Shown here: positions 1 to 64,000 of the stretch, piece by piece | How the letters are laid out: each line of letters begins with the position of its first letter | How positions within the stretch are numbered: position 1 is the stretch's first letter | DNA from: Escherichia coli | GTDB lineage: Bacteria > Pseudomonadota > Gammaproteobacteria > Enterobacterales > Enterobacteriaceae | Assembly: GCF_003790525.1 (NCBI RefSeq) | Contig: NZ_CP033635.1 | Direction: 5' to 3' (one strand) | DNA length: 64,000 nucleotides | Made by a program: the position numbers and the translations under genes | Notes under the pieces: model-generated | Told to the model about the DNA's origin: nothing | The model's input: the letters and a program-made list of their open reading frames with translations, nothing else | Database searches by the model: none

Positions 1-450
1 TATCGAAGCCGTATTCCGCGCCAGCTTTCTGTAATAACAAGAAATCGCCTTCACGACCAGCGCCAAAGCGGAAATCATCACCTACGGCAAGAAATTTTAC
101 CCGCAAATGCTTCACCAGAAGATCGCTGATGAAATTTTGCGCGGTTAACGCCGCGAAACGCCTGTCGAAACGCACGCACAGCACGTAATCAACGCCACAC
201 TCTGCAAGGTAACGCAGTTTTTCCCGCAGCCGGGTCAGCCGTGCCGGGGCTTTATCGGTAGCAAACAGTTCCAGTGGTTGAGGTTCAAAAAGCATCAACA
301 TCACCGGTAAGTTGCGCTTGCGCCCTTCTTCCTGCAAGCCCTGTAACAGCGCGCGATGACCGCGATGCACGCCGTCGAAATTACCAATAGTCAGCACACA
401 CCCTTCTTGCGGGGCCTGGCTGAGATTATGTATGCCGCGTATCAGCTTCA
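1..450 (-). CDS. ribF: Bifunctional riboflavin kinase/FMN adenylyltransferase, N-terminal ~150 codons; gene continues beyond the window start
   Basis: Minus-strand frame open to the window edge; reverse complement of 421-450 reads ATGAAGCTGATACGCGGCATACATAATCTC (MKLIRGIHNL), the RibF N-terminus as I recall it; divergent from rpsT as in K-12. Confidence 0.85.
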
Positions 451-458
451 TGTCTGGC

Positions 459-677
459 TCAAAACAGTGAAAATCGTCCGAGTATACCTTGTACAGCGGT
501 CAAGGTTAACCGGCGATTGAGTACCGAAATCAGAAAGAAGTGGCTTTTCATTGCCATGGCGCAAATCACGGGAAGAAACTGACCGCCTGCTGCAATTTTT
601 ATCGCGGAAAAGCTGTATTCACACCCCGCAAGCTGGTAGAATCCTGCGCCATCACTACGTAACGAGTGCCGGCACAT
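459..677 (-). CDS. yaaY: Small protein YaaY (72 aa), function unknown
   Basis: 72-aa ORF immediately upstream of ribF on the same strand; length and position match K-12 yaaY. Confidence 0.65.
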   Translation of the reverse strand: MCRHSLRSDGAGFYQLAGCEYSFSAIKIAAGGQFLPVICAMAMKSHFFLISVLNRRLTLTAVQGILGRFSLF

Positions 678-758
678 TAACGGCGCTTATTTGCACAAAT
701 CCATTGACAAAAGAAGGCTAAAAGGGCATATTCCTCGGCCTTTGAATTGTCCATATAG

Positions 759-1043
<285 letters not shown>

Positions 1044-1069
1044 TTGCCAATTTGCTGAAGCTTTGTGAA

Positions 1070-1095
1070 AAAGCCCGCGCAAGCGGGTTTTTTTA
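1070..1095 (+). terminator. rpsT intrinsic terminator
   Basis: GC stem cccgc(gcaa)gcggg followed by a run of 7 T immediately after the rpsT stop. Confidence 0.7.
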
Positions 1096-1450
1096 TGCCT
1101 GCACGCCTGGAAATTTCAAATGAAAGGCATATCTCTTTTACTTATTTCTGCCGCCATATATTTCCCCAAGTATAAAACATTTAACATTTCATCATAAAAG
1201 TTAAAATGTTTTATTCTCTGATAAAACGTGAACTGCATAACAAAATACAGAGAAACAAAGCCAAAAACGAATTAACGCAAACTTAAAACGAAAAATTATA
1301 ATTGTCGCCATCACTCTCCTTAACTAACCTCATTCCCACAACGTTGTTTAAATCATTAATAAATATGCATTAAGGAAAGTCAGTATGTATTTGCTTAGAA
1401 AATAAAAGCTTTTTTTCTGAGACAGGCATTCTTGTTCTGGAGAGAATATA

Positions 1451-2824
1451 ATGAGTTCCGTCATTGAAACTACTCAATCAACTTCATCCGATTCCTTACC
1501 TTTAATACAGCGGATTAGCTACGGCTCACTGGATGTTGCCGGTAATCTGCTCTACTGTTTTGGCTCTACCTACATTCTTTATTTCTACACCGACGTAGCA
1601 GGGATTAGTCTGGCGGTTGCAGGCATAATCCTACTGCTGGCGCGCATTGTAGACGGTATTGATGCGCCAGTGTGGGGAATCATTATCGATAAAACCCATT
1701 CGCGTTATGGAAAATGCCGTCCATGGTTTTTATGGTTACCATTACCTTTTGCTGTATTTAGTGCGCTTTCTTTCTGGTCACCCGATATCAGCATGACAGG
1801 GAAAGCTGTTTATGCAGCAATATCGTACATGTTAGCCAGCATTCTGTTCACTGGGTTGAATACACCATTAAGCGCTATATTACCGCTGATGACGCTGTCA
1901 CCAAAGGAACGCCTGGTATTAAACTCATATCGCATGACTGGTGGGCAAATTGGCGTACTATTAATGAATGCGACAGCATTGCCATTGGTCGCTTTCCTTG
2001 GTAATGGTAACGATAAAGCAGGCTTTATATATACTGCCATAGTCTTTGCCGTAATATCCTGTGCCTTAACGTTGTTTGCCTTTAAAAATATTCGCGAACT
2101 GGATACCGATAAAATACAGCAAGAACCACGACTGCCGATGAAAAAGAGTTTTTCGGCAATGAAAGGGAACTGGCCGTGGCTCCTGATGGTAGTGGCGAAC
2201 CTTATCTTCTGGATTGCCCTACAGCAGCGCAACACTACTATTGTTTACTATTTAACCTACAATCTGGATCGCAAAGATCTGGTCCCGCTGGTTAACAGCC
2301 TCGCCACCATTCAGATCCTGTTTATCATTGCCATTCCGTTCTTCAGTCGCTATCTCACCAAAACCTGGATTTGGATTACCGGGCTGCTGGTTGCGATGTT
2401 AGGCGGGGGCCTCATGTGGCTGGCTGCCGACAGCATCCCTTTGATGATCGCCGCCTGGGTACTCGCCAATATCGGCAGCGGTATCGCCTGTTCTATGCCT
2501 TTCGCGATGCTCGGTTTCGCCGTTGACTTTGGTCGCTGGAAAACCGGCATTAAAGCTACCGGCATTCTGATCGCCTTCGGCAGCACCTTCTGCATCAAGA
2601 TGGGCAGTGGTATCGGTACAGCTTTCGCTGCCTTTATTATGGACAGCTTTGGTTATATCCCCAACCAACAACAGACGGCTGCGGGGTTGGAAGGTATCAG
2701 CCTGGCATTTATCTGGGTCCCTGCGCTGCTCTTTGCTCTCGCGGCTGTACCACTGCTCTTCTTTCGCCAGTATGAAGCGATGGAAGGTCGTATCCAACAC
2801 GATCTGCAAGCCCACAATCGTTGA
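1451..2824 (+). CDS. GPH-family (glycoside-pentoside-hexuronide:cation symporter, MelB/YicJ-like) MFS transporter, 457 aa
   Basis: ATG with upstream GGAGAG; highly hydrophobic multi-span protein; GPH-type motif DGIDAPVWGIIIDKTHSRYGKCRPW in loop 2-3; not present at this position in K-12. Confidence 0.85.
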   Translation: MSSVIETTQSTSSDSLPLIQRISYGSLDVAGNLLYCFGSTYILYFYTDVAGISLAVAGIILLLARIVDGIDAPVWGIIIDKTHSRYGKCRPWFLWLPLPFAVFSALSFWSPDISMTGKAVYAAISYMLASILFTGLNTPLSAILPLMTLSPKERLVLNSYRMTGGQIGVLLMNATALPLVAFLGNGNDKAGFIYTAIVFAVISCALTLFAFKNIRELDTDKIQQEPRLPMKKSFSAMKGNWPWLLMVVANLIFWIALQQRNTTIVYYLTYNLDRKDLVPLVNSLATIQILFIIAIPFFSRYLTKTWIWITGLLVAMLGGGLMWLAADSIPLMIAAWVLANIGSGIACSMPFAMLGFAVDFGRWKTGIKATGILIAFGSTFCIKMGSGIGTAFAAFIMDSFGYIPNQQQTAAGLEGISLAFIWVPALLFALAAVPLLFFRQYEAMEGRIQHDLQAHNR

Positions 2825-2863
2825 ATTTAATCAACATGCCACTTGCTCCTGGGAGGAACAATT

Positions 2864-4903
2864 ATGTCGTTTATTAAGCAAGATCCCCACCGTCTGGTCT
2901 GGCAACAAGACGATCGTTATCTCTGGATTGAAGCCTGGGGCGAAAACAGCTTACGCGTGCGAAGCGGCCGCCATTTACCGGTAATGCGCAATGAAAACTG
3001 GGCGTTAACTCAGGATCCTGGCGATGCTGTCGCTCATATCACCTGGGATGAAAAACAGGCAACGCTGAGAAATGGTAAAATCACTGCCATCGTAAATCTT
3101 CAGGGCCAGCTCTCTTTCTGGCGTAATGATGATAAATGCCTGCTGCAAGAGTTCTGGCGTCAACGTGGCGAAATTGGTGAAGATGAGTCAGCACACGGCC
3201 AATATGTGAGCGCTCTTAATCTACAGGCCCGTGAATTCAAGCCTATTCCTGGCGGGAAATTTACGATTAAGGCACGATTTGAAGCCAACGATGGCGAGAA
3301 ACTCTTTGGCATGGGTCAGTATCAGCAACCAAACCTGGATTTAAAAGGTTGCATGCTGGAGCTGGCACAACGTAACTCGCAGGCTTCTGTTCCCTTCCTG
3401 CTATCAAATCAGGGTTATGGTTTTCTGTGGAATAACCCAGCAATTGGCCGCGTCACCTTCGCGCAAAACGGTACGGAATGGGTAGCAGAAGTCAGTGAAC
3501 AACTGGACTACTGGATCACTGCGGGCGATACTCCGGCTGAGATCAGTGAAGCCTATGCACGAGTAACCGGTACGCCACCGATGATGCCTGATTACGCAAT
3601 GGGGTTCTGGCAATGCAAGCTTCGCTATCGTAATCAACAAGAATTGTTAGAAGTCGCACGCGGCTACAAGCAACGCAATCTTCCGATCTCGGTGATTGTC
3701 ATCGATTTCTTCCATTGGCCGAATCAGGGTGACTGGATGTTCGATCTGCGTGACTGGCCCGATCCCGATGCGATGATCGCCGAATTAAAAGAAATGGGTA
3801 TCGAACTGATGGTTTCATTCTGGCCTACCGTAGATAACCGTACCGAGAGTTATCGGGAGATGAAAGAAAACGGCTGGCTAGTCCACACCGAGCGTGGTTT
3901 GCCTATCAATATGGATTTCCTTGGCAACACCACGTTCTTTGATGCGACACATCCTGGCGCACGGGAATATGTCTGGAACAAAGCCAAACGCAATTATTAC
4001 GATAAAGGCGTGAAACTGTTCTGGCTGGATGAAGCCGAGCCAGAGTTCGGTGTTTACGATTATGACAACTATCGTTACTACGCAGGGCCAGTGCTGGAAG
4101 TCGGTAATATCTATCCGCGTATGTACGCCAAAACGTTCTTCGATGGCATGCAGGCAGCCGGAGAAAAGCAGGTGATCAATTTGCTACGCTGCGCCTGGGC
4201 CGGTAGTCAGAAATATGGTGCCCTGGTGTGGTCAGGCGATATCCACTCCTCCTTCCGTTCTCTGCGCAATCAGTTTGCTGCGGGGCTGAACATGGGAATT
4301 GCCGGGATCCCGTGGTGGACGACGGATATTGGCGGTTTCCACGGTGGCAACATACATGATCCAAAATTTCATGAACTGCTTATTCGCTGGTTCCAGTGGG
4401 GGGTATTCAGCCCAGTAATGCGTTTACATGGCAACCGCGACCCGCAAGTTTTGCCTGAACAACCCTATCGTGATGGCATCGCACAATGTCCGACTGGCGC
4501 GCCGAATGAAGTCTGGAGCTATGGTGAAGAAACCGGTGAAATTCTCACTTCCTGCCTGCAGTTGCGTGAGAAGCTGAAACCTTATATCAGTAAAATTATG
4601 GCTGAGACGCACGAGAAGAACAGCCCGGTAATGCGCACGATGTTCTTTGAGTTTCCAGACCAGGCAGAAAGCTGGAATATTTATGATCAGTACTGCTTTG
4701 GCCCGGACCTTCTCGTTGCCCCTGTAATGCACGAAGGTACACGTTCACGTGATGTCTGGTTGCCTGCCGGAGAGACATGGATCGATTTTTATACCCATGA
4801 ACACTACGCGGGTGGGCAAAAGCTTCATCATTGCGCGCCGCTGCACCAGATACCGGTATTCATTCGTGAGAAAGGGAAATATCGCCAGTTATTACCCGTT
4901 TAA
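2864..4903 (+). CDS. Glycoside hydrolase family 31 alpha-glycosidase (YicI/YihQ-like), ~679 aa
   Basis: ORF track begins at TTG 2843, but ATG 2864 has a GGGAGG Shine-Dalgarno 7 nt upstream; GH31 motifs FWLDEAEPE (candidate nucleophile Asp) and WSGDIHS (candidate acid/base Asp); 19 bp after the transporter stop, so likely one operon. Confidence 0.85.
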   Translation: MSFIKQDPHRLVWQQDDRYLWIEAWGENSLRVRSGRHLPVMRNENWALTQDPGDAVAHITWDEKQATLRNGKITAIVNLQGQLSFWRNDDKCLLQEFWRQRGEIGEDESAHGQYVSALNLQAREFKPIPGGKFTIKARFEANDGEKLFGMGQYQQPNLDLKGCMLELAQRNSQASVPFLLSNQGYGFLWNNPAIGRVTFAQNGTEWVAEVSEQLDYWITAGDTPAEISEAYARVTGTPPMMPDYAMGFWQCKLRYRNQQELLEVARGYKQRNLPISVIVIDFFHWPNQGDWMFDLRDWPDPDAMIAELKEMGIELMVSFWPTVDNRTESYREMKENGWLVHTERGLPINMDFLGNTTFFDATHPGAREYVWNKAKRNYYDKGVKLFWLDEAEPEFGVYDYDNYRYYAGPVLEVGNIYPRMYAKTFFDGMQAAGEKQVINLLRCAWAGSQKYGALVWSGDIHSSFRSLRNQFAAGLNMGIAGIPWWTTDIGGFHGGNIHDPKFHELLIRWFQWGVFSPVMRLHGNRDPQVLPEQPYRDGIAQCPTGAPNEVWSYGEETGEILTSCLQLREKLKPYISKIMAETHEKNSPVMRTMFFEFPDQAESWNIYDQYCFGPDLLVAPVMHEGTRSRDVWLPAGETWIDFYTHEHYAGGQKLHHCAPLHQIPVFIREKGKYRQLLPV

Positions 4904-4924
4904 AGGACATCGTTTGTTCATTAG

Positions 4925-4949
4925 CACGCCCCGTATATAGCGGGGCGTG
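4925..4949. terminator. Perfect 9-bp stem-loop (cacgccccg / cggggcgtg) between the convergent GH31 and nhaR genes
   Basis: Seen directly; short T tract follows on the + strand. Confidence 0.4.
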
Positions 4950-4960
4950 AGTTTTAATAT

Positions 4961-5866
4961 CTATCGTGAGGCGGGAGAAAACAACGAAGAATAATCCGTA
5001 TTGCAGATTCGCTGTACCGCCGGGTGCTGAATCATCCGCTCAGCAAAAATAGCATGGTACTCTTCCATCACATTTTCGACGCGACCAATTTCTACGACAG
5101 TTTTATCGGCATAAAAGTCATATGCATAAAGCGTTGGGGCAACGAAGATTGCATTGTGCATCGCACCAAAAGCTTTCATCAACGCGGCATCATCAAACTC
5201 GCCGAGGATTTCTACGTTTAATCCCTGGGAGTTAAACCAGTTAAGCAATTTGCGCCCTAACATTGAACGTCGCCCAGGAATCAAAAGCCGCCGTTCTTCC
5301 AGACAAGCCGGGAACGGTTTTTCCGGTGGTGGATTTGTACACCAGAAACTCACGCCACATTCGCCAATTCTCACGGAGAACAGACCTTCCTGCTGCGTAG
5401 AATCTATCGGACAGTCGGAAATGATCATATCCAGTTTATGCTGACTTAATTGCTCCAGCAGCATTTCGTGGGTGGATTCGAAGCAGCGAAGATGAATCGG
5501 CTCGCCTTCTACCACTGCGGCGTTAAGTACGCTACTGACCAGGCGTTTAGAAAGTGCATCAGCCACGCCAACGTCAAACAATAAATTGGATTCTTTGCGA
5601 TAGTTCACGATATCCAGCATTTCCTGGCTTAAGGTGAACATTTTATCGGCATAGCGATAGACCAGCTCTCCCAGCTCGCTGGGCTCGAGGCCACGTCCCT
5701 TGCGCTTAAATAATTTGCCTTGCAGGCGCTCTTCCAGCGCCCGAATCTGTCCGGTAATGGTTTGTGGTGTTAAATAAAGCGCCTCCGCTGCGCCAACCAC
5801 GGAACCTTCTTTATAGACATGCCAGAAGTAATACAAGTGGTTGTAATTGATATGAGACATGCTCAT
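4961..5866 (-). CDS. nhaR: LysR-family transcriptional activator NhaR
   Basis: Translation from [41 protein letters not shown]...; 301 aa as in K-12 (ORF track extends 6 codons upstream). Confidence 0.93.
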
Positions 5867-5925
5867 TTCTCTCCCTGATAACAATGAAAAGGGAGCCGTT
5901 TATGGCTCCCCGGTAAACCGTCCTG

Positions 5926-7092
5926 TCAAACTGATGGACGCAAACGAACGCGTAACCAGCTGTATCCAATTACCGCCGAAGAGATAGAACCGACCAGGAT
6001 ACCGAGTTTCGCCCAGTTAATCAGTTCTGGATCTACGCTACCAAAGGCAAGGCTGGCAATAAAGATAGACATAGTAAAACCGATACCGCATAGGATCCCC
6101 ACCGCCATAATTTGCTGATAAGTCGTTCCCTCAGGCAGATGCGCCAGTTTCAAACGCAGCGCCAACCAGCAGAACAGACTAATACCCAGTGGCTTGCCAA
6201 TCAGCAAACCGGCGATGATCCCTAATGGCAGAATGGAGGTCAGGCCATCCAGCGTCACGCCTTGCAGAGATACCCCCGCATTGGCAAACGCAAACAACGG
6301 CAAAATCAGATATGCCACCCACGGATGCAAAACATGCTCCAGACGTTTAGCCGGAGAGCGCCCATGCTTCTCTTTTAACGGAATAAAGAAGCCGACAATG
6401 ACGCCAGCCAGCGTTGCATGGACACCTGATTTCAACACCGCTGTCCACAGTACCACGCCAACCAGAATATAAACGCCCGTGCGACGAACACCACAGATAT
6501 TCAGTACCGCGAGTACGGCAATCGCTACTGCCGCAACGCCGAGAGACGCCATCGATAAGTCATTAGTGTAGAACAATGCGATGATAATGATGGCCCCAAG
6601 ATCGTCGATAATAGCCAGAGCCATCAAAAAGATCTTCAGCGCTAACGGAACACGACTTCCCAACAGCGCCAGCACACCAAGTGCAAAGGCAATGTCAGTA
6701 GCCGCCGGGATCGCCCACCCTTCGCGGGTAATCGGATCGGCATAGTTAAAGGCCAGATAGAGCAATGCCGGCACAATCATCCCACCAATAGCGGCGATAA
6801 CTGGAAATGCGGCCTGGCGTAAGCTGGCTAGCGATCCTTGCATCAGTTCACGTTTAACTTCCAGACCGACTAACAGGAAAAATACCGCCATCAGCGCGTC
6901 ATTTATCCATAACAGCATGTTTTTGTTGATTTCGAGTGAACCAACCCGGAGCTGAACCGGCGTCTCCAGAAAGTCGTGATACCATCCACTGGTTGCGCCG
7001 CTATTGGCCATAATCATCGCCAGGATAGCGGCAATGATAAGAATAATGCCTCCCGAGGCATCACTGCTAAAGAATCGATGCAGATGTTTCAC
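5926..7092 (-). CDS. nhaA: Na+/H+ antiporter NhaA
   Basis: 388-aa polytopic membrane protein [51 protein letters not shown]... Confidence 0.95.
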
Positions 7093-7343
7093 TTTTTATT
7101 TCTCTTTCAGGTGAATAGATCGTTTTTACTATTTTACCCCGCACGAATCATCGTTAAAATCAGATTATAGTGTAGGAATAATTCGTTTTTTACGAACCAT
7201 TGAAGGATTTGTGCCATCAGCGATGAGATGATTTTTTGACGGCTGTAAGCGCTCACGAGTGACCCTAAGCCCTGATAATCATAGCTTAAGGTGAGGATTT
7301 CTGAGGGATTAATTAGGAAAAGTAATAATAAAATCGCACTGTG

Positions 7344-8588
7344 CTATAGCTGTTTATTCCAGAGATGCTTGAAAATATCTAATGTGGAGACAACATTGGC
7401 AGGCGACATTCGGTTTAATGAGGATAGAAAGGGATGAGACTCCAGGAAGTTGATAAAACGAGTCGCGCTTGCTAACGTCGAATACCGCATTTCATTTGCT
7501 TTCTTGTTTCCTGTAAGGTTACAAACAGCCATTGAATAATCACGGGCGGAAAATGTACGCCAAACATTATTTCTCACGCCACCACTCAAAAACAACCGCG
7601 GCGGCGTATCATAATGAGTCGTTTTCTCGCCGCGTTCTTTCACAAATGAAATATGGCACCGGCCTTGATGAATATGCTGTAAATTAGCCATCAGACAACC
7701 ACCTAATATAAAGCACTCGTGATCAAGGTAGTGTTGAATATTTATAGAATATGCTTCAGTCAGTGCTCTAACCAGTTCAAAATGGCGATACGCCGGAAGA
7801 ACCGGTTTCACCAACATCCCCGGATCGTTTTGATGTAATATCGCCCGACCATAATCAATATCAAATAAGGTATCACGCCGCATAGTAAGTAACTCCTTGC
7901 GTTGTACGTGATGCGCCAGTGTACCTGGAGACAAACGCTCTTCATAACTTGATGCATATTGATAATGCGACTCTACCGCTGATGGAGAATAATTTGTTGA
8001 AATAGCGACGACTCTACCGCTTTGTTCTTCTGCGGTAACAAGGCTATAAAGATAGTTATTACTACCGTTAAACTTTACGCGAAAAGCGCGGGTAGATAGA
8101 GAAATATCAGAAGCAGAAGAGTATTGGTAACTTTCTTTATAGTTTACTTCCCGGGCTAGTTTCATCAACTCACGGTTAAGCCCTGTGCTATTAAGAAGTA
8201 ATAATTTACGGATATCTGCAAGTGAAGCGCCTTGATCAATCATCAATGCTAAATGTGTTCTTCGCGGCGTTGTATTTACATGATCCAGAGTGATAAAAGT
8301 TCTGGAACAATGATGACAATACATTCTCCTCTGCCCCTGAGCTGAATAGCCATACTTTTTCAGAGATGTGCTTCCGCAAGCTGAACATTGTGGAACCAAC
8401 CCTCTCCATGAATGATTAACACGATTACGATAAATATTAAGAGATCGTTCAGATATCACAGGAAACAAGTAACCGCATTCCCGACATAAAATATTTTTTC
8501 CTTGTGCAATATAATCCTGGCTATTCAACAACCCCAGGTTTTTGCATCCTGGTGTTTTGCAACAATCAACATTTACGTTGGTAAACAT
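7344..8588 (-). CDS. Uncharacterised Cys-rich protein with two predicted CxxC...CxxC zinc-ribbon modules (InsA-like), ~414 aa
   Basis: ORF track starts at 8624, but the ATG at 8588 (MFTNVNV) has AGGGAG 6 nt upstream; motifs CKTPGC...CRECG and CSACGSTSLKKYGYSAQGQRRMYCHHCSRTF; C-terminal ~300 aa with no motif I recognise. Confidence 0.7.
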   Translation of the reverse strand: MFTNVNVDCCKTPGCKNLGLLNSQDYIAQGKNILCRECGYLFPVISERSLNIYRNRVNHSWRGLVPQCSACGSTSLKKYGYSAQGQRRMYCHHCSRTFITLDHVNTTPRRTHLALMIDQGASLADIRKLLLLNSTGLNRELMKLAREVNYKESYQYSSASDISLSTRAFRVKFNGSNNYLYSLVTAEEQSGRVVAISTNYSPSAVESHYQYASSYEERLSPGTLAHHVQRKELLTMRRDTLFDIDYGRAILHQNDPGMLVKPVLPAYRHFELVRALTEAYSINIQHYLDHECFILGGCLMANLQHIHQGRCHISFVKERGEKTTHYDTPPRLFLSGGVRNNVWRTFSARDYSMAVCNLTGNKKANEMRYSTLASATRFINFLESHPFLSSLNRMSPANVVSTLDIFKHLWNKQL

Positions 8589-8628
8589 ATTCACTCCCTG
8601 CGAATACCCGGATATTATCGTCATATGT

Positions 8629-8669
8629 CAAAGAAAAGAACCTGACTCAATGTGTAACATTGAATCAGG
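8629..8669 (-). terminator. Candidate intrinsic terminator/attenuator between the sulfatase gene and the Cys-rich gene
   Basis: 12-bp inverted repeat cctgactcaatg(tgtaa)cattgaatcagg; on the minus-strand RNA the stem is complete with one G-U pair and is followed by UUCUUUUCUUU. Confidence 0.45.
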
Positions 8670-8717
8670 CGGGCATGGCCCTGAAAGGCATACATTACAT
8701 TTATTATGGTTATCAGA

Positions 8718-10211
8718 TTAGCCCCAGGTTACCGCTTCCGGTTTATCACCTCTGGCTTTCATTAATGAATCATTATCAATATCGGCTTTATACTTTAAGA
8801 ACTTACCATACATTTGTTTTTCAATGTCTGGATTTTTACCTATCTGATTAATGGTCTCAAAACGATCGGTTTTGAGGTTGTATAGGTACTTTGGCTTATT
8901 GTTACGATCGATGATCATTTTCCAGTCACCATCACGTATCGCCCATTCGTCGGTTGGATCATCCTGGAATGGCATGTCAATTCCGAAGATTAATGGCTTT
9001 TCACGTTTTAGCGCTTTGTTCTCAAGGACAGGAACCAACGATTCGCCATCAAAAGTCCGGTCCGTCGGTAATTTGAAGTTCATCATTTTCGCCAGCGTAG
9101 GCATCCAGTCCAGACCATAAACAGGCGTATCTGAAACCATTCCCTTTGGAAGATGCTTTCCGTATTTAATAATCGCCGGAACACGGATGCCACCTTCCCA
9201 GAGATTATCCTTGCGACCACGTAATCCATCAGTTTCCCCTGCCAAATTCAGTTCATAAACTTTGCGCGCTTCACGCGTTACTGGTCCGTTATCACTGGTA
9301 AAAATAACGATGGTGTTATCTTCTTCACCCATCGCTTTGATTTTATCCAGTACTTTTCCAACCTGAGCATCCAGATAACTGATGTTGGCATAATATTCTC
9401 CTGTACCACGCCAGGGTTTATCCGCCCAGTCGCCATAAAATAAATCAGGATGCTGCTTCTGATAGTCGCTCATATATTGTGAGTACATGTCGAGGTATTT
9501 TTTGGGCGAAGCCAGGGGACTGTGCACTTCGGTAAAAGCGACATAAAGGAAGAAAGGCTTACTGTCCTTTTTGTTATCCAACCAGTTGACGACTTCCGAA
9601 CTGACATACTCACCACTCATTTTATCGGAACGTGGTGTGGGTTGCCCGTTACGCAACCAGCCCGTTGGATAGACCATGCCAAAACGGGGACGCTCCTTCG
9701 CATTATCCAGAGTAGCGTCGGTAACAAAACCCGCCGTATTAACCAGTGAGTAATCAAAGCCCATATCTTTTGCCTGCGGCTGATCGGTGCGATCGCCGCC
9801 TGCATTCAGATGCAGCTTACCCATCATGGCCGTGTCGTACCCTTGCGCTTTGAGTAGATTAGCAATCGTGAGTTCATTACGCCCTAATGCCACATCTTTT
9901 CCCGTTGGGATCCATGAGCGTATGCCGGTACGAAATGGCATCCGCCCTGTTAATAGTCCCGCCCGTGAAGGAGAACTTAAGGGGGCAGGTGCATAATAGT
10001 CGGTAAATTTGACGCCTTCCTGGGCAAGCCTGTCTATATTGGGCGTTTTAACGATCTGATGTCCATATGTTGCCAAATCACCATAGCCTAAATCATCCGC
10101 CATAATGATGACTAAATTGGGTTGTTTAGTTTCGGCGGCTACGGCTGGATTAAAAGCATTCCCTGTGCAAACTGCAAGGCCGATCAAACTGGCCATTAAT
10201 GTTTTCTGCAT
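8718..10211 (-). CDS. Secreted sulfatase (arylsulfatase family), Ser-type active-site motif SSPSR, ~497 aa
   Basis: Sulfatase signature PNLVIIMADDLGYGDL, active-site block PLSSPSRAGLLTGR (Ser at the formylglycine position), second signature GYDTAMMGKLH; N-terminal signal peptide MQKTLMASLIGLAVCTGNA; start chosen at ATG 10211 with AGGGA RBS (track ORF extends to 10247). Confidence 0.85.
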   Translation of the reverse strand: MQKTLMASLIGLAVCTGNAFNPAVAAETKQPNLVIIMADDLGYGDLATYGHQIVKTPNIDRLAQEGVKFTDYYAPAPLSSPSRAGLLTGRMPFRTGIRSWIPTGKDVALGRNELTIANLLKAQGYDTAMMGKLHLNAGGDRTDQPQAKDMGFDYSLVNTAGFVTDATLDNAKERPRFGMVYPTGWLRNGQPTPRSDKMSGEYVSSEVVNWLDNKKDSKPFFLYVAFTEVHSPLASPKKYLDMYSQYMSDYQKQHPDLFYGDWADKPWRGTGEYYANISYLDAQVGKVLDKIKAMGEEDNTIVIFTSDNGPVTREARKVYELNLAGETDGLRGRKDNLWEGGIRVPAIIKYGKHLPKGMVSDTPVYGLDWMPTLAKMMNFKLPTDRTFDGESLVPVLENKALKREKPLIFGIDMPFQDDPTDEWAIRDGDWKMIIDRNNKPKYLYNLKTDRFETINQIGKNPDIEKQMYGKFLKYKADIDNDSLMKARGDKPEAVTWG

Positions 10212-10230
10212 AATTATTCCCTGATGAAAA

Positions 10231-10992
10231 TTAGAAATCATAACCAAGCATATAAATCATTTGATCGCCAAAACCATCGTAGCCCAACTTATTATCGAAA
10301 TAACGCCACGTCACACTGGCTTTCCAGCGAGGATAGAACTTCCAGGCCACTGTTAAACCGCCATTTAGCCCATTCCGACCAAATTGTTGTTCCGCATAGG
10401 CATCATTTCTGTCCAGTTCTATTTCATTCCAGTTAGATAAAACAAATTTTTCGTCAAATAACGTAAAAGGTAATACTGCTGTCCAGCCAACAACATAACC
10501 ATTCCAGCCATTTGTTTGTCCATATTTGGCTGAGACGTAGTCTCCAGATTGATTATGTAATCCAATATACGGTTTAAAAAACCCCCATGAACCATTCCAG
10601 CCGAGGTAGCCCAAACCATAAAACATATCAAGATCGTCACCCCATGAGTTATCCCATTGACCATAGATCTTGCCAAAGAAAGTCATATTGGAGTCAAAGA
10701 GTCTGACATGTGTCATAGCAGAAACGGTATGATTACGCCCCGCTACGGCATGGTTAAGCACATTGCTTTCATAAAATGAGTAAAACTCGGCTTCTTTAAA
10801 ATTCACACCAAAGTCTGCAGTCACTTTCCATACTTCACCACGATGAGTGTTAACGAAGCCACTATTCCAGTCAGCATAACCTGCATTTATTGAGCCAAAG
10901 GAACCTTTATATTCTAATGAAGAATATGCAGGAAGGTGATAGAAAATCGTTGTCAGGGCACACGCAATAAGAAGCCGTCTTTTGGCAGACAT
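10231..10992 (-). CDS. Tsx/OmpK-like outer-membrane channel protein, 253 aa
   Basis: Signal peptide MSAKRRLLIACALTTIFYHLPAYS, Trp/Tyr/Gly-rich beta-barrel-like sequence, C-terminal Phe; WDNSWGDDLD block resembles Tsx; GGAGAG RBS; ends 19 bp upstream of the sulfatase start. Confidence 0.7.
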   Translation of the reverse strand: MSAKRRLLIACALTTIFYHLPAYSSLEYKGSFGSINAGYADWNSGFVNTHRGEVWKVTADFGVNFKEAEFYSFYESNVLNHAVAGRNHTVSAMTHVRLFDSNMTFFGKIYGQWDNSWGDDLDMFYGLGYLGWNGSWGFFKPYIGLHNQSGDYVSAKYGQTNGWNGYVVGWTAVLPFTLFDEKFVLSNWNEIELDRNDAYAEQQFGRNGLNGGLTVAWKFYPRWKASVTWRYFDNKLGYDGFGDQMIYMLGYDF

Positions 10993-11499
10993 ATAATATG
11001 CTCTCCATTCATTTTTTTTATGGTTCCATAGAAATCAATACATCAGATAATTCATTTTGATTAAGAACGACTCAGAAAGTATATTTAAAGGTGAATGGCA
11101 AAGCGTGATGGAGATCGCAGATTACTTTTACCCCCGGGTGTGGAGGTATCGTGTTTCAAAAAGTGTGTCGATTTTAAATATCACTCATTGATTTATAAAC
11201 ATTTTTCCTCACAAAAAGAAAATTCAATTCTGTACAAGAATATTTTGTATCTTCTATTACTTTCTCCAGTAATAACTCACCATTCAGGCATAACTTAAAC
11301 CTCTTGTTCATAATCTCAACTTTTGTAAATGAAAACGCACATAAGAGTTAAAATAAACAATGTACTAAAGATTGATTACGCAAAAATGCGAGGCGTCTTC
11401 AGGATTAGAATCGATAAAACAGAATGGGTTAAAGAGAGCGATATAATAGCGGCGGGTGCTTGAGGCTGTCTGTCTCAGGCATTAGCTGAACGGCAGATA

Positions 11500-11560
11500 G
11501 AGAAAAGCCCCGAGTGATATTTTACCATCAACCCGAGGCCCCCTATATGCAGAACACATG
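11500..11560 (-). ncRNA. sokC: sokC antisense RNA of the hokC/mokC type I toxin-antitoxin locus (approximate position)
   Basis: Placed by analogy with K-12, where sokC is antisense to the mokC start; not independently verified from the sequence. Confidence 0.35.
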
Positions 11561-11756
11561 TAGAGTGCCTCTTACTGACCGTAAGGTCAAGGAGAAGAGA
11601 GCAATGAAGCAGCATAAGGCGATGATTGTCGCCCTGATCGTCATCTGTATCACCGCCGTAGTGGCGGCGCTGGTAACGAGAAAAGACCTCTGTGAGGTTC
11701 ACATCCGAACTGGCCAGACGGAGGTTGCTGTTTTCACGGCTTACGAATCCGAGTAA
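11547..11756 (+). CDS. mokC: mokC, overlapping reading frame that couples hokC translation (69 aa)
   Basis: In-frame upstream ATG giving MQNTCRVPLTDRKVKEKRA fused to the HokC sequence. Confidence 0.6.
   Translation: MQNTCRVPLTDRKVKEKRAMKQHKAMIVALIVICITAVVAALVTRKDLCEVHIRTGQTEVAVFTAYESE
11604..11756 (+). CDS. hokC: Hok/Gef-family small membrane toxin HokC (50 aa)
   Basis: Translation MKQHKAMIVALIVICITAVVAALVTRKDLCEVHIRTGQTEVAVFTAYESE; 3' hairpin ggcgggg(agtgat)ccccgcc at 11764-11783. Confidence 0.85.
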   Translation: MKQHKAMIVALIVICITAVVAALVTRKDLCEVHIRTGQTEVAVFTAYESE

Positions 11757-11859
11757 GAGCAACGGCGGGGAGTGATCCCCGCCACTTTACAGGTGCTCGC
11801 ATATCTTCAACGCACCCTATTTTTACCCTGGCCTGCCCACGGGCAGGCTTTTGGGGAGG

Positions 11860-12990
11860 TTAGCGAGTCAGGTCGTCAAAAAACTTCTTCACACCATCAA
11901 AGAAGCTCTTTGAACGCGGGCTGTTGTGCTCGCCGGTTGGGCCACCGAAGCTTTCCTGCAGCTCTTGCAGCAGCTGTTTCTGCTTCTCGTTCAGACCTAC
12001 CGGTGTTTCGACGACAACGCGGCACAGCAAGTCCCCTTGCGCACCGCCGCGAACAGACTTGACGCCTTTACCACGCATACGGAACAGCTTACCGGTCTGG
12101 GTTTCGCCAGGCACTTTCAGTTTGACGCGACCATCAAGGGTCGGTACTTCGATTTCGCCACCCAGCGCTGCCATCGCGAAGTTGATCGGGACTTCGCAAT
12201 ACAGGTTGTTACCTTCACGCTCGAAAATCGGGTGCTGTTTAACCTGAACCTGAACGTACAGATCGCCTGCCGGTGCGCCATGCTCGCCCGCTTCACCTTC
12301 GCCCGCAAGACGGATGCGGTCTCCAGTGTCCACCCCTGCCGGGATTTTAACGGACAGCGTTTTGCTGCGCTCAACACGACCATGACCATGACATTTGTTG
12401 CACGGATCTTTGATCAGCGTACCGCGGCCCTGACAGTGTGGACAGGTCTGCTGTACAGCGAAGAAGCCCTGGCGCATCTGCACCTGACCAGAACCATGAC
12501 AGGTCGGACAGGTCTGCGGCTGTGTACCTGGTTTTGCACCGCTACCGTGGCAAACGTCACACTCTTCCAGAGTCGGAATGCGGATCTCTTTGGTCACGCC
12601 ACGTACAGCTTCTTCGAGGGTGAGCTCCATGTTATAGCGTAAATCAGCACCGCGCGCCGCACGTTGACGACCACGTCCGCCGCCAAAAATATCGCCGAAA
12701 ACGTCACCAAAAATATCGCTGAAGTCTGCGCCGCCGCCAAAACCGCCGCCGCCCATGCCGCCTTGCTCAAACGCAGCATGACCATACTGATCGTATGCCG
12801 CACGTTTTTGCGAGTCGGTCAGAACTTCATAAGCTTCCTTGATCTCTTTAAATTTCGCCTCGGCCTCTTTGTCACCCTGGTTACGGTCCGGGTGGTATTT
12901 CATGGCCAGGCGTTTGTAGGCCTTTTTGATTTCACGCTCTTCCGCTGTTTTGGAAACGCCTAAAATCTCGTAATAATCTTGCTTAGCCAT
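11860..12990 (-). CDS. dnaJ: Chaperone DnaJ (Hsp40)
   Basis: Translation from [47 protein letters not shown]...; 376 aa; Gly-rich and CxxCxGxG zinc-finger repeats. Confidence 0.96.
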
Positions 12991-13078
12991 CTTTTTTAAA
13001 TTGCCCCTAGATGAATGCACGGGCGGAGAGGAAATTCCCCTTCGCCCGTGTCAGTATAATTACCCGTTTATAGGGCGA

Positions 13079-14995
13079 TTATTTTTTGTCTTTGACTTCT
13101 TCAAATTCAGCGTCGACAACATCGTCATCTTTCGCGTTGTTTGCAGAAGCATCAGCACCGGCAGTCTGCTGCTGGGCATGTTGCTGCTGGGCGATTTCCA
13201 TCAGTTTCTGGGAAACCTGTGCCAGTTCCTGCATTTTCGCTTCGATAGCGGCTTTGTCTTCACCTTTCAGAGCAGTTTCCAGTGCAGTCAGTGCAGACTC
13301 GATAGCAGTTTTGTCGTCAGCCGGCAGTTTGTCGCCTGCTTCTTCAACCTGCTTACGGGTGCTGTGCAGCAGATGGTCGCCCTGGTTGCGAGTCTGTACC
13401 AGCTCTTCAAACTTACGGTCAGCTTCGGCGTTAGCTTCTGCGTCGCGTACCATTTTCTGGATTTCATCTTCGTTCAGACCAGAAGAAGCCTTGATGGTGA
13501 TCTTCTGCTCTTTACCGCTGTTTTTATCTTTCGCGGAAACGTGCAGGATACCGTCAGCATCGATATCGAAGGTAACTTCGATCTGCGGCATGCCGCGCGG
13601 TGCCGGGTTGATACCATCCAGGTTGAACTGACCCAGAGATTTGTTATCAGCCGCACGTTTACGTTCACCCTGCAGCACGTGGATGGTTACCGCAGACTGG
13701 TTGTCTTCAGCGGTAGAGAACACCTGGCTGTGCTTGGTCGGGATAGTGGTGTTTTTCGCGATCAGCGTCGTCATCACACCGCCCATGGTTTCGATACCCA
13801 GAGACAGCGGGGTAACGTCCAGCAGCAGTACGTCTTTCACGTCACCAGTCAGAACACCACCCTGAACAGCAGCACCGATTGCTACAGCTTCGTCCGGGTT
13901 AACGTCTTTACGCGGCTCTTTACCAAAGAATTCAGCAACTTTCTTCTGAACCATTGGCATACGAGTCTGACCACCAACGAGGATAACGTCGTCGATATCA
14001 GATACGGACAGGCCAGCGTCCTGCAGTGCAACTTTCAGCGGCTCAATGGAACGGTTTACCAGATCTTCAACCAGGCTTTCCAGTTTCGCACGAGTCACTT
14101 TGATGTTCATGTGTTTCGGACCGGTCGCGTCTGCAGTGATGTACGGCAGGTTAACGTCGGTCTGCTGAGCGGAAGACAGTTCGATTTTCGCTTTTTCTGC
14201 CGCTTCTTTCAGGCGCTGCATTGCCAGCGGATCGTTGCGCAGGTCAATGCCCTGATCTTTCTTGAATTCTTCAACCAGGTAGTTGATCAGACGGCTGTCG
14301 AAGTCTTCACCCCCCAGGTGGGTATCACCGTTGGTTGCCAGAACTTCGAAGGTTTTTTCGCCGTCAACTTCGTCGATTTCGATAATAGAAATATCGAAAG
14401 TACCACCACCCAGGTCATAAACCGCGATAGTACGGTTGCCAGTACCTTTGTCCAGACCGTAAGCCAGCGCAGCTGCGGTCGGTTCGTTGATGATACGTTT
14501 TACTTCCAGACCAGCGATACGGCCTGCGTCTTTGGTTGCCTGACGCTGAGCATCGTTAAAGTATGCCGGTACGGTGATAACAGCTTCAGTTACCGGTTCA
14601 CCCAGGTAATCTTCAGCGGTTTTCTTCATTTTTTTCAGCACTTCAGCAGAGATCTGCGGCGGTGCCATTTTCTGGCCTTTAACTTCGACCCATGCGTCGC
14701 CGTTATCAGCAGCAATAATTTTGAACGGCATGATGGAAACATCACGCTGTACTTCTTCGTCCTGGAAGCGGCGGCCAATCAGGCGTTTAATCGCAAACAG
14801 GGTGTTTTGCGGGTTCGTCACTGCCTGACGTTTAGCCGGCTGACCAACCAGAGTTTCACCATCCTGGGTATAGGCAATGATAGAAGGCGTGGTGCGATCG
14901 CCTTCGGCGTTCTCCAGTACACGAGGAGTGGTGCCATCCATAATCGCTACACAAGAGTTGGTAGTACCCAGGTCGATACCAATTATTTTACCCAT
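13079..14995 (-). CDS. dnaK: Chaperone DnaK (Hsp70)
   Basis: 638-aa translation [43 protein letters not shown]... Confidence 0.97.
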
Positions 14996-15042
14996 CTAAA
15001 CGTCTCCACTATATATTCGGTCATCATGTGGTTGTGAGTCTG

Positions 15043-15069
15043 TAATAGGGGCGAAACGTCTGGTTTCAA
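15043..15069 (-). promoter_or_regulatory. dnaK heat-shock promoter P2 (sigma-32 type)
   Basis: Minus strand reads TTGAAA-N14-CCCCTATTA, matching the sigma-32 consensus. Confidence 0.6.
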
Positions 15070-15117
15070 CTGCCCAATTTCATTTTTTTGCAGACTCACT
15101 CACTGCGGTTGACTACT

Positions 15118-15146
15118 AAATGGGGTCGTAACCCACGTCATCAAGG
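15118..15146 (-). promoter_or_regulatory. dnaK heat-shock promoter P1 (sigma-32 type)
   Basis: Minus strand reads CTTGATGACGTGGGTTACGACCCCATTT, i.e. a TTGA -35 element and a CCCCATTT -10 element. Confidence 0.65.
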
Positions 15147-15370
15147 GGGAGATGCAAAAATTTTTTGTGCTTTTGCGCAGAAATTTCGCGATATGGCAGG
15201 ACAAGACATGAAACTGACCGCAATTTTATTCATATAGAGAATGAATGACAGCCAAGACATTCATAGAAAAATTGTAATAAAAAGAAAATATTACGTACCT
15301 GAATCTTCTCTTTATCAGCAGTAAACTAGTGGGTATTCATCCCCTACCTCTCCCTACTAAGAGAATCCTT

Positions 15371-15775
15371 ATGAAATCCGTTTTTACGCTTTCCGCCAGC
15401 CTGGCGATTAGCCTGCTGCTGTGCTGCACGGCGCAGGCAAACGACCATAAAATCCTCGGCGTCATTGCAATGCCGCGAAACGAAACCAACGATCTGGCGC
15501 TGAAACTTCCTGTTTGTCGCATTGTTAAACGCATTCAACTCACTGCCGACCATGGCGATTTACAGTTAAGTGGTGCATCGGTTTATTTCAAAGCCGCCCG
15601 TAGCGCCAGTCAGAGCCTGAATATTCCTTCAGAAATAAAAGAAGGGCAAACCACTGACTGGATCAACATTAACAGCGATAACGACAATAAACGCTGCGTC
15701 TCAAAAATCACCTTTTCCGGCCATACGGTGAACTCATCGGATATGGCCACGCTGAAAATTATCGGCGACGACTAA
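15371..15775 (+). CDS. yaaI: Secreted protein YaaI (DUF2541), 134 aa
   Basis: Translation [30 protein letters not shown]... with signal peptide; track ORF begins 14 codons upstream. Confidence 0.85.
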
Positions 15776-15799
15776 CGCCAGAATATAGAAGCAAAAAAA

Positions 15800-16513
15800 A
15801 TGAATGTTAATTACCTGAATGATTCAGATCTGGATTTTCTCCAGCATTGTAGTGAGGAACAATTGGCAAATTTCGCCCGGCTGCTCACCCATAATGAAAA
15901 AGGCAAAACTCGCCTCTCCAGCGTACTGATGCGCAACGAACTGTTTAAATCGATGGAAGGACATCCCGAGCAACACCGCCGCAACTGGCAGCTGATTGCC
16001 GGAGAATTACAACATTTTGGTGGCGATAGTATCGCCAACAAACTGCGCGGACACGGTAAATTGTATCGGGCCATTTTGCTCGATGTTTCAAAACGATTGA
16101 AGCTGAAAGCCGACAAAGAGATGTCTACGTTTGAAATTGAGCAACAGTTACTGGAACAATTTCTGCGTAATACCTGGAAGAAAATGGACGAGGAACATAA
16201 GCAGGAGTTTCTGCACGCGGTCGATGCCAGGGTGAATGAGCTGGAAGAGCTGCTGCCGCTGCTGATGAAAGACAAATTATTGGCAAAAGGCGTGTCGCAT
16301 TTGCTTTCCAGCCAATTGACCCGCATTTTACGCACCCACGCAGCAATGAGCGTACTTGGGCATGGTTTGCTGCGCGGCGCGGGGCTGGGAGGCCCTGTAG
16401 GCGCGGCACTAAATGGGGTTAAAGCGGTCAGCGGCAGCGCCTATCGCGTGACGATTCCAGCCGTACTGCAAATCGCCTGCCTGCGCCGGATGGTTAGTGC
16501 CACTCAGGTCTGA
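15800..16513 (+). CDS. yaaW: Uncharacterised protein YaaW (237 aa)
   Basis: 237-aa ORF MNVNYLNDSDLDFLQHCSEEQLANFARLLTHNEKGKTRL...; position and length match K-12 yaaW. Confidence 0.85.
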   Translation: MNVNYLNDSDLDFLQHCSEEQLANFARLLTHNEKGKTRLSSVLMRNELFKSMEGHPEQHRRNWQLIAGELQHFGGDSIANKLRGHGKLYRAILLDVSKRLKLKADKEMSTFEIEQQLLEQFLRNTWKKMDEEHKQEFLHAVDARVNELEELLPLLMKDKLLAKGVSHLLSSQLTRILRTHAAMSVLGHGLLRGAGLGGPVGAALNGVKAVSGSAYRVTIPAVLQIACLRRMVSATQV

Positions 16514-16661
16514 TACCGGAAACCGGGGAAAATTTTCATTTTCCCTTCAAAAGATCGTAGACACTGCCCCACTGGCTGATTATTATGCCGCGCCCTGAAA
16601 ACACTACAGTTATTCAGGGAAATTATTTCACCATTCATTCGATGATGATTTTTGAGGAATT

Positions 16662-17228
16662 ATGGGCAACACTAAGTTGGCTAATCCGGCACCGCTGGGC
16701 CTGATGGGCTTCGGCATGACCACCATTCTGCTTAACCTGCACAACGTGGGTTATTTCGCTCTTGACGGTATTATTCTTGCAATGGGCATTTTCTACGGCG
16801 GCATCGCGCAAATTTTTGCTGGTCTGCTGGAGTACAAAAAAGGCAACACTTTCGGTTTAACCGCATTCACCTCTTACGGTTCTTTCTGGCTGACGCTGGT
16901 TGCGATTCTGCTGATGCCGAAACTGGGTCTGACCGATGCGCCAAATGCACAGTTCCTTGGTGTCTACCTGGGTCTGTGGGGCGTATTTACGCTGTTTATG
17001 TTCTTCGGCACGCTGAAAGGCGCACGCGTTCTGCAATTCGTTTTCTTTAGCCTGACCGTGCTGTTTGCCCTGCTGGCGATCGGTAACATTGTCGGTAATG
17101 CCGCGATCATCCACTTTGCCGGCTGGATTGGTCTGATCTGCGGTGCCAGCGCAATCTATCTGGCGATGGGTGAAGTGCTGAACGAGCAGTTTGGTCGCAC
17201 CGTTCTGCCGATTGGTGAATCGCACTAA
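16662..17228 (+). CDS. satP: Succinate-acetate/proton symporter SatP (YaaH)
   Basis: 188-aa membrane protein MGNTKLANPAPLGLMGFGMTTILLNLHNVGYF... Confidence 0.93.
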   Translation: MGNTKLANPAPLGLMGFGMTTILLNLHNVGYFALDGIILAMGIFYGGIAQIFAGLLEYKKGNTFGLTAFTSYGSFWLTLVAILLMPKLGLTDAPNAQFLGVYLGLWGVFTLFMFFGTLKGARVLQFVFFSLTVLFALLAIGNIVGNAAIIHFAGWIGLICGASAIYLAMGEVLNEQFGRTVLPIGESH

Positions 17229-17238
17229 TTGTTTTGAG

Positions 17239-17268
17239 ATCCCCCCGCCCGGGGGGATTTTTTTATTC
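17239..17268 (+). terminator. satP intrinsic terminator
   Basis: atcccccc(gccc)ggggggat hairpin followed by TTTTTTTATT. Confidence 0.55.
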
Positions 17269-17850
17269 GCTAACTTCGCGTCTTGCACTCTTCGGTCTGA
17301 ATGCAGCAACCACTTCCGGTGCCGTTTCAACGTATGGCCCTTCCAGCAACTGAATGCAGTACGGTACGCTGGCAAAAATACCGTGCACCACAACGTTACC
17401 CTCAGCGTCCTTTACACCTTCCAGCGTCTCTTTAATCGACTTCGGCTGACCGGGTAAGTTAAGGATCAGCGCCTGTTTGCGAATCACACCCACCTGACGA
17501 GAAAGGATCGCAGTTGGTACAAAATGCAGGCTGATCTGGCGCATCTGTTCACCAAAGCCTGGCATCTCGCGGTCCGCTACTGCCAGCGTCGCATCGGGCG
17601 TTACGTCACGACGCGCCGGGCCAGTTCCGCCCGTGGTGAGCACCAGATGGCAACTCATTTCATCCACCAGCTCACACAACGTTTGCTCGATGATCGCCTG
17701 CTCATCGGGGATTAAGCGGGTTTCCAGTTCAAACGGCGTGGTTAGCGCCGATGTCAGCCATTCTTCCAGCGCAGGGATGCCTTTATCCTGATAAACGCCG
17801 CTGGATGCGCGATCAGAGATGGAAACTAAGCCAATACGTAAAGTATTCAT
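17263..17850 (-). CDS. mog: Molybdopterin adenylyltransferase Mog
   Basis: Translation MNTLRIGLVSISDRASSGVYQDKGIPALEEWL...; 195 aa. Confidence 0.93.
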   Translation of the reverse strand: MNTLRIGLVSISDRASSGVYQDKGIPALEEWLTSALTTPFELETRLIPDEQAIIEQTLCELVDEMSCHLVLTTGGTGPARRDVTPDATLAVADREMPGFGEQMRQISLHFVPTAILSRQVGVIRKQALILNLPGQPKSIKETLEGVKDAEGNVVVHGIFASVPYCIQLLEGPYVETAPEVVAAFRPKSARREVSE

Positions 17851-17964
17851 CAAGATTTTTCCGTTTAAACAGTCTCGTTAAACAGAATGATACACTGCGA
17901 AGGGAGTGACAGACAGGCTTCAGAAGAGGTAGCGTGACCGACTTCCCGGTCACGCTAAGAATGA

Positions 17965-18918
17965 TTACAGCAGATCGCCGATCATTTTTTCCAGTTTTTC
18001 CTGGTCAACAGCAAACTTACGGATACCTTCCGCCAGTTTATCTACTGCCATTGGATCCTGGTTGTGCTGCCACAGGAACTCGGACTCAGTGATACGCGCC
18101 GGACGCGCTTTCACTTCGCCGGTGTAAGACAGTTTACGTTCGATAGCCCCTTCGCTCTCCGCCAGCTCTTTCAGCAGTGCCGGTGCGATGGTCAGACGGT
18201 CGCAGCCTGCCAGTTCCAGAATTTCGCCGATGTTACGGAAGCTTGCGCCCATAACCACGGTTTCATAACCGTGCTCTTTGTAGTACTGGTAGATTTCAGA
18301 TACAGAAACCACGCCCGGATCTTCTGCCGGAGCGTACTCTTTCTTATCGGTATTCGCTTTGTACCAGTCAAGAATACGGCCAACAAACGGCGAGATCAGG
18401 AACACGCCCGCTTCCGCACAAGCACGAGCCTGAGCAAAGGAGAACAGCAGGGTCAGGTTACAGTTGATGCCTTCTTTTTCCAGCTGTTCCGCAGCACGGA
18501 TACCCTGCCAGGTAGAAGCCAGTTTGATCAGAATACGATCGTTGCTAATCCCTGCATCGTTGTAGAGTTTGATCAGGCGTTTTGCTTTCGCAATTGACGC
18601 TTCGGTGTCATAGGAAAGACGCGCATCAACTTCAGTTGAGATACGGCCCGGAACCAGTTTCAGGATTTCCAGACCAATATTTACTGCCAGTTTGTCGGTC
18701 GCGTCCACGATCTGCTGCGCGCGATCGTTGCTCTGCTGTTTCGCCCAGGCGACAGCATCATCAATCAACTTACGGTATTCCGGAATCTGCGCTGCGTTAA
18801 GAATGAGAGAAGGGTTGGTTGTGGCATCCTGCGGTTGATACAGCTTCATTGCCGCGATGTCCCCAGTGTCGGCCACTACGGTGGTGTACTGACGAAGGGA
18901 GGTCAATTTGTCCGTCAT
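17965..18918 (-). CDS. talB: Transaldolase B
   Basis: Translation from [44 protein letters not shown]...; 317 aa (track ORF extends 21 codons upstream). Confidence 0.95.
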
Positions 18919-19196
18919 GATAGTATTTCTCTTTAAACAGCTTGTTAGGGGGATGTAACCGGTCTGCCCTGATGATATCACGACGCAACGTCAGCGCAAC
19001 CGCCGACAAGACGGTTATCGCCAGGCGAGACTGTTTCGGATTTCTGACACTGCGTTGATATCGCCCGCCATTTTTATACAAAACCTCATGTATGCTACGC
19101 AGAAGTTATCAAGTACCTCGTAGCGTATATACTTCTTAAACAATTGGTAACGTTTACACAGGAAAGTCATCGCGACCGGCAATAAGAGGGATATGC

Positions 19197-20627
19197 ATGC
19201 CAGATTTTTTCTCCTTTATTAACAGCGTCCTTTGGGGATCGGTAATGATTTACCTGCTCTTCGGCGCAGGTTGTTGGTTCACTTTTCGCACCGGATTTGT
19301 GCAGTTTCGCTACATCCGCCAGTTTGGCAAAAGTCTTAAAAATAGCATTCATCCACAGCCAGGCGGTTTAACCTCATTTCAGTCATTGTGTACCAGTCTT
19401 GCGGCGCGCGTGGGTAGCGGCAACCTGGCTGGCGTTGCGCTGGCTATTACCGCCGGTGGACCAGGTGCCGTCTTCTGGATGTGGGTTGCCGCGTTTATCG
19501 GCATGGCGACCTCGTTTGCCGAATGTTCCCTTGCACAACTTTATAAAGAACGTGACGTTAATGGGCAGTTTCGTGGCGGACCGGCATGGTATATGGCGCG
19601 CGGGCTGGGGATGCGCTGGATGGGCGTTCTGTTCGCCCTCTTTTTGCTCATCGCCTACGGCATAATTTTCAGCGGAGTTCAGGCGAACGCCGTTGCCCGA
19701 GCCCTGAGTTTTTCTTTTGATTTTCCTCCGCTGGTGACAGGCATTATTCTCGCTGTCTTTGCTCTGCTGGCAATCACTCGCGGTCTTCATGGCGTCGCCC
19801 GGCTCATGCAGGGGTTTGTCCCGTTGATGGCGATAATCTGGGTACTGACCAGCCTGGTAATTTGCGTAATGAATATCGGGCAACTTCCCCACGTCATTTG
19901 GTCTATTTTTGAGAGTGCTTTTGGCTGGCAGGAAGCGGCAGGCGGCGCGGCGGGATATACCTTAAGCCAGGCGATTACTAACGGTTTTCAGCGCAGTATG
20001 TTTTCCAATGAGGCGGGAATGGGGTCGACGCCAAACGCGGCAGCGGCAGCGGCGTCCTGGCCTCCGCATCCCGCAGCGCAAGGAATTGTCCAGATGATTG
20101 GCATTTTTATCGACACCCTGGTCATCTGTACGGCAAGCGCCATGCTGATATTACTGGCGGGTAACGGCACAACCTACATGCCGCTGGAAGGTATTCAGCT
20201 TATCCAGAAGGCGATGCGGGTGTTAATGGGTTCCTGGGGTGCTGAGTTTGTTACCCTCGTGGTTATTCTGTTTGCCTTCAGCTCCATCGTTGCCAACTAC
20301 ATTTATGCCGAAAACAATCTCTTCTTTTTACGCCTGAACAACCCTAAAGCGATCTGGTGTCTGCGGATCTGCACCTTCGCAACGGTCATCGGCGGCACCT
20401 TGCTAAGTCTTCCGCTGATGTGGCAACTGGCAGATATCATAATGGCCTGCATGGCTATTACCAATTTGACCGCCATATTACTGCTCTCGCCTGTGGTTCA
20501 TACCATTGCCAGTGATTATCTACGCCAGCGTAAACTCGGCGTGCGCCCGGTGTTTGATCCGTTGCGTTATCCGGAGATCGGTCGCCAGCTTTCTCCAGAC
20601 GCGTGGGATGACGTTTCGCAGGAGTAA
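19197..20627 (+). CDS. yaaJ: Alanine/glycine:cation symporter family transporter YaaJ
   Basis: 476-aa polytopic membrane protein; length and position match K-12 yaaJ. Confidence 0.92.
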   Translation: MPDFFSFINSVLWGSVMIYLLFGAGCWFTFRTGFVQFRYIRQFGKSLKNSIHPQPGGLTSFQSLCTSLAARVGSGNLAGVALAITAGGPGAVFWMWVAAFIGMATSFAECSLAQLYKERDVNGQFRGGPAWYMARGLGMRWMGVLFALFLLIAYGIIFSGVQANAVARALSFSFDFPPLVTGIILAVFALLAITRGLHGVARLMQGFVPLMAIIWVLTSLVICVMNIGQLPHVIWSIFESAFGWQEAAGGAAGYTLSQAITNGFQRSMFSNEAGMGSTPNAAAAAASWPPHPAAQGIVQMIGIFIDTLVICTASAMLILLAGNGTTYMPLEGIQLIQKAMRVLMGSWGAEFVTLVVILFAFSSIVANYIYAENNLFFLRLNNPKAIWCLRICTFATVIGGTLLSLPLMWQLADIIMACMAITNLTAILLLSPVVHTIASDYLRQRKLGVRPVFDPLRYPEIGRQLSPDAWDDVSQE

Positions 20628-20696
20628 TCACAACTATCGATCAACTCATTCTCTTTTTTTGCTAAAGTCGGCATAAATTTCCTGCAAGGACTGGAT

Positions 20697-21473
20697 ATGC
20701 TGATTCTTATTTCACCTGCGAAAACGCTTGATTACCAAAGCCCGTTGCCCACCACGCGCTATACGCTGCCGGAGCTGTTAGACAACTCCCAGCAGCTGAT
20801 CCATGAAGCGCGGAAACTGACGCCCCCGCAGATTAGCTCCCTGATGCGCATCAGCGACAAACTGGCGGGTATCAACGCCGCTCGCTTTCATGACTGGCAG
20901 CCAGATTTCACGTCGGAGAATGCCCGCCAGGCGATTCTGGCATTTAAAGGTGATGTCTACACCGGCTTGCAGGCCGAAACCTTCAGCGAAGACGATTTCG
21001 ATTTTGCCCAACAGCATTTGCGAATGCTTTCCGGCTTGTATGGCGTACTGCGCCCGCTCGATTTAATGCAGCCTTATCGTCTGGAAATGGGGATACGTCT
21101 TGAGAATGCCCGAGGGAAAGATCTGTATCAATTCTGGGGAGATATCATCACCAACAAGCTGAACGAGGCGCTCGCAGCACAAGGCGATAATGTGGTGATA
21201 AATCTGGCGTCAGATGAGTATTTTAAATCGGTGAAGCCGAAGAAATTGAATGCCGAGATTATCAAGCCAGTGTTCCTCGATGAGAAGAACGGCAAATTTA
21301 AGATAATCAGCTTCTACGCTAAGAAAGCACGCGGTCTGATGAGTCGTTTCATTATTGAAAATCGGCTGACCAAACCAGAGCAACTGACTGGTTTTAATAG
21401 CGAAGGTTACTTCTTTGATGAAGCTTCCTCCAGCAATGGCGAACTGGTGTTTAAACGCTACGAGCAGCGTTAA
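20697..21473 (+). CDS. yaaA: Peroxide stress protein YaaA (UPF0246)
   Basis: 258-aa [44 protein letters not shown]... Confidence 0.93.
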
Positions 21474-21512
21474 GTTTGCAGTAAATGCCGGATGGCAATC
21501 CGGCATTGATAT

Positions 21513-21809
21513 TTAGCGATGATGTTTGTCAGGCCCCGGACGATGATCGCCACGATGATCATTGTGCTTGTTATGGCGCGGCGATGGCGGCGGTCCGTGT
21601 GGGTGCCAGCGATTGCCTCGCCATTCATAATGTTGTTTCCACCAGCCGTGGTCGCGCCAGTGACCGCCATCCCAGTAATAGCCACGATTATCACGATCGC
21701 CTATCTGTAATTTTACTGACGGGACTAACGTAATTTCCGCAGCCTGTGCTGCCATGGGAGCGACCAGAACCAGGGAAAGTGCGAGTACGATAGATTGCAT
21801 CTTTTTCAC
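21513..21809 (-). CDS. yaaX: His/Trp-rich secreted small protein YaaX (DUF2502), 98 aa
   Basis: Signal peptide [23 protein letters not shown] followed by a His/Trp/Arg/Gly-rich repetitive sequence. Confidence 0.8.
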
Positions 21810-21963
21810 AGGTTACTCCTTTTATCATTGCCCGTTATGGGTCGATATCCGGAGATTACGCGATGAGAACGGCAGTTGTTATTCTCCGCAATCCTAATCT
21901 CTAAGTTACCGCATTTATTGAGAATTTCTCCTTTTTCCCTGTCGTTTTTCTCCATATTTTCTT

Positions 21964-22002
21964 CATAAAAAAGCCGGGCTGCATAAAAGCAAACCCGGCC
22001 TG
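21964..22002 (-). terminator. thrC intrinsic terminator
   Basis: Minus strand: ggccgggtttgcttttatgcagcccggc hairpin followed by TTTTTTATG. Confidence 0.6.
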
Positions 22003-22022
22003 ATTGAGATAATGAATAGATG

Positions 22023-23309
22023 TTACTGATGATTCATCATCAATTTACGCAACGCAGCAAAATCGGCGGGCAGGTTATGCGAAAGCAAGGGTAAATCAGC
22101 ACGTTCTGCCAGCTCTTTTGGCAGATCCAATGTTTCACCGAGAATCGCTTCCACGCTCTCTTTAAATTTCGCCGGATGCGCGGTGCCGAGGAACAAGCCA
22201 TATTCGCCTGGATGCAACTGGTCACGCAGCGCACGATAAGCTACGGCAGCGTGCGGCTCCGAGGTATAGCCCAGTTCTTTTAACTCACGCATTGTCTGTT
22301 GCGTGGTTTCATCATCCACGGCTGCATACCCCAGCTCTTTCAGTTGCCAGATTTTGCGGCGGAACAACTCTTCCACACGCGGCCAGTTGTTTGGCTGGCT
22401 AACATCCATCGCATTGGATAACGTCGCCTGAGTCGCTTTGGGTGACCACTGACCGTCGTGCAGGAAACGTGGCACGGTATCGTTCACGTTGGTCGCAGCA
22501 ATAAAACGTTTCACCGGCAGACCGAGTGACTTCGCCAGCAGACCCGCCGTCAAATCGCCGAAGTTTCCGCTTGGCACCGAGACAACCAGCTGGTTGCGCG
22601 CTTCCTGCGGCAGCTGCGCAACAGCTTCAAAGTAGTAGCAAATCTGCGCCAGCAAACGGCTGATGTTAATGGAGTTAGCAGAGTTTAGCCCCAGCGCCAC
22701 TTTCAGTTCTTCATCATCAAACGCCTGCTTCACCAGCGCCTGACAGGCATCGAAATCGCCGTCGATGGCAACAGTTTCGATATTGCCGCCCAATGTACAG
22801 AACAGTTTTTCTTGCAGTGGACTGATTTTGCCTCGTGGATAGAGGATAACCACTTTCACATTCGGTAAACCGTAGAAAGCATGAGCCACTGCCGCTCCAG
22901 TATCACCAGATGTCGCGGTCAGAATGGTCACTGGCTTATCGCCCGCAATATGGGTCAGCATTTGTGCCATAAAGCGACCGCCGAAATCTTTAAATGCCAG
23001 CGTTGGCCCGTGAAACAATTCCAGACAACCGACATCGCTTTCAACATTGGCGACCGGAGCCGGGAAGGCAAACGCCGCGCGTACGCGCTCTTCCAGGATT
23101 TCCTGCGGGATTTCATCACCAATAAACGCCGAGAGGATCTTCGCACTGCGGGTGACAAAATCCAGCTTCAGCATCTCATCAATTTCAGTCAGGCTGAATT
23201 CCGGCAGGTCGTGCGGGAAAAACAGCCCCTGATTTTTGCCCAACCCCTGGGTTACGGCTTGCGCAAAGCTGACCTGCTCATTGTGATCTTTCAGATTGTA
23301 GAGTTTCAT
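22023..23309 (-). CDS. thrC: Threonine synthase
   Basis: 428-aa translation MKLYNLKDHNEQVSFAQAVTQGLGKNQGLFFPHDLPEF... Confidence 0.97.
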   Translation of the reverse strand: MKLYNLKDHNEQVSFAQAVTQGLGKNQGLFFPHDLPEFSLTEIDEMLKLDFVTRSAKILSAFIGDEIPQEILEERVRAAFAFPAPVANVESDVGCLELFHGPTLAFKDFGGRFMAQMLTHIAGDKPVTILTATSGDTGAAVAHAFYGLPNVKVVILYPRGKISPLQEKLFCTLGGNIETVAIDGDFDACQALVKQAFDDEELKVALGLNSANSINISRLLAQICYYFEAVAQLPQEARNQLVVSVPSGNFGDLTAGLLAKSLGLPVKRFIAATNVNDTVPRFLHDGQWSPKATQATLSNAMDVSQPNNWPRVEELFRRKIWQLKELGYAAVDDETTQQTMRELKELGYTSEPHAAVAYRALRDQLHPGEYGLFLGTAHPAKFKESVEAILGETLDLPKELAERADLPLLSHNLPADFAALRKLMMNHQ

Positions 23310-24242
23310 TTAGTTTTCCAGTACTCGTGCGCCCGCCGTATCCAGCTGGCAAATATGAACAAAACCTTCCTGATTTTGCAGGTAGTTCTTACCCAACCAG
23401 TCGGCAACGCGCTGGGCGGTTTCCGGCTTGTCACACAGAGCGAACAAGGTCGGGCCGGAGCCGGAGATACCGCTCGCTACCGCGCCGATTTCCGCGACCG
23501 CCTGCCGCGCCTGCCGGAAGCCTGGCAGTAACCGTTCACGGTAGGGTTCAGCGATAACATCTTTCATCAGCTTCGCGGCAAGCTCAGGCTGACGGGAATA
23601 GCAGGCGTGAATGAAGCCTGCCAGATGTCGCCCGTGCGCAATGCAATCCTGGCGGCGATACTGCGCCGGTAAAATAGCCCGGGCTTCTGCCGTCGAGACT
23701 TTAATCCCCGGATACGCCAGCACCCACAGCCACTCATCAAACCCTGGCACTTGCTGACTGATGATGTCGTTTTCTTCGATCATCAACTGCATACCACCAA
23801 GAAAACACGGTGCCACGTTGTCGTAATGAATGCTGCCGGAGATACGGCCTTCCAGCTCGCCCATCAAAGCCAGCAAACGAGTGTCATTAAGCGGCTTGCC
23901 GCAGTGTTCATTCATCGCCATCAGCGCCGCGACCACCGAACAGGCACTGGAGCCTAAGCCCGAACCGATCGGCATATTCTTTTCCAGGGTCATCGCCACT
24001 GGAATTTGCTTACCCAGTTCCTGGCAAAAACGCTCCCAGCACTGATAAACGATATTTTCCCGTGGTTCTGACGGCAGCTTATCGGCAAAGCGTCCGAGGT
24101 TGTTGAGACTGAATGTCTCTGCCGCCTCAACCGTGACTACATCTCCGAGCAATGCACCATCAACAGGTGTCACCGCCGCCCCGAGCACATCAAACCCGAC
24201 GCTCATATTGGCACTGGAAGCCGGGGCATAAACTTTAACCAT
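23310..24242 (-). CDS. thrB: Homoserine kinase
   Basis: 310-aa translation [44 protein letters not shown]... Confidence 0.97.
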
Positions 24243-24243
24243 G

Positions 24244-26706
24244 TCAGACTCCTAACTTCCATGAGAGGGTACGTAGCAGATCGGCAAAGACACCAGCAGC
24301 TGTAACGTCATTGCCCGCGCCATATCCGCGCAGAACCAACGGCAGCGGCTGATAATAGTGGCTATAGAAGGCCAGGGCGTTTTCGCCATTTTTCACTTTG
24401 AACAGCGGATCATTGCCATCCACTTCGGCAATCTTCACGCGGCAGATGCCATCTTCATCAATATTGCCAACATAGCGCAAAACTTTGCCCTCATCACGAG
24501 CCTTCGCCACGCGTGCGGCAAAGAGATCGTCGAGCTGTGACAGATTCGCCATAAAAGCGGCAACATCACCCTCTGCGTTAAACTCTGCGGGCAGCACAGG
24601 TTCAATTTCAATATCCGCCAGTTCCAGTTCACGTCCCGTTTCACGGGCGAGAATCAATAGCTTACGCGCCACATCCATACCAGAAAGATCATCTCGCGGG
24701 TCCGGTTCGGTATAACCCATTTCCCGCGCCAGCGTGGTCGCCTCGGAGAAACTCATGCCTTCGTCTAACTTGCCGAAGATATAAGAAAGCGAACCAGAAA
24801 GAATGCCGGAGAACTTCATCAATTCATCACCTGCATTGAGCAGATTTTGCAGGTTCTCAATAACCGGTAATCCAGCCCCAACGTTGGTGTCATAGAGGAA
24901 TTTACGCCGCGATTTTTCCGCCGCATAACGCAACTGATGGTAGTAATCCATCGACGAGGTGTTGGCCTTTTTGTTCGGCGTGACAACGTGGAAACCTTCG
25001 CGCAGGAAGTCGGCATATTGATCCGCCACTGCCTGGCTGGAAGTGCAGTCAACAATGACCGGGTTCAGCAGATGATATTCTTTCACGAGGCGAATTAAGC
25101 GCCCGAGATTAAACGGCTCTTTGGCTTGCGCCAGTTCTTCCTGCCAGTTTTCCAGATTAAGGCCATGTACATTGGTGAGCAGTGCCTTCGAGTTGGCAAC
25201 ACCGCAGACACGTAAGTCGATATGTTTATTCTTCAACCAGCTTTGCTGACGCTTCAGTTGCTCCAGCAGCGCACCGCCAACGCCACCGACACCAATCACA
25301 AACACTTCGATAACCTGATCGGTGTTGAACAGCATCTGATGAGTAACGCGCACGCCAGTGGTCGCATCATCGTTATTGACCACGACAGAGATTGAGCGTT
25401 CAGAAGATCCCTGAGCAATGGCGACAATGTTGATATTGGCGCGGGCCAGCGCGGCAAAGAATTTCGCCGAGATCCCACGCAAGGTGCGCATACCATCACC
25501 TACCACCGAGATAATGGCCAGCCGTTCCGTCACCGCCAGCGGCTCCAGCAAGCCTTCCTTCAGTTCAAGATAGAACTCTTCCTGCATCGCCCGTTCAGCT
25601 CGCACACAGTCGCTTTGTGGAACGCAGAAACTGATACTGTATTCAGAAGACGATTGCGTAATCAGCACCACGGAAATACGGGCGCGTGACATCGCTGCAA
25701 AGACACGCGCCGCCATGCCAACCATCCCTTTCATCCCCGGGCCGGAAACGCTGAACATTGCCATGTTATTCAGATTGGAAATGCCCTTGACCGGTAATTC
25801 GTCTTCATCACGGCTGGCACCAATGAGCGTACCTGGTGCTTGAGGATTTCCGGTATTTTTAATCAGGCAAGGGATCTGGAACTGGGCGATAGGGGTAATT
25901 GTGCGGGGGTGAAGAACTTTAGCGCCGAAGTAGGAAAGCTCCATCGCTTCCTGGTAGGACATCGACTTCAACAACCTCGCATCGGGCACCTGACGCGGGT
26001 CGCAGGTATAGACCCCGTCAACGTCCGTCCAAATCTCGCAACAATCGGCGCGTAGACAGGCAGCCAGCACCGCAGCAGAGTAGTCGGAACCGTTGCGTCC
26101 AAGCACCACCAGTTCGCCTTTTTCATTACCGGCGGTGAAACCTGCCATCAGCACCATGTGATCAGCCGGAATACGACTTGCCGCAATACGGCGGGTGGAC
26201 TCAGCAATATCGACGGTAGATTCGAGGTAATGCCCCACTGCCAGCAGTTTTTCGACCGGATCGATAACGGTAACGTTGTGACCGCGCGCTTCTAATACGC
26301 CGGCCATAATGGCGATCGACATTTTCTCGCCACGGCAAATCAGCGCAGCGTTGATGCTATCCGGGCACTGCCCCAACAAACTAATGCCATGCAGGACATG
26401 TTTTATTTGGGCAAATTCCTGATCGACGAAAGTTTTCAATTGCGCCAGCGGGAACCCCGGCTGGGCGGCGGCGAGTCCCGTCAAAAGTTCGGCAAAAATA
26501 CGTTCGGCATCGCTGATATTGGGTAAAGCATCCTGGCCGCTAATGGTTTTTTCAATCATCGCCACCAGGTGGTTGGTGATTTTGGCGGGGGCAGAGAGGA
26601 CGGTGGCCACCTGCCCCTGCCTGGCATTGCTTTCCAGAATATCGGCAACCCGCAGAAAACGTTCTGCATTTGCCACTGATGTACCGCCGAACTTCAACAC
26701 TCGCAT
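24244..26706 (-). CDS. thrA: Bifunctional aspartokinase I / homoserine dehydrogenase I
   Basis: 820-aa translation [45 protein letters not shown]... Confidence 0.97.
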
Positions 26707-26732
26707 GGTTGTTACCTCGTTACCTTTGGTCG

Positions 26733-26770
26733 AAAAAAAAAGCCCGCACTGTCAGGTGCGGGCTTTTTTC
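26733..26770 (-). terminator. thr operon attenuator terminator
   Basis: Minus strand: agcccgcacctgacagtgcgggct hairpin followed by 8 U, between thrL and thrA. Confidence 0.8.
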
Positions 26771-26787
26771 TGTGTTTCCTGTACGCG

Positions 26788-26856
<69 letters not shown>

Positions 26857-27066
26857 TGTTGTGTACTCTGTAATTTTTATCTGTCTGTGCGCTATGCCTA
26901 TATTGGTTAAAGTATTTAGTGACCTAAGTCAATAAAATTTTAATTTACTCACGGCATGTAACCAGTTCAGAAGCTGCTATCAGACACTCTTTTTTTAATC
27001 CACACAGAGACATATTGCCCGTTGCAGTCAGAATGAAAAGCTGAAAAATACTTACAAAGGCGTTTT

Positions 27067-27753
27067 TTATTTGGTGATATTTTTTTCAATATCATGCAGC
27101 AAACGGTGCAACATTGCCGTGTCTCGTTGCTCTAAAAGCCCCAGGCGTTGTTGTAACCAGTCGACCAGTTTTATGTCATCTGCCACTGCCAGAGTCGTCA
27201 GCAATGTCATGGCTCGTTCGCGTAAAGCTTGCAGTTGATGTTGGTCTGCCGTTGCATCACTTTTCGCCGGTTGTTGTATTAATGTTGCTAATTGATAGCA
27301 ATAGACCATCACCGCCTGCCCCAGATTGAGCGAAGGATAATCCGCCACCATCGGCACACCAGTAAGAACGTCAGCCAACGCTAACTCTTCGTTAGTCAAC
27401 CCGGAATCTTCGCGACCAAACACCAGCGCGGCATGGCTCATCCATGAAGATTTTTCCTCTAACAGCGGCACCAGTTCAACTGGCGTGGCGTAGTAATGAT
27501 ATTTCGCCCGACTGCGCGCAGTGGTGGCGACAGTGAAATCGACATCGTGTAACGATTCAGCCAGTGTCGGGAAAACTTTAATATTATCAATAATATCACT
27601 AGATCCATGTGCGACCCAGCGGGTGGCTGGCTCCAGGTGTGCCTGACTATCGACAATCCGCAGATCGCTAAACCCCATCGTTTTCATTGCCCGCGCCGCT
27701 GCCCCAATATTTTCTGCTCTGGCGGGTGCGACCAGAATAATCGTTATACGCAT
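27067..27753 (-). CDS. yjtD: SpoU-family tRNA/rRNA methyltransferase YjtD (LasT)
   Basis: Translation from MRITIILVAPARAENIGAAARAMKTMGFSDLRIVDSQAHLEPATRWVAHGS...; 228 aa. Confidence 0.85.
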   Translation of the reverse strand: MRITIILVAPARAENIGAAARAMKTMGFSDLRIVDSQAHLEPATRWVAHGSSDIIDNIKVFPTLAESLHDVDFTVATTARSRAKYHYYATPVELVPLLEEKSSWMSHAALVFGREDSGLTNEELALADVLTGVPMVADYPSLNLGQAVMVYCYQLATLIQQPAKSDATADQHQLQALRERAMTLLTTLAVADDIKLVDWLQQRLGLLEQRDTAMLHRLLHDIEKNITK

Positions 27754-28151
27754 ATTGCCACTCTTCTTGATCAAATAACCGCGAACCGGGTGATCACTGT
27801 CAACTTATTACGCGGTGCGAATTTACAAATTCTTAACGTAAGTCGCAGAAAAAGCCCTTTACTTAGCTTAAAAAAGGCTAAACTATTTCCTGACTGTACT
27901 AACGGTTGAATTGTTAAAAAATGCTACATATCCTTCTGTTTACTTAGGATAATTTTATAAAAAATAAATCTCGACAATTGGATTCACCACGTTTATTAGT
28001 TGTATGATGCAACTAGTTGGATTATTAAAATAATGTGACGAAAGCTAGCATTTAGATACGATGATTTCATCAAACTGTTAACGTGCTACAATTGAACTTG
28101 ATATATGTCAACGAAGCGTAGTTTTATTGGGTGTCCGGCCCTCTTAGCCTG

Positions 28152-28292
28152 TTATGTTGCTGTTAAAATGGTTAGGATGACAGCCGTTTTTGACACTGTC
28201 GGGTCCTGAGGGAAAGTACCCACGACCAAGCTAATGATGTTGTTGACGTTGATGGAAAGTGCATCAAGAACGCAATTACGTACTTTAGTCAT
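28152..28292 (-). CDS. yjjY: Small protein YjjY (46 aa)
   Basis: Minus-strand ORF translating to MTKVRNCVLDALSINVNNIISLVVGTFPQDPTVSKTAVILTILTAT; divergent from arcA; too short for the ORF track. Confidence 0.55.
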   Translation of the reverse strand: MTKVRNCVLDALSINVNNIISLVVGTFPQDPTVSKTAVILTILTAT

Positions 28293-28387
28293 GTTACGCC
28301 GATCATGTTAATTTGCAGCATGCATCAGGCAGGTCAGGGACTTTTGTACTTCCTGTTTCGATTTAGTTGGCAATTTAGGTAGCAAAC

Positions 28388-29104
28388 ATGCAGACCCCGC
28401 ACATTCTTATCGTTGAAGACGAGTTGGTAACACGCAACACGTTGAAAAGTATTTTCGAAGCGGAAGGCTATGATGTTTTCGAAGCGACAGATGGCGCGGA
28501 AATGCATCAGATCCTCTCTGAATATGACATCAACCTGGTGATCATGGATATCAATCTGCCGGGTAAGAACGGTCTTCTGTTAGCGCGTGAACTGCGCGAG
28601 CAGGCGAATGTTGCGTTGATGTTCCTGACTGGCCGTGACAACGAAGTCGATAAAATTCTCGGCCTCGAAATCGGTGCAGATGACTACATCACCAAACCGT
28701 TCAACCCGCGTGAACTGACGATTCGTGCACGCAACCTGCTGTCCCGTACCATGAATCTGGGTACTGTCAGCGAAGAACGTCGTAGCGTTGAAAGCTACAA
28801 GTTCAATGGTTGGGAACTGGACATCAACAGCCGTTCGTTGATCGGCCCTGATGGCGAGCAGTACAAGCTGCCGCGCAGTGAGTTCCGCGCCATGCTTCAC
28901 TTCTGTGAAAACCCAGGCAAAATTCAGTCCCGTGCTGAACTGCTGAAGAAAATGACCGGCCGTGAGCTGAAACCGCACGACCGTACTGTAGACGTGACGA
29001 TCCGCCGTATTCGTAAACATTTCGAATCTACGCCGGATACGCCGGAAATCATCGCCACCATTCACGGTGAAGGTTATCGCTTCTGCGGTGATCTGGAAGA
29101 TTAA
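28388..29104 (+). CDS. arcA: Aerobic respiration control response regulator ArcA
   Basis: 238-aa translation [71 protein letters not shown]... Confidence 0.97.
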
Positions 29105-29121
29105 TCGGCTTTACCACCGTC

Positions 29122-29157
29122 AAAAAAACGGCGCTTTTTAGCGCCGTTTTTATTTTT
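29122..29157. terminator. Bidirectional intrinsic terminator between arcA and creD
   Basis: A7-cggcgc(ttttta)gcgccg-T run, symmetric, between convergent genes. Confidence 0.6.
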
Positions 29158-29162
29158 CAACC

Positions 29163-30515
29163 TTATTTCCAGATACGTAATTCATCGTCCGTTGTAACTT
29201 CTTTACTGGCTTTCATTTTCGGCAGTGAAAACGCATACCAGTCGATATTACGGGTCACAAACATCATGCCGGCCAGCGCCACCACCAGCACACTGGTTCC
29301 CAACAACAGCGCGCTATCGGCAGAGTTGAGCAGTCCCCACATCACACCATCCAGCAACAACAGCGCGAGGGTAAACAACATGCTGTTGCGCCAACCTTTC
29401 AATACCGCCTGCAAATAAATACCGTTCATTAACGCCCCAATCAGACTGGCGATTATCCATGCCACGGTAAAACCGGTATGTTCAGAAAGCGCCAGCAAGA
29501 GCAAATAAAACATCACCAATGAAAGCCCCACCAGCAAATATTGCATTGGGTGTAAGCGTTGCGCGGTGAGCGTTTCAAAAACAAAGAACGCCATAAAAGT
29601 CAGCGCAATCAGCAGAATGGCATACTTAGTCGCCCGGTCAGTTAATTGGTATTGATCGGCTGGCGTCGTCACTGCGACGCTAAACGCCGGGAAGTTTTCC
29701 CAGCCGGTATCATTGCCTGAAGCAAAACGCTCACCGAGATTATTAGCAAACCAGCTGCTTTGCCATTGCGCCTGAAAACCTGACTCACTAACTTCCCGTT
29801 TGGCTGGTAGAAAATCACCTAAAAAACTGGGATGCGGCCAGTTGCTGGTTAAGGTCATTTCGCTATTACGCCCGGCAGGCACCACAGAAAGATCGCCGGT
29901 ACCGCTTAAATTCAGTGCCATATTCAGCTTCAGGTTCTGCTTCCGCCAGTCCCCTTCGGGTAAAGGGATATGCACGCCCTGCCCGCCTTGCTCTAACCCG
30001 GTGCCGGGTTCAATGGTCAGCGCCGTTCCGTTAACTTCAGGCGCTTTCACCACACCAATACCACGCGCATCCCCGACGCTAATCACAATAAATGGCTTGC
30101 CAAAGGTGATATTTGGCGCGTCGAGTTCGCTAAGACGCGAAACATCGAAATCGGCTTTTAGCGTTAAATCACTGTGCCAGACCTGACCGGTATAAATCCC
30201 TATCTTGCGTTCTTCCACGTTCTGATTGCCATCAACCATCAATGACTCAGGTAACCAAAAATGGATAAAACTTCGTTTCCGCTCCACGGTTTTATCCTCT
30301 TCCTGCACCGTATAAAGCTCGGTCACAGGAATAGCGATGAGCGGCCCAACGAGTTTTTGCGGCCCGCTGGTACTTTGGCGAATCGCATCTTCCACATCGC
30401 TACGGTAATCGGCACGTTCGACAATCACCTGCCGAATCAGCATTATCGGAATCAACAACAGCAATACGGCACCAAACAGGGTGGTCATTTTCCAGAACAG
30501 GGGGGATTTCAACAT
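29163..30515 (-). CDS. creD: Inner membrane protein CreD
   Basis: 450-aa membrane protein MLKSPLFWKMTTLFGAVLLLLIPIMLIRQVIVERADYRSDVED... Confidence 0.93.
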   Translation of the reverse strand: MLKSPLFWKMTTLFGAVLLLLIPIMLIRQVIVERADYRSDVEDAIRQSTSGPQKLVGPLIAIPVTELYTVQEEDKTVERKRSFIHFWLPESLMVDGNQNVEERKIGIYTGQVWHSDLTLKADFDVSRLSELDAPNITFGKPFIVISVGDARGIGVVKAPEVNGTALTIEPGTGLEQGGQGVHIPLPEGDWRKQNLKLNMALNLSGTGDLSVVPAGRNSEMTLTSNWPHPSFLGDFLPAKREVSESGFQAQWQSSWFANNLGERFASGNDTGWENFPAFSVAVTTPADQYQLTDRATKYAILLIALTFMAFFVFETLTAQRLHPMQYLLVGLSLVMFYLLLLALSEHTGFTVAWIIASLIGALMNGIYLQAVLKGWRNSMLFTLALLLLDGVMWGLLNSADSALLLGTSVLVVALAGMMFVTRNIDWYAFSLPKMKASKEVTTDDELRIWK

Positions 30516-30572
30516 AGTCTTCTCCTTTGCAATGGCAGCAGGATACGAAGGCTATGTGGGAAGAATTTGAAG

Positions 30573-31997
30573 CTATGTGAAGTGACGGTGAAGTCGAAGC
30601 GAGGCCAGCACGCCACCTTCCTGCACGTTGTGCAGCGTGACTTCGCCGTTAAACAAACGGGCGACCTCACTGACGAACGCCAACCCCAGACCGCTGCTTT
30701 TTTGCCCATTTGCACGCGGCAAAGAGTAAAAGCGTTCAAAAATACGTGAAAGCGCGTAGTCAGGAATACCACTACCGGTATCCAGCACCTTAAGCGTGAC
30801 GTGTTCCTGCTCCACTTCGGCGCTTAGCGTTATACGACCGCTCTCGGGGGTAAAATCGATGGCGTTATCCAGTAAATTCCCCAGCGCCTGCTCCAGTAAC
30901 GTCGGTTCAGCAGCAACGTTAACCTCGGTGGGCATAACATGCAGAGTGATTTTTTTTTCTGCCAACTGCACGGTGCGCGCTTCGCTGACGCGGCGGAATA
31001 ATGCCGCCACATCAACAACAGTCAGAACGACTTCCTGACGATTCTCCAGTCTTGCCTGGCGTAGTAACGTTTCCACCAGTGCCTGCATACGCGCATTTTG
31101 CGTCAGAATGTTGTCAGTAAAACGAGCCACCACTTCCGGCGGCGGACCTTCGCGTAAAATTTCCGCCGCGCCACGAATCGCCGCCAGTGGGCTTTTTAGC
31201 TCATGGGTTAACGCATAAACATACTGCTCAATATAGTTTTTCCCTTCCAGCTTCACGCGCATACTTTCCAGCGCCTGCGCGAGTTTACGCAACTCGCTAC
31301 TACCGAGATCGGGGAGAGGAACGGGCTTATTGTCAGTGACGGAATCAGCATAGCGAGTGAGCCGGGCAATAGAGCGGTTGATCCACCAAACCATGCCTGC
31401 GCCAATCACCAGTGCAATCCCCAACAAAATGGCGCTGGCCCATAAAATTCGCCGCTCGCTACGCTTAATGACCGGAGCCATCGCCGCGTTCGGTTTGCCT
31501 ACGCTCAAAACGCCAATAAGCCGCGAGCCGTCCATAATCGGTGCGGCAACATACATCACAGAACTTTCGGGATCGGCAGGATTTTGCAACGTGCTGCGCG
31601 CACCATACTGACCACGCAACGTTAGCCAGACGTCATTCCAGCGCGAATAATCCTGTCCAACGGCTTTATTTGCCGAATCGAACAATACTTTGCCCTGCGC
31701 ATCGGTCATATAGACATGATATTCATTGCGCACTTTGTTAATGCCACCGATATTGGCGCGAAACGGGCGATGTTGTAGCTGATTAAACGCCTGCGCCAGT
31801 TGCCCATGCGTTGGGTCCCCAGAGAGCAAATCGGGACGCGCCAGCTCCGCCAGCAACGTTGCGGTGTCGATCAACGTCCCCTCCGTTGCTCTTCGCACGC
31901 CCGGTTTAACTTCTTTGACAAAAATGGCCAGTACGAACCAGGCTGCCACCGCCACCAGTAAAAAATAGCCCAGCAACAACCGCATGCCGATACGCAT
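30573..31997 (-). CDS. creC: Sensor histidine kinase CreC
   Basis: 474 aa; HisKA/HATPase features (HELKSPLAAIRGAAE, DTGSGIPDYA...GLGLAFV). Confidence 0.95.
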   Translation of the reverse strand: MRIGMRLLLGYFLLVAVAAWFVLAIFVKEVKPGVRRATEGTLIDTATLLAELARPDLLSGDPTHGQLAQAFNQLQHRPFRANIGGINKVRNEYHVYMTDAQGKVLFDSANKAVGQDYSRWNDVWLTLRGQYGARSTLQNPADPESSVMYVAAPIMDGSRLIGVLSVGKPNAAMAPVIKRSERRILWASAILLGIALVIGAGMVWWINRSIARLTRYADSVTDNKPVPLPDLGSSELRKLAQALESMRVKLEGKNYIEQYVYALTHELKSPLAAIRGAAEILREGPPPEVVARFTDNILTQNARMQALVETLLRQARLENRQEVVLTVVDVAALFRRVSEARTVQLAEKKITLHVMPTEVNVAAEPTLLEQALGNLLDNAIDFTPESGRITLSAEVEQEHVTLKVLDTGSGIPDYALSRIFERFYSLPRANGQKSSGLGLAFVSEVARLFNGEVTLHNVQEGGVLASLRLHRHFT

Positions 31998-32686
31998 TAC
32001 AGGCCCCTCAGGCTATATCCCATGCCGCGATGAGTATTAATCGGTGAAAGATCGGGGTTGATGGCGCGCAGCTTGGCACGCAGCGTTTTAATGTGGGTAT
32101 CGACGGTGCGATCGTAGGTGTCCTGCGCATCTTCCCACACGCTATCCATCAGTTGCTGGCGGGACCAGACGCGGCCTGGCGACTTGAGTAACGTCTTCAG
32201 CAATAAAAACTCATACCGCGTCAGCGTTAATGGCGTGTCAAACCAGCTGATCTGCGCCGCGGGTTCATTCAATTCAAAATGACCAATACGGATGACGGGA
32301 GACGGCGTCGAGAACTTCTTCACCCGACGCAGTAAGGTGCGCACCCTGGCGCACACTTCGCGGGGTGAAAACGGTTTAGCCACATAGTCGTCAGCGCCAA
32401 TTTCCAGCCCAAGCAGGCGATCGACCTCTTCACTTCGGGCCGTCAGGAACAGTACAGGTAACGCCGGATGGAGCGCCAGTAACTGGCGGCACAATTCAAA
32501 GCCGCTGATATCCGGCAGACCAACATCGAGAATCATGACGTCGGGTACCTGCTGGCGAGCTTTATCCAGCACCGGCAAGCCTCGCTCAAAGACCTCGACA
32601 GCAAAACCTTCCTGCTGCAACATGTAGACCAGCGTGTCGGCTATCCCTTGCTCATCTTCCACTAACCAGACCGTTTCCCGTCGCAT
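31997..32686 (-). CDS. creB: Response regulator CreB (OmpR family)
   Basis: 229 aa, MRRETVWLVEDEQGIADTLVYMLQQEGFAVEVF...; overlaps creC by 1 nt. Confidence 0.95.
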   Translation of the reverse strand: MRRETVWLVEDEQGIADTLVYMLQQEGFAVEVFERGLPVLDKARQQVPDVMILDVGLPDISGFELCRQLLALHPALPVLFLTARSEEVDRLLGLEIGADDYVAKPFSPREVCARVRTLLRRVKKFSTPSPVIRIGHFELNEPAAQISWFDTPLTLTRYEFLLLKTLLKSPGRVWSRQQLMDSVWEDAQDTYDRTVDTHIKTLRAKLRAINPDLSPINTHRGMGYSLRGL

Positions 32687-32698
32687 AAATCGCCTCTG

Positions 32699-33172
32699 TT
32701 ATTGCCGCCACGGCATGACAGGAACCGCGCTAATCGCGTTTTTCGGCGAACCTTCTACAACTTTGTCGGAGTAAGCCAGATAAGCGAGCGCGTTGCGTTT
32801 AGCGTCATAAAAGCGCACGACCTGTAACGACTTAAAGACCAGGGACGTACGTTTTTTGAATACTACCTCGCCCTGAGCTTTGCCGTTTTTAATACGATCC
32901 GACAGTTCAATCGGCCCGACTTGCTGACAAGAAATGGCCGCATCGGAGGTATCTTCCGCCAGACCCAATCCCCCTTTAATACCACCGGTTTTCGCCCGGC
33001 TCACATAACAGGTGACATTTTTCACATCGGGATCATCAAAGGCTTCCACAACAATTTTGTGATCCGGGCCGATCATTTTAAATACGGTGTCGACCGAACC
33101 AATCTCTTCTGCATGAGCCAATGGCCCCAGCATTATCAGGCTTAAAGACAGGATCAAATGCTTGTATTTCAT
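32699..33172 (-). CDS. creA: Periplasmic protein CreA
   Basis: 157 aa with signal peptide [21 protein letters not shown]. Confidence 0.9.
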
Positions 33173-33382
33173 ATTGTTACCATTTTTATCTATTACACGA
33201 GCAATTAGTTCGTCACGGTAAATAACATATTGATTAAGAACAAAATCTCAATACTTTTATTTCCGTCAAGTCCTAAAACATACTCTACTAAGAAAAAAAC
33301 ACTGAATGCTAAAACAGCAAAAAATGCTATTATCCAATTACCTGATGTCAGGTGCTCGTTGTTGAAAGGATGAGGATATTTT

Positions 33383-34252
33383 ATGGATCAGGCCGGCATT
33401 ATTCGCGACCTTTTAATCTGGCTGGAAGGTCATCTGGATCAGCCCCTGTCGCTCGACAATGTAGCGGCGAAAGCAGGTTATTCCAAGTGGCACTTACAGA
33501 GAATGTTTAAAGATGTCACTGGCCATGCTATTGGCGCGTATATTCGTGCTCGTCGTTTGTCGAAATCGGCGGTCGCACTACGCCTGACTGCGCGTCCGAT
33601 TCTGGACATCGCGCTGCAATACCGCTTCGACTCTCAACAGACATTTACCCGCGCATTCAAGAAGCAGTTTGCCCAGACTCCTGCACTTTACCGCCGTTCT
33701 CCTGAATGGAGCGCCTTTGGTATTCGCCCGCCGCTACGTCTGGGTGAATTCACTATGCCAGAGCACAAATTTGTCACCCTGGAAGATACGCCGCTGATTG
33801 GTGTAACCCAAAGCTACTCCTGTTCGCTGGAGCAAATCTCTGATTTCCGCCATGAAATGCGTTATCAGTTCTGGCACGATTTTCTCGGCAACGCGCCGAC
33901 CATTCCACCTGTGCTCTACGGCCTGAATGAAACGCGTCCGAGCCAGGATAAAGACGACGAGCAAGAAGTGTTCTATACCACCGCATTAGCCCAGGATCAG
34001 GCAGATGGCTATGTATTGACCGGGCATCCTGTGATGCTGCAAGGCGGTGAATATGTGATGTTTACCTATGAAGGTCTGGGAACCGGCGTGCAGGAGTTTA
34101 TCCTGACGGTATACGGAACGTGCATGCCAATGCTCAACCTGACGCGCCGTAAAGGTCAGGATATTGAGCGATACTACCCGGCAGAAGATGCCAAAGCGGG
34201 AGATCGCCCAATTAATCTGCGCTGTGAACTGCTGATTCCGATCCGTCGTTAA
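33383..34252 (+). CDS. rob: AraC/XylS-family regulator Rob (right origin-binding protein)
   Basis: 289 aa, MDQAGIIRDLLIWLEGHLDQPLSLDNVAAKAGYSKWHLQRMFKDVTGHAIGAYIRARRL... Confidence 0.95.
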   Translation: MDQAGIIRDLLIWLEGHLDQPLSLDNVAAKAGYSKWHLQRMFKDVTGHAIGAYIRARRLSKSAVALRLTARPILDIALQYRFDSQQTFTRAFKKQFAQTPALYRRSPEWSAFGIRPPLRLGEFTMPEHKFVTLEDTPLIGVTQSYSCSLEQISDFRHEMRYQFWHDFLGNAPTIPPVLYGLNETRPSQDKDDEQEVFYTTALAQDQADGYVLTGHPVMLQGGEYVMFTYEGLGTGVQEFILTVYGTCMPMLNLTRRKGQDIERYYPAEDAKAGDRPINLRCELLIPIRR

Positions 34253-34896
34253 CGCTGCAGCTCATCTAATGCAGGGGCGTCCAGATGCGAGATGTCCCCT
34301 GCGGTTTCAACGACCCAGCCAGACGCCAGCCACAGGCTTTCCTGATAATCCACGCGCGAAATAGAACAGTTACGCAGACGTAAGCGACGCTCTGCCCATG
34401 CTGGTAATCCGAGAATCGTACTCACCAGGCATCCCAGTGCAATACCGTGGCTCACCAGCAGCGGTCGGCTTCCCTGCGGTAAGTCCCGGCAAGATTCCAG
34501 TGCCGCATTGACGCGATCGCTGAGCTCCTGCATTGACTCTCCTTCAGGAATACGCCCGTCAACGGTGCCATTGACCAGCTGCCGACGCCAGTTCTCTTCT
34601 TCTTCGGTCAGAGAATCGATATGTCTTTTTTCCAGCACCCCCATGTTTAATTCACGCAGGCGAGAATCAAAGATGATGTCACAGCCGCAGGCCTGGGCGA
34701 TGATTTCCGCCGTACGCCGGGTGCGTCCTAAATCGCTACTGATGATATGCGTAATGCCAAGCTCTTTGGCACGGGTTGCCACCTGCATCGCCTGTTGCTC
34801 ACCTTTGGCGGTCAGCGGGCTGTCAGACTGGCCCTGAATACGTCGCTCGGCGTTCCACTGCGTTTCACCGTGGCGGACTAGGTATACCTGTAACAT
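34249..34896 (-). CDS. gpmB: Phosphoglycerate mutase family protein GpmB (YtjC)
   Basis: 215 aa, MLQVYLVRHGETQWNAERRIQGQSDSPLTAKGEQQA...; His-phosphatase RHGE motif. Confidence 0.93.
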   Translation of the reverse strand: MLQVYLVRHGETQWNAERRIQGQSDSPLTAKGEQQAMQVATRAKELGITHIISSDLGRTRRTAEIIAQACGCDIIFDSRLRELNMGVLEKRHIDSLTEEEENWRRQLVNGTVDGRIPEGESMQELSDRVNAALESCRDLPQGSRPLLVSHGIALGCLVSTILGLPAWAERRLRLRNCSISRVDYQESLWLASGWVVETAGDISHLDAPALDELQR

Positions 34897-34935
34897 GCTT
34901 TTTTTCCGTATACTGCTGTAACGTTAATTTTCTGA

Positions 34936-35798
<863 letters not shown>

Positions 35799-35830
35799 TT
35801 AGCGGGAGAAGCAAAATGCCTCCCCCGGTT

Positions 35831-35848
35831 GTACTCGCTAAAGAGTAC
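35831..35848. promoter_or_regulatory. trpR operator (TrpR autoregulation site)
   Basis: Palindrome GTACTCGCTAAAGAGTAC about 50 bp upstream of the trpR start. Confidence 0.55.
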
Positions 35849-35872
35849 GATAGCATATCATAAACGTGTGGA

Positions 35873-37810
35873 TCAGTAACGACGTCCCCATTCCGTGGCG
35901 CTCATCAACGTCGGTTTATCCCCCATGAAATAGCGGTAGTAAGCGTCATAAGCCAGCACGTTTTTCACATAACCGCGCGTCTCGGAGAATGGAATACTCT
36001 CGACAAATGCCACTGCGTCGATACGCCCTGCGCTGTTGCCAAGCCAGGTTCGCACCCGCCCTGGTCCGGCGTTATAAGCTGCTGAGGAGAAAATACGGTT
36101 ATTGCCAAACTGCTGATAAACATATTGCAGGTAACTGGTGCCAATGTTGATGTTTGTTTCCGGATCCAGCAATTGCCCAGGGCTGCTATAACCGGGAATA
36201 GAGAACATCTTCACCGTATGGGTCGCTGTACCCGGCATAATCTGCATCAGGCCGCTGGCTCCTACCGGCGATTTCACTTTCGGATTCCAGGCACTCTCCT
36301 GACGGGCAATCGCCATCGCATAGCTTTGCGGGATCTCCTTCCCACTGGTGTAACGTTTGAAAAGATCGTTGTAAGCCAGCGGGAATCTCTCTTCCAGATG
36401 ATCCCACAGCTTCCCGGCGATCGTTGCCTGAACGCTGAGATCCCACCATTGGTTATTGAAAGCATACCGCGCCAGTTGCGCCTGCTCTGTTTTTGACTTG
36501 CTCTTCACCAGATTGGCCCACTCGCTACGCGCGGTGTTATCGAGATTCCAGTACATCAACTCGCGCACGCGCGCCATCTCCGGCCCCTGAGTCAGGGCGC
36601 TGTCAACATTCTGCGGCGCTTTATCAATCTTCAGCTCATACTCTTCGCCGATGCGTTGTGCAGCAACCATCGGGTAGAAACCACGCTGTTGCATGAGTTG
36701 ATGCAAAATCTCTTTTGCTTCAGCTTCACGTCCGCGTTCAAGCAGTAAATCCGCCTGCCAGTAACGCCATTCATCTTTCTCTTTCGCCTCCATCGGCAGA
36801 CGCGCCAGCCAGGTATTCAGGCCGCGACGATCGCCGGTGCCAAGCGCCATTCGCACACGGCGTTCAATAAGCGAAGTAGATTGCGAACGCATAATGGCGT
36901 CATCACGCCATTTCGCCTGTTCGTCGGTGACATCGTTGCCCATCAAACGCCAGGCGACGATATCGCGCAGTTCCTGAATCTGATCTTCATTAAGCTGCTG
37001 TGCCTGAGCAAGCGATGGAATCATCAGCCGTGCATTTTCAGCATCCTGCCGCGCCACGCTGGCAAACGCCACCGCCGCCATTTGACGGGTAAAATCGGTC
37101 GCGCCGGTTGTACGCGCGAAGGTCAGTACCGTATTAGGGTTGTTCGCCAGTGAAATGATTGCCGAAGCGATAGTCTGGTAATCGGCAGGCATCTGCCCTG
37201 CCAGCACTGTTACCAGGCCGGTGTTACCCGCTTTCATCGCCAGACGGATACGCTCTAAATACGCCAGCGGATCTTGTTTACCTGACGCACGCCAGACGCT
37301 AAATAACTTGTCACAGGCGTTAGGCTGGCTCTTGCCGGTTAGCCACAGCTCTTTCGCCCCTTGCCAGGCTTCTTCACTCTGCCCGGTGTTCCATTTCGCA
37401 TAGTAGTAATTACATTGCGCTTCGGTAGTTCCGGGTTTTTCCGGGCTAAAGGCTAACAAGCCACGCCAGTCTTCACGCCGCGCCAGTTCATTGACGAAAC
37501 GAGATTGCAGCGTGCGAGCGGGAGGAAGCGTGGGGTTAGCGCGAACAAAGTTAGTGACCGTCACCGCCGGTTGATTCATCAGGTCATCGGTGATCTGGCG
37601 GTATTCCAGATAGGGATAAAGTGGATAATCCTTCAATCCAGGCATCATTTGTTCGACCACATCCATTTGTCGATTATCCCAGGCCTGCTTAATTTGCGCG
37701 TAACGGCTACGCTGCTCATCCAGTGAGTCGGCTCGCGCCACGCTGCTGACCGTCAGCAGACAGACACCGACAGCCAACAGCCGCCAGGTAACGTGTTTGG
37801 CTTTTTCCAC
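35873..37810 (-). CDS. slt: Soluble lytic murein transglycosylase Slt70
   Basis: 645 aa with signal peptide; translation MEKAKHVTWRLLAVGVCLLTVSSVARADSLDEQRSRYAQIKQAWDNRQMD... Confidence 0.95.
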   Translation of the reverse strand: MEKAKHVTWRLLAVGVCLLTVSSVARADSLDEQRSRYAQIKQAWDNRQMDVVEQMMPGLKDYPLYPYLEYRQITDDLMNQPAVTVTNFVRANPTLPPARTLQSRFVNELARREDWRGLLAFSPEKPGTTEAQCNYYYAKWNTGQSEEAWQGAKELWLTGKSQPNACDKLFSVWRASGKQDPLAYLERIRLAMKAGNTGLVTVLAGQMPADYQTIASAIISLANNPNTVLTFARTTGATDFTRQMAAVAFASVARQDAENARLMIPSLAQAQQLNEDQIQELRDIVAWRLMGNDVTDEQAKWRDDAIMRSQSTSLIERRVRMALGTGDRRGLNTWLARLPMEAKEKDEWRYWQADLLLERGREAEAKEILHQLMQQRGFYPMVAAQRIGEEYELKIDKAPQNVDSALTQGPEMARVRELMYWNLDNTARSEWANLVKSKSKTEQAQLARYAFNNQWWDLSVQATIAGKLWDHLEERFPLAYNDLFKRYTSGKEIPQSYAMAIARQESAWNPKVKSPVGASGLMQIMPGTATHTVKMFSIPGYSSPGQLLDPETNINIGTSYLQYVYQQFGNNRIFSSAAYNAGPGRVRTWLGNSAGRIDAVAFVESIPFSETRGYVKNVLAYDAYYRYFMGDKPTLMSATEWGRRY

Positions 37811-38020
37811 AAGCGCATCCTCTAAGTGTCAATACATCAATGCAGCGTCATGCCGCGTAATAGATTTATGCTAACCAGTCATTGCCGTTTACGCCACGTT
37901 ACGGACACTTTTTTACTTTTACTGCGAGGGTGATCGACCGGCTGGGATTAGATAAGGAAAAAGGCTACACTTCGCCTTTGAAAACTCATCATCACGATAA
38001 ACATAGAGGCGAAGTCCAAC

Positions 38021-39688
38021 GTGGCTCAATTCGTTTATACCATGCATCGTGTCGGCAAAGTTGTTCCGCCGAAACGTCATATTTTGAAAAACATCTCTCT
38101 GAGTTTCTTCCCTGGGGCAAAAATTGGTGTCCTGGGTCTGAACGGCGCGGGTAAGTCTACCCTGCTGCGCATTATGGCGGGCATTGATAAAGATATCGAA
38201 GGTGAAGCGCGTCCGCAGCCAGACATCAAGATTGGTTACCTGCCGCAGGAACCTCAGCTGAACCCGGAACACACCGTGCGTGAGTCCATTGAAGAAGCGG
38301 TTTCTGAAGTGGTTAACGCTCTGAAACGTCTGGATGAAGTGTATGCGCTGTACGCCGATCCGGATGCCGATTTTGACAAGCTGGCCGCTGAACAAGGCCG
38401 TCTGGAAGAGATCATTCAGGCTCATGACGGTCATAACCTGAACGTTCAGCTGGAGCGTGCGGCTGATGCGCTGCGTCTGCCGGACTGGGACGCGAAAATC
38501 GCTAACCTTTCCGGTGGTGAGCGTCGTCGCGTGGCGTTGTGCCGCCTGCTGTTGGAAAAACCAGACATGCTGCTGCTCGACGAACCGACCAACCACCTGG
38601 ATGCCGAATCCGTGGCCTGGCTGGAACGCTTCCTGCACGACTTCGAGGGTACCGTGGTGGCGATTACCCACGACCGTTACTTCCTCGATAACGTTGCAGG
38701 CTGGATCCTCGAACTTGACCGCGGTGAAGGTATTCCGTGGGAAGGCAACTACTCCTCCTGGCTGGAGCAGAAAGATCAGCGCCTGGCGCAGGAAGCTTCA
38801 CAAGAAGCGGCGCGTCGTAAGTCGATTGAGAAAGAGCTGGAGTGGGTACGTCAGGGAACTAAAGGCCGCCAGTCGAAAGGTAAAGCCCGTCTGGCGCGCT
38901 TTGAAGAGCTGAACAGCACCGAATATCAGAAACGTAACGAAACCAACGAACTGTTTATTCCACCTGGACCACGTCTGGGCGACAAAGTGCTGGAAGTCAG
39001 CAATCTGCGTAAATCCTATGGCGATCGTCTGCTGATTGACTCCCTGAGTTTCTCGATCCCGAAAGGGGCGATCGTCGGGATCATCGGTCCGAACGGTGCG
39101 GGTAAATCGACCCTGTTCCGTATGATCTCCGGTCAGGAACAGCCGGACAGCGGCACCATCACTTTGGGTGAAACGGTGAAACTGGCATCGGTTGATCAGT
39201 TCCGTGACTCAATGGATAACAGCAAAACCGTTTGGGAAGAAGTTTCCGGCGGGCTGGATATCATGAAGATCGGCAACACCGAGATGCCAAGCCGCGCCTA
39301 CGTTGGCCGCTTTAACTTTAAAGGGGTTGATCAGGGTAAACGCGTTGGCGAACTTTCCGGTGGTGAGCGTGGTCGTCTGCATCTGGCGAAGCTGCTGCAG
39401 GTTGGCGGCAACATGCTGCTGCTCGACGAACCGACCAACGACCTGGATATCGAAACCCTGCGCGCGCTGGAAAACGCCCTGCTGGAGTTCCCGGGCTGCG
39501 CGATGGTTATCTCGCACGACCGTTGGTTCCTCGACCGTATCGCCACACACATTCTGGATTACCAGGATGAAGGTAAAGTTGAGTTCTTTGAAGGTAACTT
39601 TACCGAGTACGAAGAGTACAAGAAACGCACGCTGGGCGCAGACGCGCTGGAGCCGAAGCGTATCAAGTACAAGCGTATTGCGAAGTAA
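38021..39688 (+). CDS. ettA: ABC-F energy-dependent translational throttle protein EttA (YjjK)
   Basis: 555 aa with two ABC cassettes (GLNGAGKST / GPNGAGKST Walker A, LSGGERRR / LSGGERGR signatures). Confidence 0.96.
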   Translation: MAQFVYTMHRVGKVVPPKRHILKNISLSFFPGAKIGVLGLNGAGKSTLLRIMAGIDKDIEGEARPQPDIKIGYLPQEPQLNPEHTVRESIEEAVSEVVNALKRLDEVYALYADPDADFDKLAAEQGRLEEIIQAHDGHNLNVQLERAADALRLPDWDAKIANLSGGERRRVALCRLLLEKPDMLLLDEPTNHLDAESVAWLERFLHDFEGTVVAITHDRYFLDNVAGWILELDRGEGIPWEGNYSSWLEQKDQRLAQEASQEAARRKSIEKELEWVRQGTKGRQSKGKARLARFEELNSTEYQKRNETNELFIPPGPRLGDKVLEVSNLRKSYGDRLLIDSLSFSIPKGAIVGIIGPNGAGKSTLFRMISGQEQPDSGTITLGETVKLASVDQFRDSMDNSKTVWEEVSGGLDIMKIGNTEMPSRAYVGRFNFKGVDQGKRVGELSGGERGRLHLAKLLQVGGNMLLLDEPTNDLDIETLRALENALLEFPGCAMVISHDRWFLDRIATHILDYQDEGKVEFFEGNFTEYEEYKKRTLGADALEPKRIKYKRIAK

Positions 39689-39696
39689 TGCGTAAA

Positions 39697-39850
39697 ATGC
39701 CGGGTGCGGCGTGAACGCCTTATCCGGCCTACAAACCAAGAAATTTCAATACGTTGTGAATCTCCAGGCCTGATAAGACGCGGTAAGCGTCGCATCAGGC
39801 ATTGAGCACCGAATGCGGGATGCGGCGTGAACACCTTTTCCGGTCTACAA
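39697..39850. repeat. REP/BIME cluster (three REP-like palindromic units)
   Basis: Units of the form gccggatgcggcgtgaacgccttatccggcctaca in alternating orientation after the ettA stop. Confidence 0.7.
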
Positions 39851-39995
39851 CAGCCTTAGCATCCTCAATTTCGTGGCGGGTCACCCGTGCAGGTTTTTTC
39901 AAACCTTGTTTAATCTCGACAGCCTCTTCCAGAGAGGTTTTCAACTCATCAAAAAAACTCATTTTATACCTCGCCTTTGAGCAGTTTCGTCACGG

Positions 39996-41228
39996 TTATC
40001 CTTGCTCCCCCATCATCTCCCGCACCAGCTCCACGCAGCGCAGGAAACGGCTGTCGTAATCGTCCTCTTCAACCCGCACGAATTCGATATTGTTCTCTTC
40101 CAGCATCTCCACCAGCAAGTTCTGGAACTCTTTGCGATCCACCGAACTGCCGAGGCTGCGTAAACCATCCGCCACCCACGGCGTGTTGTTCTCCAGCAGG
40201 ATCACCAGATCGAAACGGTATTCATCAATCAGCGCCTGCACGAACGGATGCTCACGCCCTTCGTACTTTTTGCAGAACGCCTGGGTAGTGACAAAATCGG
40301 TGTCAATAAACGCCACTTTATTGGCGTATTTCACTGCAAAATCAATGTATTGTGCGTGGCCCAACGCGATTTTATCGTAGTCGGAATACTGCAATGCGAT
40401 CTCATCACCGCCGAGGTGTGAAAAGACATAATCGCGGCCATATTCCCACGCACTGGTGGTGTTGAAGATATTGGCAAGTTTGTTTACCAGGGTGGATTTA
40501 CCGCTCGACTCGCCGCCAAGGATCGCCACGGTACGCACAAAGAATGGCTTCACTTCCGTAGGAATATATTCCCAGTAGCGGAACGGGTTTTCGCGGATCT
40601 GCGCACCGCTGATACTCATAAAGGTGCGTTTCGGATCGACCAGCACCGTTTCGATCCCCAGATGTTCCATATACTGTGGCGCATCGGCTTCTTCCGAGGT
40701 GTAGATCAGGTCCGGCTGGATCCCCTTTTCAGCCATAAACTTTTTGATGCCGTTGCTCCACACATCCCAGCCGTGTGGATACGGCTCCATGCCCTCTTCG
40801 TTGAAGGCATGAATGCGAATATTTTTCTGATATTTAAAGGTTTGTAATAACCAGCGCAAACGATCCGGCACCGTGGGCTGCTGCGACATGGCACTGTCTT
40901 CAAACAACGCACGGTCACGGGTATCGTCAAAGCCCATAATGATATGCAGTTCGTCAACCTGGCTACAGGCGCGCTGGATAAGGTAGATATGTCCGGTATG
41001 CAACGGGTAGAACTTACCGAATACCACGCCAATGGTTTTCTTTTGGCGGGGAAACTCAAGCCCCAAAAAACGGTGCAACGCCTCCAGTTTTTGCGCGCTG
41101 GGGCTTTTAATTTTGGCATTCAGTAACTGGCTTAAATACCCTTTGGTCATACCGCTGGCATCAGCCACCTGCTGTAGCGTACAGCCCTGTTGCTTAATGG
41201 CAGTTTTCAGGTAATCAAATGACGACAT
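39996..41228 (-). CDS. nadR: NAD biosynthesis regulator / NMN adenylyltransferase / ribosylnicotinamide kinase NadR
   Basis: Translation from MSSFDYLKTAIKQQGCTLQQVADASGMTKGYLSQLLNAKIKSPSAQKLEALHRFLGLEF...; 410 aa. Confidence 0.93.
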   Translation of the reverse strand: MSSFDYLKTAIKQQGCTLQQVADASGMTKGYLSQLLNAKIKSPSAQKLEALHRFLGLEFPRQKKTIGVVFGKFYPLHTGHIYLIQRACSQVDELHIIMGFDDTRDRALFEDSAMSQQPTVPDRLRWLLQTFKYQKNIRIHAFNEEGMEPYPHGWDVWSNGIKKFMAEKGIQPDLIYTSEEADAPQYMEHLGIETVLVDPKRTFMSISGAQIRENPFRYWEYIPTEVKPFFVRTVAILGGESSGKSTLVNKLANIFNTTSAWEYGRDYVFSHLGGDEIALQYSDYDKIALGHAQYIDFAVKYANKVAFIDTDFVTTQAFCKKYEGREHPFVQALIDEYRFDLVILLENNTPWVADGLRSLGSSVDRKEFQNLLVEMLEENNIEFVRVEEDDYDSRFLRCVELVREMMGEQG

Positions 41229-41248
41229 ATCTCCCTCCGTATCTCTCA

Positions 41249-42631
41249 TTATAAGTCGTCGAACACGCTAAGCGCGTCGGAGAGTTTTTTAACGCCAAAA
41301 ATCTGCATCCCTTCCGGCGCTTTTTTCGGCACGTTAGCCGCCGGAACAATCGCCCGCCGAAAACCATGTTTCGCCGCTTCTGAGATACGTTCCTGACCGC
41401 TGGGCACCGGGCGGATCTCCCCTGCCAGCCCGACTTCACCAAACACCACCAGATCCTGCGGCAGCGGTCTGTCGCGCAGGCTGGAAACCATCGCCAGCAG
41501 TAACGCTAAGTCGGCGCTGGTTTCCGTCACCTTCACGCCACCGACCACGTTAACAAACACATCCTGATCGGCCATTTGTAGACCACCGTGACGGTGAAGC
41601 ACCGCCAGCAGGATTGCCAGACGGTTTTGCTCCAGCCCGACTGCCACGCGGCGTGGATTCGCCATCATCGAGTGATCGACGAGCGCCTGAATCTCCACCA
41701 GCAGCGGACGCGTTCCTTCCCACACTACCATCACTGAGCTACCCGAGGTCACTTCATCACCGCGGCTTAAAAAGATTGCCGAAGGGTTGCTGACTTCACG
41801 CAGACCCTGTTCGGTCATTGCGAAGACGCCCAGCTCATTCACCGCGCCGAAGCGGTTTTTATGGCTGCGTAAGGTGCGAAAACGGGAGTCGGCATCGCCA
41901 TCCAGAAGCACCGAACAGTCGATACAGTGTTCCAGCACTTTAGGGCCAGCCAGCGAGCCATCTTTGGTTACGTGCCCAACCATGACAATCGCCACACCGC
42001 GCGTTTTGGCGAAGCGCGTCAGATAAGCCGCCGTTTCACGCACCTGCGCCACGCTGCCAGGCGATGATTGTACATCCGCCATATGCATCACCTGGATGGA
42101 GTCAATTACCATCAGCTTCGGTTGCTCTTCTTCGGCAATCAGGCAGATCTGCTCGATGCTGGTTTCCGACAACATATTGAGATTGTCAGTCGGCAGGCCA
42201 AGGCGATGAGCGCGCATTGCCACCTGTTGCAGCGACTCTTCGCCGGTGACATACAGCGTTTTCATCTGCTGGGCCAGTTTGCACAGCGTTTGCAACAGCA
42301 GCGTGGATTTCCCCGCACCTGGGTTACCGCCAATCAGAATGGCGCTTCCCGGCACCACCCCGCCGCCTAATACGCGGTCGAACTCTTTAAATCCGGTAGA
42401 AAAACGCGGCAGCTCCTCAAGGCTGATGTCGGAGAGTTTCTGGACTTTTGCCACTCCGGCGCTACCGGCATAGCCACTGAGACGCTCGTTACGCGCCACC
42501 GTTGGCGACGCAGCAAGACGCACCTCGGTGATGGTGTTCCAGGCATGACAGGCACTGCACTGCCCCTGCCAGCGCGGATAATCGGCCCCGCATTCATTAC
42601 AAACAAAGGCGCGTTTTGGAGCTTTTGCCAC
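41249..42631 (-). CDS. radA: DNA repair protein RadA (Sms)
   Basis: Apparent GTG start giving VAKAPKRAFVCNECGADYPRWQGQCSACHAWNT...; 460 aa; C4 zinc finger and Walker A GNPGAGKST. Confidence 0.9.
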   Translation of the reverse strand: MAKAPKRAFVCNECGADYPRWQGQCSACHAWNTITEVRLAASPTVARNERLSGYAGSAGVAKVQKLSDISLEELPRFSTGFKEFDRVLGGGVVPGSAILIGGNPGAGKSTLLLQTLCKLAQQMKTLYVTGEESLQQVAMRAHRLGLPTDNLNMLSETSIEQICLIAEEEQPKLMVIDSIQVMHMADVQSSPGSVAQVRETAAYLTRFAKTRGVAIVMVGHVTKDGSLAGPKVLEHCIDCSVLLDGDADSRFRTLRSHKNRFGAVNELGVFAMTEQGLREVSNPSAIFLSRGDEVTSGSSVMVVWEGTRPLLVEIQALVDHSMMANPRRVAVGLEQNRLAILLAVLHRHGGLQMADQDVFVNVVGGVKVTETSADLALLLAMVSSLRDRPLPQDLVVFGEVGLAGEIRPVPSGQERISEAAKHGFRRAIVPAANVPKKAPEGMQIFGVKKLSDALSVFDDL

Positions 42632-42679
42632 GGTGTACCTCGTTAATGCTGTGCCGCCCGCAGGATGACGGGCAGGCAA

Positions 42680-43648
42680 TTACTTCTGATTCAGGCTGCC
42701 AGAGAGGATGCAGAATACCCCCATCAGGTCAGCGTGACGGATGGTGACTTCCGTTTTTTCATTCACTTTTGGCTTGGCATGGTAGGCAATCCCCAGCCCT
42801 GCCGCTTTGATCATCGGCAGGTCATTGGCTCCATCGCCAATCGCCACGGTCTGCGCCAGCGGGATTTCATACTCCTGCGCGAGGCGAGTCAGAGTTTTCG
42901 CTTTGTACTGCGCGTCTACGATGTCGCCGATCACATTGCCGGTAAATTTACCGTCCATGATCTCCAGTTCATTGGCTACCACGGCTGTCAGGCGCAGCTT
43001 GTCGCGCAGGTATTCAGCAAAGAAAGTAAAGCCGCCGGAAGCAATCGCCACTTTCCAGCCCAGCGTTTCCAGCTTGAGCACCAGTTGCGTTAAGCCTGGC
43101 ATCAGCGGCAGATTTTCACGCACCTGTTGCAGGATATTGGCGTCAGCGCCTTTCAGCGTCGCCACACGGCTGCGCAGGCTGGCGGTAAAATCGAGTTCGC
43201 CGCGCATCGCCCGTTCGGTTACCTCCGCCACCATCTCGCCGGTTCCGGCCAGTTTGGCAATTTCGTCAATACATTCAATCTGAATGGCGGTGGAATCCAT
43301 GTCCATCACCAGCAAACCCGGAGAGCGCAGGTGCGGGATTTTCCCCAACGGCGCGACATCCAGTTGCGCTTCGTGGGCCAGGCGCGTAGCCCGCGCGGTG
43401 AGTGAACCTGCCAGACGAATCACCTGATAATCTTCCACGCACCAGGCGGCAACAATCACCATAGCCGCGCCCAGTTTGCTCTGGTATTGGGTCAGACGTT
43501 GTTTATCCAGCCCACGACCATACAGCAGCCAGCCGCTACGACCTGCGTGGTAATCCAGTGGCATCACTTCATCACCACTTAATGAAAGAGGCAGACCAGG
43601 CCATAAAGAGACATCTTCAGGCAGGTCGCACCAGGTAATGTTAGGCAT
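42680..43648 (-). CDS. serB: Phosphoserine phosphatase SerB
   Basis: Translation from MPNITWCDLPEDVSLWPGLPLSLSGDEVMPLDYHAGRSGWLLYGRGLDKQRL...; 322 aa; HAD motif DMDST. Confidence 0.93.
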   Translation of the reverse strand: MPNITWCDLPEDVSLWPGLPLSLSGDEVMPLDYHAGRSGWLLYGRGLDKQRLTQYQSKLGAAMVIVAAWCVEDYQVIRLAGSLTARATRLAHEAQLDVAPLGKIPHLRSPGLLVMDMDSTAIQIECIDEIAKLAGTGEMVAEVTERAMRGELDFTASLRSRVATLKGADANILQQVRENLPLMPGLTQLVLKLETLGWKVAIASGGFTFFAEYLRDKLRLTAVVANELEIMDGKFTGNVIGDIVDAQYKAKTLTRLAQEYEIPLAQTVAIGDGANDLPMIKAAGLGIAYHAKPKVNEKTEVTIRHADLMGVFCILSGSLNQK

Positions 43649-43753
43649 TAAGGCTCCTGTAAAATCGTTCGAAGCAGGGAAAATAACGCATGAGGCTACC
43701 TTGTATCCATTGCTTCTGGCAACATTAAGTCTCAAATTTTCAAAGGGTGGAAG

Positions 43754-44398
43754 ATGGCTCGCACAAAACTGAAATTCCGGCTGCATCGGGCAGTGATTGT
43801 CCTGTTCTGTCTCGCCTTGTTAGTGGCGCTGATGCAGGGGGCGTCATGGTTTAGTCAAAACCACCAGCGACAGCGTAATCCACAGCTGGAAGAACTGGCC
43901 CGCACCCTGGCGCGTCAGGTAACGCTGAATGTTGCACCGCTGATGCGTACCGACTCACCGGATGAAAAACGTATTCAGGCGATCCTTGATCAGTTAACGG
44001 ATGAAAGCCGCATCCTCGACGCGGGCGTGTATGACGAACAAGGCGATCTTATCGCCCGTTCTGGCGAAAGCGTCGAAGTGCGCGACCGGTTGGCGCTCGA
44101 CGGTAAAAAAGCGGGCGGCTATTTTAACCAGCAGATTGTCGAACCCATTGCGGGTAAAAACGGACCGCTCGGCTATCTGCGCCTGACGCTCGACACCCAT
44201 ACGCTCGCCACCGAAGCCCAACAGGTGGATAACACCACTAACATTTTACGCCTGATGTTGCTGCTCTCGCTGGCAATCGGCGTAGTGCTGACCCGTACGC
44301 TGCTACAGGGTAAACGCACCCGCTGGCAGCAATCGCCCTTCCTGTTAACCGCCAGCAAACCGGTGCCGGAAGAGGAAGAAAGCGAGAAAAAAGAGTGA
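43754..44398 (+). CDS. ytjB: Membrane protein YtjB (Smp)
   Basis: 214-aa ORF MARTKLKFRLHRAVIVLFCLALLVALMQGASWFSQNHQRQRN... Confidence 0.9.
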   Translation: MARTKLKFRLHRAVIVLFCLALLVALMQGASWFSQNHQRQRNPQLEELARTLARQVTLNVAPLMRTDSPDEKRIQAILDQLTDESRILDAGVYDEQGDLIARSGESVEVRDRLALDGKKAGGYFNQQIVEPIAGKNGPLGYLRLTLDTHTLATEAQQVDNTTNILRLMLLLSLAIGVVLTRTLLQGKRTRWQQSPFLLTASKPVPEEEESEKKE

Positions 44399-44425
44399 CC
44401 CATTACTACAAGAAAGGAAATCGTT

Positions 44426-45442
44426 ATGTCCACATTACGCCTGCTCATCTCTGACTCTTACGACCCGTGGTTTAACCTGGCGGTGGAAGAGTGTATTTTT
44501 CGCCAGATGCCCGCCACGCAGCGCGTTCTGTTTCTCTGGCGCAATGCCGACACCGTGGTGATTGGTCGCGCACAGAACCCGTGGAAAGAGTGTAATACCC
44601 GGCGGATGGAAGAAGATAACGTCCGCCTGGCGCGGCGCAGCAGCGGTGGCGGCGCGGTGTTCCACGATCTCGGTAATACCTGCTTTACCTTTATGGCTGG
44701 CAAGCCGGAGTACGATAAAACTATCTCCACGTCGATTGTGCTCAATGCTCTGAACGCGCTCGGCGTCAGCGCCGAAGCGTCCGGCCGTAACGATCTGGTG
44801 GTGAAAACCGCCGAAGGCGACCGCAAAGTCTCAGGCTCAGCCTATCGCGAAACTAAAGATCGCGGCTTCCATCATGGCACCTTGCTACTCAATGCTGACC
44901 TTAGCCGTCTGGCAAACTATCTCAACCCGGATAAAAAGAAACTGGCGGCGAAAGGCATTACGTCGGTACGTTCCCGCGTGACCAACCTCACCGAGCTGCT
45001 GCCGGGGATCACCCATGAGCAGGTTTGCGAGGCCATAACCGAGGCCTTTTTCGCCCATTATGGCGAGCGCGTGGAAGCGGAAATCATCTCCCCGGACAAA
45101 ACGCCAGACTTGCCGAACTTCGCCGAAACCTTTGCCCGTCAGAGTAGCTGGGAGTGGAACTTCGGTCAGGCTCCGGCGTTCTCGCATCTGCTGGATGAAC
45201 GCTTCACCTGGGGCGGCGTGGAACTGCATTTCGACGTTGAAAAAGGCCATATCACCCGCGCCCAGGTGTTTACCGACAGCCTCAACCCCGCACCTCTGGA
45301 AGCTCTCGCCGGGCGACTGCAAGGCTGCCTGTACCGCGCGGATATGCTGCAACAGGAGTGCGAAGCGCTGTTGGTTGACTTCCCGGAACAGGAAAAAGAG
45401 CTACGGGAGTTGTCGACGTGGATAGCGGGGGCGGTAAGGTAA
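44426..45442 (+). CDS. lplA: Lipoate-protein ligase A
   Basis: 338 aa, [89 protein letters not shown]... Confidence 0.95.
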
Positions 45443-45473
45443 CTCACTGATTTAAATATCCAGGGAAGGAAAT

Positions 45474-45737
45474 ATGATCGATCTGGAAAACCAGGAACGG
45501 GAGATTATCAATTTAATGTTCAGCCAGGGTATATCCTGGCTAACCGCCGTGCGTATCAGGCATAAACTATCACTTGCTGAAGTAAGTAAAATGTTAGGTA
45601 TCTCCATTAATTCTCTAAAACAGATCGAAAAGACGGAACGGCTTAGTTCAAACATCAAAAGCAAAATGGCAGGAATTTATGGTTGTCCACCAGAGTTGCT
45701 GATATGCCCTTCCTGGATGACGGCTGAACATAAATGA
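45474..45737 (+). CDS. Small XRE-family helix-turn-helix protein (87 aa), uncharacterised
   Basis: ATG with GGAAGGA RBS; HTH segment LSLAEVSKMLGISINSLKQIEKTERLSSNIKSKMAGIYGCPPELL; occupies the slot between lplA and deoD. Confidence 0.55.
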   Translation: MIDLENQEREIINLMFSQGISWLTAVRIRHKLSLAEVSKMLGISINSLKQIEKTERLSSNIKSKMAGIYGCPPELLICPSWMTAEHK

Positions 45738-45832
45738 ATAGATTCGTGAATAGATACTTGAATGGATTTTATTTTCTATCCATATGAAAAATAATAGTAA
45801 ATCTATAAATCAGTTGCTATTGATGAATAGAT

Positions 45833-45864
45833 ACTAAAAAGCCGGAGCAGTCTCCCGCTCCGGC
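45833..45864 (-). terminator. deoD (deo operon) intrinsic terminator
   Basis: Minus strand: gccggagcgggagactgctccggc hairpin followed by TTTTTAGTAT. Confidence 0.6.
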
Positions 45865-45897
45865 TTCACAAGGCAATCGCCTTTCAGCGAAACACAA

Positions 45898-46617
45898 TTA
45901 CTCTTTATCGCCCAACAGAACGGATTCCAGTGCGATTTTGATCATGTCGTTGAAGGTGGTCTGACGCTCAGCGGCAGTGGTCTGCTCGTGAGTGCGGATG
46001 TGGTCAGACACGGTGCAGATGGTCAGGGCTTTCGCGCCAAATTCTGCAGCGACGCCGTAGATACCAGCTGCTTCCATTTCCACGCCGAGGATGCCGTATT
46101 TTTCCATCACGTCGAACATTTCGCCGTCCGGAGAGTAAAACAGGTCAGCGGAGAACAGGTTACCAACGCGAGCATCAATGCCCAGTGCTTTAGCTGCATC
46201 TACCGCGTTACGCACCATGTCAAAGTCAGCGATAGCGGCAAAGTCATGGTCTTTAAAACGGATACGGTTAACTTTGGAATCGGTGCAGGCACCCATACCG
46301 ATAACGACGTCGCGCAGTTTTACGTGCGGCAGAACAGCGCCACAGGAGCCTACGCGGATAATTTTCTTCACGCCGAAATCGGTGATCAGTTCTTTGGTGT
46401 AGATGGAGCAGGACGGGATACCCATACCGTGCCCCATTACGGAAATTTTGCGGCCTTTGTAAGTACCGGTGAAGCCCAGCATACCGCGAACGTTGTTCAC
46501 TTCACGGGCATCTTCAAGGAAAGTTTCAGCAATATACTTCGCACGCAGCGGGTCGCCTGGCATCAAAACTACGTCAGCGAAATCGCCCATTTCTGCATTA
46601 ATGTGTGGGGTAGCCAT
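45898..46617 (-). CDS. deoD: Purine nucleoside phosphorylase DeoD
   Basis: Translation from [57 protein letters not shown]...; 239 aa. Confidence 0.96.
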
Positions 46618-46673
46618 TGTTTTATCCTTTTTGTGACATAACAAAGGCGGAGTCAACGCTCCGCCCAAATCCA

Positions 46674-47918
<1,245 letters not shown>

Positions 47919-47948
47919 TCAAATTTAAATGATCAGATCAGTATACCG

Positions 47949-49271
47949 TTATTCACTGATACGACGATAGACAGTTGGTGTGCTTTCCGGTGCTTTATCG
48001 GCAAGTTTAATTGCCGCTTTCACCGCTTTCGCCGCTTCCTGCCAGCTGTTTTCGTCTTTCGCGTGGATAACTGCCAGCGGACGCTGACCGTCTACCTGGT
48101 CGCCCAGACGCGCCATATCAGTAAAGCCGACGCTGTAATCGATGGTGTCAGATGCCTGACGGCGTCCGCCGCCCATTGCAACCACTGCCATCCCCAGCGC
48201 GCGGGTATCCATTTCACTGACAAACCCTTCGGTATCAGCATAGACTGCTTTCGTCAGCATCGCTGTCGGCAGATACTTCGCGTAGTTCTCAACGAAGTCA
48301 GTCGGGCCTTTTTGTGCCGCTACCATACGACCAAAGACTTCTGCCGCTTTACCGTTGTCCAGCACCGCCTGCAATTTCGCGCGCGCTTCGGCGTCATCTT
48401 TCGCCAGTTTGCCGGAGATAAGCATCTCTACGCACAGCGCCATTGTGACATCAAACAGACGCGGGTTACGATACTCACCCGTCAGGAACTGCACCGCTTC
48501 ACGAACTTCAACCGCGTTACCTGCACTGGAGGCCAGTACCTGATTCATATCGGTGAGCAGCGCGGTGGTACGCACGCCAGCGCCGTTAGCTACGCCAACA
48601 ATCGCTTCGGCAAGGGCTTCAGAAAGTTCGTAGGTCGGCATAAACGCGCCGCTACCCACTTTCACGTCCATCACCAGCGCATCCAGACCTTCCGCCAGTT
48701 TCTTCGCCAGGATCGAGGCAGTGATCAGCGGGATGGAGTCCACGGTTGCGGTAATATCACGGGTCGCGTAGAAACGTTTATCCGCCGGAGCCAGTGAGCT
48801 GGTCTGACCGATAATCGCCACGCCGACGTCTTTAATAATTTCGCGGAAACGGTTGTCATCCGGGAAAATGTCGAAGCCAGGGATGGATTCCAGTTTGTCG
48901 AGCGTACCGCCAGTATGACCGAGGCCGCGACCGGAGATCATCGGAATATAGCCGCCACAGGCAGCGACCATCGGCCCCAACATCAGCGAAGTCACATCGC
49001 CGACACCGCCGGTCGAGTGTTTATCAACAATCGGGCCATTCAGATGCAGGCTTTTCCAGTCGAGAACGGTTCCTGAATCTCGCATCGCCATGGTCAGCGA
49101 GACACGCTCAGGCATTGTCATATCGTGGAAGAAAATGGTCATCGCGAGGGCGGCAATCTGCCCTTCGGAGATAGTGTTGTCGCGAATGCCGTTGATAAAG
49201 AAACGAATTTCTTCATCACTCAGCGCATGACCATCACGTTTTTTACGAATAATTTCTTGTGCGAGAAACAA
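47949..49271 (-). CDS. deoA: Thymidine phosphorylase DeoA
   Basis: Apparent TTG start (rc of caa at 49269-49271) giving (M)[41 protein letters not shown]...; 440 aa. Confidence 0.93.
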
Positions 49272-49348
49272 GGTAACCTCCCGTGGAAAAGAGACGAGGT
49301 AATCGGGGAACCGGATGAGCATCGCTGCATCATCCGGCAAATCAAGCC

Positions 49349-50128
49349 TTAGTAGCTGCTGGCGCTCTTACCGTCGCCGTGGCCCAGAGCTTTCAGCAGG
49401 CTTGCCAGCAAGCTGGAAGCACCAAAGCGGTAGTGACGCGCATCAGCCCAGTCAGCACCGAACAGTTCATCGGCGATGGAGAGATATTTCTGCGCATCTT
49501 CCGCAGTACGCACGCCGCCCGCCGGTTTGAAACCAACGGTTTTTTCTACGCCCATATCGCGGATCACTTCCATCATGATGCGCGCGCTTTCCGGCGTCGC
49601 ATTCACAGCCACTTTACCGGTAGAGGTTTTGATGAAGTCAGCACCCGCTTTGATGGAGATTTCAGACGCTTTACGGATCAGCGCTTCGTCTTTCAGTTCT
49701 CCGGTTTCAATAATCACTTTCAGCAGGACGTTCGCCGCAGCGCAAGCCTCTTTACAGGCTTTCACCAGGTCAAAACCAACCTGCTCGTTACCCGCCATCA
49801 GCGCGCGGTACGGGAACACCACGTCAACTTCATCGGCACCGTAGGCGATTGCCGCACGGGTTTCTGCCAGCGCGATTTCGATGTCGTCGTTACCGTGTGG
49901 GAAGTTAGTTACCGTAGCGATACGGATTTCCGGGGTGCCCTGCTCTTTCAGAGTTTTGCGAGCAATCGGGATAAAGCGAGGATAGATACAGATAGCGGCG
50001 GTATTGCCGACCGGAGTTTTGGCCTGATGACACAGGGCGATCACTTTCTCATCGGTGTCGTCGTCATTCAGGGTGGTCAGGTCCATCAATTTCAGTGCAC
50101 GCAGGCTGCTTGCTTTCAGATCAGTCAT
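49349..50128 (-). CDS. deoC: Deoxyribose-phosphate aldolase DeoC
   Basis: Translation from [82 protein letters not shown]...; 259 aa. Confidence 0.96.
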
Positions 50129-50172
50129 TTCATTCTCCTGGCTTGTCGCCAATAAAATTCACCTTGCGAGTT

Positions 50173-50188
50173 TGTTAGTATTCTAACA
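50173..50188. promoter_or_regulatory. DeoR operator palindrome at the proximal deo promoter (O2)
   Basis: TGTTAGTATTCTAACA, 15/16 match to the TGTTAGAATTCTAACA palindrome, about 45 bp upstream of the deoC start. Confidence 0.65.
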
Positions 50189-50385
50189 TCTACTCCGCAA
50201 CACACTTCGATGTACATCACAATTAAGGAAATCTACTTACAAGTTTGCATCACTGTAATGCGATCTGGTTCAAATAATTCACTTTCAAATGAATGCGTCA
50301 GTGGTGGCAAACGCATCAGGATCAAAGTGAACATCACGAAACTTCTTACAATGGCGCATCACCTTCGGCATAAAAGGAAAAGAAG

Positions 50386-51936
50386 ATGCCCACTTCTCAT
50401 GAAAATGCACTGCAACAACGTTGCCAGCAAATTGTCACCAGCCCGGTACTTAGCCCGGAGCAGAAGCGCCATTTTCTGGCACTGGAAGCAGAAAACAATC
50501 TGCCTTACCCCGCGTTGCCTGCCGAAGCCCGCCGCGCACTGGATGAGGGTGTAATCTGCGATATGTTTGAAGGTCATGCGCCGTACAAACCGCGCTATGT
50601 CTTACCCGATTACGCCCGTTTTCTGGCGAACGGTTCCGAATGGCTGGAGCTGGAAGGCGCGAAAGATCTTGATGACGCACTCTCTCTGCTGACCATTCTT
50701 TACCACCACGTACCGTCGGTCACATCGATGCCGGTCTACCTGGGGCAACTGGATGCGTTGTTGCAACCGTATGTTAGAATTCTAACACAAGACGAGATCG
50801 ATATTCGAATAAAACGTTTCTGGCGTTACCTCGACAGAACCCTGCCAGACGCCTTTATGCACGCCAATATCGGCCCGTCTGATTCGCCCATCACCCGTGC
50901 AATCTTACGTGCAGATGCAGAGCTGAAGCAGGTTTCACCAAACCTGACCTTTATCTACGATCCTGAAATCACCCCTGATGACCTGCTGCTGGAAGTGGCG
51001 AAGAACATCTGTGAATGTAGCAAACCGCACATCGCCAACGGTCCGGTGCATGATAAAATTTTCACAAAAGGGGGCTACGGGATTGTGAGCTGTTACAACT
51101 CACTGCCGCTGGCGGGTGGTGGCAGCACGCTGGTACGCCTAAACCTGAAAGCCATTGCCGAGCGCAGTGAATCGCTGGAGGACTTCTTTACGCGCACTCT
51201 ACCGCACTACTGCCAACAGCAGATCGCCATCATCGATGCGCGGTGTGAATTCCTCTATCAACAATCACACTTCTTTGAGAATAGCTTCCTGGTGAAAGAA
51301 GGGCTGATTAACCCTGAACGTTTTGTGCCAATGTTTGGCATGTACGGACTGGCGGAAGCAGTTAACTTACTGTGTGAGAAAGAAGGAATTGTCGCACGTT
51401 ACGGTAAAGAAGCCACCGCAAATGAAGTGGGTTATCGCATCAGCGCGCAACTGGCGGAGTTTGTCGCCAATACCCCTGTGAAATATGGCTGGCAAAAACG
51501 CGCCATGTTACACGCACAGTCGGGGATCAGTTCCGATATCGGCACCACGCCGGGCGCGCGTTTACCATATGGCGATGAGCCAGATCCGATTACCCATCTG
51601 CAAACTGTCGCGCCGCATCATGCTTATTATTATTCCGGCATCAGCGACATTCTGACGCTCGACGAAACCATCAAACGTAATCCGCAGGCGCTGGTACAGC
51701 TTTGCCTCGGTGCCTTTAAAGCCGGAATGCGTGAATTTACCGCCAATGTCAGCGGTAACGATCTGGTTCGCGTTACCGGTTATATGGTGCGTTTGTCGGA
51801 TTTAGAAAAATATCGCGCCGAAGGTTCACGCACCAACACCACCTGGCTGGGAGAAGAAGCCGCACGCAACACTCGTATTCTGGAACGTCAGCCGCGCGTG
51901 ATAAGCCATGAACAGCAGATGCGCTTTAGTCAGTAA
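50386..51936 (+). CDS. yjjI: Glycyl-radical-enzyme-like protein YjjI (DUF3029)
   Basis: 516 aa; C-terminal RVTGYMVR resembles the glycyl-radical RVSGY motif; translationally overlaps the downstream activase gene. Confidence 0.9.
50772..50787. promoter_or_regulatory. DeoR operator palindrome at the distal deo promoter (O1), inside the yjjI coding frame
   Basis: Perfect 16-bp palindrome TGTTAGAATTCTAACA exactly 599 bp from the 50173 palindrome. Confidence 0.65.
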
Positions 51937-52771
51937 GATTATCCCCTTCTCCTGCGTTGACGGGCCAGGCAGTCGTCTGGCTCTGTTTTTGCAGGGCTGC
52001 AATCTGCGCTGCAAAAACTGTCACAATCCGTGGACGATGGGGCGCTGTAATGATTGCGGAGAGTGCGTGCCGCAGTGTCCGCATCAGGCGTTGCAGATTA
52101 TCGAAGGCAAAGTGGCGTGGAGCGCGGCTGTTTGCGAGCAATGTGATACCTGCCTGAAGATGTGCCCGCAACATGCCACGCCAATGGCGCAATCCATGAG
52201 CGTGGACGAGGTGCTTAACCATGTCCGCAAAGCGGTGCTGTTTATTGAAGGGATAACGGTAAGCGGCGGCGAAGCCACGACCCAGTTGCCGTTTGTGGTG
52301 GCGCTGTTTACTGCCATCAAAAACGATCCGCAACTGTGCCATCTCACCTGCCTCGTGGACAGTAACGGCATGTTGAGCGAAACCGGCTGGGAAAAATTGC
52401 TCCCGGTGTGTGACGGCGCAATGCTCGATCTCAAAGCGTGGGGGAGCGAATGTCATCAGCAATTAACCGGACGCGATAATCAGCAGATCAAGCGCAGCAT
52501 CTGTTTGCTGGCAGAGCGCGGTAAGCTGGCGGAACTGCGTTTGCTGGTAATCCCTGGCCAGGTGGATTATTTGCAACACATCGAAGAACTGGCGGCGTTA
52601 ATCAAGGGACTTGGCGATGTTCCGGTACGCCTGAACGCGTTTCATGCCCACGGCGTGTATGGCGAGGCGCAAAGCTGGCCGAGCGCCACGCCGGAGGATG
52701 TGGAACAACTGGCTGATGCGTTACGGGAGCGCGGGGTGAGTCGGTTAATATTTCCGGCGCTATATTTGTGA
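51908..52771 (+). CDS. yjjW: Glycyl-radical enzyme activating protein (radical SAM) YjjW
   Basis: 287 aa; radical-SAM CNLRCKNC (Cx3Cx2C) plus ferredoxin-like clusters [12 protein letters not shown] and [12 protein letters not shown]. Confidence 0.9.
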
Positions 52772-52800
52772 CATGCCGGATGTGGCCTACGAAGGGCAAA

Positions 52801-53583
52801 CTACCCACGCATGTTAAACACCTCATTCGTATTATTAAGCAACACTTCGGCAATCTCATCCGCGGGTTCCGGTCGTAACTCGCATAGCACAGCAAACACA
52901 CGGGCTGCCTGTTCAGGGCGATTAGGCTGCCCCTGAAAACCATTGAGCGGCATATCTGGTGCGTCGGTTTCCAGCAACAACGATGCCAGCGGCAGTTTTG
53001 CGATGACATCGCGGGTTTTACTGGCGCGTGGATAGGTGATAGTACCGCCTACGCCGATTTTGTAGCCCAGCTGTACAAACCGTTCAGCCTGTTGCTGGCT
53101 GCCAGAAAATCCGTGGACAACACCAGCACGCGATAAATCGTGGCGTTTAAGATGCATCGCCAGTTTGTCGTGCGTGCGCCGTGAATGCAGGATCACCGGC
53201 AGATCGTAGCGTTTCGCCAGTTTCAGTTGTTCATCAAGCAACCACTGCTGCCTCTCAAATTGCGGATCGTCACCAAAGAGATCCAGGCCGATCTCCCCCA
53301 CCGCCACCACCTTCGCCGGATGCCTTTCCAGCGCCTGCTGTAGCTGATCAAGAGACACATCGCTATGTTTTTCCAACATACCAGGATGCAAGCCCAATGC
53401 GGCATACAGCGGTTGATATTTTTCCGCTAACGCCTGCACGCGGGCAAAATTTTCCGCCTCTGTCGCCGGAACAATGATCTTGCCTACGCCAGCTTGTGCC
53501 GCACGTTGCAGGCTGGCCTCTTCATCGCCACTAAACGGCGGGAAATCAAAATGGCAGTGGGTGTCGATAAAACGGCAAATCAA
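52801..53583 (-). CDS. yjjV: TatD-family metal-dependent hydrolase YjjV
   Basis: 260-aa ORF MICRFIDTHCHFDFPPF... with the TatD HxH motif at the N-terminus. Confidence 0.9.
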   Translation of the reverse strand: MICRFIDTHCHFDFPPFSGDEEASLQRAAQAGVGKIIVPATEAENFARVQALAEKYQPLYAALGLHPGMLEKHSDVSLDQLQQALERHPAKVVAVGEIGLDLFGDDPQFERQQWLLDEQLKLAKRYDLPVILHSRRTHDKLAMHLKRHDLSRAGVVHGFSGSQQQAERFVQLGYKIGVGGTITYPRASKTRDVIAKLPLASLLLETDAPDMPLNGFQGQPNRPEQAARVFAVLCELRPEPADEIAEVLLNNTNEVFNMRG

Positions 53584-54653
53584 GCCAGATCCTCATTGTT
53601 AAATGTCGGGTCGTTCGCCTGCGGAGCGTCGCTCACTTCGGCAACCAACGTATCGTTGGCGACTGGCGCAGGCGGAATAACGATCGACTCCGGCGTCACC
53701 ACCGGCACCAGATGGCGGCTCAGCGGCGCTTTTTCAGTCAATAATTTACCGACCGTTGCCAGAAAATAACGCCCACATAAACGCCCAAGTTTATAGTCTT
53801 CACGCAGCGCCGGAATCCGACTGCCGAGCGCAATACTATGCAATGGCTTCGGCGGATAAATTTCGAATATCCGCAGCTGGCCCGGTGGTTTCTCAATAAA
53901 TTGCTGAATCTCACGATAGCTGGTTTCATGATGCTGCACCAGATTGACCAGCGGCTGCAGGCTACTGTCACCCAGCCAGCGTTCCATGCGTTTGAACCAC
54001 TGCGGCGTGTAGTACATTTGTGACGGCACAGTGCGGATGACGACCAACGTTTTTGCTCCCTGCCTTGCCGCCTCTTTAACCGGGATCGCATCACTGATCC
54101 CGCCATCCAGGTAGTTAATGCCTTCCAGCGACACTCCGCTACGATAAAAGCCAGGTATCGCACTGGAGGCGCGAATCACATCCAGCCAGTTTTGTTTGGT
54201 TGGTAAAAAGTAATTCGGCGCGTAGTCATCCTGACGACAGGCGCACATATAAAACGATTTGCCGCTGTCAAACAACCGCGCGGCGGTATCCATTTGCAAC
54301 GGCATCTGGCTTGCGGTGGCCTCCACCAGCCAGTCGAGATCGATAAGATTTCCTCCACGGACAAAGCGCAATGGATCGAAAAATTCGCGTTTTGTGGTAT
54401 AGCGCATGATGACTTTGCGCGCGTAACCGGGCTGATTACAGATATACGCCGAGAGGTTCTGCGCCCCGGCAGATGTGCCGAGATAAAGATCGAAAGGATT
54501 AAACTGCGCGCGCATAAACTCATCCAGCACGCCAGCCGTGAAAATTCCACGCTGTCCGCCGCCTTCGCACACCAGAGCAATCCGTCCAGGCTGGAACGGC
54601 CTTAGCGACAACGGCGCAATATTACCAAGCGTTACAGGTATTCGCTGCCCCAC
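53580..54653 (-). CDS. yjjU: Patatin-like phospholipase YjjU
   Basis: Likely GTG start at 54653 (VGQRIPVTLGNIAPLSLRPFQPGRIALVCEGGGQRGIFTAG...); patatin GGGxRG and GTSAG motifs; 357 aa. Confidence 0.88.
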   Translation of the reverse strand: MGQRIPVTLGNIAPLSLRPFQPGRIALVCEGGGQRGIFTAGVLDEFMRAQFNPFDLYLGTSAGAQNLSAYICNQPGYARKVIMRYTTKREFFDPLRFVRGGNLIDLDWLVEATASQMPLQMDTAARLFDSGKSFYMCACRQDDYAPNYFLPTKQNWLDVIRASSAIPGFYRSGVSLEGINYLDGGISDAIPVKEAARQGAKTLVVIRTVPSQMYYTPQWFKRMERWLGDSSLQPLVNLVQHHETSYREIQQFIEKPPGQLRIFEIYPPKPLHSIALGSRIPALREDYKLGRLCGRYFLATVGKLLTEKAPLSRHLVPVVTPESIVIPPAPVANDTLVAEVSDAPQANDPTFNNEDLA

Positions 54654-54774
54654 CTCTGCCTTCCTGTTTTTGTTGTGAAAGAATGACAAAGTAACGCAAT
54701 TTATTATTCGCTAAAACCGCAAAAGCCAGTCCGCTGGACTGGCTTTGGATAAAATTTTCTTAATGGTCTGAAAT

Positions 54775-54936
54775 CTAGGGTCGTTTTCGGCCCATGAACA
54801 AACTCACCAGGAACAGAATAATCCCGACGACAAAGACAATTTTAGCTGCGCCTGCAGCAGTACCGGCCAGACCACCAAACCCAAGTGCGGCGGCGATTAA
54901 CGCGATAACCAGAAATATGATGCCCCAACGAAACAT
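54775..54936 (-). CDS. ytjA: Small membrane protein YtjA (UPF0391), 53 aa
   Basis: Translation [53 protein letters not shown]. Confidence 0.7.
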
Positions 54937-55062
54937 AAGCGTCTCCTTTACCATAGTTAATGTCACCGCTTGATATGAGCGTGAAAATCACTCAATGCGA
55001 TATTTTTAGTGTGGCGCACATCGCGCCTCCCGACAAAGTTCGGGAGATCGAATTACGACGAA

Positions 55063-55668
55063 TTACTTAGTTTTCAGATCATTTTTAACGCTTTTCACAC
55101 CATCTACCGCTTTGGCGATACTTTCAGCACGGTCGCTCTGTGCCTGAGAATCTACGGTACCGGAGAGCTGGACCACGCCATCGGTGGTTTCAACTTTCAC
55201 ATGACGGGAAGGGACGATATCGTCCGCCAGCAGTTTGGCTTTGATTTCACTGGTGGTGGCGGTGTCACCCGCGTAGCCTTTCACAGAACTTTCTTTAGCG
55301 TCGCGAACGTGCAGTTTGTCGCTGACAGAGGTCACGCCTTCAACGCCTTTCGCCACTTTCACTGCCTCTTCGGCCTGGGCCTGGCTTTCAACGAAACCGC
55401 TCAGGGTCACGACTTTTTGATCGGTTTTGACAGAGATATCGGTGCTCTTGATGTTGTCATGATCCACCAGGGCCGCCTTCACTTTCGCGGTGATGGCGCT
55501 GTCATCCATGAAATTACCGACTTTATTCATAGAGCTATCGACTTTTTGCCCTGCGCTTTCATTGGTAGTCTGCGCGTTGTTTTCCGCGTAGGCAGAGCCG
55601 GTCGCGACGGCAGAGGTCAACATTACAGCCAGCAAAGTTTTCGAAATCTTCAGTCTTGTCATAGTCAT
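55063..55668 (-). CDS. osmY: Osmotically inducible periplasmic protein OsmY
   Basis: Translation from [70 protein letters not shown]...; 201 aa, two BON domains. Confidence 0.93.
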
Positions 55669-56060
55669 CGATTTATTCCTGTATGTTTGCTCGTAATTTG
55701 AGCCTGGCAACACGAGGTTGCATTGCTGAATAGGGAGAGACTTCACCCTCTACAAAAGTCAATGGCCGCCATCACAAAAGCGATGGGTGATGAATAACGA
55801 CCATTACAGCCTCTGAATCAGTTATTAATATCGGTAGAATGACAATCGACGGCTTTAGATACTGATATCTACGCATTGAACGGTATTTAACGCCGTCAGA
55901 AATGTCATTACTTTGTTAAATATAGATCACAATTTTGAAACCGCTCGGGATATCAGCGAAAACATAAGCAAAAGTGAATGTTTTAAGAACATTCCGTAAG
56001 CGGCTAATAAGGAAGGAAAATTGACAGGGCGCAGCGGCTACCGCGCCCTGGAGGCAAGAA

Positions 56061-57650
56061 TTAATGCTCGCGGGTCTGGTGGAACTGAACGTCCGGATAA
56101 CGTTCCTGCGCCAGGCGCAGGTTGACCATGCTGGTAGCGATGTAAGCGAGGTTATCGCCGCCATCAAGCGCCAGTTGGCTTTCGTTCTTACGCTTGAACT
56201 CTTCGAATTTCTTCGCGTCCGCACATTCTACCCAGCGGGCAGTGGCAACGTTGACTGACTCATACACTGCTTCAACGTTGTATTCGCTCTTCAGGCGCGC
56301 TACCACCACATCAAACTGCAGCACACCAACTGCACCAACGATCAGGTCGTTGTTGGAGATCGGACGGAACACCTGCACCGCGCCCTCTTCGGAAAGCTGT
56401 ACCAGCCCTTTGAGCAGCTGTTTTTGCTTCAGCGGATCTTTCAGGCGGATACGACGGAACAGTTCTGGCGCGAAGTTCGGAATACCGGTGAACTTCATCA
56501 TCTCACCCTGGGTAAAGGTGTCGCCGATCTGAATGGTGCCGTGGTTGTGCAGACCAAGGATATCGCCAGGATACGCTTCTTCAACGTGCGAACGGTCACC
56601 CGCCATAAAGGTCAGCGCGTCGGAGATCACCACATCTTTCGCAGTACGCACCTGGCGCAGCTTCATGCCTTTTTCATATTTACCGGACACCACACGCATA
56701 AACGCCACGCGGTCGCGGTGTTTCGGGTCCATGTTGGCCTGAATTTTAAATACGAAGCCGGTAAATTTATCTTCGCTCGCCTCTACGGTACGGGTATCAG
56801 TCTGACGCGGCATCGGCGCTGGGGCCCACTCCACCAGGCCATCCAGCATATGATCAACGCCGAAGTTACCCAGCGCAGTACCAAAGAACACTGGAGTAAT
56901 TTCGCCCGCAAGGAACAATTCTTTGTCGAACTCGTTAGACGCGCCTTTCACCAGTTCCAGTTCGTCACGCAGTTGCTGTGCCAGATCTTCACCAACCGCA
57001 GCGTCGAGATCCGGGTTATTCAGCCCTTTAACAATGCGGACTTCCTGAATGGTGTGGCCTTTACCGCTCTGATAGAGATAGGTTTCATCTTTATAAAGGT
57101 GGTAAACGCCTTTAAACAGCTTGCCGCAGCCAATCGGCCAGGTGATCGGTGCGCAGCCGATTTTCAGCTCGTTCTCAACTTCATCGAGCAGTTCCATCGG
57201 GTCGCGGATATCACGGTCAAGTTTGTTCATAAAGGTGAGGATCGGCGTATCGCGCAGACGGGTAACTTCCATCAGCTTACGGGTACGATCTTCAACACCT
57301 TTTGCAGCGTCGATAACCATCAGGCAGCAGTCCACCGCCGTCAGGGTACGATAGGTATCTTCCGAGAAGTCTTCGTGCCCCGGGGTGTCGAGCAGGTTAA
57401 CCAGGCAATCGTGATACGGAAACTGCATCACAGAAGTAGTAATGGAGATCCCACGCTGCTTTTCCATCTCCATCCAGTCCGACTTAGCGTGCTGGTTGGA
57501 ACCACGGCCTTTTACTGTACCGGCGGTCTGAATGGCCTGTCCGAACAGCAGCACCTTCTCGGTGATGGTAGTTTTACCGGCGTCCGGGTGAGAAATAATG
57601 GCAAAAGTGCGGCGCTTCGCCACCTCTTGCAAATAAGGAGACAACGTCAT
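56061..57650 (-). CDS. prfC: Peptide chain release factor 3 (RF3)
   Basis: Translation from [70 protein letters not shown]...; 529 aa. Confidence 0.96.
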
Positions 57651-57740
57651 AATTCTTTCTTCTTGAGTAAGCGGCATCGCGCCGCGCTTGTTGAAAACGA
57701 AAAATTGCGGCTATTTTACCCATCAACGGGGGGGAGGCAA

Positions 57741-58418
57741 TCAGTGTTTACACAGGAGCTGCTCCAGTTCGTGCAACGAAGAAACGGTCCAGGTGGGCGC
57801 GATGCCTTCTGGTTGCTCGCGATTGTGCGCATTCAGCCAGCAGGTCGCAAGCCCGGCGTTGATGCCACCGAGAATATCGGACTCGGCAGTGTCGCCAACC
57901 ATCAGCACGCGTGAACGGTCAGGATTGCCCGCCTGTTCCAGCGCATAATCGAAAATTTTCTTATTCGGTTTGGCAACGCCAACTTCTTCGGAAATCACCA
58001 GCAAATCGAAATAATCACGCAGGCCCGTGCGTTCCAGACGCACCTGTTGCAAGGCGCTAAAACCGTTGGTGATGATGCCGATTTTGGCATTGCCACGAAT
58101 GGCGTTAAGCAGAGAAACCGCGCCCGGCAACGGCGTACAGATTTCCGCCATCGCATTAATAAAGGCCTCGTTGAGTTTACCTGGCTCGACGTTCAGCCGT
58201 TCGGCCCAGCTCTCAAAACGCCCGTGCTGAAGCTGTAATGAAGTGATCGCGCCGTTTTGATAATCTACCCACAGGGGCTTGTTAACGGCCTGATAGTCCT
58301 GAAAATCTTCAGCGGTAAAAGTGACGCTGTAATCAAGAAACATCCGCTGCAGTCCGGTGAACGAGTCAAAGGTAAACAGCGTTTCATCGGCATCAAAGAA
58401 AATCCAGTCCCACTTCAT
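57741..58418 (-). CDS. yjjG: HAD-family pyrimidine 5'-nucleotidase YjjG
   Basis: 225 aa, [20 protein letters not shown]...; HAD motif FDADETL. Confidence 0.93.
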
Positions 58419-58432
58419 TATTCCACCTTGTC

Positions 58433-58879
58433 TTACATACTGATTGGCAACGCCATGATGATGGCGTCTTCGCGACCGTCCGTGGTGGGGTAGTAATTGC
58501 GGCGAATTGTCGCCTCGTTAAAGCCTAAACTTTCGTACAGGGCAATGGCGGCAGCGTTTGAAGCACGGACTTCCAGCCATAGCGTCGCCACGCCGCGTTT
58601 TTCCAGTTCGTCGATCAGATGTTCCAGCAGCGCCCTTCCCAATCCCTGACGCTGATAGTCAGGATCGACCGCAATATTGAACAATGTAGCTTCATCCAGC
58701 ACCACTTGCGTAATCGCAAACGCCGCCATTTTGCCGTTTTGCGTTAACTGAAAGTTGAGATAACGCTCGCCCTGATTACTGGCAAAGGTTTTTTCACTCC
58801 ACGGAAAGGCGTGGGCGCGTTGTTCAATGTGGTAAGCCGCTGGTAAATCAGTCGTTTCGAGGGAAGAAATCGTGTTCAT
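58433..58879 (-). CDS. rimI: Ribosomal protein S18 alanine N-acetyltransferase RimI
   Basis: 148 aa, [81 protein letters not shown]... Confidence 0.93.
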
Positions 58880-59261
58880 ATGCGCAAATTTGTTGCCATA
58901 ACGCGGCGCGTGCCGTTGGGTTTGCCCGTAATTCGGTGAGCGCCGGTGATGCCACCTGAGCGCCTTCCAGTGATAGCGGTTCGTCAGTACCCAACCGCCA
59001 GCTGTTGCAGCGACTGCCTTGCGGCAGCATCGCGATTTTTTCTGGCGTCAGTTGCAGCACTTGATCGGGGCTGACGGTTAATGCGCGCAGAACATCGCTC
59101 ACTAAAGGATCAGTCAGGGCGGGAAGATCGTTTGCCACCATCACCAGACGGACGTGTGCCGGGATCGCAATGGCAATCTCCCCCTGCAACGCGCCAGGGC
59201 GACGCAGCGACCACTGGGTAATGCCCAGTTGCTGTAACTGCCAGTCTCGTCGGGATGTCAT
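58848..59261 (-). CDS. holD: DNA polymerase III psi subunit HolD
   Basis: 137 aa, MTSRRDWQLQQLGITQWSLRRPGALQGEIAIAIPAHVRLVMVANDLP...; 3' end overlaps the rimI start. Confidence 0.93.
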   Translation of the reverse strand: MTSRRDWQLQQLGITQWSLRRPGALQGEIAIAIPAHVRLVMVANDLPALTDPLVSDVLRALTVSPDQVLQLTPEKIAMLPQGSRCNSWRLGTDEPLSLEGAQVASPALTELRANPTARAALWQQICAYEHDFFPRND

Positions 59262-59363
59262 AGCGAATCGCTCCTGTTGTCAGGGGCGCAAATATAGCAA
59301 ATTCGTCGATACCGCGCCAACATATGGCTATAATCGCCGCCAGTATCAATTGAGGAGCATTCC

Positions 59364-60395
59364 ATGTCTGCATTTACCCCGGCAAGTGAAGTCTTGCTGC
59401 GTCACAGTGATGATTTCGAACAAAGCCGTATTCTGTTTGCCGGAGACTTACAGGATGACCTGCCCGCGCGTTTAGATACCGCGGCCAGCCATGCTCATAC
59501 CCAGCAATTCCACCACTGGCAGGTGTTAAGCCGCCAGATGGGGGATAACGCCCGTTTTAGTCTGGTCGCCACGGCGAATGATGTCGCAGATTGCGATACG
59601 CTGATTTACTACTGGCCGAAGAACAAACCGGAAGCCCAGTTCCAGTTGATGAATTTACTTTCTCTGCTGCCAGTGGGCACGGATATTTTTGTCGTTGGCG
59701 AGAACCGCAGCGGCGTGCGCAGCGCCGAGCAGATGCTTGCAGATTATGCACCGTTGAATAAGGTGGACAGCGCCCGTCGCTGTGGCCTCTATTTTGGTCG
59801 TCTGGAAAAACAGCCGGTATTTGATGCCAATAAATTCTGGGGCGAATATAACGTCGATGGCCTGACGGTCAAAACGCTGCCTGGCGTGTTTAGCCGCGAC
59901 GGTCTGGATGTCGGTAGCCAGTTGCTGCTCTCGACGTTAACCCCGCACACGAAAGGTAAAGTGCTGGATGTCGGCTGTGGCGCGGGCGTACTTTCGGTTG
60001 CCTTTGCGCGCCACTCACCGAAGATTCGTCTCACGTTGTGCGATGTTTCTGCGCCAGCAGTTGAAGCCAGCCGTGCAACACTTGCGGCCAACGGTATTGA
60101 AGGTGAAGTCTTTGCCAGCAACGTCTTTTCTGAGGTGAAAGGTCGTTTTGATATGATCATCTCCAACCCGCCGTTCCACGATGGGATGCAAACCAGCCTC
60201 GATGCGGCGCAAACGCTGATTCGCGGCGCGGTGCGTCATCTTAATAGCGGCGGCGAGCTGCGAATTGTAGCGAACGCCTTCCTGCCTTACCCGGACGTGC
60301 TGGATGAGACATTTGGCTTCCACGAAGTGATCGCGCAAACCGGGCGCTTCAAGGTGTATCGCGCCATTATGACCCGCCAGGCGAAGAAAGGTTGA
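59364..60395 (+). CDS. rsmC: 16S rRNA m2G1207 methyltransferase RsmC
   Basis: 343 aa; SAM-binding [12 protein letters not shown] and NPPFH motifs. Confidence 0.95.
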
Positions 60396-60407
60396 GTATC
60401 CCGCCGC

Positions 60408-60575
<168 letters not shown>

Positions 60576-60695
60576 TTTCCTGATGGACATTTTTCCAGCA
60601 ATTACACCTCCGGCGATAATTAACTATTGACGAAAAGCTGAAAACCACTAGAATGCGCCTCCGTGGTAGCAATTCTTTTTAAGAATTGATGGTAT

Positions 60696-60781
60696 GCGAA
60701 GGTGGCGGAATTGGTAGACGCGCTAGCTTCAGGTGTTAGTGTCCTTACGGACGTGGGGGTTCAAGTCCCCCCCTCGCACCA
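60696..60781 (+). tRNA. leuQ: tRNA-Leu(CAG), copy 1 (leuQ position); 86 nt, one C shorter than copies 2 and 3
   Basis: GCGAAGGTGGCGGAATTGGTAGACGCGCTAGCTTCAGGTGTTAGTGTCCTTACGGACGTGGGGGTTCAAGTCCCCCCCTCGCACCA; 7 C after TCAAGT instead of 8. Confidence 0.85.
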
Positions 60782-60809
60782 AAAACCACGTTGATATTGC
60801 TCGCACTGG

Positions 60810-60896
60810 GCGAAGGTGGCGGAATTGGTAGACGCGCTAGCTTCAGGTGTTAGTGTTCTTACGGACGTGGGGGTTCAAGTCCCCCCCCTCGCACCA
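60810..60896 (+). tRNA. leuP: tRNA-Leu(CAG), copy 2 (leuP position); variable-arm C to T change
   Basis: 87-nt tRNA ending CACCA; GTGTTCTT in the variable arm where copies 1 and 3 have GTGTCCTT. Confidence 0.9.
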
Positions 60897-60930
60897 AACG
60901 AGGCGATATCAAAAAAAGTAAGATGACTGT

Positions 60931-61017
60931 GCGAAGGTGGCGGAATTGGTAGACGCGCTAGCTTCAGGTGTTAGTGTCCTTACGGACGTGGGGGTTCAAG
61001 TCCCCCCCCTCGCACCA
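60931..61017 (+). tRNA. leuV: tRNA-Leu(CAG), copy 3 (leuV position)
   Basis: 87-nt tRNA-Leu sequence with a long variable arm and encoded CCA. Confidence 0.9.
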
Positions 61018-61055
61018 ATTATCTTTACTTCCTTTCTTGTTGCTTCCCTGTTTTA

Positions 61056-61292
61056 TCATCCCTGCTTCAAATTCATTATCATCAGCATGATGCCAGCAAT
61101 AAGCGCCAGGCACGATGGCAGCAAAACGTAATGCCGCAACTGTTTGTGATACAGCATCACCGGCGTCAATACTAATCCCATCAGAATGATAATCCGCCAT
61201 TGATCCGGCGATAAATCCGCATACATCAGCCCTGCAATCAGCAATCCCGGCAGCAACACTCCCCAGCCACTGCCCAGCGTACGTTGCAACAT
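61056..61292 (-). CDS. yjjZ: Small membrane protein YjjZ (78 aa)
   Basis: Translation from MLQRTLGSGWGVLLPGLLIAGLMYADLSPDQWRIIILMGLVLTPVMLYHKQLRHYVLLPSCLALIAGIMLMIMNLKQG. Confidence 0.7.
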   Translation of the reverse strand: MLQRTLGSGWGVLLPGLLIAGLMYADLSPDQWRIIILMGLVLTPVMLYHKQLRHYVLLPSCLALIAGIMLMIMNLKQG

Positions 61293-61392
61293 GGTTTCAT
61301 CTCTTTCATTGATAATGATAACTAATATCATATGATAATTTTTATCATTTGCAAGCCAGAGAAATCCCTTGCTATCGGGTAAACCTATCGCT

Positions 61393-61411
61393 AGGATTAG
61401 CAATCATTATC
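61393..61411. promoter_or_regulatory. Candidate Fur box in the fhuF promoter
   Basis: AGGATTAGCAATCATTATC: 12/19 match to GATAATGATAATCATTATC with the 3' half AATCATTATC exact; about 20 bp upstream of the fhuF ATG. Confidence 0.45.
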
Positions 61412-61432
61412 ATTTAGATTACTATCGCGATT

Positions 61433-62221
61433 ATGGCCTATCGTTCCGCACCGCTCTATGAAGATGTTATCTGGCGAACGCATCTCCAGCCGCAGGATGC
61501 TGGGCTTGCACAAGCCGTACGGGCGACGATCGCCGAACATCGTGAACATTTGCTGGAGTTTATCCGCCTGGATGAACCCGCTCCGCTTAACGCCATGACG
61601 CTGGCGCAATGGTCATCACCGAATGCGCTAAGTTCTCTACTCGCGGTCTATTCCGATCATATCTATCGCAACCAACCTTTGATGATCCGCGAGAACAAAC
61701 CGCTGATCTCACTATGGGCACAATGGTATATCGGCCTGATGGTGCCACCATTAATGTTGGCGCTGCTGACGCAGGAAAAAGCATTAGATGTGTCGCCGGA
61801 ACATTTCCACGTTGAGTTTCACGAAACCGGACGCGCCGCCTGTTTCTGGGTCGATGTGTGTGAAGATAAAAACGCAACACCACATTCGCCGCAGCAGCGA
61901 ATGGAAACGTTAATCAGCCAGGCGCTGGTTCCGGTTGTGCAGGCATTAGAAGCGACGGGAGAGATCAACGGCAAACTTATCTGGAGTAATACCGGTTATT
62001 TGATCAACTGGTATCTCACTGAGATGAAGCAGCTGCTTGGCGAGGCGACGGTTGAATCGCTGCGCCATGCCCTCTTTTTTGAGAAAATGCTCACGAACGG
62101 TGAAGATAATCCACTCTGGCGTACCGTGGTACTGCGCGACGGCCTGCTGGTGCGCCGGACCTGCTGCCAGCGTTATCGCTTACCGGATGTGCAGCAATGT
62201 GGTGACTGTACGCTGAAATAG
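61433..62221 (+). CDS. fhuF: Ferric-siderophore reductase FhuF (2Fe-2S)
   Basis: 262 aa; C-terminal Cys cluster CCQRYRLPDVQQCGDC. Confidence 0.93.
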   Translation: MAYRSAPLYEDVIWRTHLQPQDAGLAQAVRATIAEHREHLLEFIRLDEPAPLNAMTLAQWSSPNALSSLLAVYSDHIYRNQPLMIRENKPLISLWAQWYIGLMVPPLMLALLTQEKALDVSPEHFHVEFHETGRAACFWVDVCEDKNATPHSPQQRMETLISQALVPVVQALEATGEINGKLIWSNTGYLINWYLTEMKQLLGEATVESLRHALFFEKMLTNGEDNPLWRTVVLRDGLLVRRTCCQRYRLPDVQQCGDCTLK

Positions 62222-62259
62222 AAAAATTTGCCGGGGAAGTAAACCCGGCATTAAGCGTA

Positions 62260-62937
62260 TTAATAGGGGTGCAACACGTTACTTGCTTCGCAATGACGCA
62301 TACATAACAGAATGTCTGCGGCCTCCAACAACCCTGCATCAGAACTGACGCCCAGTTTCGACATCACATTAAATTTATGTGCACGGATCGTTTTGATATT
62401 GCGTTTAAGCTGCTCGGCAATTTGTGTCATTGAGTAGCCACGCGACATAAAGCGCAATATTTCTCTCTCCGTCGGGCTTAACGTCCGGCTTTGGTTAATG
62501 TACCACTGATTGTTCAGTCGATCGGTCGCCTGACGTACACCATTTAATGACAAAAAGAGTTCCTGATGAAAAATCTCCAGCGTTGACGCTTTACTTAATA
62601 CACCGTCCAGCGGTGATGGCGACAATGAACCAATCAGCCGAGCTTCAATATCATCATCCGCAATAACTAAACGCCGGGTACGCGGAAACTTAATCGCCAG
62701 TTCAGTCAGGCAGGATAATCCCTCTCTGCGCGCACTTCTCATGGCAGAAAAAGAAAAAATGACCGCCGCAAACGAGATCCGCGACATGGCATCCTGAAAT
62801 GACTCCTGACTGGTATAGGTATGGAGCTTATAAGGGTTACCCGCAAACTTTCTGAATAAACTCTCAATACCGATACTGCTCATGACGCATTTTTCTATGA
62901 GTGCGACATTTCTCTTCTTAATTCGGCTGTGTTCCAT
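62260..62937 (-). CDS. bglJ: LuxR-family transcriptional activator BglJ
   Basis: 225 aa with C-terminal LuxR HTH ([45 protein letters not shown]). Confidence 0.9.
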
Positions 62938-63620
62938 TCTGCGGCATCTCCATAAACAGAAGGCAAGTTAAGTTCTCTTGCACCCTGCGCGCTATTTATC
63001 CATGCATACATTTCAGCGTTGCTGTGAATTGCCAGTCGACGCATCGCACTGTTTTTTTGGGCGCTGATAGTTTTATTACTTTTCTTAAGCAATGAAGCTA
63101 TCTGGTTGATGCCCCATCCTTTACCTAATAGCCGCAGCACTTTGCGCTCTGAAAGAGTGAGAATGACGGAGCGATAGCTAAAATCATGAGTTTCAGTCAT
63201 TGCCGGAGAGGTCAGCATGGCGCTGATACGCTCTGCGTGCGTATTGCCGGAACGTACGGTCTTGACCAGATTCTCAATGGGTTCAACATCAGACAATAAC
63301 GTCGCCGTAGGGCACATAAGCAGTTCTACTGCCTGGGAATACCAGGAGCGTGACACCATGAAAACCCAGTGAATTTCCCGATATTGCGAGATTAAAGAAT
63401 AATAATGTTCACAAACAGAACGTGGATCTTCACTTTCACCGGCTAAATCAGCAATGACTAATCCGGAACGACGTAATTGTAATAAGGTAAGGTCCTCCGC
63501 AGAGGCGCTGGATATTATTTCATATTCAGGGAAGTGAGTCCTCATGACCTCTTTTAACCCTGCTTGCATAACAGGTATTTTACTGATAACAATTCCATTT
63601 TTGCAGCATCCTGGCAACAT
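62895..63620 (-). CDS. yjjQ: LuxR-family regulator YjjQ
   Basis: 241 aa with C-terminal LuxR HTH ([43 protein letters not shown]); 3' end overlaps bglJ by 43 bp. Confidence 0.9.
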
Positions 63621-64000
63621 ATTTCCTCCACATCCACTGTCTAAAAATCATGATGGTTTATTCAGGATATTCATTCCTTAAATGTTTCCAGCAAATTAAT
63701 AGATTAAGCGAATAAATTATCCTTAGCATTCACTTTCATATCAGCATACTCCTGCTGCACAACAACTCCACTGCATGTGTCAGAAGGTTAGCATCAAATG
63801 ATAACCTGGTGAAATAGCCTGGAGACATTTAAAATATCTACATTAAGTTGTTAGAAATACTTAATGAAAAACAGAATTCTCATTCACTTAATTTATAATT
63901 AACTGATATCCCTTCCCGCAGGATGCAAAATCACACAATCAATATTTATTCAATAAAATCTGATAGTTTTAACTTGTTAAAATTAAAAAACGCGCCCAGT

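Follow-up and report, generated by a model that had tools for sequence, protein, structure and literature searches.

The window, a stretch of 64,000 nucleotides of Escherichia coli DNA, carries dnaK, dnaJ and mokC, followed by a three-gene island encoding an OmpK-like channel, a sulfatase and a Zn-ribbon protein, and then by nhaA and nhaR (Table 1). The channel ORF fills its interval exactly with 253 codons, and its product is 100% identical to WP_001274824.1 (ECSMS35_RS00085) of E. coli SMS-3-5, for which the RefSeq name is 'outer membrane protein OmpK'; membership in the Tsx family and in the OmpK branch is already given by this existing annotation. Signal-peptide cleavage is predicted after AYS, between MSAKRRLLIACALTTIFYHLPAYS and SLEYKG, and the AlphaFold2 model of the channel has an N-terminal helix at residues 3-18, ahead of strand 1. 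The mature chain of 229 residues (26.4 kDa, pI 5.1) consists to 34% of Trp, Tyr, Phe and Gly and terminates in ...MLGYDF, that is, with a Phe. An earlier sequence-only reading had described the ORF as coding for a Trp/Tyr/Gly-rich protein with a C-terminal Phe and as the first gene of the cluster, and both descriptions are accurate, the channel stop codon lying 19 nt ahead of the sulfatase ATG.

Table 1. Features of the channel-sulfatase island and its surroundings (positions in the window)
Feature	Positions	Strand	Basis or remarks
Degenerate CRP-like box TGCGATCTCCATCACG, 8/10 consensus positions	11104..11119	-	phylogenetic footprint
OmpK/Tsx-family outer-membrane channel gene, sulfatase-linked clade	10231..10992	-	ORF, 253 aa
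Signal-peptide codons 1-24 (MSAKRRLLIACALTTIFYHLPAYS)	10921..10992	-	read from sequence
Spacer, channel stop to sulfatase ATG, 19 nt	10212..10230	-	Shine-Dalgarno AGGGA, no terminator
Periplasmic sulfatase, 497 aa, Sec signal peptide	8718..10211	-	Pfam Sulfatase, E 4e-59
Ser79 codon of the sulfatase, LSSPSR, formylglycine-precursor position	9975..9977	-	tblastn motif table
Terminator-like hairpin, 14 pairs then T-run	8640..8670	-	consensus scan; 3' of sulfatase
Cassette-conserved Zn-ribbon protein, 414 aa	7344..8588	-	two Zn-ribbons and HTH, then transposase-like domain

The sulfatase is the same protein as PDB entry 3ED4, 'putative arylsulfatase from E. coli' (1111 bits), which is an unpublished structural-genomics entry (PMC9063841). 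Homology gives no subfamily assignment, with steryl-sulfatase, GalNAc-6-sulfatases, carrageenan sulfatases and arylsulfatase A all scoring ~165-187 bits after 3ED4. The longest ORF of the Zn-ribbon protein begins at 8624, and its transposase-like domain has no invariant Asp and a single invariant acidic residue; the protein is probably the regulator of the module. The hairpin on the 3' side of the sulfatase occupies the gap in which other genera have an anaerobic sulfatase maturase gene, and the cassette in this window is a reduced one, without maturase and without sulfotransferase.

Family and predicted fold of the channel

The channel matches Pfam family PF03502 (Channel_Tsx) with 51.7 bits against a gathering cut-off of 27.2 (E 1.3e-13), the alignment being limited to residues 104-253. 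This is the sole Pfam match of the protein, and PF03502 is present in all of its homologues. An AlphaFold2 model built with 24 homologues predicts 12 strands at a pLDDT of 91.4. The features of general trimeric porins of the OmpF/OmpC type, namely a 16-stranded barrel and a porin-family match, are not those of the channel. The assignment to a Tsx-type barrel made in the sequence-only reading is thus borne out, since the Pfam Tsx HMM scores above its cut-off, the predicted fold is a barrel and the best homology is not to a general porin. The protein is a genuine Tsx/OmpK-family outer-membrane channel, and we take both its family and its fold, the latter as predicted in the 12-stranded model, as established.

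The family is small: among 1.84 billion representatives, profile searching at E <= 1e-3 recovered only 132 relatives. Within it the channel is nearer to OmpK of Vibrio and Enterovibrio (28-35% identity) than to E. coli Tsx (14%), and a neighbor-joining tree places it among OmpK-like branches with Tsx as a long outgroup. Direct comparison with E. coli Tsx by BLASTP and by hhalign gave no significant similarity, and the channel is ~40 residues shorter; phmmer against PDB sequences returned no match even at E<=10. Vibrio OmpK, from which the RefSeq name originates, belongs to the same sub-branch and is of similar length (261-263 aa).

The block QWDNSWGDDLDMF lies at channel residues 112-124. The 'Tsx-like WDNSWGDDLD block' to which the sequence-only reading had pointed is present, but it is not positionally homologous to the Tsx motif DWGSDLGDD. 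Its counterpart in the MAFFT as well as in the HMM alignment is the stretch of Tsx residues ~132-146 (YDMGRNKDGRQSTW), and the look-alike DWGSDLGDD is found at Tsx residues 212-219, ~80 residues beyond the paired stretch. An identity with YdiY, suspected from NCBIfam PRK11528, is not claimed: the match of PRK11528 to the channel reaches 120 bits, below its cut-off of 282, and K-12 YdiY appears unrelated by eye. A PHROG match was not found for the channel.

Conservation of the channel-sulfatase linkage

Homologous loci were gathered from a genome set of 100,044 species and from metagenomes, and the neighbors of each channel gene were located with tblastn. At identities of 49% or more, each relative whose flanks were recovered adjoins the orthologous sulfatase. 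The sulfatase-linked loci come from 11 named genera: Escherichia (4 species), Citrobacter, Kosakonia, Kluyvera, Phytobacter, Atlantibacter, Franconibacter (including 'Enterobacter' pulveris), Buttiauxella, Salmonella, Klebsiella (spallanzanii) and Vibrio. Two metagenomic lineages with 35-37% identity to the channel likewise adjoin the orthologous sulfatase, and in the neighbor-joining tree, which carries no support values, the sulfatase-linked loci form one clade. The tight spacing seen in the window is repeated across these loci, where channel and sulfatase are mostly 19-25 nt apart on the same strand. Co-transcription of the two genes in the window is implied by the 19-nt spacer, which contains a Shine-Dalgarno sequence and in which no minus-strand terminator was found.

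The usual cassette order is channel, sulfatase, radical-SAM/SPASM enzyme and Zn-ribbon protein, and the last two, of which the Zn-ribbon protein is transposase-derived, are present in most sulfatase-linked loci. With 495 bits for TIGR03942 (cut-off 349), the product of the radical-SAM gene is an anaerobic sulfatase maturase. In at least 6 lineages an arylsulfate sulfotransferase (PF05935) is encoded on one or both sides of the cassette. A further arrangement, found in Salmonella, Citrobacter braakii and K. spallanzanii, has a channel of 55-57% identity that is divergent from the sulfatase, with a gene for a 5'-nucleotidase-family protein (a metallophosphatase with a signal peptide) 98 nt after the channel; the trio of channel, sulfatase and 5'-nucleotidase-family gene occurs again in the metagenomic lineage of 35% identity. 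Apart from the cytoplasmic maturase, the cassette enzymes either carry a signal peptide, as do both the sulfatase and the 5'-nucleotidase-family protein, or belong to a periplasmic family. No inner-membrane transporter was seen between the cassette genes of the collected loci, and a periplasmic location of the enzymes would account for the lack of any transport component beyond the outer-membrane pore. These observations support a link between channel and sulfatase that is conserved and not accidental. The operon layout and the conserved gene order, like the purifying selection described below, are counted as firm results.

Upstream of the channel, the cross-genus alignment reveals CRP-like boxes at a distance of 80-145 bp throughout the clade. 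The palindrome (TGTGA-N6/8-TCACA) is perfect in Franconibacter and Buttiauxella, matches at 9/10 positions in three lineages and at 8/10 in Escherichia, and is N8-spaced in Kosakonia and Phytobacter. The center of the box in the window lies ~41 bp upstream of the start site that follows from a candidate TATACT -10 element (11078-11083), a position that would fit a class II CRP-dependent promoter. A promoter scan of the region gave no convincing sigma-70 promoter, with fewer matches than in shuffled sequence.

The neighboring branches of the family keep different company. At 12/12 loci with recovered flanks, the channels of a 244-aa branch (34-38% identity) have genes for a nucleoside hydrolase and for a NupC transporter as neighbors, and in none of these 12 is a sulfatase found within 10 kb of the channel. 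One Klebsiella branch adjoins xapA/xapB-like genes, and Vibrio OmpK is solitary, surrounded by housekeeping genes. The nucleoside-linked channels, found in Klebsiella, Citrobacter and Photobacterium, resemble the present one in being small channel genes set in a catabolic cluster, but they are flanked by genes for nucleoside enzymes and for nucleoside transporters of the inner membrane, whereas the neighbors in the sulfatase-linked clade are the sulfatase, the maturase and sulfotransferases. E. coli Tsx, a nucleoside-specific channel of known structure (PDB 1TLW/1TLY), stands alone in the CytR/DeoR nucleoside regulon, unlike the present channel with its place in a sulfatase operon.

The sulfatase-linked channels differ from the rest of the family at 25 clade-diagnostic positions, and the changes include some on the polar faces of strands. 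Lys56 is present in 26/26 clade members and replaced by Tyr, Leu or Phe elsewhere in the family, Arg97 is likewise present in 26/26, and Asn77 stands where 46/51 other family members have Glu; in this set of diagnostic residues, as in its sulfatase neighbor, the clade departs from the solitary Vibrio OmpK. Basic residues have also been lost in the clade (R87 to N, K250 to G). A lumen charge estimated from a crude in/out strand register, assigned by hydrophobicity and not from coordinates, is +0.8 for the clade, -4.4 for the nucleoside-linked branches and -4.0 for Vibrio OmpK. Read as suggestive only, this would make the clade lumen ~5 charge units more positive than those of the nucleoside-linked and Vibrio branches.

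An ordinary nucleoside channel, working as Tsx and OmpK do and traveling with a sulfatase whose adjacency has no functional meaning, would agree with the family membership, with the two neighboring branches linked to nucleoside hydrolase/NupC or xapAB, with a CRP-like box that resembles tsx control, and with the finding that V. cholerae ompK is CytR-repressed along with nucleoside-scavenging genes (PMC4581735). We nevertheless consider it unlikely, as the sulfatase is adjacent at every recovered clade locus down to 35% identity, in 11 named genera and two gene orientations. Moreover, the spacing of 19-25 nt implies a single transcript, some of the 25 clade-diagnostic substitutions fall on polar strand faces, and cassettes of the E. 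coli type contain no nucleoside gene.

Strain distribution and selection of the island in Escherichia

Of 5,426 complete E. coli genomes, 1,273 carry the channel gene and 1,271 have the entire three-gene island over at least 80% of its length. SMS-3-5 and CFT073 have the island; K-12, W and O157:H7 do not. By locus tag, c0020 of CFT073 is dnaJ. The channel occurs in E. coli as two allele families that differ by 10% in nucleotide and 4.7% in protein sequence. Twelve amino-acid differences separate them, five in the signal peptide and seven in the mature 229 residues, and the latter are scattered over strands and turns with no concentration in loops. Between alleles, dS is 0.54-0.99 over the island (0.54-0.61 for channel and sulfatase) vs 0.107 for the adjacent dnaJ. 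The dN/dS values are 0.045 (channel), 0.026 (mature channel only), 0.031 (sulfatase) and 0.097 (Zn-ribbon protein). The channel gene is therefore real and under constraint, and the pattern is one of ancient allelic divergence under purifying selection combined with loss of the whole island, not of receptor-driven diversification.

This bears on a suggestion of the sequence-only reading that phage or colicin pressure could explain why the locus varies among strains. Tsx is the receptor for phage T6 and colicin K, and Vibrio OmpK is that of vibriophage KVP40, so a receptor role as the main significance of the channel and the driver of its patchy distribution has precedents in the family. The data run against this reading, which we regard as very improbable: a mature-channel dN/dS of 0.026 and seven differences spread over strands and turns give no diversifying signal, and where the channel is lost, the sulfatase and the Zn-ribbon gene are lost with it, the variability being that of the whole island and not of the channel alone. 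A phase-variable tract was not substantiated either. Clusters of truncated, 190-aa channels were considered as phase variation or recurrent pseudogenization and rejected; the contigs concerned carry 3-7 single-base homopolymer indels, spread over channel, spacer and sulfatase, and with several such indels per locus the frameshift alleles are most likely sequencing errors.

The sulfatase of the island differs from its relatives in other genera at the formylglycine-precursor position. All Escherichia copies (E. coli, E. albertii, E. whittamii), and also 3ED4, have Ser in the motif LSSPSR, whereas every non-Escherichia genus examined has Cys (LCSPSR), in most cases with a TIGR03942 maturase; the maturase gene is missing from the same Escherichia loci. 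Ser-type sulfatases are said, after work by Benjdia and colleagues in 2007, to require an AtsB-type maturase. Because the E. coli island combines Ser at this position with the lack of maturase and sulfotransferase genes, the activity of the sulfatase in E. coli is uncertain.

One explanation is that the E. coli island is a decaying remnant that lost its maturase and sulfotransferase and exchanged Cys for Ser, leaving the channel without a current role. The LSSPSR motif and missing maturase gene of all Escherichia copies, the lack of the island in ~77% of complete E. coli genomes and the degenerate Escherichia CRP-like box could all be read in this way. Decay is nevertheless hard to reconcile with three intact genes held under the strong purifying selection described above (dN/dS 0.045, 0.031 and 0.097 at dS 0.54-0.99), and the state with Ser and no maturase, being common to E. 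coli, E. albertii and E. whittamii, appears old and maintained. With the frameshift alleles showing several one-base homopolymer deletions per locus, as is typical of sequencing error, we think this explanation improbable. A Ser-type sulfatase kept under selection without a cognate maturase is a puzzle in itself, and the findings give the orphan crystal structure 3ED4 a context.

Proposed role of the channel and candidate cargo

The reading that we prefer, with a probability of roughly 0.6, is that the channel is a monomeric 12-stranded pore, co-transcribed with the periplasmic sulfatase, which serves the module as the entry for small sulfated solutes. Small sulfated organic solutes would diffuse through the channel into the periplasm and be hydrolyzed there by the sulfatase; phenolic (aryl) sulfate esters, planar and close to nucleosides in size, are the most likely candidates. 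In the fuller cassettes an arylsulfate sulfotransferase, or in two lineages the 5'-nucleotidase-family enzyme, would act on the solutes as well. Expression would probably be catabolite-controlled through the CRP-like box, with a possible further, specific layer of control by the transposase-derived Zn-ribbon/HTH protein. We infer the direction of flux, the substrate class and the regulation of the module, and the specificity of the pore only from the genes around it. The sequence-only reading had proposed a dedicated channel that imports a specific small sulfated solute for desulfation in the periplasm; the conserved gene order beside the sulfatase speaks for a channel of this kind.

Aryl sulfates are favored as the cargo on the evidence of gene content. 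The recurrent phenol-sulfate sulfotransferase would point to them, and as planar, anionic molecules of about nucleoside size they would be plausible cargo for a retuned Tsx-type slot. Given the two nucleoside-linked neighboring branches and the 5'-nucleotidase-family gene in two sulfatase-linked lineages, a nucleoside- or nucleotide-like substrate is also conceivable. On such a reading the pore would have kept its nucleoside shape for a sulfated nucleoside or nucleotide (APS/PAPS-like or a nucleoside-sulfate), from which the sulfatase and the 5'-nucleotidase-family enzyme would strip sulfate and phosphate in the periplasm. The 5'-nucleotidase-family gene 98 nt after the channel in the Salmonella/Citrobacter/Klebsiella type and the same trio in a metagenomic lineage at only 35% identity would suit it, as would the resemblance of the enzyme to the sulfate-releasing SoxB (157 bits, below cut-off). 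We give it little credence, since cassettes of the E. coli type and many others have no 5'-nucleotidase-family gene, the recurring sulfotransferase belongs to the phenol-sulfate family PF05935, Tsx lets nucleosides through but is not known to admit nucleotides, and the cassette contains no inner-membrane nucleoside transporter.

A wider version of the preferred aryl sulfate reading is offered tentatively, as a possibility with the odds somewhat against it. A Tsx/OmpK clade would have been re-specialized from nucleosides to anionic sulfate esters and would let these into a self-contained periplasmic module (pore, sulfatase, maturase, arylsulfate sulfotransferase and domesticated-transposase regulator), used by enterobacteria on host- or diet-derived phenolic sulfates of the gut. 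In Escherichia the sulfatase would have exchanged its catalytic Cys for Ser and, with its own maturase gone, would depend on another one (AslB, YdeM or YidF) or on a different catalytic mode.

Work on bacterial sulfatases outside Bacteroides seldom takes passage across the outer membrane into account, and the Tsx family is regarded as specific for nucleosides; if the proposed role is true, the substrate range of the family would extend to sulfated metabolites. Salmonella, Citrobacter and the E. coli strains CFT073 (phylogroup B2) and SMS-3-5 (phylogroup F) would then offer a compact, testable module, whose targets may be sulfoconjugates of the host, for example phenyl, cresyl and indoxyl sulfates, or sulfated catecholamines or steroids. 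In the literature searched, on OmpK/Tsx with sulfatase, on Salmonella STM0033-38, on the O157 and CFT073 loci, on 3ED4 and on sulfotransferase with outer membrane, we found no functional study of the channel or the cassette. Nor did we find there an earlier account of how the whole clade is coupled to sulfatase, maturase and sulfotransferase genes, or of the contrast with nucleoside-linked branches.

Among named systems, the Klebsiella atsBA genes encode a Ser-type arylsulfatase with its maturase AtsB, and the sulfate-ester locus ats/sft of Pseudomonas putida includes the TonB-dependent receptor SftP and an ABC importer. In the form found in most genera, the present cassette shares with both the combination of a periplasmic sulfatase and a radical-SAM maturase, and with the P. 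putida locus an outer-membrane transporter, which there is dedicated to sulfate esters. It differs in that these loci have either no channel or a TonB-dependent receptor with an ABC importer, whereas the cassette described here would rely on a passive Tsx-family pore with no inner-membrane importer. The KdgM/NanC family also consists of 12-stranded channels encoded in catabolic clusters; it is a different sequence family, Channel_Tsx alone being detected by Pfam in the present protein, and its substrates are acidic sugars, that is, sugar acids and not sulfate esters.

Sulfatase active site and divergence of the island alleles

Comparison of the formylglycine position, the precursor of the catalytic residue of the island sulfatase, identified a serine (LSSPSR) in all Escherichia copies, including the one deposited as PDB 3ED4, and all Escherichia loci are without an adjacent anaerobic sulfatase maturase gene. 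The sulfatase of every other genus carries a cysteine there (LCSPSR), and in these genera the maturase is mostly present too. Despite the serine and the absence of the maturase in Escherichia, the sulfatase is under strong purifying selection (dN/dS = 0.031).

The E. coli islands, comprising the genes of the OmpK/Tsx-family channel, the sulfatase and a Zn-ribbon protein, fall into two allele families, that of SMS-3-5 and that of CFT073 and SK1144. Since dS between them is 0.54-0.99 (7344-10992), compared with 0.107 for the adjacent dnaJ (11860-12990), the island alleles either greatly predate the core genome around them or were imported by recombination.

Features of the island and its surroundings in the window
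Feature	Position	Strand	Remark
MFS transporter gene	1451-2824	+	annotated in SMS-3-5
Glycoside hydrolase family 31 gene	2864-4903	+	annotated in SMS-3-5
Third island gene, Zn-ribbon protein	7344-8588	-	annotated as IS1/IS1595 Zn-binding protein
Gap holding the maturase gene in other genera	8625-8717		no maturase gene in the island
Ser79 codon of sulfatase (formylglycine position)	9975-9977		LSSPSR motif
CRP-like palindrome, TGTGA-N6/8-TCACA	11104-11119	-	conserved in cross-genus footprinting
Second conserved box, AACAACATTTTCTGACAC type	about 11135-11160	-	cross-genus footprinting
mokC/hokC type I toxin locus	11514-11756	+	directly adjoins the island

The Zn-ribbon protein and the upstream boxes

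In about 30 loci the third island gene belongs to the cassette as a single-copy, syntenic member. In its product, two Zn-ribbons and an HTH precede a transposase-like core, in which only one acidic residue and not a single Asp is invariant, and the gene lacks terminal inverted repeats. The predicted structure is of low confidence (pLDDT 61). The protein looks like a domesticated transposase, possibly serving as the cassette regulator. Footprinting of the window together with loci L013, L014, L016, L019, L023, L024, L031 and L040 identified two conserved boxes, the second lying ~35 bp farther upstream of the channel gene than the CRP-like palindrome; the Zn-ribbon protein may use this AACAACATTTTCTGACAC-type box as its operator.

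Related loci and database variants of the channel

In Salmonella and Citrobacter (L007, L025, L027, L030) and in one metagenomic locus (L051), a metallophosphatase/5'-nucleotidase-family gene with a signal peptide lies 3' of the channel gene, and two arylsulfate sulfotransferase genes bracket these loci. The encoded protein fell short of the cut-off for UshA as well as for the sulfate-releasing SoxB. By the LT2 numbering, STM0036 probably lies within the Salmonella channel locus. A Salmonella ChIP-chip table gives STM0036 an SsrB peak and 4-fold regulation (PMC2837388).

The 90%-identity protein cluster containing the channel has 7,513 members and is represented by a 497-aa sulfatase; the two neighbors are thus merged in it, presumably by read-through or fused gene calls, so that the exact channel match was missed in the protein homology search. 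A T6-to-T5 change in TGGGGCTTTTTTAAA (10568-10590; L055-L060) accounts for many 190-aa database "variants" of the channel. This pattern fits sequencing error, which we favor because the same contigs carry further one-base deletions in T6, C5 and A6 runs elsewhere in the locus. Phase variation as their source was set aside, given several such homopolymer deletions per contig.

Other variable spots in the window

The junction at mokC, next to the island, is a rearrangement hot spot: K-12, which has no island, carries IS186 between dnaJ and mokC, and strain LZSFT34 carries an IS421 at that place. The pair of MFS transporter and glycoside hydrolase family 31 genes is the second strain-variable insert of the window; it sits between nhaR and rpsT and is missing there in CFT073.

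Follow-up and report, generated by a model that had tools for sequence, protein, structure and literature searches.

Layout of the interval between the porin operon and hokC

The interval of interest spans 508 bp (10993-11500) of the window, by which we mean the whole 64,000-nucleotide stretch of Escherichia coli DNA that was analysed, and it forms the gap between two divergent units, the porin operon on the minus strand and hokC on the plus strand. The window is inverted relative to K-12. The surrounding genes are arranged as follows.

5926-7092, minus strand: nhaA
7344-8624, minus strand: hyp426, a hypothetical protein of 426 aa
8718-10211, minus strand: sulfatase
10231-10992, minus strand: Tsx/OmpK-family outer-membrane channel of 253 aa, with which the operon begins (Pfam PF03502 Channel_Tsx, E=1.3e-13)
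11547/11604-11756, plus strand: hokC/mokC (WP_000809168.1)
11860-13020, minus strand: dnaJ

RefSeq labels the 253-aa channel gene "outer membrane protein OmpK" and, in the matching records, carries no annotation within the interval itself. The interval is 100% identical to E. coli SMS-3-5 and ATCC 11775, and the 4.5 kb running from nhaA to hokC are also 100% identical to SMS-3-5 (NC_010498.1). An earlier note had described this region as AT-rich non-coding upstream DNA, which is borne out by a GC content of 34.4% over 10993-11500 and 30.7% over 10993-11380, compared with 42.8% in the cluster genes and 50.9% in the whole window; the AT-richness of 10993-11380 is matched by only 0.02% of the 388-bp windows in the 64 kb. 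The two AT-rich runs picked out in that note lie at 11012-11031 and 11168-11208. The longest open reading frames in the interval encode 67 aa (plus strand) and 45 aa (minus strand), the interval's ORFs gave no match in Pfam or NCBIfam, and no terminator-like sites were seen in 10993-11500.

The same note had assigned the whole ∼500 bp to the upstream region of the porin-sulfatase cluster. This assignment is correct for 10993-11380, but 11381-11500 belongs to the promoter and leader of hokC. In our reading the interval is ordinary regulatory DNA made up of three parts, a predicted porin-sulfatase promoter with its 5'UTR, a spacer that evolves fast and, at the right, the promoter of hokC, with the following features.

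10993-11071, minus strand: predicted 5'UTR of the porin mRNA, ∼79 nt, with a Shine-Dalgarno sequence GGAG at 11006-11003 and an A8 tract at 11019-11012
11078-11083, minus strand: -10-like hexamer TATACT, within the invariant block CTTTAAATATACT (11090-11078)
11100-11091, minus strand: spacer from the CRP-like site to the -10 hexamer, 0 of 10 positions invariant
11104-11121, minus strand: CRP-like site TGCGA-TCTCCA-TCACG (core 11119-11104)
11122-11101, minus strand: CRP-like 22-mer, 20 of 22 positions invariant in Escherichia
11148-11129, minus strand: spacer from block A to the CRP-like site, 8 of 20 positions invariant
11149-11168, minus strand: block A, ACACACTTTTTGAAACACGA, at about -78 to -97, 18 of 20 positions invariant in Escherichia
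11176-11200, minus strand: block Z, TATAAATCAATGAGTGATATTTAAA, a weaker block with 18 of 25 positions invariant in Escherichia, partly alignable across genera
11201-11380, no strand assigned: hypervariable AT-rich distal spacer, at 27.8% GC the most AT-rich part of the interval
11381-11453, plus strand: hokC promoter region, matching K-12 at 99% identity, with a -10 TATAAT at 11442-11447
11454-11606, plus strand: 5' leader of the hokC mRNA as far as the start codon at 11604, a full-length match to Rfam RF01794 "sok"

The hokC side of the interval is the more familiar one. The RF01794 match scores 116.9 bits (gathering threshold 59, E=2.9e-27) and ends at the hokC ATG, with the TATAAT hexamer 6 nt before its start, and the right 120 bp of the interval include the first 47 nt of this leader. 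With an Rfam leader adjacent to a Hok ORF of ∼50 aa, this is a hok/sok locus, similar to parB of plasmid R1 and to chromosomal hokC/sokC in the full-length match to RF01794, and it differs from K-12 hokC in that no IS186 interruption lies downstream. The sokC antisense RNA we take, from EcoCyc coordinates, to lie within the hokC leader at about 11555-11501 on the minus strand.

Overall, we consider it likely that this is a composite intergenic region, in which a neutral spacer separates a CRP-type promoter from that of hokC, beside an ancestral cluster that has been deleted in K-12. The composition, the boundaries, the synteny and the conserved blocks with their spacing are direct results of the comparisons given below. 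What appears to be new is a promoter of a known kind, apparently CRP-type and not described before, together with the re-reading of the module as ancestral; a literature search for an earlier dissection of the upstream region found none.

The boundary with K-12 and the ancestry of the cluster

The earlier note had placed the K-12 junction inside the interval and had supposed that part of the interval corresponds to the sequence upstream of hokC/sokC in K-12, and both suppositions proved correct. K-12 aligns at 99% identity from position 11381 rightwards, with nothing matching leftwards, and the identity to both K-12 and O157 starts at query position 389/390, which corresponds to 11381/11382 of the window, and continues at 99-100% through hokC, as it does in most other genomes that lack the cluster. 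The interval as a whole is accordingly not K-12-like; 11381-11500 matches at 99%, and 10993-11380 is without a match. On the other side of the cluster the K-12 junction falls at 7334/7335, 10 bp beyond the hyp426 stop codon. The segment replaced in K-12-type genomes (7335-11380, ∼4.05 kb) therefore takes in all three cluster genes (hyp426, sulfatase and porin) along with most of the DNA upstream of them, and amounts to 4046 bp in the window versus 133 bp at the same place in K-12. With presence defined as at least 80% coverage, the segment is carried by 1271 of the 5426 complete E. coli genomes (23%), and the rest match the flanks only.

The 133-bp filler of K-12 was examined as a possible remnant of the island. 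Its right ∼40 bp are homologous to the distal spacer of the ST131/GW-AmxH19 type (a score reached by none of 200 shuffles) and its left ∼23 nt match the edge of the GW allele. The middle ∼80 bp show no significant similarity to the 3' end of hyp426, despite a suggestive MAFFT alignment, and a search for direct or inverted repeats flanking the ∼4-kb segment found nothing meaningful. Since the filler resembles another allele of the island at both of its ends and flanking repeats are lacking, the boundary is not a clean insertion scar. The position 11381 is best taken to mark where conservation of the hokC sequence ends, and the K-12 state is best read, from these sequence comparisons, as a deletion of the porin-sulfatase cluster, given that the same cluster and spacer occupy the same site in other genera.

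In a protein-guided scan with one genome per species, the porin was recovered beside the same sulfatase and hyp426. Contigs bearing both flanks, with the cluster lying between dnaJ and nhaA, were found for Kosakonia, Phytobacter ursingii, P. diazotrophicus, P. massiliensis, the unclassified Enterobacteriaceae MAG UBA3516 and E. albertii. Shorter contigs preserve part of the same order in Citrobacter youngae (the dnaJ side) and a Citrobacter MAG, and on the nhaA side in E. whittamii and an Escherichia sp.; a short contig of Kluyvera intermedia holds the cluster only. From hyp426 homologues, Klebsiella quasipneumoniae and K. huaxiensis were found to share the dnaJ-nhaA order, and in Salmonella the cluster is rearranged and the porin divergent. 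The position between dnaJ and nhaA is thus common to at least eight genera, and the full order dnaJ-porin-sulfatase-(radical SAM)-hyp-nhaA is seen in Kosakonia, the three Phytobacter species, UBA3516, E. albertii and the two Klebsiella species. Protein identity between E. coli and Kosakonia is 82% for the porin, 78% for the sulfatase, 75% for nhaA and 96% for dnaJ, and so the cluster diverges like its flanking genes. The spacer upstream of the porin is 380-602 bp long in the other genera and has 33-43% GC, and hokC is restricted to Escherichia among the genomes scanned. No integrase or tRNA was seen flanking the cluster, and the sole transposase-like feature is a zinc-ribbon domain in hyp426, a gene that is itself syntenic across genera.

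These observations do not support the proposal in the earlier note that the locus was horizontally acquired, as the dnaJ-nhaA synteny extends to at least eight genera, flanking repeats are absent and the spacer is AT-rich elsewhere too. Instead, the dnaJ-nhaA site is probably the ancestral location, in the Enterobacteriaceae, of both the cluster and the AT-rich leader region ahead of it. In the order of events that we propose, the cluster and leader would have been in place at this position from the outset, Escherichia would then have gained hokC/sokC between dnaJ and the porin, and K-12-type strains would afterwards have lost ∼4 kb (7335-11380). The shared site, the comparable divergence, the AT-rich spacers elsewhere and the lack of mobility signatures together indicate that the low GC content is intrinsic and not the sign of a recent arrival. 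Deletion and repeated gain can be formally separated only with a reconciled phylogeny.

This very locus is the "putative cerebroside sulfatase" module of the nhaAR region of Lescat et al. 2014, who compared 12 Escherichia genomes, found the modules to be volatile and of low GC, and favored horizontal transfer with multiple gains and losses (PMC4182557). Our reading differs from theirs in that the synteny across genera points to an ancestral module that was subsequently lost. For the nhaAR-proximal sulfatase module of B2, F and other E. coli lineages, this means that it is probably an ancestral enterobacterial operon deleted in K-12-like lineages, and, if the module is ancestral and not a recent import, low GC at this locus should not be read as evidence of horizontal transfer.

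The competing view is that of an acquired island inserted beside hokC, with the long AT-rich upstream region serving as a platform for H-NS silencing. In its favor, GC content is very low, at 30.7% ahead of the genes and 42.8% within them compared with 50.9% for the window, and just 23% of complete E. coli genomes have the cluster. SsrB, moreover, commonly acts on AT-rich, H-NS-bound DNA. The orthologous region of Salmonella, STM0036, appears in a table of SsrB ChIP and regulation (PMC2837388), and the low-GC neighborhood has, as described above, a published interpretation as horizontally transferred with repeated gain and loss (PMC4182557). We nevertheless judge an acquired island to be improbable, given that the cluster occupies the same dnaJ-nhaA site in at least eight genera with identities comparable to that of nhaA, that the AT-rich spacer is kept as a feature in those genera, and that flanking repeats, an integrase and a tRNA are all wanting. 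The locus does resemble H-NS-silenced islands such as the Salmonella SPIs and E. coli bgl in its AT-rich upstream region and in a cluster GC content below that of the genome, but it departs from them in its cross-genus synteny and its lack of mobility signatures. AT-richness as such is compatible with H-NS binding and uninformative on origin; judged on composition, we put occupancy of the region by H-NS at about an even chance, and the distal spacer would be the likeliest place for it to bind. A literature search for H-NS data on the cluster returned nothing usable.

A conserved, probably CRP-type promoter ahead of the porin gene

We examined the conservation of the porin-proximal DNA by aligning five Escherichia alleles, those of the SMS-3-5/ATCC 11775 type, O169:H41, E. 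albertii, GW-AmxH19 and ST131, which differ by 10-25% over the cluster. The predicted 5'UTR is invariant at 65 of its 79 positions and is unstructured (MFE -6.5 kcal/mol, z=+1.55), and the -10 block CTTTAAATATACT is invariant at all 13. From the position of the TATACT hexamer we infer a transcription start near 11071. The position 17 bp upstream of this hexamer, where a -35 element would be expected, reads ACGCTT and shares only one of six bases with TTGACA, and a consensus promoter scan returned no sigma-70 pair at the TATACT promoter. A poor or absent -35 overlapped by an activator-type site is one feature of class II CRP promoters, and it is found here.

The same blocks recur across genera, separated by intervening spacers that cannot be aligned, and in 14 orthologous loci from ∼10 genera the distances between them are fixed or stay in helical phase. 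Within one set of 10 sequences, the distances from the block A core to ATCAC (49 nt) and from ATCAC to the hexamer TA[TAC]ACT (26 nt) are invariant, and the hexamer lies 83-91 nt ahead of the start codon. In most of the genera examined a TA[TAC]ACT, TAGAAT or TAGACT hexamer follows ATCAC by 26-28 nt, the hexamer spacing in Klebsiella being read less exactly. The following distances were obtained for individual species and genera.

C. youngae: block A core to ATCAC 49 nt, ATCAC to hexamer 26 nt
Franconibacter: block A core to ATCAC 49 nt, ATCAC to hexamer 25 or 27 nt
Buttiauxella: block A core to ATCAC 38 nt, ATCAC to hexamer 27 nt
Salmonella: block A core to ATCAC 28 nt, ATCAC to hexamer 27 nt
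K. quasipneumoniae: block A core to ATCAC 48 nt, no exact value for the distance to the hexamer
K. huaxiensis: block A core to ATCAC 49 nt, ATCAC to hexamer about 26 nt

The sequence of the site around ATCAC differs between the genera.

Buttiauxella and Franconibacter: TGTGA-N6-TCACA, the exact CRP core, 10 of 10 positions
Salmonella and both Klebsiella: TGAGA-N6-TCAC(N)
C. youngae: TGAGA-N6-TCACT, or alternatively TGTGA-N8-TCACT
Kosakonia, Phytobacter and UBA3516: TGTGATA-N4-TATCACA, equivalent to TGTGA-N8-TCACA
All Escherichia: TGCGA-N6-TCACG

Relative to TGTGA-N6-TCACA, the E. coli core matches at 8 of 10 positions and those of Klebsiella, Salmonella and C. youngae at 8-9 of 10. Taken alone the E. 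coli core is at chance level, with 21 two-mismatch matches in the window against 25 expected, and the site is too degenerate to appear in an exact-palindrome search of the window. Because of this, the case for CRP has to be made from orthology and position. Counted upstream from the first base of the hexamer, the center of the site is at 28.5 bp in E. coli and at 29.5 bp in the other genera, which would place it at a predicted -40.5/-41.5 if the hexamer functions as a normal -10. We conclude that the porin-sulfatase promoter probably has a class II CRP-dependent anatomy and, lacking a -35, would most likely need cAMP-CRP bound at the class II site. The suggestion in the earlier note that the promoter needs a specific activator thus holds in spirit, in the form of an absent -35 and a conserved CRP-type site at the predicted class II position. 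A search of the literature for transcription start, expression or binding data on this promoter, in any species, found none, and a search with the palindrome sequence of the CRP-like site returned nothing usable.

Class II CRP-dependent promoters of E. coli include those of the galP1 and melR type, and the promoter of the Tsx channel gene is CRP-activated. The present locus is similar to the former in having a candidate TGTGA-N6-TCACA-type site centered ∼41.5 bp upstream of the predicted start, over a missing -35, and to the latter in that its first gene encodes a Tsx-family channel in what is presumably a catabolic operon. It differs from class II CRP promoters in the degenerate E. coli site (TGCGA/TCACG), in the version with an 8-bp spacer found in some genera, and in the presence of a second, helically phased element further upstream.

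The 8-bp spacer of Kosakonia and Phytobacter is atypical for CRP and could reflect another dimeric regulator. In a rival reading, the palindrome would be the operator of a protein other than CRP, for example a dedicated repressor or hyp426, with the class II geometry a coincidence. A 7-4-7 palindrome, TGTGATA-N4-TATCACA, with a gap of 8 bp between the cores, is present in five species, and one product of the operon, hyp426, has a zinc ribbon of the IS1/InsA type. The AlphaFold model of hyp426 is of low confidence (mean pLDDT 54) and too poor for a fold search; inside the chain it predicts just one stretch with confidence, three helices spanning residues 120-165 (pLDDT 83-94 over 121-160). A sequence search of the PDB with hyp426 produced marginal zinc-finger matches only. 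Despite these features such an operator seems to us quite unlikely, as the exact canonical N6 CRP core stands at the same place in Buttiauxella and Franconibacter, and TG.GA-N6-TCAC is found in Klebsiella, Salmonella, C. youngae and Escherichia. The distance from center to hexamer is moreover 29.5 bp both for N6 sites (Buttiauxella and, with one of its two hexamers, Franconibacter) and for the N8 sites of the Kosakonia group, and 28.5 bp in Escherichia. Sites for CRP with either 6- or 8-bp spacers have been described, according to the citation of Barber et al. 1993 in PMC10187061. CRP accordingly remains our presumed binder at this site.

Block A is well supported by the alignments as a phased, conserved element. 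Its G..AC core lies 49 nt from ATCAC in ten loci, and the shorter offsets differ from this value by steps of ∼10.5 bp, which indicates that the helical face of the block is kept; GxxAC, which an OmpR site should have together with an AC ∼10 nt upstream, is retained in all genera. PMC5559549 quotes the 20-bp E. coli OmpR consensus as TTTTACTTTTTG(A/T)AACATAT, and the 13-nt core of block A reproduces the core of this consensus exactly; it is the only exact match in the 64-kb window, with no match in 100 shuffles. Over its full length, however, block A has an OmpR identity of 13/20, which is the typical best score of shuffled AT-rich DNA, and in other genera it is not the top OmpR-like 20-mer. 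An OmpR-type regulator, suggested by what is a post hoc comparison, is thus a weak candidate at block A, although OmpR control of a porin gene would make sense. Whatever its identity, the factor bound at block A would probably be a helper activator acting in phase with the CRP-type site. Block Z is overlapped by a sigma-70-like match from the promoter scan, TTTATA-17-TAAAAT (11199-11171), of which the -10 T is lost in the ST131-type allele (TAAAAC); this distal promoter, if used, would set blocks A and B downstream of the start.

Given the degenerate E. coli site, the Escherichia promoter might alternatively be regarded as a decaying relic of an operon that is heading for loss. Its CRP-like core is degraded by comparison with the perfect consensus in other genera, the radical-SAM maturase gene is absent from Escherichia clusters, the catalytic Cys has become Ser in all Escherichia sulfatases, the E. 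albertii porin is apparently frameshifted, and 77% of E. coli genomes carry the deletion of the cluster. Against this, the three promoter blocks are 90-100% invariant in Escherichia beside neighboring spacers that are 0-40% invariant, a pattern that indicates purifying selection and not decay. In the E. coli alleles that were examined, moreover, all three genes are intact, and sulfatase proteins are 96-99% identical from one Escherichia species to another. We therefore attach only a small probability to a decaying relic. A conserved and, by prediction, probably CRP-dependent promoter instead offers a starting point for asking when ExPEC such as ST131 express the porin and sulfatase.

The distal spacer and the sulfatase

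Between block Z and the hokC promoter, the distal spacer (11201-11380) shows little sign of constraint. Only 30% of its columns are invariant among the Escherichia alleles, it is ∼50% identical to, and unalignable with, the ST131/GW-type allele, and it is also unalignable across genera. It is single-copy and found on chromosomes only. An Rfam search of the interval at E<=1 gave the hokC leader only, leaving the distal spacer without a match, and RNA folding of the spacer on both strands gave no structure signal (z -0.68 and -0.44). The spacer behaves like sequence evolving at an approximately neutral rate and without detectable function.

An unannotated small protein or sRNA gene within this spacer is, in our view, highly improbable. 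A 45-aa ORF (11311-11174, minus strand) with an apparently in-frame similarity in E. albertii (LNGELLLE.VI) and a local hairpin at 11275-11255 could be taken as hints of one, but only 5 codons of the ORF are left in the O169:H41 allele, which is 92% identical, and the ST131 type lacks it, Pfam, NCBIfam and Rfam (E<=1) gave no match, and the folding z-scores lie within those of the shuffles. The 45-aa ORF was accordingly rejected as a conserved gene, being broken in O169:H41, the closest other allele.

A more speculative reading of the promoter series concerns its evolution. The N6 core, the N8 palindrome and the TGCGA/TCACG hybrid may form a natural series of one class II site, in which the distance to the -10 stays within 1 bp and the upstream element is shifted by helical turns, and, since the remodelled site in Escherichia goes with the Cys-to-Ser change and the maturase loss described below, the operon there may have been repurposed and rewired and not merely be decaying. 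We think this unlikely, if worth entertaining, and, were it true, the locus would provide a compact test bed for the long-debated CRP sites with 8-bp spacers and for the co-evolution of an enzyme with its promoter.

Two further observations concern the sulfatase itself. Every copy in Escherichia has SSPSR, and not CSPSR, at the formylglycine motif, with a serine at the catalytic position. In many of the other clusters a radical-SAM/SPASM maturase gene lies between the sulfatase and hyp426, and the Escherichia clusters are without an adjacent maturase gene. The change from Cys to Ser and the loss of the maturase coincide in Escherichia with the remodelled CRP-like site.

Sulfatase and porin across genera

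We compared the sulfatase encoded by the porin operon in Escherichia with its counterparts at the loci of other genera, at the following position.

Residues ~79-83 of the product of window 8718-10211 (- strand): sulfatase formylglycine motif

The formylglycine position is occupied by serine (SSPSR) in all six Escherichia sequences, namely the window and loci L001, L003, L013, L015 and L017, whereas all nine sequences from outside Escherichia (L006-L012, L014 and L028) carry CSPSR. In Kosakonia, Phytobacter ursingii, Salmonella and K. quasipneumoniae, the sulfatase gene is separated from hyp426, which comes third in the operon, by a gene for a radical-SAM/SPASM maturase; among the clusters compared across genera, those of Escherichia have no such gene at this position. 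Because Ser-type sulfatases require an AtsB-type maturase, the Escherichia enzyme may depend on AslB/YdeM, may be inactive or may use the serine directly.

In E. albertii NBRC 107761 (L015 6001-6758), tblastn recovered the porin gene as two pieces in different frames, one covering residues 1-143 and the other 137-253, a split that points to a frameshifted pseudogene in this strain. The Salmonella cluster (L028 4838-7686) encodes a Tsx-type channel that shares 56% identity with the E. coli porin and is divergent from the sulfatase, and the conserved promoter blocks (the -10-like hexamer, the CRP-like site and block A) are found there upstream of the sulfatase, with a leader of ~215 nt. The flanks of this cluster hold two genes for arylsulfotransferases and one for a 5'-nucleotidase-like protein.

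The third operon gene

7344-8624 (- strand): hyp426, third operon gene, an ORF of 426 aa

A Pfam search assigned no family to hyp426. Residues 80-111 match NCBIfam NF050000, an N-terminal zinc ribbon of the IS1/InsA type, and the protein has conserved Cys pairs. Overall, the AlphaFold model is of low quality (mean pLDDT 54), but most of a three-helix segment at residues 120-165 is predicted with confidence (pLDDT 83-94 over 121-160). As a gene, hyp426 is single-copy and syntenic across Enterobacteriaceae and evolves fast, with 55-63% identity outside Escherichia. It possibly encodes a transposase-like DNA-binding protein that has become domesticated.

Allelic variation and the hokC side

[quoted passage not shown] The hokC promoter region (11381-11445) likewise exists in two forms, one shared by the window and K-12, the other by ST131-type strains and E. 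albertii. In the hypervariable distal spacer to its left, the MFE fold contains a local inverted repeat.

11275-11255 (- strand): inverted repeat, TTATTACT-GGAGAA-AGTAATA

This repeat is weaker in the alleles of O169:H41 and E. albertii, and the ST131 type lacks it. Further right, the Rfam model RF01794 ('sok antitoxin') matches window 11454-11606 in the orientation of the hokC mRNA (+ strand), with the end of the match at the hokC ATG. In effect, RF01794 describes the hok leader, the region targeted by sok, and not the antisense RNA's own strand.

Surroundings of the locus

1451-4903 (+ strand): ORFs of 457 aa and 686 aa, left of nhaR

ATCC 11775 has rpsT directly at the position of this pair, and in K. 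huaxiensis the place is taken by a 457-aa MFS transporter and a 679-aa GH31 glycosidase. Just upstream of the pair, 1110-1507 is the sole other stretch in the window that matches the AT-richness of the non-coding interval between the porin operon and hokC.

Further rearrangements were seen in the nhaA-hokC neighbourhood of E. coli FDAARGOS_944 and K-12. FDAARGOS_944 (L004) carries an IS110-family element just upstream of the nhaA-proximal sequence, with a LacI/PTS block beyond it, and ISEc60 downstream of hokC, where K-12 (L002) has an IS4-family element (IS186/IS421).

Follow-up and report, generated by a model that had tools for sequence, protein, structure and literature searches.

The stretch of DNA analysed here (the window, 64,000 nucleotides of Escherichia coli sequence read on one strand) very probably carries, at about 11420-11852, an uninterrupted chromosomal hokC/mokC/sokC type I toxin-antitoxin locus, in which sequence comparison places all the design elements of a hok/sok system in the correct order. 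This arrangement, free of the insertion sequence IS186, is the ordinary form of hokC in E. coli; it is real, already known and not new, having been in the literature since 1999 according to later papers that cite Pedersen and Gerdes. The minor points that are new are that the hokC coding sequence is almost invariant across the species, that the allele carried here, shared by 35% of genomes, is without a YUNR motif in the predicted SokC-target loop, and that IS186 enters the 3' hairpin of the locus in either orientation, depending on the strain.

The window is 99.99% identical to E. coli SMS-3-5 across 12.7 kb, and the SMS-3-5 annotation gives the gene context as dnaK-dnaJ, hokC and, further on, nhaA, with hokC convergent with dnaJ and situated between dnaKJ and nhaAR. 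A search of the 64-kb window that included tblastn found no second hok gene. One tblastn match at 32771-32848 (E = 0.005) was rejected as spurious, as it covers the C-terminal half of Hok only and lies within a longer open stretch of frame; sub-threshold Rfam matches to sR17, rpsL_pseudo and tpke11 on the plus strand were set aside as chance. An extra segment of 4.05 kb, from which K-12 is free, occupies 7330-11380 between hokC and nhaA. The preliminary description had bounded the locus at 11500-11860, and the 5' bound requires correction: the -10 box lies at 11442-47 and the tac element, with the mRNA 5' end, near 11454. The features of the locus are as follows.

11419-11447, plus strand: putative hokC/mokC promoter, with a perfect -10 TATAAT at 11442-47 and a weak -35 near 11419-24, placed by R1-type alignment.
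11454-11820, plus strand: predicted full-length hokC mRNA of about 367 nt, its 3' end placed by homology.
11454-11465, plus strand: tac, at the 5' end (GGGUGCUUGAGG), the same as in K-12.
11497-11555, minus strand: sokC antisense RNA gene, 59 nt with its 5' end at 11555, mapped from K-12 b4413 (57/59 nt identical).
11505-11511, plus strand: ucb, the anti-Shine-Dalgarno box AAGCCCC, which fits the R1 model (PMC9841398).
11535-11571, plus strand: predicted SokC-target hairpin, holding the mokC GAGG (11535-38), the AUG (11547-49) and a 7-nt loop, CAGAACA (11550-56).
11547-11756, plus strand: mokC frame, 69 aa, with L2Q relative to K-12.
11562-11590, minus strand: sokC promoter, with -35 TTGACC (11590-85), a 17-nt spacer and -10 CACTCT (11567-62), identical to K-12.
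11604-11756, plus strand: hokC (gef) toxin gene, 50 aa, 100% identical to K-12 HokC and represented in SMS-3-5 by RefSeq WP_000809168.1.
11764-11783, plus strand: 3' stem-loop with a perfect 8-bp GC-rich stem (GGCGGGGA-GTGA-TCCCCGCC), aligning with R1 nt 342-359.
11784-11804, plus strand: 3' tail; in the full-length mRNA its predicted partner is 11545-66, which spans the mokC start and the SokC target.
11805-11817, plus strand: fbi (fold-back inhibition) element CUUCAACGCACCC, predicted to pair with tac over 12 bp and to leave one C bulged; identical to K-12.
11830-11852, plus strand: GC-rich hairpin followed by a T run between the convergent hokC and dnaJ, a candidate terminator.
11860-12990, minus strand: dnaJ, the convergent neighbour, with its stop codon at 11860-11862.

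Both reading frames are intact, as had been proposed. The hokC frame lies inside the mokC frame in the same phase and with a common stop codon, and the mokC/HokC product matches Pfam PF01848 HOK_GEF with 84.2 bits (cutoff 22; E = 4.6e-24). All six aligned hok loci have the mok ATG unchanged, and alignment and folding find the Shine-Dalgarno sequences of mokC and hokC intact. In the RefSeq annotation here the 50-aa HokC product is named 'MokC', and the mokC frame and sokC are omitted.

The promoters of hokC and sokC and the ends of their transcripts were placed by homology only. A consensus promoter and terminator scan of the locus detected neither promoter, and its only matches, one promoter-like site on the minus strand and one weak terminator-like site within hokC, occur at chance frequency. 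The Rfam model RF01794 (sok/CssrC leader) aligns over its full length, positions 1-157, to 11454-11606, scoring 116.9 bits where the gathering score is 59. SokC is predicted to fold into a free 5' tail and a terminator-like hairpin with a U run (-23.1 kcal/mol, z = -3.9). The region of plasmid R1 aligned with the sokC promoter reads TTGCGC-17-TATCCT, which we take to be the R1 sok promoter, and the sokC -10 CACTCT is poor compared with the -10 hexamers read in the aligned plasmid homologues (TAATCT, TATCCT). In the comparison with the K-12 and R1 loci, the sokC promoter, the mokC ATG, the 3' stem-loop, tac and fbi all proved intact.

Minimum free energy folding, whose structures are predictions, was applied to the full-length and truncated forms of the RNA. 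The full-length RNA (11454-11822) folds in silico at -151.8 kcal/mol (z = -6.1), with tac (11454-65) pairing with 11805-17, the 3' tail forming helices 11545-50:11799-804, 11555-57:11793-95 and 11559-66:11784-91, and part of ucb (11507-09) pairing with the mokC Shine-Dalgarno region (11537-39). The truncated RNA (11454-11787) is predicted to refold, so that tac pairs with the whole of ucb (11505-11) and the hairpin at 11535-71 forms; this hairpin has a predicted energy of -15.8 kcal/mol (z = -5.3) and its loop (11550-56) is complementary to the SokC 5' end. All five hokC-type loci compared preserve the tac-fbi pairing, and the R1 type carries one double, compensatory change of U-A to C-G. The predicted folds match the switch between full-length and truncated mRNA of plasmid R1. 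The R1 hok mRNA occurs in forms of 398 and 361 nt. Alignment with the window locus sets fbi at 389-396 and the hairpin at 342-359 of R1, and by homology the truncated, active form would end here just past the hairpin, near 11785, at about 332 nt.

A hairpin with a perfect 8-bp stem and a GTGA loop had been noted at 11764-11783, and its position is correct. It does not mark the end of the locus, as fbi (11805-17) lies between it and dnaJ. We rejected it as the hokC terminator: it is followed by no T run, it corresponds to the terminal stem-loop (342-359) of the truncated R1 mRNA, and fbi lies downstream of it. The order of hairpin and dnaJ stop codon also agrees with what had been described, with the distance of about 100 bp in need of adjustment: 76 nt separate the hairpin from the dnaJ stop codon and 103 nt the hokC stop codon from the dnaJ stop codon. 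In R1, the 3' stem-loop shields the truncated hok mRNA from 3' exonucleases, and the mechanism of hok together with its requirement for this stem-loop has been described (PMC9841398).

Homology to plasmid R1 hok/sok and the folding predictions together suggest the following course of events. A weak constitutive promoter would give rise to the full-length mRNA of about 367 nt, in which the 5' tac (11454-65) would pair with the 3' fbi (11805-17) and the 3' tail (11784-11804) would mask the mokC start and the SokC target; therefore the full-length RNA would be neither translated nor bound by SokC. Slow 3' exonucleolytic trimming would halt at the stem-loop at 11764-83, and with fbi lost, tac would pair with the anti-Shine-Dalgarno box (11505-11), freeing the mokC Shine-Dalgarno sequence and AUG and allowing the SokC-target hairpin (11535-71) to form. 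SokC (59 nt, minus strand, 11555 to 11497) would then bind via its free 5' end, leading to RNase III cleavage. Upon a drop in SokC, mokC would be translated and, coupled to it, hokC, whose Shine-Dalgarno sequence and AUG would otherwise be paired with 11726-50; the 50-aa HokC would depolarise the inner membrane.

The window contains no IS186 sequence anywhere in its 64 kb and is contiguous over 11690-11890, which bears out the observation that no IS186 separates hokC from dnaJ. In K-12 MG1655, IS186A (15387-16731, 1345 bp) is located between dnaJ and hokC, 19 nt past the hokC stop codon. The preliminary description was right to place this element downstream of hokC in K-12, and its position can be made more exact: the insertion is within the 3' hairpin, with a 10-bp target duplication, GGAGTGATCC, equivalent to 11769-78 of the window. 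IS186A thus splits the hairpin and parts the mRNA from the tail and fbi, and the K-12 locus is called disrupted because the insertion splits the protective stem-loop and takes the tail and fbi out of the transcript.

Across 5426 complete E. coli genomes, the IS-free arrangement was found in 3814 (70%), among them ATCC 25922 and those strains of O157:H7, O145 and O111 that were sampled. Hence the idea that the IS-free state is specific to this strain or lineage was rejected, and by parsimony this form is the ancestral state. The remaining 30% or so of the genomes (about 1611) are interrupted between hokC and dnaJ, and IS186 lies in the hairpin in the opposite orientation in two loci (L016 and L017). 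Junction queries matched at most 1274 times in the K-12 orientation and at most 1378 times in the opposite one; these are upper bounds whose sum exceeds about 1611, partly because other hok-family genes beside IS186 or IS421 match at about 88% identity, and the shared terminal repeats of IS186 are suspected of inflating the counts as well.

The closest counterpart of the locus is the orthologous hokC (gef)/mokC/sokC (sof) locus of K-12 MG1655 (b4412, b0018, b4413), which has the same dnaJ-adjacent position. HokC is 100% identical, the hokC side matches at 396 of 399 nt, and there is no difference in tac, fbi or the sokC promoter. K-12 differs in having IS186A in the 3' stem-loop, giving the order dnaJ, IS186A, hokC/mokC, sokC, nhaA, in having MokC L2 in place of Q2 and the target loop CUGAACA in place of CAGAACA, and in being without the 4.05-kb insert at 7330-11380. 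A 1999 paper by Pedersen and Gerdes, reportedly Mol Microbiol 32:1090, is said to describe the IS-free hokC of ECOR24 as having regulatory elements of the R1 type. The secondary accounts give that locus a transcript of about 330 nt, and the predicted truncated form here is about 332 nt; the ECOR24 locus differs in having been tested, with no post-segregational killing and no rifampicin activation according to the same accounts.

Plasmid R1/IncF hok/mok/sok (parB) shares the architecture of tac, ucb, mok Shine-Dalgarno sequence and ATG, Sok target, hok Shine-Dalgarno sequence, hok, 3' stem-loop and fbi, and the change of conformation predicted on passing from the full-length to the truncated mRNA is common to both. 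Alignment with R1-type and plasmid hok loci spans the whole mRNA, and homology stops just past fbi. R1 differs in that its Hok is only about 41% identical to HokC over 44 aa, its leader is longer, its sok -10 (TATCCT) is better than that of sokC here and its target loop contains YUNR (CUAG); it is plasmid-borne and its post-segregational killing is proven. The closest non-orthologous relatives are plasmid-borne loci annotated as 'hokD', on IncY and small plasmids (pJIE250_3, pZ1322PEC0161-3), with 75-79% nucleotide identity from tac to fbi and with tac and fbi nearly identical to those of the window. Some of these have a leader longer by 20 nt, the -10 equivalent to that of sokC is TAATCT, and three of the four keep YUNR in the loop (CUCG, CUAA, CUUA).

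Only three positions on the hokC side differ from K-12, namely 11422, 11541 and 11551. At 11422 the window carries the majority allele, G, and the A of K-12 is the outlier. The A at 11551 changes the loop from CUGAACA, which contains YUNR, to CAGAACA (CAGA), so that the motif is absent from the predicted SokC-target loop (11550-56) of this allele. Across the genomes, A occurs at 11551 in 1901 and T in 3476, giving A a share of about 35%. In R1, YUNR in the target loop accelerates Sok binding; the motif is a binding accelerator there and not strictly family-defining.

It had been suggested that the absence of IS186 may leave this strain with a functional hok/sok system. That suggestion holds insofar as every regulatory element that could be checked is intact, and fails insofar as the IS-free state was thought special, as 3814 of 5426 genomes share it. 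The accompanying statement that IS186 inactivates the K-12 locus agrees with the insertion and with the literature, and the contrast of a locus dead in K-12 and alive here is doubtful: in MG1655, CRISPRi knockdown of sokC is strongly deleterious, an effect that is greater in poor media, and sokC is a fitness gene in Tn-seq. These two effects imply that production of HokC is possible even where IS186 disrupts the locus, and the CRISPRi screen suggests that K-12 hokC is still toxic upon SokC knockdown. The IS-free hokC of ECOR24, on the other hand, showed neither post-segregational killing nor rifampicin activation (Pedersen and Gerdes 1999, in the account given by a bioRxiv survey), and an intact sequence is therefore no proof of R1-like killing.

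The locus could be intact in sequence and physiologically inert, being transcribed and processed with too little HokC made to kill or arrest the cell, in which case it would be a silent relic and the absence of IS186 would have no phenotype. We regard this as unlikely, albeit an alternative of some weight. It is in keeping with the weak hokC -35 region and the failure of the consensus scan to find a promoter, with the target loop lacking YUNR, and with the tolerance of IS186 disruption in about 30% of genomes. A relic would be expected to drift, whereas the 175-nt block at 11583-11757, comprising the hokC Shine-Dalgarno and coding sequence, shows 99% identity or more in 5388 of 5415 genomes while its flanks vary by 3-9% across about 5400 genomes; at the level of sequence, this near-invariance argues that the locus is being maintained. 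The harm caused by sokC knockdown in MG1655 and the Tn-seq result also speak against inertness, as do the toxicity of HokC when expressed (bioRxiv survey) and the finding that R1 hok, present once on the chromosome, kills without Sok (PMC9841398). The conservation might instead reflect another, overlapping role, such as termination or 3' stabilisation of the dnaKJ transcript, or action of SokC in trans. The hairpin and T run at 11830-52 between the convergent genes would suit such a role, and the conservation does span RNA-structured sequence, but it is the coding sequence of hokC that forms the invariant block and the stretch proximal to dnaJ varies, about 30% of genomes tolerate an IS186 separating hokC from dnaJ, and we found no evidence for trans targets of SokC; this explanation is accordingly highly improbable.

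As a discovery, the uninterrupted hokC/mokC/sokC locus matters little, the IS-free form being the normal state in E. coli. As a reference for chromosomal hok loci it is K-12 that is atypical, and if hokC has a physiological role, in persistence, stress response or phage defence, IS-free strains would be the right material in which to study it, guided by the elements mapped in this analysis (tac, ucb, target hairpin, 3' stem-loop, fbi and the IS186 target). The T-to-A change at 11551, through loss of YUNR and L2Q, could measurably reduce the rate at which SokC binds and alter the HokC-SokC balance. Taken with the near-invariance of hokC and the repeated insertion of IS186 in both orientations, it raises the speculative and rather improbable prospect that hokC is actively selected, tunable and repeatedly switched off in some lineages, and is not an inert relic. 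If this were true, chromosomal hokC would be unlike the inert relic suggested by the post-segregational killing tests of 1999.

The window carries a complete hokC/mokC/sokC type I toxin-antitoxin locus, and no IS186 sequence was found anywhere in its 64 kb. A 701-nt query around the locus was 100% identical to SMS-3-5 (NC_010498.1), and SMS-3-5 and the window differed by a single mismatch across 12.7 kb around hokC. As the preliminary description had stated, the mokC and hokC frames are intact. The mokC product matches Pfam HOK_GEF with 84.2 bits (cutoff 22). Despite its name, the Rfam 'sok/CssrC' model represents the sense-strand hok leader; it gave a full-length match at 11454-11606 (116.9 bits; gathering score 59). 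RefSeq/PGAP names the 50-aa HokC product 'toxin MokC' (11604-11756; NC_010498.1), and leaves both the 69-aa mokC frame and sokC unannotated in SMS-3-5 and other genomes sampled. An Rfam match to the sRNA tpke11 lies in the dnaK-dnaJ spacer (12991-13068, minus strand; 69.6 bits, gathering score 43).

Features of the hokC region and differences from K-12 (window coordinates)
5926-7092, minus strand: nhaA
7330-11380: 4.05-kb insert (zinc-finger protein, sulfatase, OmpK/Tsx-like porin)
7344-8588, minus strand: protein with 'IS1/IS1595 N-terminal zinc-binding domain', in the insert
8718-10211, minus strand: sulfatase, in the insert
10231-10992, minus strand: OmpK/Tsx-like porin, in the insert
about 11420-11852, plus strand: hokC locus
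11422: difference from K-12, weak -35 region
11541: difference from K-12, leader and SokC
11547-11756, plus strand: mokC frame, intact, 69 aa
11551: difference from K-12, mokC codon 2 (L in K-12, Q in the window), also within SokC
11590-11562, minus strand: sokC promoter TTGACC-17-CACTCT, identical to K-12
11604-11756, plus strand: hokC frame, intact, 50 aa
76 nt from hairpin to dnaJ stop: 3' tail, fbi, U-rich tract, further hairpin and T run (11830-11852)
11860-12990, minus strand: dnaJ
13079-14995, minus strand: dnaK

The stem-loop at 11764-11783 (GGCGGGGA-GTGA-TCCCCGCC; hereafter the hairpin) is real. It had been described as followed directly by the dnaJ stop with no IS186 between them; IS186 is indeed absent, but the 76 nt in between hold further elements of the locus. 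The hairpin was therefore ruled out as the locus end, since the 3' tail, the fold-back inhibition element (fbi), a U-rich tract and a second hairpin lie beyond it. The locus as first described (11500-11860) is confirmed, its bounds corrected to about 11420-11852.

In the K-12 reference MG1655 the annotated order is dnaJ, IS186A (15387-16731), hokC/mokC (16751-16960, complement), sokC (16952-17010) and nhaA, so that the preliminary description was right about an IS186 copy downstream of hokC in K-12, between dnaJ and hokC. The insertion point falls within the hairpin itself, with junctions GGCGGGGAGTGATCC/CATAAGCG on the hokC side and CGCTTATG/GGAGTGATCCCCGCC on the dnaJ side, and from these sequences the 10-bp target duplication corresponds to 11769-11778. 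The site, G4-N6-C4, matches the reported target consensus of IS186. The window and K-12 agree at 396 of 399 nt on the hokC side; HokC, the sokC promoter, fbi and the 5' element tac show no difference between SMS-3-5 and K-12. Among ten sampled genomes K-12 stands apart from the others at 11422 and 11541, and 11551 is polymorphic. The hokC Tyr47 codon TAC (11742-11744), in a UACG context, corresponds to the site of tyrosine-to-cysteine A-to-I (TadA) editing reported for K-12 hokC mRNA (about 9% edited). Between hokC and nhaA the window has the 4.05-kb insert, whereas K-12 has only 125 nt; left of 11381, the window is matched by only some E. coli genomes.

The IS-free arrangement is common. Of 5426 complete E. 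coli genomes, 3814 (70%) matched a 201-nt query from the hokC 3' end into dnaJ without interruption, and in the rows sampled from the remainder the match broke at the hairpin; the 701-nt query was found in 3791 genomes, and O157:H7, O145 and O111 strains were among the IS-free genomes sampled. 2024CK-00474 and AR216.2b also carry IS186 in this 10-bp target, oriented opposite to the K-12 copy. Because both orientations occur at one target, the hairpin has been hit at least twice independently, and insertion there is recurrent. Parsimony makes the IS-free form the ancestral one and the K-12 state derived. Counts of IS186 junctions are upper bounds only, inflated by other hok-IS186 junctions; IS186/IS421 junctions also occur at other hok-family genes. 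The dog isolate AR216.2b is disrupted twice, by IS186 in the hairpin and IS150 in the 5' leader, owing to which its homology to the window starts only at 11529. HS-02 carries a 27-nt insert (CCCA-T17-GGGAGA) in the hairpin loop at the equivalent of 11776, within the IS186 target, which may have been left by an excision or may be an error of assembly.

Elements of the mRNA were placed by aligning the window with the R1-type locus and four plasmid hok loci. Many IncF plasmids, e.g. NC_004998.1, carry the R1 hok/sok sequence used here with 100% identity over 450 nt. It has fbi at nt 389-396 and a GC hairpin at nt 342-359; the R1 full-length mRNA is 398 nt, with fbi just inside, and the shortened form 361 nt, with the GC hairpin just inside. 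By plasmid homology, which stops at about 11818-11828, the hokC mRNA would start at about 11454 and, with fbi at 11805-11817, would be about 367 nt long when complete. The hairpin would be the terminal stem-loop of a truncated form of about 332 nt, in agreement with the ECOR24 hokC transcript of about 330 nt as cited in a later paper.

The full-length RNA (11454-11822) is predicted to fold with a minimum free energy of -151.8 kcal/mol (z = -6.1); here the 5' GGGUGCUUGAGG of tac pairs with CUUCAA-C-GCACCC of fbi (12 bp, one bulge), and the 3' tail 11784-11804 pairs with the mokC AUG and SokC-target region (11545-11566). The truncated RNA (11454-11787) is predicted to refold, with tac now paired with the anti-Shine-Dalgarno box ucb (11505-11511) and a hairpin at 11535-11571 displaying the mokC Shine-Dalgarno sequence, the AUG and a 7-nt loop (11550-11556) complementary to the SokC 5' end; SokC itself is predicted to have a free 5' tail followed by a terminator-like hairpin. 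In both forms the stretch 11591-11614, with the Shine-Dalgarno sequence and AUG of hokC, pairs with 11726-11750, as would suit a hokC whose translation is coupled to that of mokC. All five hokC-type loci keep the full tac-fbi pairing, with one U-A to C-G double change relative to the R1 type. The predicted switch would be the same as that of R1, in which mutations that weaken the stem-loop ending the truncated mRNA abolished toxicity (PMC9841398). Placement and folding alike are prediction and homology.

The preliminary description proposed that an IS-free strain may have a functional hokC. This is partly supported: the locus is complete and IS186-free, but the state is the common one, and an IS-free hokC locus has been known since 1999, when that of ECOR24 was characterised (Pedersen and Gerdes 1999, as summarised in later papers). 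According to these later papers, K-12 hokA, hokC and hokE are regarded as inactivated by insertion elements; the K-12 IS186 copy beyond gef/hokC is believed to interrupt fbi and upset normal processing, and the transcript is, in the same later summary, still produced and Sof/SokC-regulated. As summarised later, ECOR24 hokC, E. coli C hokA and K-12 hokB gave neither post-segregational killing nor rifampicin activation, and chromosomal hok systems were for this reason suggested to be inactive. Reports that MG1655 suffers strongly from CRISPRi knock-down of sokC, with a larger effect in minimal medium, that sokC is a fitness gene in Tn-seq and that HokC expression is toxic speak against a simple view of hokC as dead in K-12. 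Given the ECOR24 negatives against these data, the idea of a functional hokC is an old one, partly tested, with a mixed answer.

Three features of sequence variation may be new observations. The A at 11551 changes the predicted target loop from CUGAACA to CAGAACA with loss of the YUNR motif. R1 keeps such a motif at this place, as do three of the four plasmid homologues, and in R1 it was shown to be decisive for fast Sok binding; since 1901 genomes have A (MokC residue 2 Q) and 3476 have T (L), this is a common polymorphism and no strain-specific lesion. Two STEC genomes, 2013C-4081 and 8479, carry G11458A in tac with no compensating fbi change at 11813; comparable tac mutations in R1 are loss-of-function (PMC9841398). 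Third, 5388 of 5415 genomes match 11583-11757 (175 nt; hokC Shine-Dalgarno sequence and CDS) with an identity of 99% or more, and among ten diverse genomes this stretch contains no variable site, synonymous ones included, against variable positions of 6% in the leader and 9% in the 3' region and a 3% divergence of the window from K-12 over the 3' end of dnaJ. This near-invariance argues for strong nucleotide-level constraint on hokC and makes a relic in decay less likely.

Follow-up and report, generated by a model that had tools for sequence, protein, structure and literature searches.

What reaction is carried out by the proteins of yjjI and yjjW, two overlapping genes transcribed away from the deo nucleoside-catabolism operon of Escherichia coli? 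In the window analysed here (the whole 64,000-nucleotide stretch of contig NZ_CP033635.1), a preliminary description had read the pair as a compact protein resembling glycyl radical enzymes (GREs) together with its radical-SAM activase, and this reading held at every point that we examined. The family itself is already known, and its reaction is the remaining functional question. We consider it probable that yjjI-yjjW is a self-contained two-gene glycyl radical enzyme system that is expressed anaerobically.

A catalogued family and its catalytic motifs

The pair and the motifs used below are located as follows.

50386..51936, plus strand: yjjI coding sequence, YjjI-family glycyl radical enzyme of 516 aa (open reading frame, family profiles)
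51908..52771, plus strand: yjjW coding sequence, radical-SAM glycyl-radical activase of 287 aa (TIGR04041, Radical_SAM, Fer4_12 and Fer4 matches)
51908..51936, plus strand: yjjI/yjjW overlap of 29 nt
50593..50595, plus strand: R70 codon, encoding an invariant Arg of the first barrel strand (motif PRYVLPDY)
51088..51099, plus strand: Cys loop S235-C236-Y237-N238, C236 being the predicted thiyl-radical cysteine
51136..51138, plus strand: R251 codon, encoding an invariant Arg of the strand that follows the Cys loop (motif LVRLNL)
51769..51792, plus strand: glycyl-radical loop R462-V-T-G465-Y-M-V-R469, placed by alignment (G465 codon 51778-51780)
51998..52021, plus strand: YjjW radical-SAM cluster motif C31x3C35x2C38 (translation; Radical_SAM/Fer4_12 match)
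52046..52165, plus strand: YjjW ferredoxin-like insert, C47x2C50x2C53x3C57 and C76x2C79x2C82x3C86

Judged by its full-length profile matches, the pair is the already catalogued YjjI/YjjW family (TIGR04040, TIGR04041, PF11230). YjjI scores 730.6 bits against PF11230 (cut-off 23; profile positions 1-485 of 485) and 786.9 bits against TIGR04040 (cut-off 498.3; positions 1-497 of 497), and YjjW scores 397.7 bits against TIGR04041 (cut-off 250.2), values so far over the curated cut-offs that the resemblance is not due to chance. The region is 100% identical to that of E. coli SMS-3-5, the pair is found in 5423 of the 5426 complete E. coli genomes and YjjI is intact over at least 80% of the query in 5413 of them, while some E. 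coli records hold truncated variants. RefSeq annotates the products in E. coli genomes as a YjjI family glycine radical enzyme and a YjjW family activase; the K-12 RefSeq name for YjjI is still 'DUF3029 domain-containing protein' (PF11230, formerly DUF3029), and TIGR04040 and TIGR04041 are curated only as 'hypoth_equivalog', without assigned reaction. In agreement with the earlier statement that the reaction is not established, a full-text literature search gave no paper assigning a substrate to YjjI-YjjW, and the searchable literature contained no report of a YjjI glycyl radical (EPR), of O2-dependent backbone cleavage or of any activity. YjjI-YjjW thus appears to be among the last E. coli glycyl radical systems without an assigned reaction; recent PflD and YbiW structures with bound ligands are in the PDB. 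Once found, the YjjI substrate would extend the anaerobic metabolism of enteric and marine organisms, and of some archaea, by a reaction class.

The RVTGYMVR block, which had been placed at the end of YjjI, is indeed present, but it lies 47 residues before the C-terminus. Among 20 diverse homologues (33-71% identity), conservation is complete at R462 and G465 and at least 90% at Y466; the loop matches the GRE fingerprint RVxG[FWY] and aligns with R731/G734/Y735 of pyruvate formate-lyase (PFL) and with R678/G681/Y682 of the class III ribonucleotide reductase (RNR) NrdD. In the same homologues S235, C236 and N238 are invariant, C236 being the sole invariant cysteine of the protein; C440, the only cysteine in residues 430-462, is not conserved. 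The profile alignment sets YjjI 'YGIaSCYN' against PFL 'YAIACCVS', so that S235 corresponds to C418 and C236 to C419, and on this basis C236 is predicted to act as the thiyl-radical cysteine on the opposing finger loop.

The partner gene fits the same picture. The Cx3Cx2C motif and the two ferredoxin-like Cys clusters attributed to the activase can all be read in the YjjW translation, with Fer4_9, Fer4_7 and Fer4 matches at residues 44-90. This organisation, CX3CX2C plus two CX2CX2CX3C motifs, is also that of activases with ferredoxin-like inserts (TIGR02494 PFLE_PFLC; HypD, CutD and HpdA-type), although YjjW (132 bits against TIGR02494, 139 bits against the HypD activase model) stays under the cut-offs of all characterised activase models. 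The archaeal and actinobacterial partners of YjjI differ in being about 250 aa long and without Fer4 match, like PflA. An activase orthologue adjoins yjjI in 79 of 84 loci from many phyla, including an archaeon, Actinomycetota and alpha- and gamma-proteobacteria. Overlaps of 26-29 nt between the two genes also occur in Enterobacterales, Gilliamella, a gamma-proteobacterial metagenome-assembled genome (MAG) and Roseobacter, and the E. coli overlap probably leads to translational coupling.

In the mechanism that we propose, yjjI would be transcribed from a compact FNR-dependent promoter of class II type lying just upstream, and translation of yjjW would be coupled to that of yjjI through the overlap. 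YjjW would carry one SAM-binding [4Fe-4S] cluster and two ferredoxin-like auxiliary clusters and would cleave S-adenosylmethionine, the 5'-deoxyadenosyl radical then taking a hydrogen from YjjI Gly465. The glycyl radical stored there would move, at each turnover, to Cys236 on the opposing finger loop, and the resulting thiyl radical would take a hydrogen atom from the substrate.

Comparison with class III ribonucleotide reductases and pyruvate formate-lyase

YjjI, with 516 aa against the 760 aa of PflB and the 712 aa of NrdD, is far smaller than PFL-type enzymes, as had been noted. The ten-stranded alpha/beta barrel common to RNRs is found in the predicted model of YjjI, whose architecture is a minimal 10-strand barrel, essentially bare, the smallest GRE seen in this analysis. 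Its closest fold relatives and best structural matches are class III RNRs: against single sequences, hhalign gives YjjI moderate probabilities, 90% with NrdD over 328 columns, beginning at NrdD residue 120, and 73% with PflB. Since hhalign misaligns the NrdD Cys loop by about 8 residues, residue-level statements around C384 are not based on it. A search with the YjjI sequence against all PDB chains gave no match, and the family profile gave weak local matches to PFL, YbiW, HPAD and NrdD. Structurally, YjjI sits between class III RNRs and PFL-type enzymes.

Could YjjI simply be a reduced version of either enzyme? That it is an alternative, stripped-down class III RNR is suggested by its NrdD-like fold and by faint precomputed PF13597 matches in some YjjI homologues, but we regard it as highly improbable and its refutation as largely in hand. 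The second catalytic cysteine of NrdD (C175 in E. coli, C79 in T4) is absent, NrdD N174-C175 falling in a gap beside YjjI R70-Y71, and so is the Zn ribbon CYECGFTGEFECTSKGFTCPKCG, the C-terminal CX2C...CX2C that precedes the NrdD glycine loop. YjjI also lacks the ATP cone and any specificity or effector site, is about 200 residues shorter, has a shorter Cys loop and has a single invariant cysteine; against the E. coli protein PF13597 (NRDD) gave no match at E<=0.1, and hence none at gathering level. E. coli, moreover, also keeps nrdDG, and nrdD mutants carry yjjI yet fail to grow under strict anaerobiosis. There is an equally slight chance that YjjI is a miniature pyruvate or 2-ketoacid formate-lyase, as the RVTGY fingerprint, the PFL-like Cys-loop alignment and a candidate Arg pair might indicate. 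Against this, the adjacent pair C418-C419 that defines PFL is replaced by S235-C236, with S235 invariant, so that no acyl-thioester intermediate is possible; PF02901 and PF01228 (PFL-like, Gly_radical) gave no match to YjjI at E<=0.1; and about 240 PFL residues are missing, YjjI being some 240-350 residues smaller than PflB (PDB 1h16, 1cm5) and the PFL-like GREs PflD, YbiW, CutC, IslA, HypD and HPAD. Without the second cysteine, Zn ribbon and ATP cone of NrdD, YjjI is neither RNR nor PFL, and both assignments were rejected on the defining features of these enzymes. It also departs from the 1,2-eliminases (GDH, CutC, IslA, HypD, PD dehydratase), in which G-C-x-E supplies a general-base Glu where YjjI has S-C236-Y-N238. 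To our knowledge, surveys of GREs that rely on the PFL-like family signature would overlook YjjI, because the Pfam PFL-like model does not catch it.

The single conserved cysteine, the serine at the C418 position and the lack of a Zn ribbon, ATP cone or CoA-type extension argue for single-thiyl chemistry, and we infer that the reaction should be of an elimination, lyase or decarboxylation type, not a PFL-type acyl transfer or an RNR-type reduction. The alignment of YjjI D75-Y76/G83 with PFL D180-Y181/G188 brings the invariant R70 within one residue of the PFL clamp arginine R176, on the strand equivalent to that bearing NrdD C175. The other invariant arginine, R251, may be equivalent to PFL R435: the motif match (RLNL versus RANL) gives R435 of GAR435ANL, and the automated MAFFT alignment gives K440 instead. 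Together with R392, K213, H159, H376, D384 and E398, Arg70 and Arg251 point to a small polar anionic substrate, predicted from these residues to carry a carboxylate or phosphate. The analysis names G465 and C236 as candidate catalytic residues, R70, R251, R392, H159, H376 and D384 as candidate binding residues, and anaerobiosis through FNR as the predicted inducing condition.

A predicted anaerobic promoter of yjjI, and deo operators within its codons

The regulatory elements around and within yjjI are the following.

50173..50188, minus strand: DeoR operator O2 and deoP2 -10 region (exact TGTTAGAATACTAACA match, conserved in Enterobacteriaceae)
50206..50274, minus strand: deoP2 CRP-1 (50206-50221), CytR region and CRP-2 (50259-50274), from sequence and conserved blocks
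50312..50325, plus strand: predicted FNR site CGCAT-CAGG-ATCAA, centre 50318.5 (phylogenetic footprinting)
50347..50352, plus strand: predicted yjjI -10 hexamer TACAAT (TACAAT/TACACT conserved in the alignment)
50772..50787, minus strand: DeoR operator O1 and deoP1 -10, inside yjjI codons 129-134 (YVRILT)
51051..51066, minus strand: DeoR operator OE, sequence TGTGAAAATTTTATCA, inside yjjI codons 222-227 (HDKIFT)

The names of the deoP2 CRP-1, CytR and CRP-2 sites are those of the established deo literature. Anaerobic control of the pair is documented: yjjI has an FNR ChIP peak with FNR-dependent anaerobic activation (category 1; PMC3688515), a study of the HU regulon classes yjjI and yjjW as FNR-activated ('FA'; PMC2634741), and in Yersinia intermedia a 4.3-fold anaerobic induction was found (PMC3792023). 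A plain search of the spacer with the FNR consensus, allowing 2 mismatches, returned the deoP2 CRP-1 site as its sole match, and the candidate FNR site surfaced only by phylogenetic footprinting. Compared with TTGAT-N4-ATCAA, its right half is perfect and conserved and its left half has 3 mismatches; GGATCAAA is conserved in 11 of 11 aligned Enterobacteriaceae sequences. The TACAAT box lies 21 nt downstream of this site, from which we predict a transcription start near 50359-50360 that would place FNR at about -41.5. As predicted from this geometry, yjjI appears to have its own class II FNR-type anaerobic promoter, and CRP, CytR and DeoR may possibly act on it besides FNR. Scanning for consensus promoters and terminators yielded no useful prediction for yjjI, deoP1 or deoP2 and did not place a terminator behind yjjW; the empty promoter result is as expected, because activator-dependent promoters should escape such a scan.

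That the pair is divergent from deo and shares its control region stands, yet the second part was understated. The ATG of deoC, a minus-strand gene, is at 50128; of the deo elements, the 257-bp spacer to yjjI holds only the DeoR operator O2 and the pair of CRP/CytR sites belonging to deoP2, whereas deoP1 with O1, and OE, are within the yjjI open reading frame. A CRP ChIP site, TGTGATGTATATCGAA, has been assigned to yjjI/deoC (PMC4287617). O1 is a perfect palindrome, TGTTAGAATTCTAACA, exactly 599 bp from O2, and OE lies 279 bp from O1. The operator sequences and both spacings agree with the classical account of deo (deoP1/deoP2, O1/O2/OE, CytR-CRP). That account is older than yjjI; what differs here is that O1/deoP1 and OE are now placed as yjjI codons 129-134 and 222-227. 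Along with the conserved FNR half-site and the -10 box, the location of these deo elements in yjjI codons is what the present analysis adds. O1 is found at +386 in every yjjI of Enterobacteriaceae, Hafnia and Edwardsiella with an adjacent deo operon, and is absent elsewhere. At its codons, synonymous codon identity reaches 0.99, compared with a mean of 0.56 for the gene; OE is the most synonymously constrained window of yjjI (1.00), and the yjjI/yjjW overlap is the third. With its embedded deo elements held invariant at synonymous sites, yjjI is a clean case of dual-use DNA, in which two DeoR operators and the promoter of a neighbouring operon are accommodated in codons.

Candidate substrates and gene neighbourhood

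Which substrate class does the genomic context favour? Beyond the activase, the only conserved neighbours of yjjI are nucleoside genes, in Enterobacterales, Orbales and Pasteurellales, and, in other groups, a LysR regulator. Outside these three orders, 168 neighbours from about 35 loci included no conserved metabolic neighbour; LysR regulators (17) were the only recurrent family, followed by aldehyde dehydrogenase (4), and the context differed each time in archaeal, actinobacterial, Mollicute and other loci. Across phyla, neither a transporter nor a downstream enzyme accompanies the pair, which makes it probable that the substrate is a common metabolite of the cell. The three orders nevertheless raise the idea that YjjI serves anaerobic nucleoside catabolism, acting on ribose or deoxyribose 1- or 5-phosphate or a related compound by NrdD-like 3'-H-abstraction and elimination without reduction. 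Its fold is nearest to class III RNRs. In Enterobacteriaceae, Hafnia and Edwardsiella, yjjI and deoCABD are transcribed away from each other, 6 of these loci have a gene for a NupC transporter (TIGR00804, 502 bits) just after yjjW, and the DeoR operators and deoP1 are embedded in yjjI codons. In eight Gilliamella loci the pair stands last in a cluster of co-directional genes, deoD-nupG-add-5'-nucleotidase-cdd-deoA-(5'-nucleotidase)-yjjI-yjjW, and in one of them (L041) 14 nt separate yjjI from the preceding gene; in H. influenzae yjjI, a radical SAM gene and nupC lie inside one 3.1-kb region (PMC5609409); and in the gamma-proteobacterial MAG yjjI is flanked by deoB, an amidohydrolase and a PfkB/Q_salvage gene. 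But the three orders are sister groups, and one ancestral arrangement could account for both the yjjW-nupC and the deo linkage. Proteus and Providencia keep yjjIW without deo, and the 168 neighbours (Vibrionales, Shewanella, alpha-proteobacteria, Actinomycetota, the archaeon and others) showed no recurrent nucleoside gene. The candidate PFL-type Arg pair would accommodate a carboxylate no less well than a phosphate. In the Mollicute locus, the adjacent Bmp-type ABC permease is far under every NCBIfam cut-off and was not counted as a nucleoside link. We therefore see a role in nucleoside catabolism as doubtful, and a nucleoside-derived sugar phosphate as our tentative choice of substrate for the Enterobacterales/Orbales/Pasteurellales lineage. 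Still more speculative is an origin from NrdD, in which a single-cysteine YjjI would perform on such a sugar phosphate a reaction not described before, a radical elimination related to the first half of the RNR mechanism; if true, enteric and related bacteria would have an anaerobic branch of nucleoside catabolism co-wired with deo through the embedded DeoR operators and convergent promoters.

The arginines and the Cys loop can also be read as signs of a small carboxylate, such as a 2-oxo or 2-hydroxy acid, an oxamate-like compound or formate as H-donor; the reaction would then be linked to anaerobic respiration or to nitrogen metabolism. R70 and R251, both invariant, may occupy the positions of the carboxylate-binding R176 and R435 of PFL, and the Cys loop resembles that of PFL in both length and sequence. 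In E. coli and Salmonella yjjI co-clusters with narG, nitrate/nitrite genes and the FNR motif, and a role in nitrogen metabolism has been predicted (PMC3228777); a transcriptome study groups it with respiration genes (PMC6643234). The family occurs mainly in facultative Proteobacteria that often respire nitrate, rather than in strict fermenters, and yjjI of Shewanella is adjoined by an ExaC-type acetaldehyde dehydrogenase (961 bits, cut-off 900), a Zn-ADH and a flavocytochrome. However, shared FNR control alone accounts for the co-expression, the C418 that PFL requires for C-C cleavage is serine in YjjI, the Arg equivalences were drawn partly by eye, and no recurrent nitrogen-oxide or formate genes occur nearby, which makes this reading, too, an unlikely one. 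Finally, the strongest synonymous constraint in yjjI falls on the deo operators, not on catalytic codons, and this, with the truncated variants, could mean that YjjI is a decayed, non-catalytic relic kept solely for its internal regulatory DNA. We find this scarcely credible beside a working glycyl radical system: YjjI is intact in nearly all E. coli genomes, its amino acid identity of 85-90% across Enterobacteriaceae against the synonymous codon identity of 0.56 indicates purifying selection on the protein, and its Gly and Cys motifs are invariant in lineages without the deo overlap, including archaea and Actinomycetota.

An orphan radical-enzyme pair and its predicted active site

Positions 50000 to 53500 are 100% identical to E. 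coli SMS-3-5 and were matched in 5423 of the 5426 complete E. coli genomes, where they are annotated yjjI, yjjW, yjjV and deoC. The ORF list places the genes as follows:

50386-51936, + strand: yjjI, 516 aa
51908-52771, + strand: yjjW, 287 aa
50128, - strand: ATG of deoC

The two genes overlap by 29 nt; their overlap and their divergence from deo, both claimed in the preliminary description for 50386-52771, are thereby confirmed. Its RVTGYMVR block is present as R462-V-T-G465-Y-M-V-R469, 47 residues before the YjjI C-terminus, and the Cx3Cx2C motif and two ferredoxin-like clusters that it saw in YjjW lie at C31x3C35x2C38, C47x2C50x2C53x3C57 and C76x2C79x2C82x3C86. YjjI covers the entire Pfam model PF11230 'YjjI-like' at 730.6 bits and matches NCBIfam TIGR04040 at 786.9 bits (cut-off 498.3), while YjjW matches TIGR04041 at 397.7 bits (cut-off 250.2) together with the Radical_SAM and Fer4 models. 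The earlier interpretation is supported, but YjjI-YjjW is a catalogued system and a known orphan; openly searchable full text, outside the subscription journals, assigns YjjI no substrate and provides expression and regulon data only. Convergent with yjjW lies yjjV (- strand, a TatD-like metal-dependent hydrolase), about 29–30 bp beyond the yjjW end, and no terminator-like hairpin was detected between the two stop codons (52772-52800).

The YjjI family profile pairs 'YGIaSCYNsL' with 'YAIACCVSPM' of pyruvate formate-lyase (PFL), and 'vRvtGYLvk' with 'IRVSGYAVR'. Family profile, hhalign and MAFFT addition of PflB and NrdD all agree on the residue equivalences: S235 and C236 correspond to PFL C418 and C419, and R462/G465/Y466 to PFL R731/G734/Y735 and NrdD R678/G681/Y682. 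Across 20 YjjI homologues (33-71% identity) the invariant residues are E62, R70, Y71, P74, G83, L102, Y106, G120, D123, D150, F157, H159, L174, N186, T196, P214, S235, C236, N238, R251, F297, E305, H376, Q378, G380, D384, R392, G418, R462 and G465. C236 is the sole invariant cysteine, and to the catalogued description we add a single-cysteine argument on the reaction class.

To which radical enzymes does YjjI belong? It has the fold, glycine loop, thiyl cysteine and paired activase of the glycyl radical enzyme superfamily. The second catalytic cysteine of NrdD (E. coli C175) falls in an alignment gap beside R70-Y71, and YjjI lacks both the CX2C...CX2C zinc ribbon and the first 120 residues of NrdD; PF13597 finds no match in E. 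coli YjjI. The defining Cys-Cys pair of PFL is replaced by Ser-Cys in a protein shorter by about 240 residues, and neither the PFL-like nor the Gly_radical Pfam model matches. A 1,2-eliminase is contradicted by SCYN, with an invariant Asn, instead of GCxE. Therefore, YjjI is within the superfamily but in none of its characterised subfamilies. We add a structural placement, in which YjjI is a minimal barrel that comes nearest to NrdD and whose Cys loop resembles that of PFL; a sequence-alone search returned no PDB relative.

We also propose candidate binding residues. P-R70-Y-V-L-P-D75-Y76...G83 aligns with PFL G-R176-I-I-G-D180-Y181...G188, and also with NrdD N-C175-M-L-I-D179-L...G187, so that R70 lies, within one residue, at the active-site position of PFL R176 and of the NrdD reducing cysteine. 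Beyond the Cys loop, L-V-R251-L-N-L resembles PFL G-A-R435-A-N-L and NrdD V-I-S-L-N-L; since automated alignment placed R251 at PFL K440, its equivalence to R435 is only putative. The conserved loop LHAQxGIxxDxxxTPGxRIxxGxEP is a signature of the family. As judged from sequence, R70, R251, R392, K213, H159, H376, Q378, D384 and E398 suggest a polar, anionic small-molecule substrate.

Distribution and genomic neighbourhood

The family is narrow: of 1.84 billion cluster representatives searched exhaustively with HMMER, only 540 reached E<=0.001, about 25 of them full length. With each species represented by a single genome, at least 592 carriers were counted, the best 80 of which belong to Enterobacterales, Orbales (Gilliamella), Vibrionales, Shewanella, Rhodobacteraceae/Hyphomicrobiales and Woeseiaceae. 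Distant members occur in Actinomycetota, in Oligoflexia and in an archaeon whose contig also codes eIF-1A, eIF-2B and NMD3. A full-length and likewise distant homologue with SCYN and RVTGY intact (L004:1264-2805) is carried by a Mollicute-like contig of 30% GC with TGA as Trp; a Bmp-type ABC permease lies immediately upstream, and no activase gene was found within its 3.9 kb of sequence. The archaeal (L001:9621-10364) and actinobacterial (L088:10557-11309) partner activases are short, 247-250 aa, and Fer4 is absent from their precomputed Pfam list, whereas YjjW has 287 aa and two auxiliary-cluster motifs. One 574-aa NCBI entry (P0005), 99% identical to YjjI across 91% of the query, carries in addition a DeoC/LacD aldolase Pfam match; given the divergent orientation of yjjI and deoC, an error of assembly or gene calling is the probable source of this combination.

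ORFs were called and clustered in 84 loci, and the activase adjoins yjjI in 79 of them. Only Enterobacteriaceae, Hafnia and Edwardsiella have deoCABD next to yjjI in divergent orientation; a NupC-family transporter (TIGR00804, 502 bits) directly follows yjjW in six deo-linked loci, and Proteus and Providencia retain yjjIW without deo. In eight Gilliamella loci (L039-L046; e.g. L041:1656-12374) yjjI-yjjW ends a co-directional nucleoside-scavenging cluster ordered deoD, nucleoside:H+ symporter, adenosine deaminase, 5'-nucleotidase, cytidine deaminase, deoA, yjjI-yjjW, with a second 5'-nucleotidase between deoA and yjjI in some loci, including L041, and gaps down to 14 nt (14 nt before yjjI in L041). 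In H. influenzae, the YjjI enzyme, a radical SAM protein and a NupC/NupG transporter share one 3.1-kb region (PMC5609409). Because Enterobacterales, Orbales and Pasteurellales are related orders, one ancestral linkage could explain all nucleoside contexts. Outside this clade (168 neighbours from about 35 Vibrio, Photobacterium, Shewanella, alpha-proteobacterial and other loci), a LysR regulator is the only recurrent family (17 matches), followed by aldehyde dehydrogenase (4 matches). In Shewanella (L053, L055, L084; e.g. L053:3648-12448) the gene immediately upstream of the pair encodes an ExaC-type acetaldehyde dehydrogenase (961 bits against a cut-off of 900); the surroundings also include a Zn alcohol dehydrogenase, a flavocytochrome and cytochrome c3 pair, and a LysR regulator. 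The archaeal, actinobacterial and other contexts examined share no neighbours. By this survey, yjjI and yjjW form an autonomous module of two genes. The link to nucleosides is real but confined to certain lineages, and we regard it as a lead of low probability.

deo operators as conserved dual-use codons of yjjI

A DeoR operator consensus search returned exactly two strong sites, O2 and O1; a weaker third one corresponds to OE:

50173-50188: DeoR O2, consensus match in the spacer
50772-50787: DeoR O1 with the deoP1 -10, yjjI codons 129-134, perfect palindrome 599 bp from O2
51051-51066, - strand: OE (TGTGAAAATTTTATCA), yjjI codons 222-227, weaker match 279 bp beyond O1

Both spacings agree with what is classically described for the deo control region. 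O1 (0-2 mismatches) is at +386 in all yjjI genes examined from Enterobacteriaceae, Hafnia and Edwardsiella, and OE is detectable at +665 in 10 of these 13 deo-adjacent genes (exceptions Kosakonia, Pseudocitrobacter and Edwardsiella). Neither site occurs in yjjI of Proteus, Providencia, Gilliamella, Aliivibrio and Shewanella, which has no deo beside it. Synonymous codon identity, scanned without bias in 22 Enterobacteriaceae yjjI genes (gene mean 0.56), ranked the segments as follows:

Highest synonymous codon identity in yjjI
1: OE, 1.00
2: O1, 0.99
3: yjjW start overlap, 0.93
4: just upstream of the deoP1 -10, 0.89

O1 and OE both lie in loops variable across the protein family. This analysis demonstrates that the deo operators in yjjI are conserved dual-use codons. 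The fifth-ranked segment (51271-51291, codons 296-302, FFENSFL, 0.85) contains no recognisable operator or promoter motif, and its constraint may stem simply from codon bias and from amino acids that have two codons.

The predicted yjjI promoter and its relation to deo

An FNR ChIP peak with FNR-dependent anaerobic activation has been assigned to yjjI (PMC3688515), and both genes are FNR-activated (PMC2634741); 4.3-fold anaerobic induction was reported in Yersinia intermedia (PMC3792023), yjjI co-clusters with narG (PMC3228777), and CRP ChIP peaks occur within yjjI as well as in the spacer (PMC4287617). Aligned spacers of 12 Enterobacterales conserve DeoR O2, CRP-1, the CytR/CRP-2 region and, on the yjjI-proximal side, an invariant GGATCAAA with ATCAA at 50321-50325, followed 21 nt beyond by a conserved TACAAT/TACACT (50347-50352). 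We infer from these motifs a promoter model in which ATCAA would be the right half of a putative FNR site (14-mer, 50312-50325), centred 41.5 bp from a predicted start near 50360, a class II geometry. Through the K-12 annotation and an offset of roughly 1978 bp from one version of the K-12 sequence to the other, the FNR ChIP peak maps to about 50292, ~26 bp off the predicted site.

Since deoP1 lies inside yjjI, it fires antisense through the first ~390 nt of the gene plus its promoter, and DeoR loops among O2, O1 and OE enclose the predicted yjjI promoter. Transcriptional interference between the two promoters, or shared CRP input, is possible, and whether DeoR/CytR control yjjI, as raised in the preliminary description, is a well-founded question. 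The predicted promoter (start near 50360, + strand) faces deoP1 (start near 50772, - strand) across about 410 bp. The deoP2 CRP-2 site (centre 50266.5) is equidistant, at 93.5 bp, from the deoP2 start (about 50173) and the predicted yjjI start. Within yjjI, TGTGACCGACGGTACG (50706-50721, - strand), which follows the deoP1 start by ~60 bp on the deo-sense strand, corresponds to CGTACCGTCGGTCACA, the CRP ChIP-seq site inside yjjI of ETEC H10407 (PMC4287617).

Follow-up and report, generated by a model that had tools for sequence, protein, structure and literature searches.

Evidence that the deoO1 operator and the distal deo promoter lie within the divergent gene yjjI and constrain its codons

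Introduction

The DNA looping system of the deo operon was reportedly worked out by Valentin-Hansen, Dandanell, Hammer and Amouyal between 1982 and 1989, and these classical papers, which are said to predate the annotation of yjjI, reportedly viewed the P1-P2 and OE DNA as a non-coding control region. Other systems also have auxiliary operators within protein-coding genes, including lacO2 in lacZ, galOI in galE and a PurR site in purB. Transcriptional interference is known to result from promoters arranged as convergent or antisense pairs, and bidirectional promoters with a symmetric -10 element are known as well. According to the established deo model, multimeric DeoR binds cooperatively to O1, to O2 located 599 bp downstream at P2, and to OE located about 279 bp upstream; the DNA between the operators is looped and both extended -10 promoters are occluded until an inducer frees DeoR. 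[quoted passage not shown] A later account gives about 600 bp between O1 and O2, places OE about 300 bp beyond O1 and describes binding of DeoR with repression that is relieved by deoxyribose-5-phosphate (PMC8053113, citing Dandanell 1987 and Amouyal 1989). One of the deoCABD promoters was placed in 2019 "in an upstream gene, yjjI" (PMC6389913).

The deo system has been known since the 1980s, and the intragenic site is likewise already known, being in print (PMC6389913) and visible in the genome annotation. We found no paper describing a synonymous-site or rare-codon footprint of this site in yjjI; such a footprint is what one would expect here and does not amount to a novel phenomenon. Here we analyze the deoC-yjjI region of Escherichia coli in a stretch of 64,000 nucleotides, referred to as the window, to which all coordinates refer unless another sequence is named.

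Results and Discussion

A motif search of the window identified a perfect 16-bp palindrome, TGTTAGAATTCTAACA, corresponding to deoO1, and a copy with one mismatch, TGTTAGTATTCTAACA, corresponding to deoO2. With up to three mismatches allowed, these were the only two matches to the palindrome in 64 kb, compared with 0.21 expected, and two matches were reached in 2 of 100 shuffled controls. The pair was also recovered independently by a repeat search, with a start-to-start distance of exactly 599 bp, and deoO2 is located 45 bp upstream of the deoC ATG. The operators and the genes around them are:

50772..50787, unstranded: deoO1, the palindrome, over YjjI codons Y129 (third base)-V130-R131-I132-L133-T134; lowest third-position entropy
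50173..50188, unstranded: deoO2, which the deo strand reads as TGTTAGAATACTAACA; it holds the extended -10 of P2 (50180-50188, minus strand) and is kept in the intergenic alignment
49349..50128, minus strand: deoC coding sequence, first gene of deoCABD (RefSeq annotation)
50386..51936, plus strand: yjjI coding sequence, 516 amino acids, YjjI-family glycyl radical enzyme (open reading frame, RefSeq, family models, homologues)
51908..52771, plus strand: yjjW, activase (radical SAM), overlapping the 3' end of yjjI by 29 nt

RefSeq places deoC and yjjI divergently and 257 bp apart, in the same layout as in K-12 MG1655, where the same operator pair is also separated by 599 bp (NC_000913.3, 4616664-79 for O1 and 4617263-78 for O2). 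The operator sequences, the O1-O2 spacing and the places of O2, the CRP sites and deoC are all as in K-12. Over 1 kb, the region matches E. coli SMS-3-5 at 99.9% identity, and the locus is present at an identity of at least 95% in 5,423 of 5,426 complete E. coli genomes. Since sequence, location ahead of deoC and the 599-bp distance all match the published system, the identification of the palindrome as deoO1, a DeoR operator overlapping the extended -10 of the distal deoCABD promoter P1, is supported at the sequence level, and every sequence-testable feature of the deo O1/O2/OE operator set is found in the sites of the window. A sequence-only reading had claimed that a perfect DeoR palindrome at 50772-50787 lies within the yjjI frame. 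The open reading frame at 50386-51936 on the plus strand indeed encodes P128-Y-V-R-I-L-T-Q135 across it, and the 599-bp spacing to a near-perfect copy at 50173-50188 upstream of deoC, also claimed there, agrees with the motif search, the repeat search and the published distance.

In the orientation of deo (minus strand), TG-T-TAGAAT, an extended -10 (TGTTAGAAT), is present in O1 at 50779-87 and in O2 at 50180-88. In the motif scan, the two operators each share sequence with the -10 region of a promoter directed toward deoC. Scanning for TGnTAnnnT picked up both P1 and P2. A consensus promoter scan, which accepts a -35 hexamer only with 4 or more of its 6 positions matching, called neither of them, and no good -35 was found for P1. 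The elements on the deo side are:

50779..50787, minus strand: extended -10 of deoP1, part of O1 and reading TG-T-TAGAAT in the deo direction, with a start predicted near 50771; from the motif scan, with nine bases invariant in 73 of 73 species
50797..50832, minus strand: P1 upstream block, a weak -35 and an A/T-rich stretch from about -25 to -60; YjjI codons 138-149, with suppressed synonymous variation and frozen rare codons CGA141 and ATA142
50129..50771, minus strand: predicted P1 leader, about 643 nt long, running antisense across codons 1-129, the 5' UTR and the promoter of yjjI; from the P1 position and the gene coordinates
50206..50221, minus strand: CRP site 1 of deoP2 (TGTGATGTACATCGAA), from the motif scan
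50259..50274, minus strand: second CRP-like site upstream of P2 (TTTGAACCAGATCGCA), from the motif scan, partially conserved

We take the site at 50259-50274 to be CRP-2 (CytR-related) of deoP2. The P1 upstream block may, judged purely by its position, represent the -35/UP region of P1. Experimental data bear on P1 as well. A sigma70 ChIP-seq site assigned to deoC is located 637-704 bp upstream of this gene (U00096.2 4,614,642/4,614,709, with the deoC start at 4,615,346; PMC6389913, supplementary file 7); it maps to 50765-50832 of the window, bracketing P1 inside yjjI, and lends independent experimental support to the use of the intragenic P1 by RNA polymerase. A motif from CRP ChIP-seq of enterotoxigenic E. 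coli (ETEC), TGTGATGTATATCGAA, is situated between yjjI and deoC (PMC4287617). The same study reported the motif CGTACCGTCGGTCACA under a CRP peak labelled "(yjjI)" in strain H10407; in the window it occupies 50709-50724, within yjjI and some 50-60 bp past the predicted start of P1 transcription, as a weak CRP match with 3 mismatches. An Rfam search of both strands of 49900-51300 gave no matches, and the transcription-start supplement of the ROSE paper lists neither deoC nor yjjI.

When weaker copies of the palindrome were sought, exactly one further site was detected nearby:

51051..51066, unstranded: candidate deoOE, TGATAAAATTTTCACA, a 12/16 match, 279 bp from O1, over YjjI codons 222-227

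The OE match by itself is without significance, as about 2 matches at 12/16 are expected per 64 kb by our own calculation. The distance of 279 bp from O1 is presumably the OE distance of the 1986-89 papers; a literature search for a 279- or 878-bp spacing returned nothing useful. The OE codons GAT-AAA-ATT-TTC-ACA are near-invariant, and the O1-OE spacing is fixed at 279 bp across the alignment because the two sites are in frame and without indels between them. Based on the 279-bp distance, the "about 300 bp" of PMC8053113 and the sequence evidence, the site at 51051-51066 is presumably deoOE. OE and the P1 upstream region are thus both also within yjjI, which is absent from the earlier reading. 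On the plus strand, OE reads TGATAAAAT at 51051-51059, and the promoter scan flagged 51032-51059. O1, being a perfect palindrome, also carries TGTTAGAAT on the plus strand (50772-50780), an extended -10 that would read along yjjI. Internal sense promoters at O1 and OE are possible on this basis.

The promoter of yjjI itself could be assigned by prediction:

50312..50352, plus strand: predicted yjjI promoter, low confidence, with FNR-like TTGATCCTGATGCG read on the minus strand at 50312-50325, a -10 TACAAT at 50347-50352 and a start near 50360

Across genera, only the half GGATCAAAG (50319-50327) of the FNR-like region is conserved. The predicted FNR-like site stands at -41.5 relative to the start implied by TACAAT, a class II geometry, and GGATCAAAG is possibly an FNR half-site at this position. 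The gene yjjI is listed as directly FNR-activated in PMC3688515, with an FNR ChIP peak at U00096.2 4,615,181, which maps to about 50293 in the window. In Yersinia, yjjI is induced anaerobically. The yjjI promoter region also contains an imperfect inverted repeat at 50278-50331, with arms of 21 nt that are 71% complementary and 12 nt apart.

P1, reading leftward from about 50771, and the predicted yjjI promoter, with its start at about 50360, converge with an overlap of about 410 nt. P1 transcripts would run antisense through the yjjI promoter and the first 129 codons, while DeoR at O1 and OE, about +412 and +691 of the yjjI transcript, would stand in the way of polymerases transcribing this gene; the O1-O2 loop would enclose the predicted yjjI promoter together with its FNR site. 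Since P1 converges on an FNR-dependent yjjI promoter, transcriptional interference, which the sequence-only reading took to be implied, or a roadblock on yjjI is plausible from this geometry.

One could go further and regard the arrangement as a shared switch instead of a passive overlay, with DeoR bound at O1 and OE, convergent P1 transcription, or both, regulating yjjI-yjjW. The enclosing loop, the position of O1 and OE within the transcript and the convergence of P1 over about 410 nt are consistent with such a switch, and so is the finding that the deoC-yjjI-operator arrangement is kept across Enterobacteriaceae and Hafniaceae. However, deo regulation alone fully explains this conservation, and DeoR-dependent yjjI expression is not reported in the yjjI-mentioning passages of the literature examined. 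Two distant yjjI-yjjW loci were examined and have no deo neighbours, giving no sign of a functional link. As Proteus also lacks the adjacency, a functional link between YjjI and the deo genes is rejected for now. Overall, we consider a shared switch possible but rather unlikely. In its fullest form, the embedded deo elements would make the anaerobic, FNR-activated yjjI-yjjW pair responsive to deoxynucleosides, through the loop and roadblocks in the presence of DeoR and through head-on P1 transcription in its absence, and the symmetric TGnTAGAAT could in addition act as a sense promoter from which an internal yjjI transcript starts; this extended proposal is equally tentative. If it were true, DeoR and the activity of P1 may be linked to the expression of YjjI, an as yet uncharacterised glycyl radical enzyme.

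For the reading of deoO1 and P1 as regulatory DNA embedded in yjjI, a direct prediction concerns synonymous variation. Divergence within E. coli is 2-4%, which over 16 bp has no statistical power, so cross-species data were used. We collected 80 loci, taking a single genome for each species over a range from Escherichia to Proteus, and aligned 81 sequences from -1200 to +1750 around the yjjI start. Divergently adjacent deoC was detected in 75 of the 81 sequences; two loci end short upstream, and the four Proteus loci are without deoC. Entropies refer to the 77 species with deoC-yjjI adjacency and codon counts to the 73 Enterobacteriaceae. The aligned species are related and conservation counts do not represent independent events; the remainder of the gene provides a control within the same alignment.

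The mean third-codon-position entropy over yjjI is 1.15 bits among the 77 species. The lowest of 511 six-codon windows, at 0.046, comprises codons 129-134 and coincides exactly with O1, and the second-lowest, at 0.11, comprises codons 222-227 and coincides exactly with OE. These are followed by the 3' end overlapping yjjW and by codons 138-146, at about -25 to -55 of P1. With the yjjW ATG at 51908, the last 10-12 or so yjjI codons (51904-51936 of the window) show strongly reduced third-position variation, and the low values at codons 505-516 are what overlapping reading frames or a ribosome-binding site would be expected to produce.

Within O1, the codons ATT132, CTA133 and ACA134 are each used in 73 of 73 Enterobacteriaceae and GTT130 in 71 of 73. 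At codon 131, 55 species use AGA and 16 use AAA, with the operator staying at 15/16, showing that an amino-acid change is tolerated while the operator is kept. The adjoining Pro128 uses all four of its codons (CCG 30, CCA 29, CCT 9 and CCC 5). Nine bases, ATTCTAACA, are strictly invariant and correspond to the P1 extended -10 on the other strand, with the few changes falling in the other half-site; these nine bases are under both promoter and operator selection. Only 10 of 239 conserved codons with at least three-fold degeneracy show a single triplet in 95% or more of the 73 species, and 8 of these 10 are found in O1 (4), the P1 upstream block (2) and OE (2). The rare codons AGA131, CTA133, CGA141, ATA142 and AGA151 (50776-50838 of the window) represent 5 of the 8 AGA, AGG, CGA, CTA or ATA codons of the 516-codon gene; this cluster covers O1 and the P1 upstream block and is kept across genera. 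Codon constraint by regulatory DNA is strongly supported by these sequence comparisons. The sequence-only reading had anticipated that the operator constrains yjjI codons, and comparing conservation of the palindrome with synonymous variation, a check proposed there and run here across species, places the lowest variation of the whole gene at the O1 window.

Could the palindrome be kept simply because YjjI needs the peptide YVRILT, with operator likeness and the 599-bp spacing being irrelevant to the coding sequence? Part of this peptide does predate the operator, as YjjI of Proteus shares Y129, V130, L133 and T134. Yet selection on the protein cannot freeze synonymous third positions, as seen for CTA, ACA and ATT in 73 of 73 species next to a Pro128 with four codons, and the frozen codons are rare ones. 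Proteus provides a further comparison: four Proteus species, without deoC upstream and without the operator, encode Y-V-G-(E/S/N)-L-T, keeping the shared residues while their codons vary freely (GTG/GTC/GTT, CTT/CTC/TTG and ACC/ACG). In distant homologues, residues 130-134 and 221-228 are variable, with indels. The peptide reading is refuted by the synonymous-site pattern, and we consider it highly improbable.

The reading of deoO1/P1 and OE as regulatory DNA within yjjI is also consistent with the residues found there. We take residues 130-134 and 221-228 to be variable loops that tolerate change; with the operators in such protein-tolerant spots, the DNA element dictates the peptide in Enterobacteriaceae. 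Compared to Proteus, Enterobacteriaceae have Arg or Lys in place of Gly at residue 131 and Ile in place of a polar residue at 132. Hafniaceae, in which deoC is adjacent, carry TGTTGGAATT(C/T)TAACA. The O1-O2 spacing ranges among genera from 567 to 626 bp, with a mode of 601, and a spacing of 599 bp is found only in Escherichia and Salmonella. As every value from 598 to 604 was observed, in addition to 596, there is no sign of a helical-phase requirement, and DeoR looping at about 600 bp appears to be indifferent to helical phase. The O2 of Edwardsiella has more than 4 mismatches.

A recurrent 12/16 operator-like sequence, TGTAAGAATTGCCACA, was also detected in the N-terminus of yjjW (loci L008, L016, L020, L021, L031, L041 and L078-L081, at about 2813-2840 of the extracted segments). 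It encodes the Cys-Lys-Asn-Cys-His-Asn (CKNCHN) radical-SAM motif, is also found in Proteus, and was rejected as a chance match. One assembly in the set, labelled Chryseobacterium sp. 18061 (L064, CACSKA010000015.1), contains a Pluralibacter-like deoC-yjjI locus of Enterobacteriaceae type, with 84% protein identity to YjjI of E. coli and with both O1 and OE, and probably represents contamination or mislabelling. The same Pluralibacter-like O2 and O1 sequences are found in 'Citrobacter sp. 18056' (L070).

Several lines of evidence show that yjjI is a genuine gene that covers the operator. Pfam PF11230 covers YjjI residues 22-504 (E = 8.5e-220) and TIGR04040 covers residues 11-504 (786.9 bits against a cutoff of 498.3), and this coverage includes residues 129-134 and 222-227. 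A search of 1.8 billion representative proteins provided 17 distant full-length homologues of 33-57% identity, whose N-termini are colinear with E. coli residues 1-25. In the alignment, columns invariant in 81 of 81 loci fall at the first and second codon positions from about codon 26 onward, well ahead of the operator. The ATG is preceded by a Shine-Dalgarno AAGGA, no start codon is possible upstream of 50386 by open reading frame analysis, the start is annotated consistently in RefSeq and in K-12, and the activase gene yjjW is paired downstream. The YjjI protein has been detected by proteomics (PMC6561319). The earlier claim that O1 is overlaid on the 5' part of a divergent coding gene is upheld by the family models and the N-terminal colinearity; a start downstream of 50787, with the operator intergenic, would remove more than 110 family-conserved residues. 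A mis-annotated 5' end or a decaying yjjI, which would leave O1 and P1 effectively intergenic, is scarcely credible, as nothing was found in its favour beyond the existence of an internal Met60, whereas the family models begin at residues 11-22, the homologues are N-terminally colinear, the codon pattern is visible from about codon 26, and the gene has a Shine-Dalgarno sequence, a detected protein and FNR regulation. These results show that O1 is truly intragenic and that yjjI is real, full-length and expressed.

Comparison with Known Systems

The best overall explanation, to which we assign a probability of roughly 0.93, is that deoO1/P1 and OE lie inside the divergent yjjI, with regulatory DNA overriding codon choice, and even residue choice in two variable YjjI loops, wherever deoC adjoins yjjI. 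The deo elements probably arose within a pre-existing yjjI after the deoC-yjjI adjacency had formed. The locus offers a clean teaching and benchmark case, with a promoter and two operators in the frame of another gene that can be found from frozen synonymous sites and rare codons, and with Proteus as a natural control. For annotators, it illustrates that intragenic dips in synonymous variation can locate regulatory DNA to within one codon.

Compared to the deoCABD region of E. coli K-12 (deoP1/O1, deoP2/O2 and OE), the window contains the same system with no mechanistic difference, and differs only as another E. coli strain. The locus resembles convergent promoter pairs in that P1 faces the predicted yjjI promoter with an overlap of about 410 nt, and its palindrome, reading TGnTAGAAT on both strands, resembles symmetric -10 bidirectional promoters. 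With lacO2, galOI and the PurR site of purB it shares a repressor site within an open reading frame, looping or a roadblock, and codon constraint. While those sites are located in a gene of the regulated operon itself, downstream of its promoter, the deo case places a complete promoter, a primary operator and a third operator antisense in a different, divergent gene with its own FNR control.
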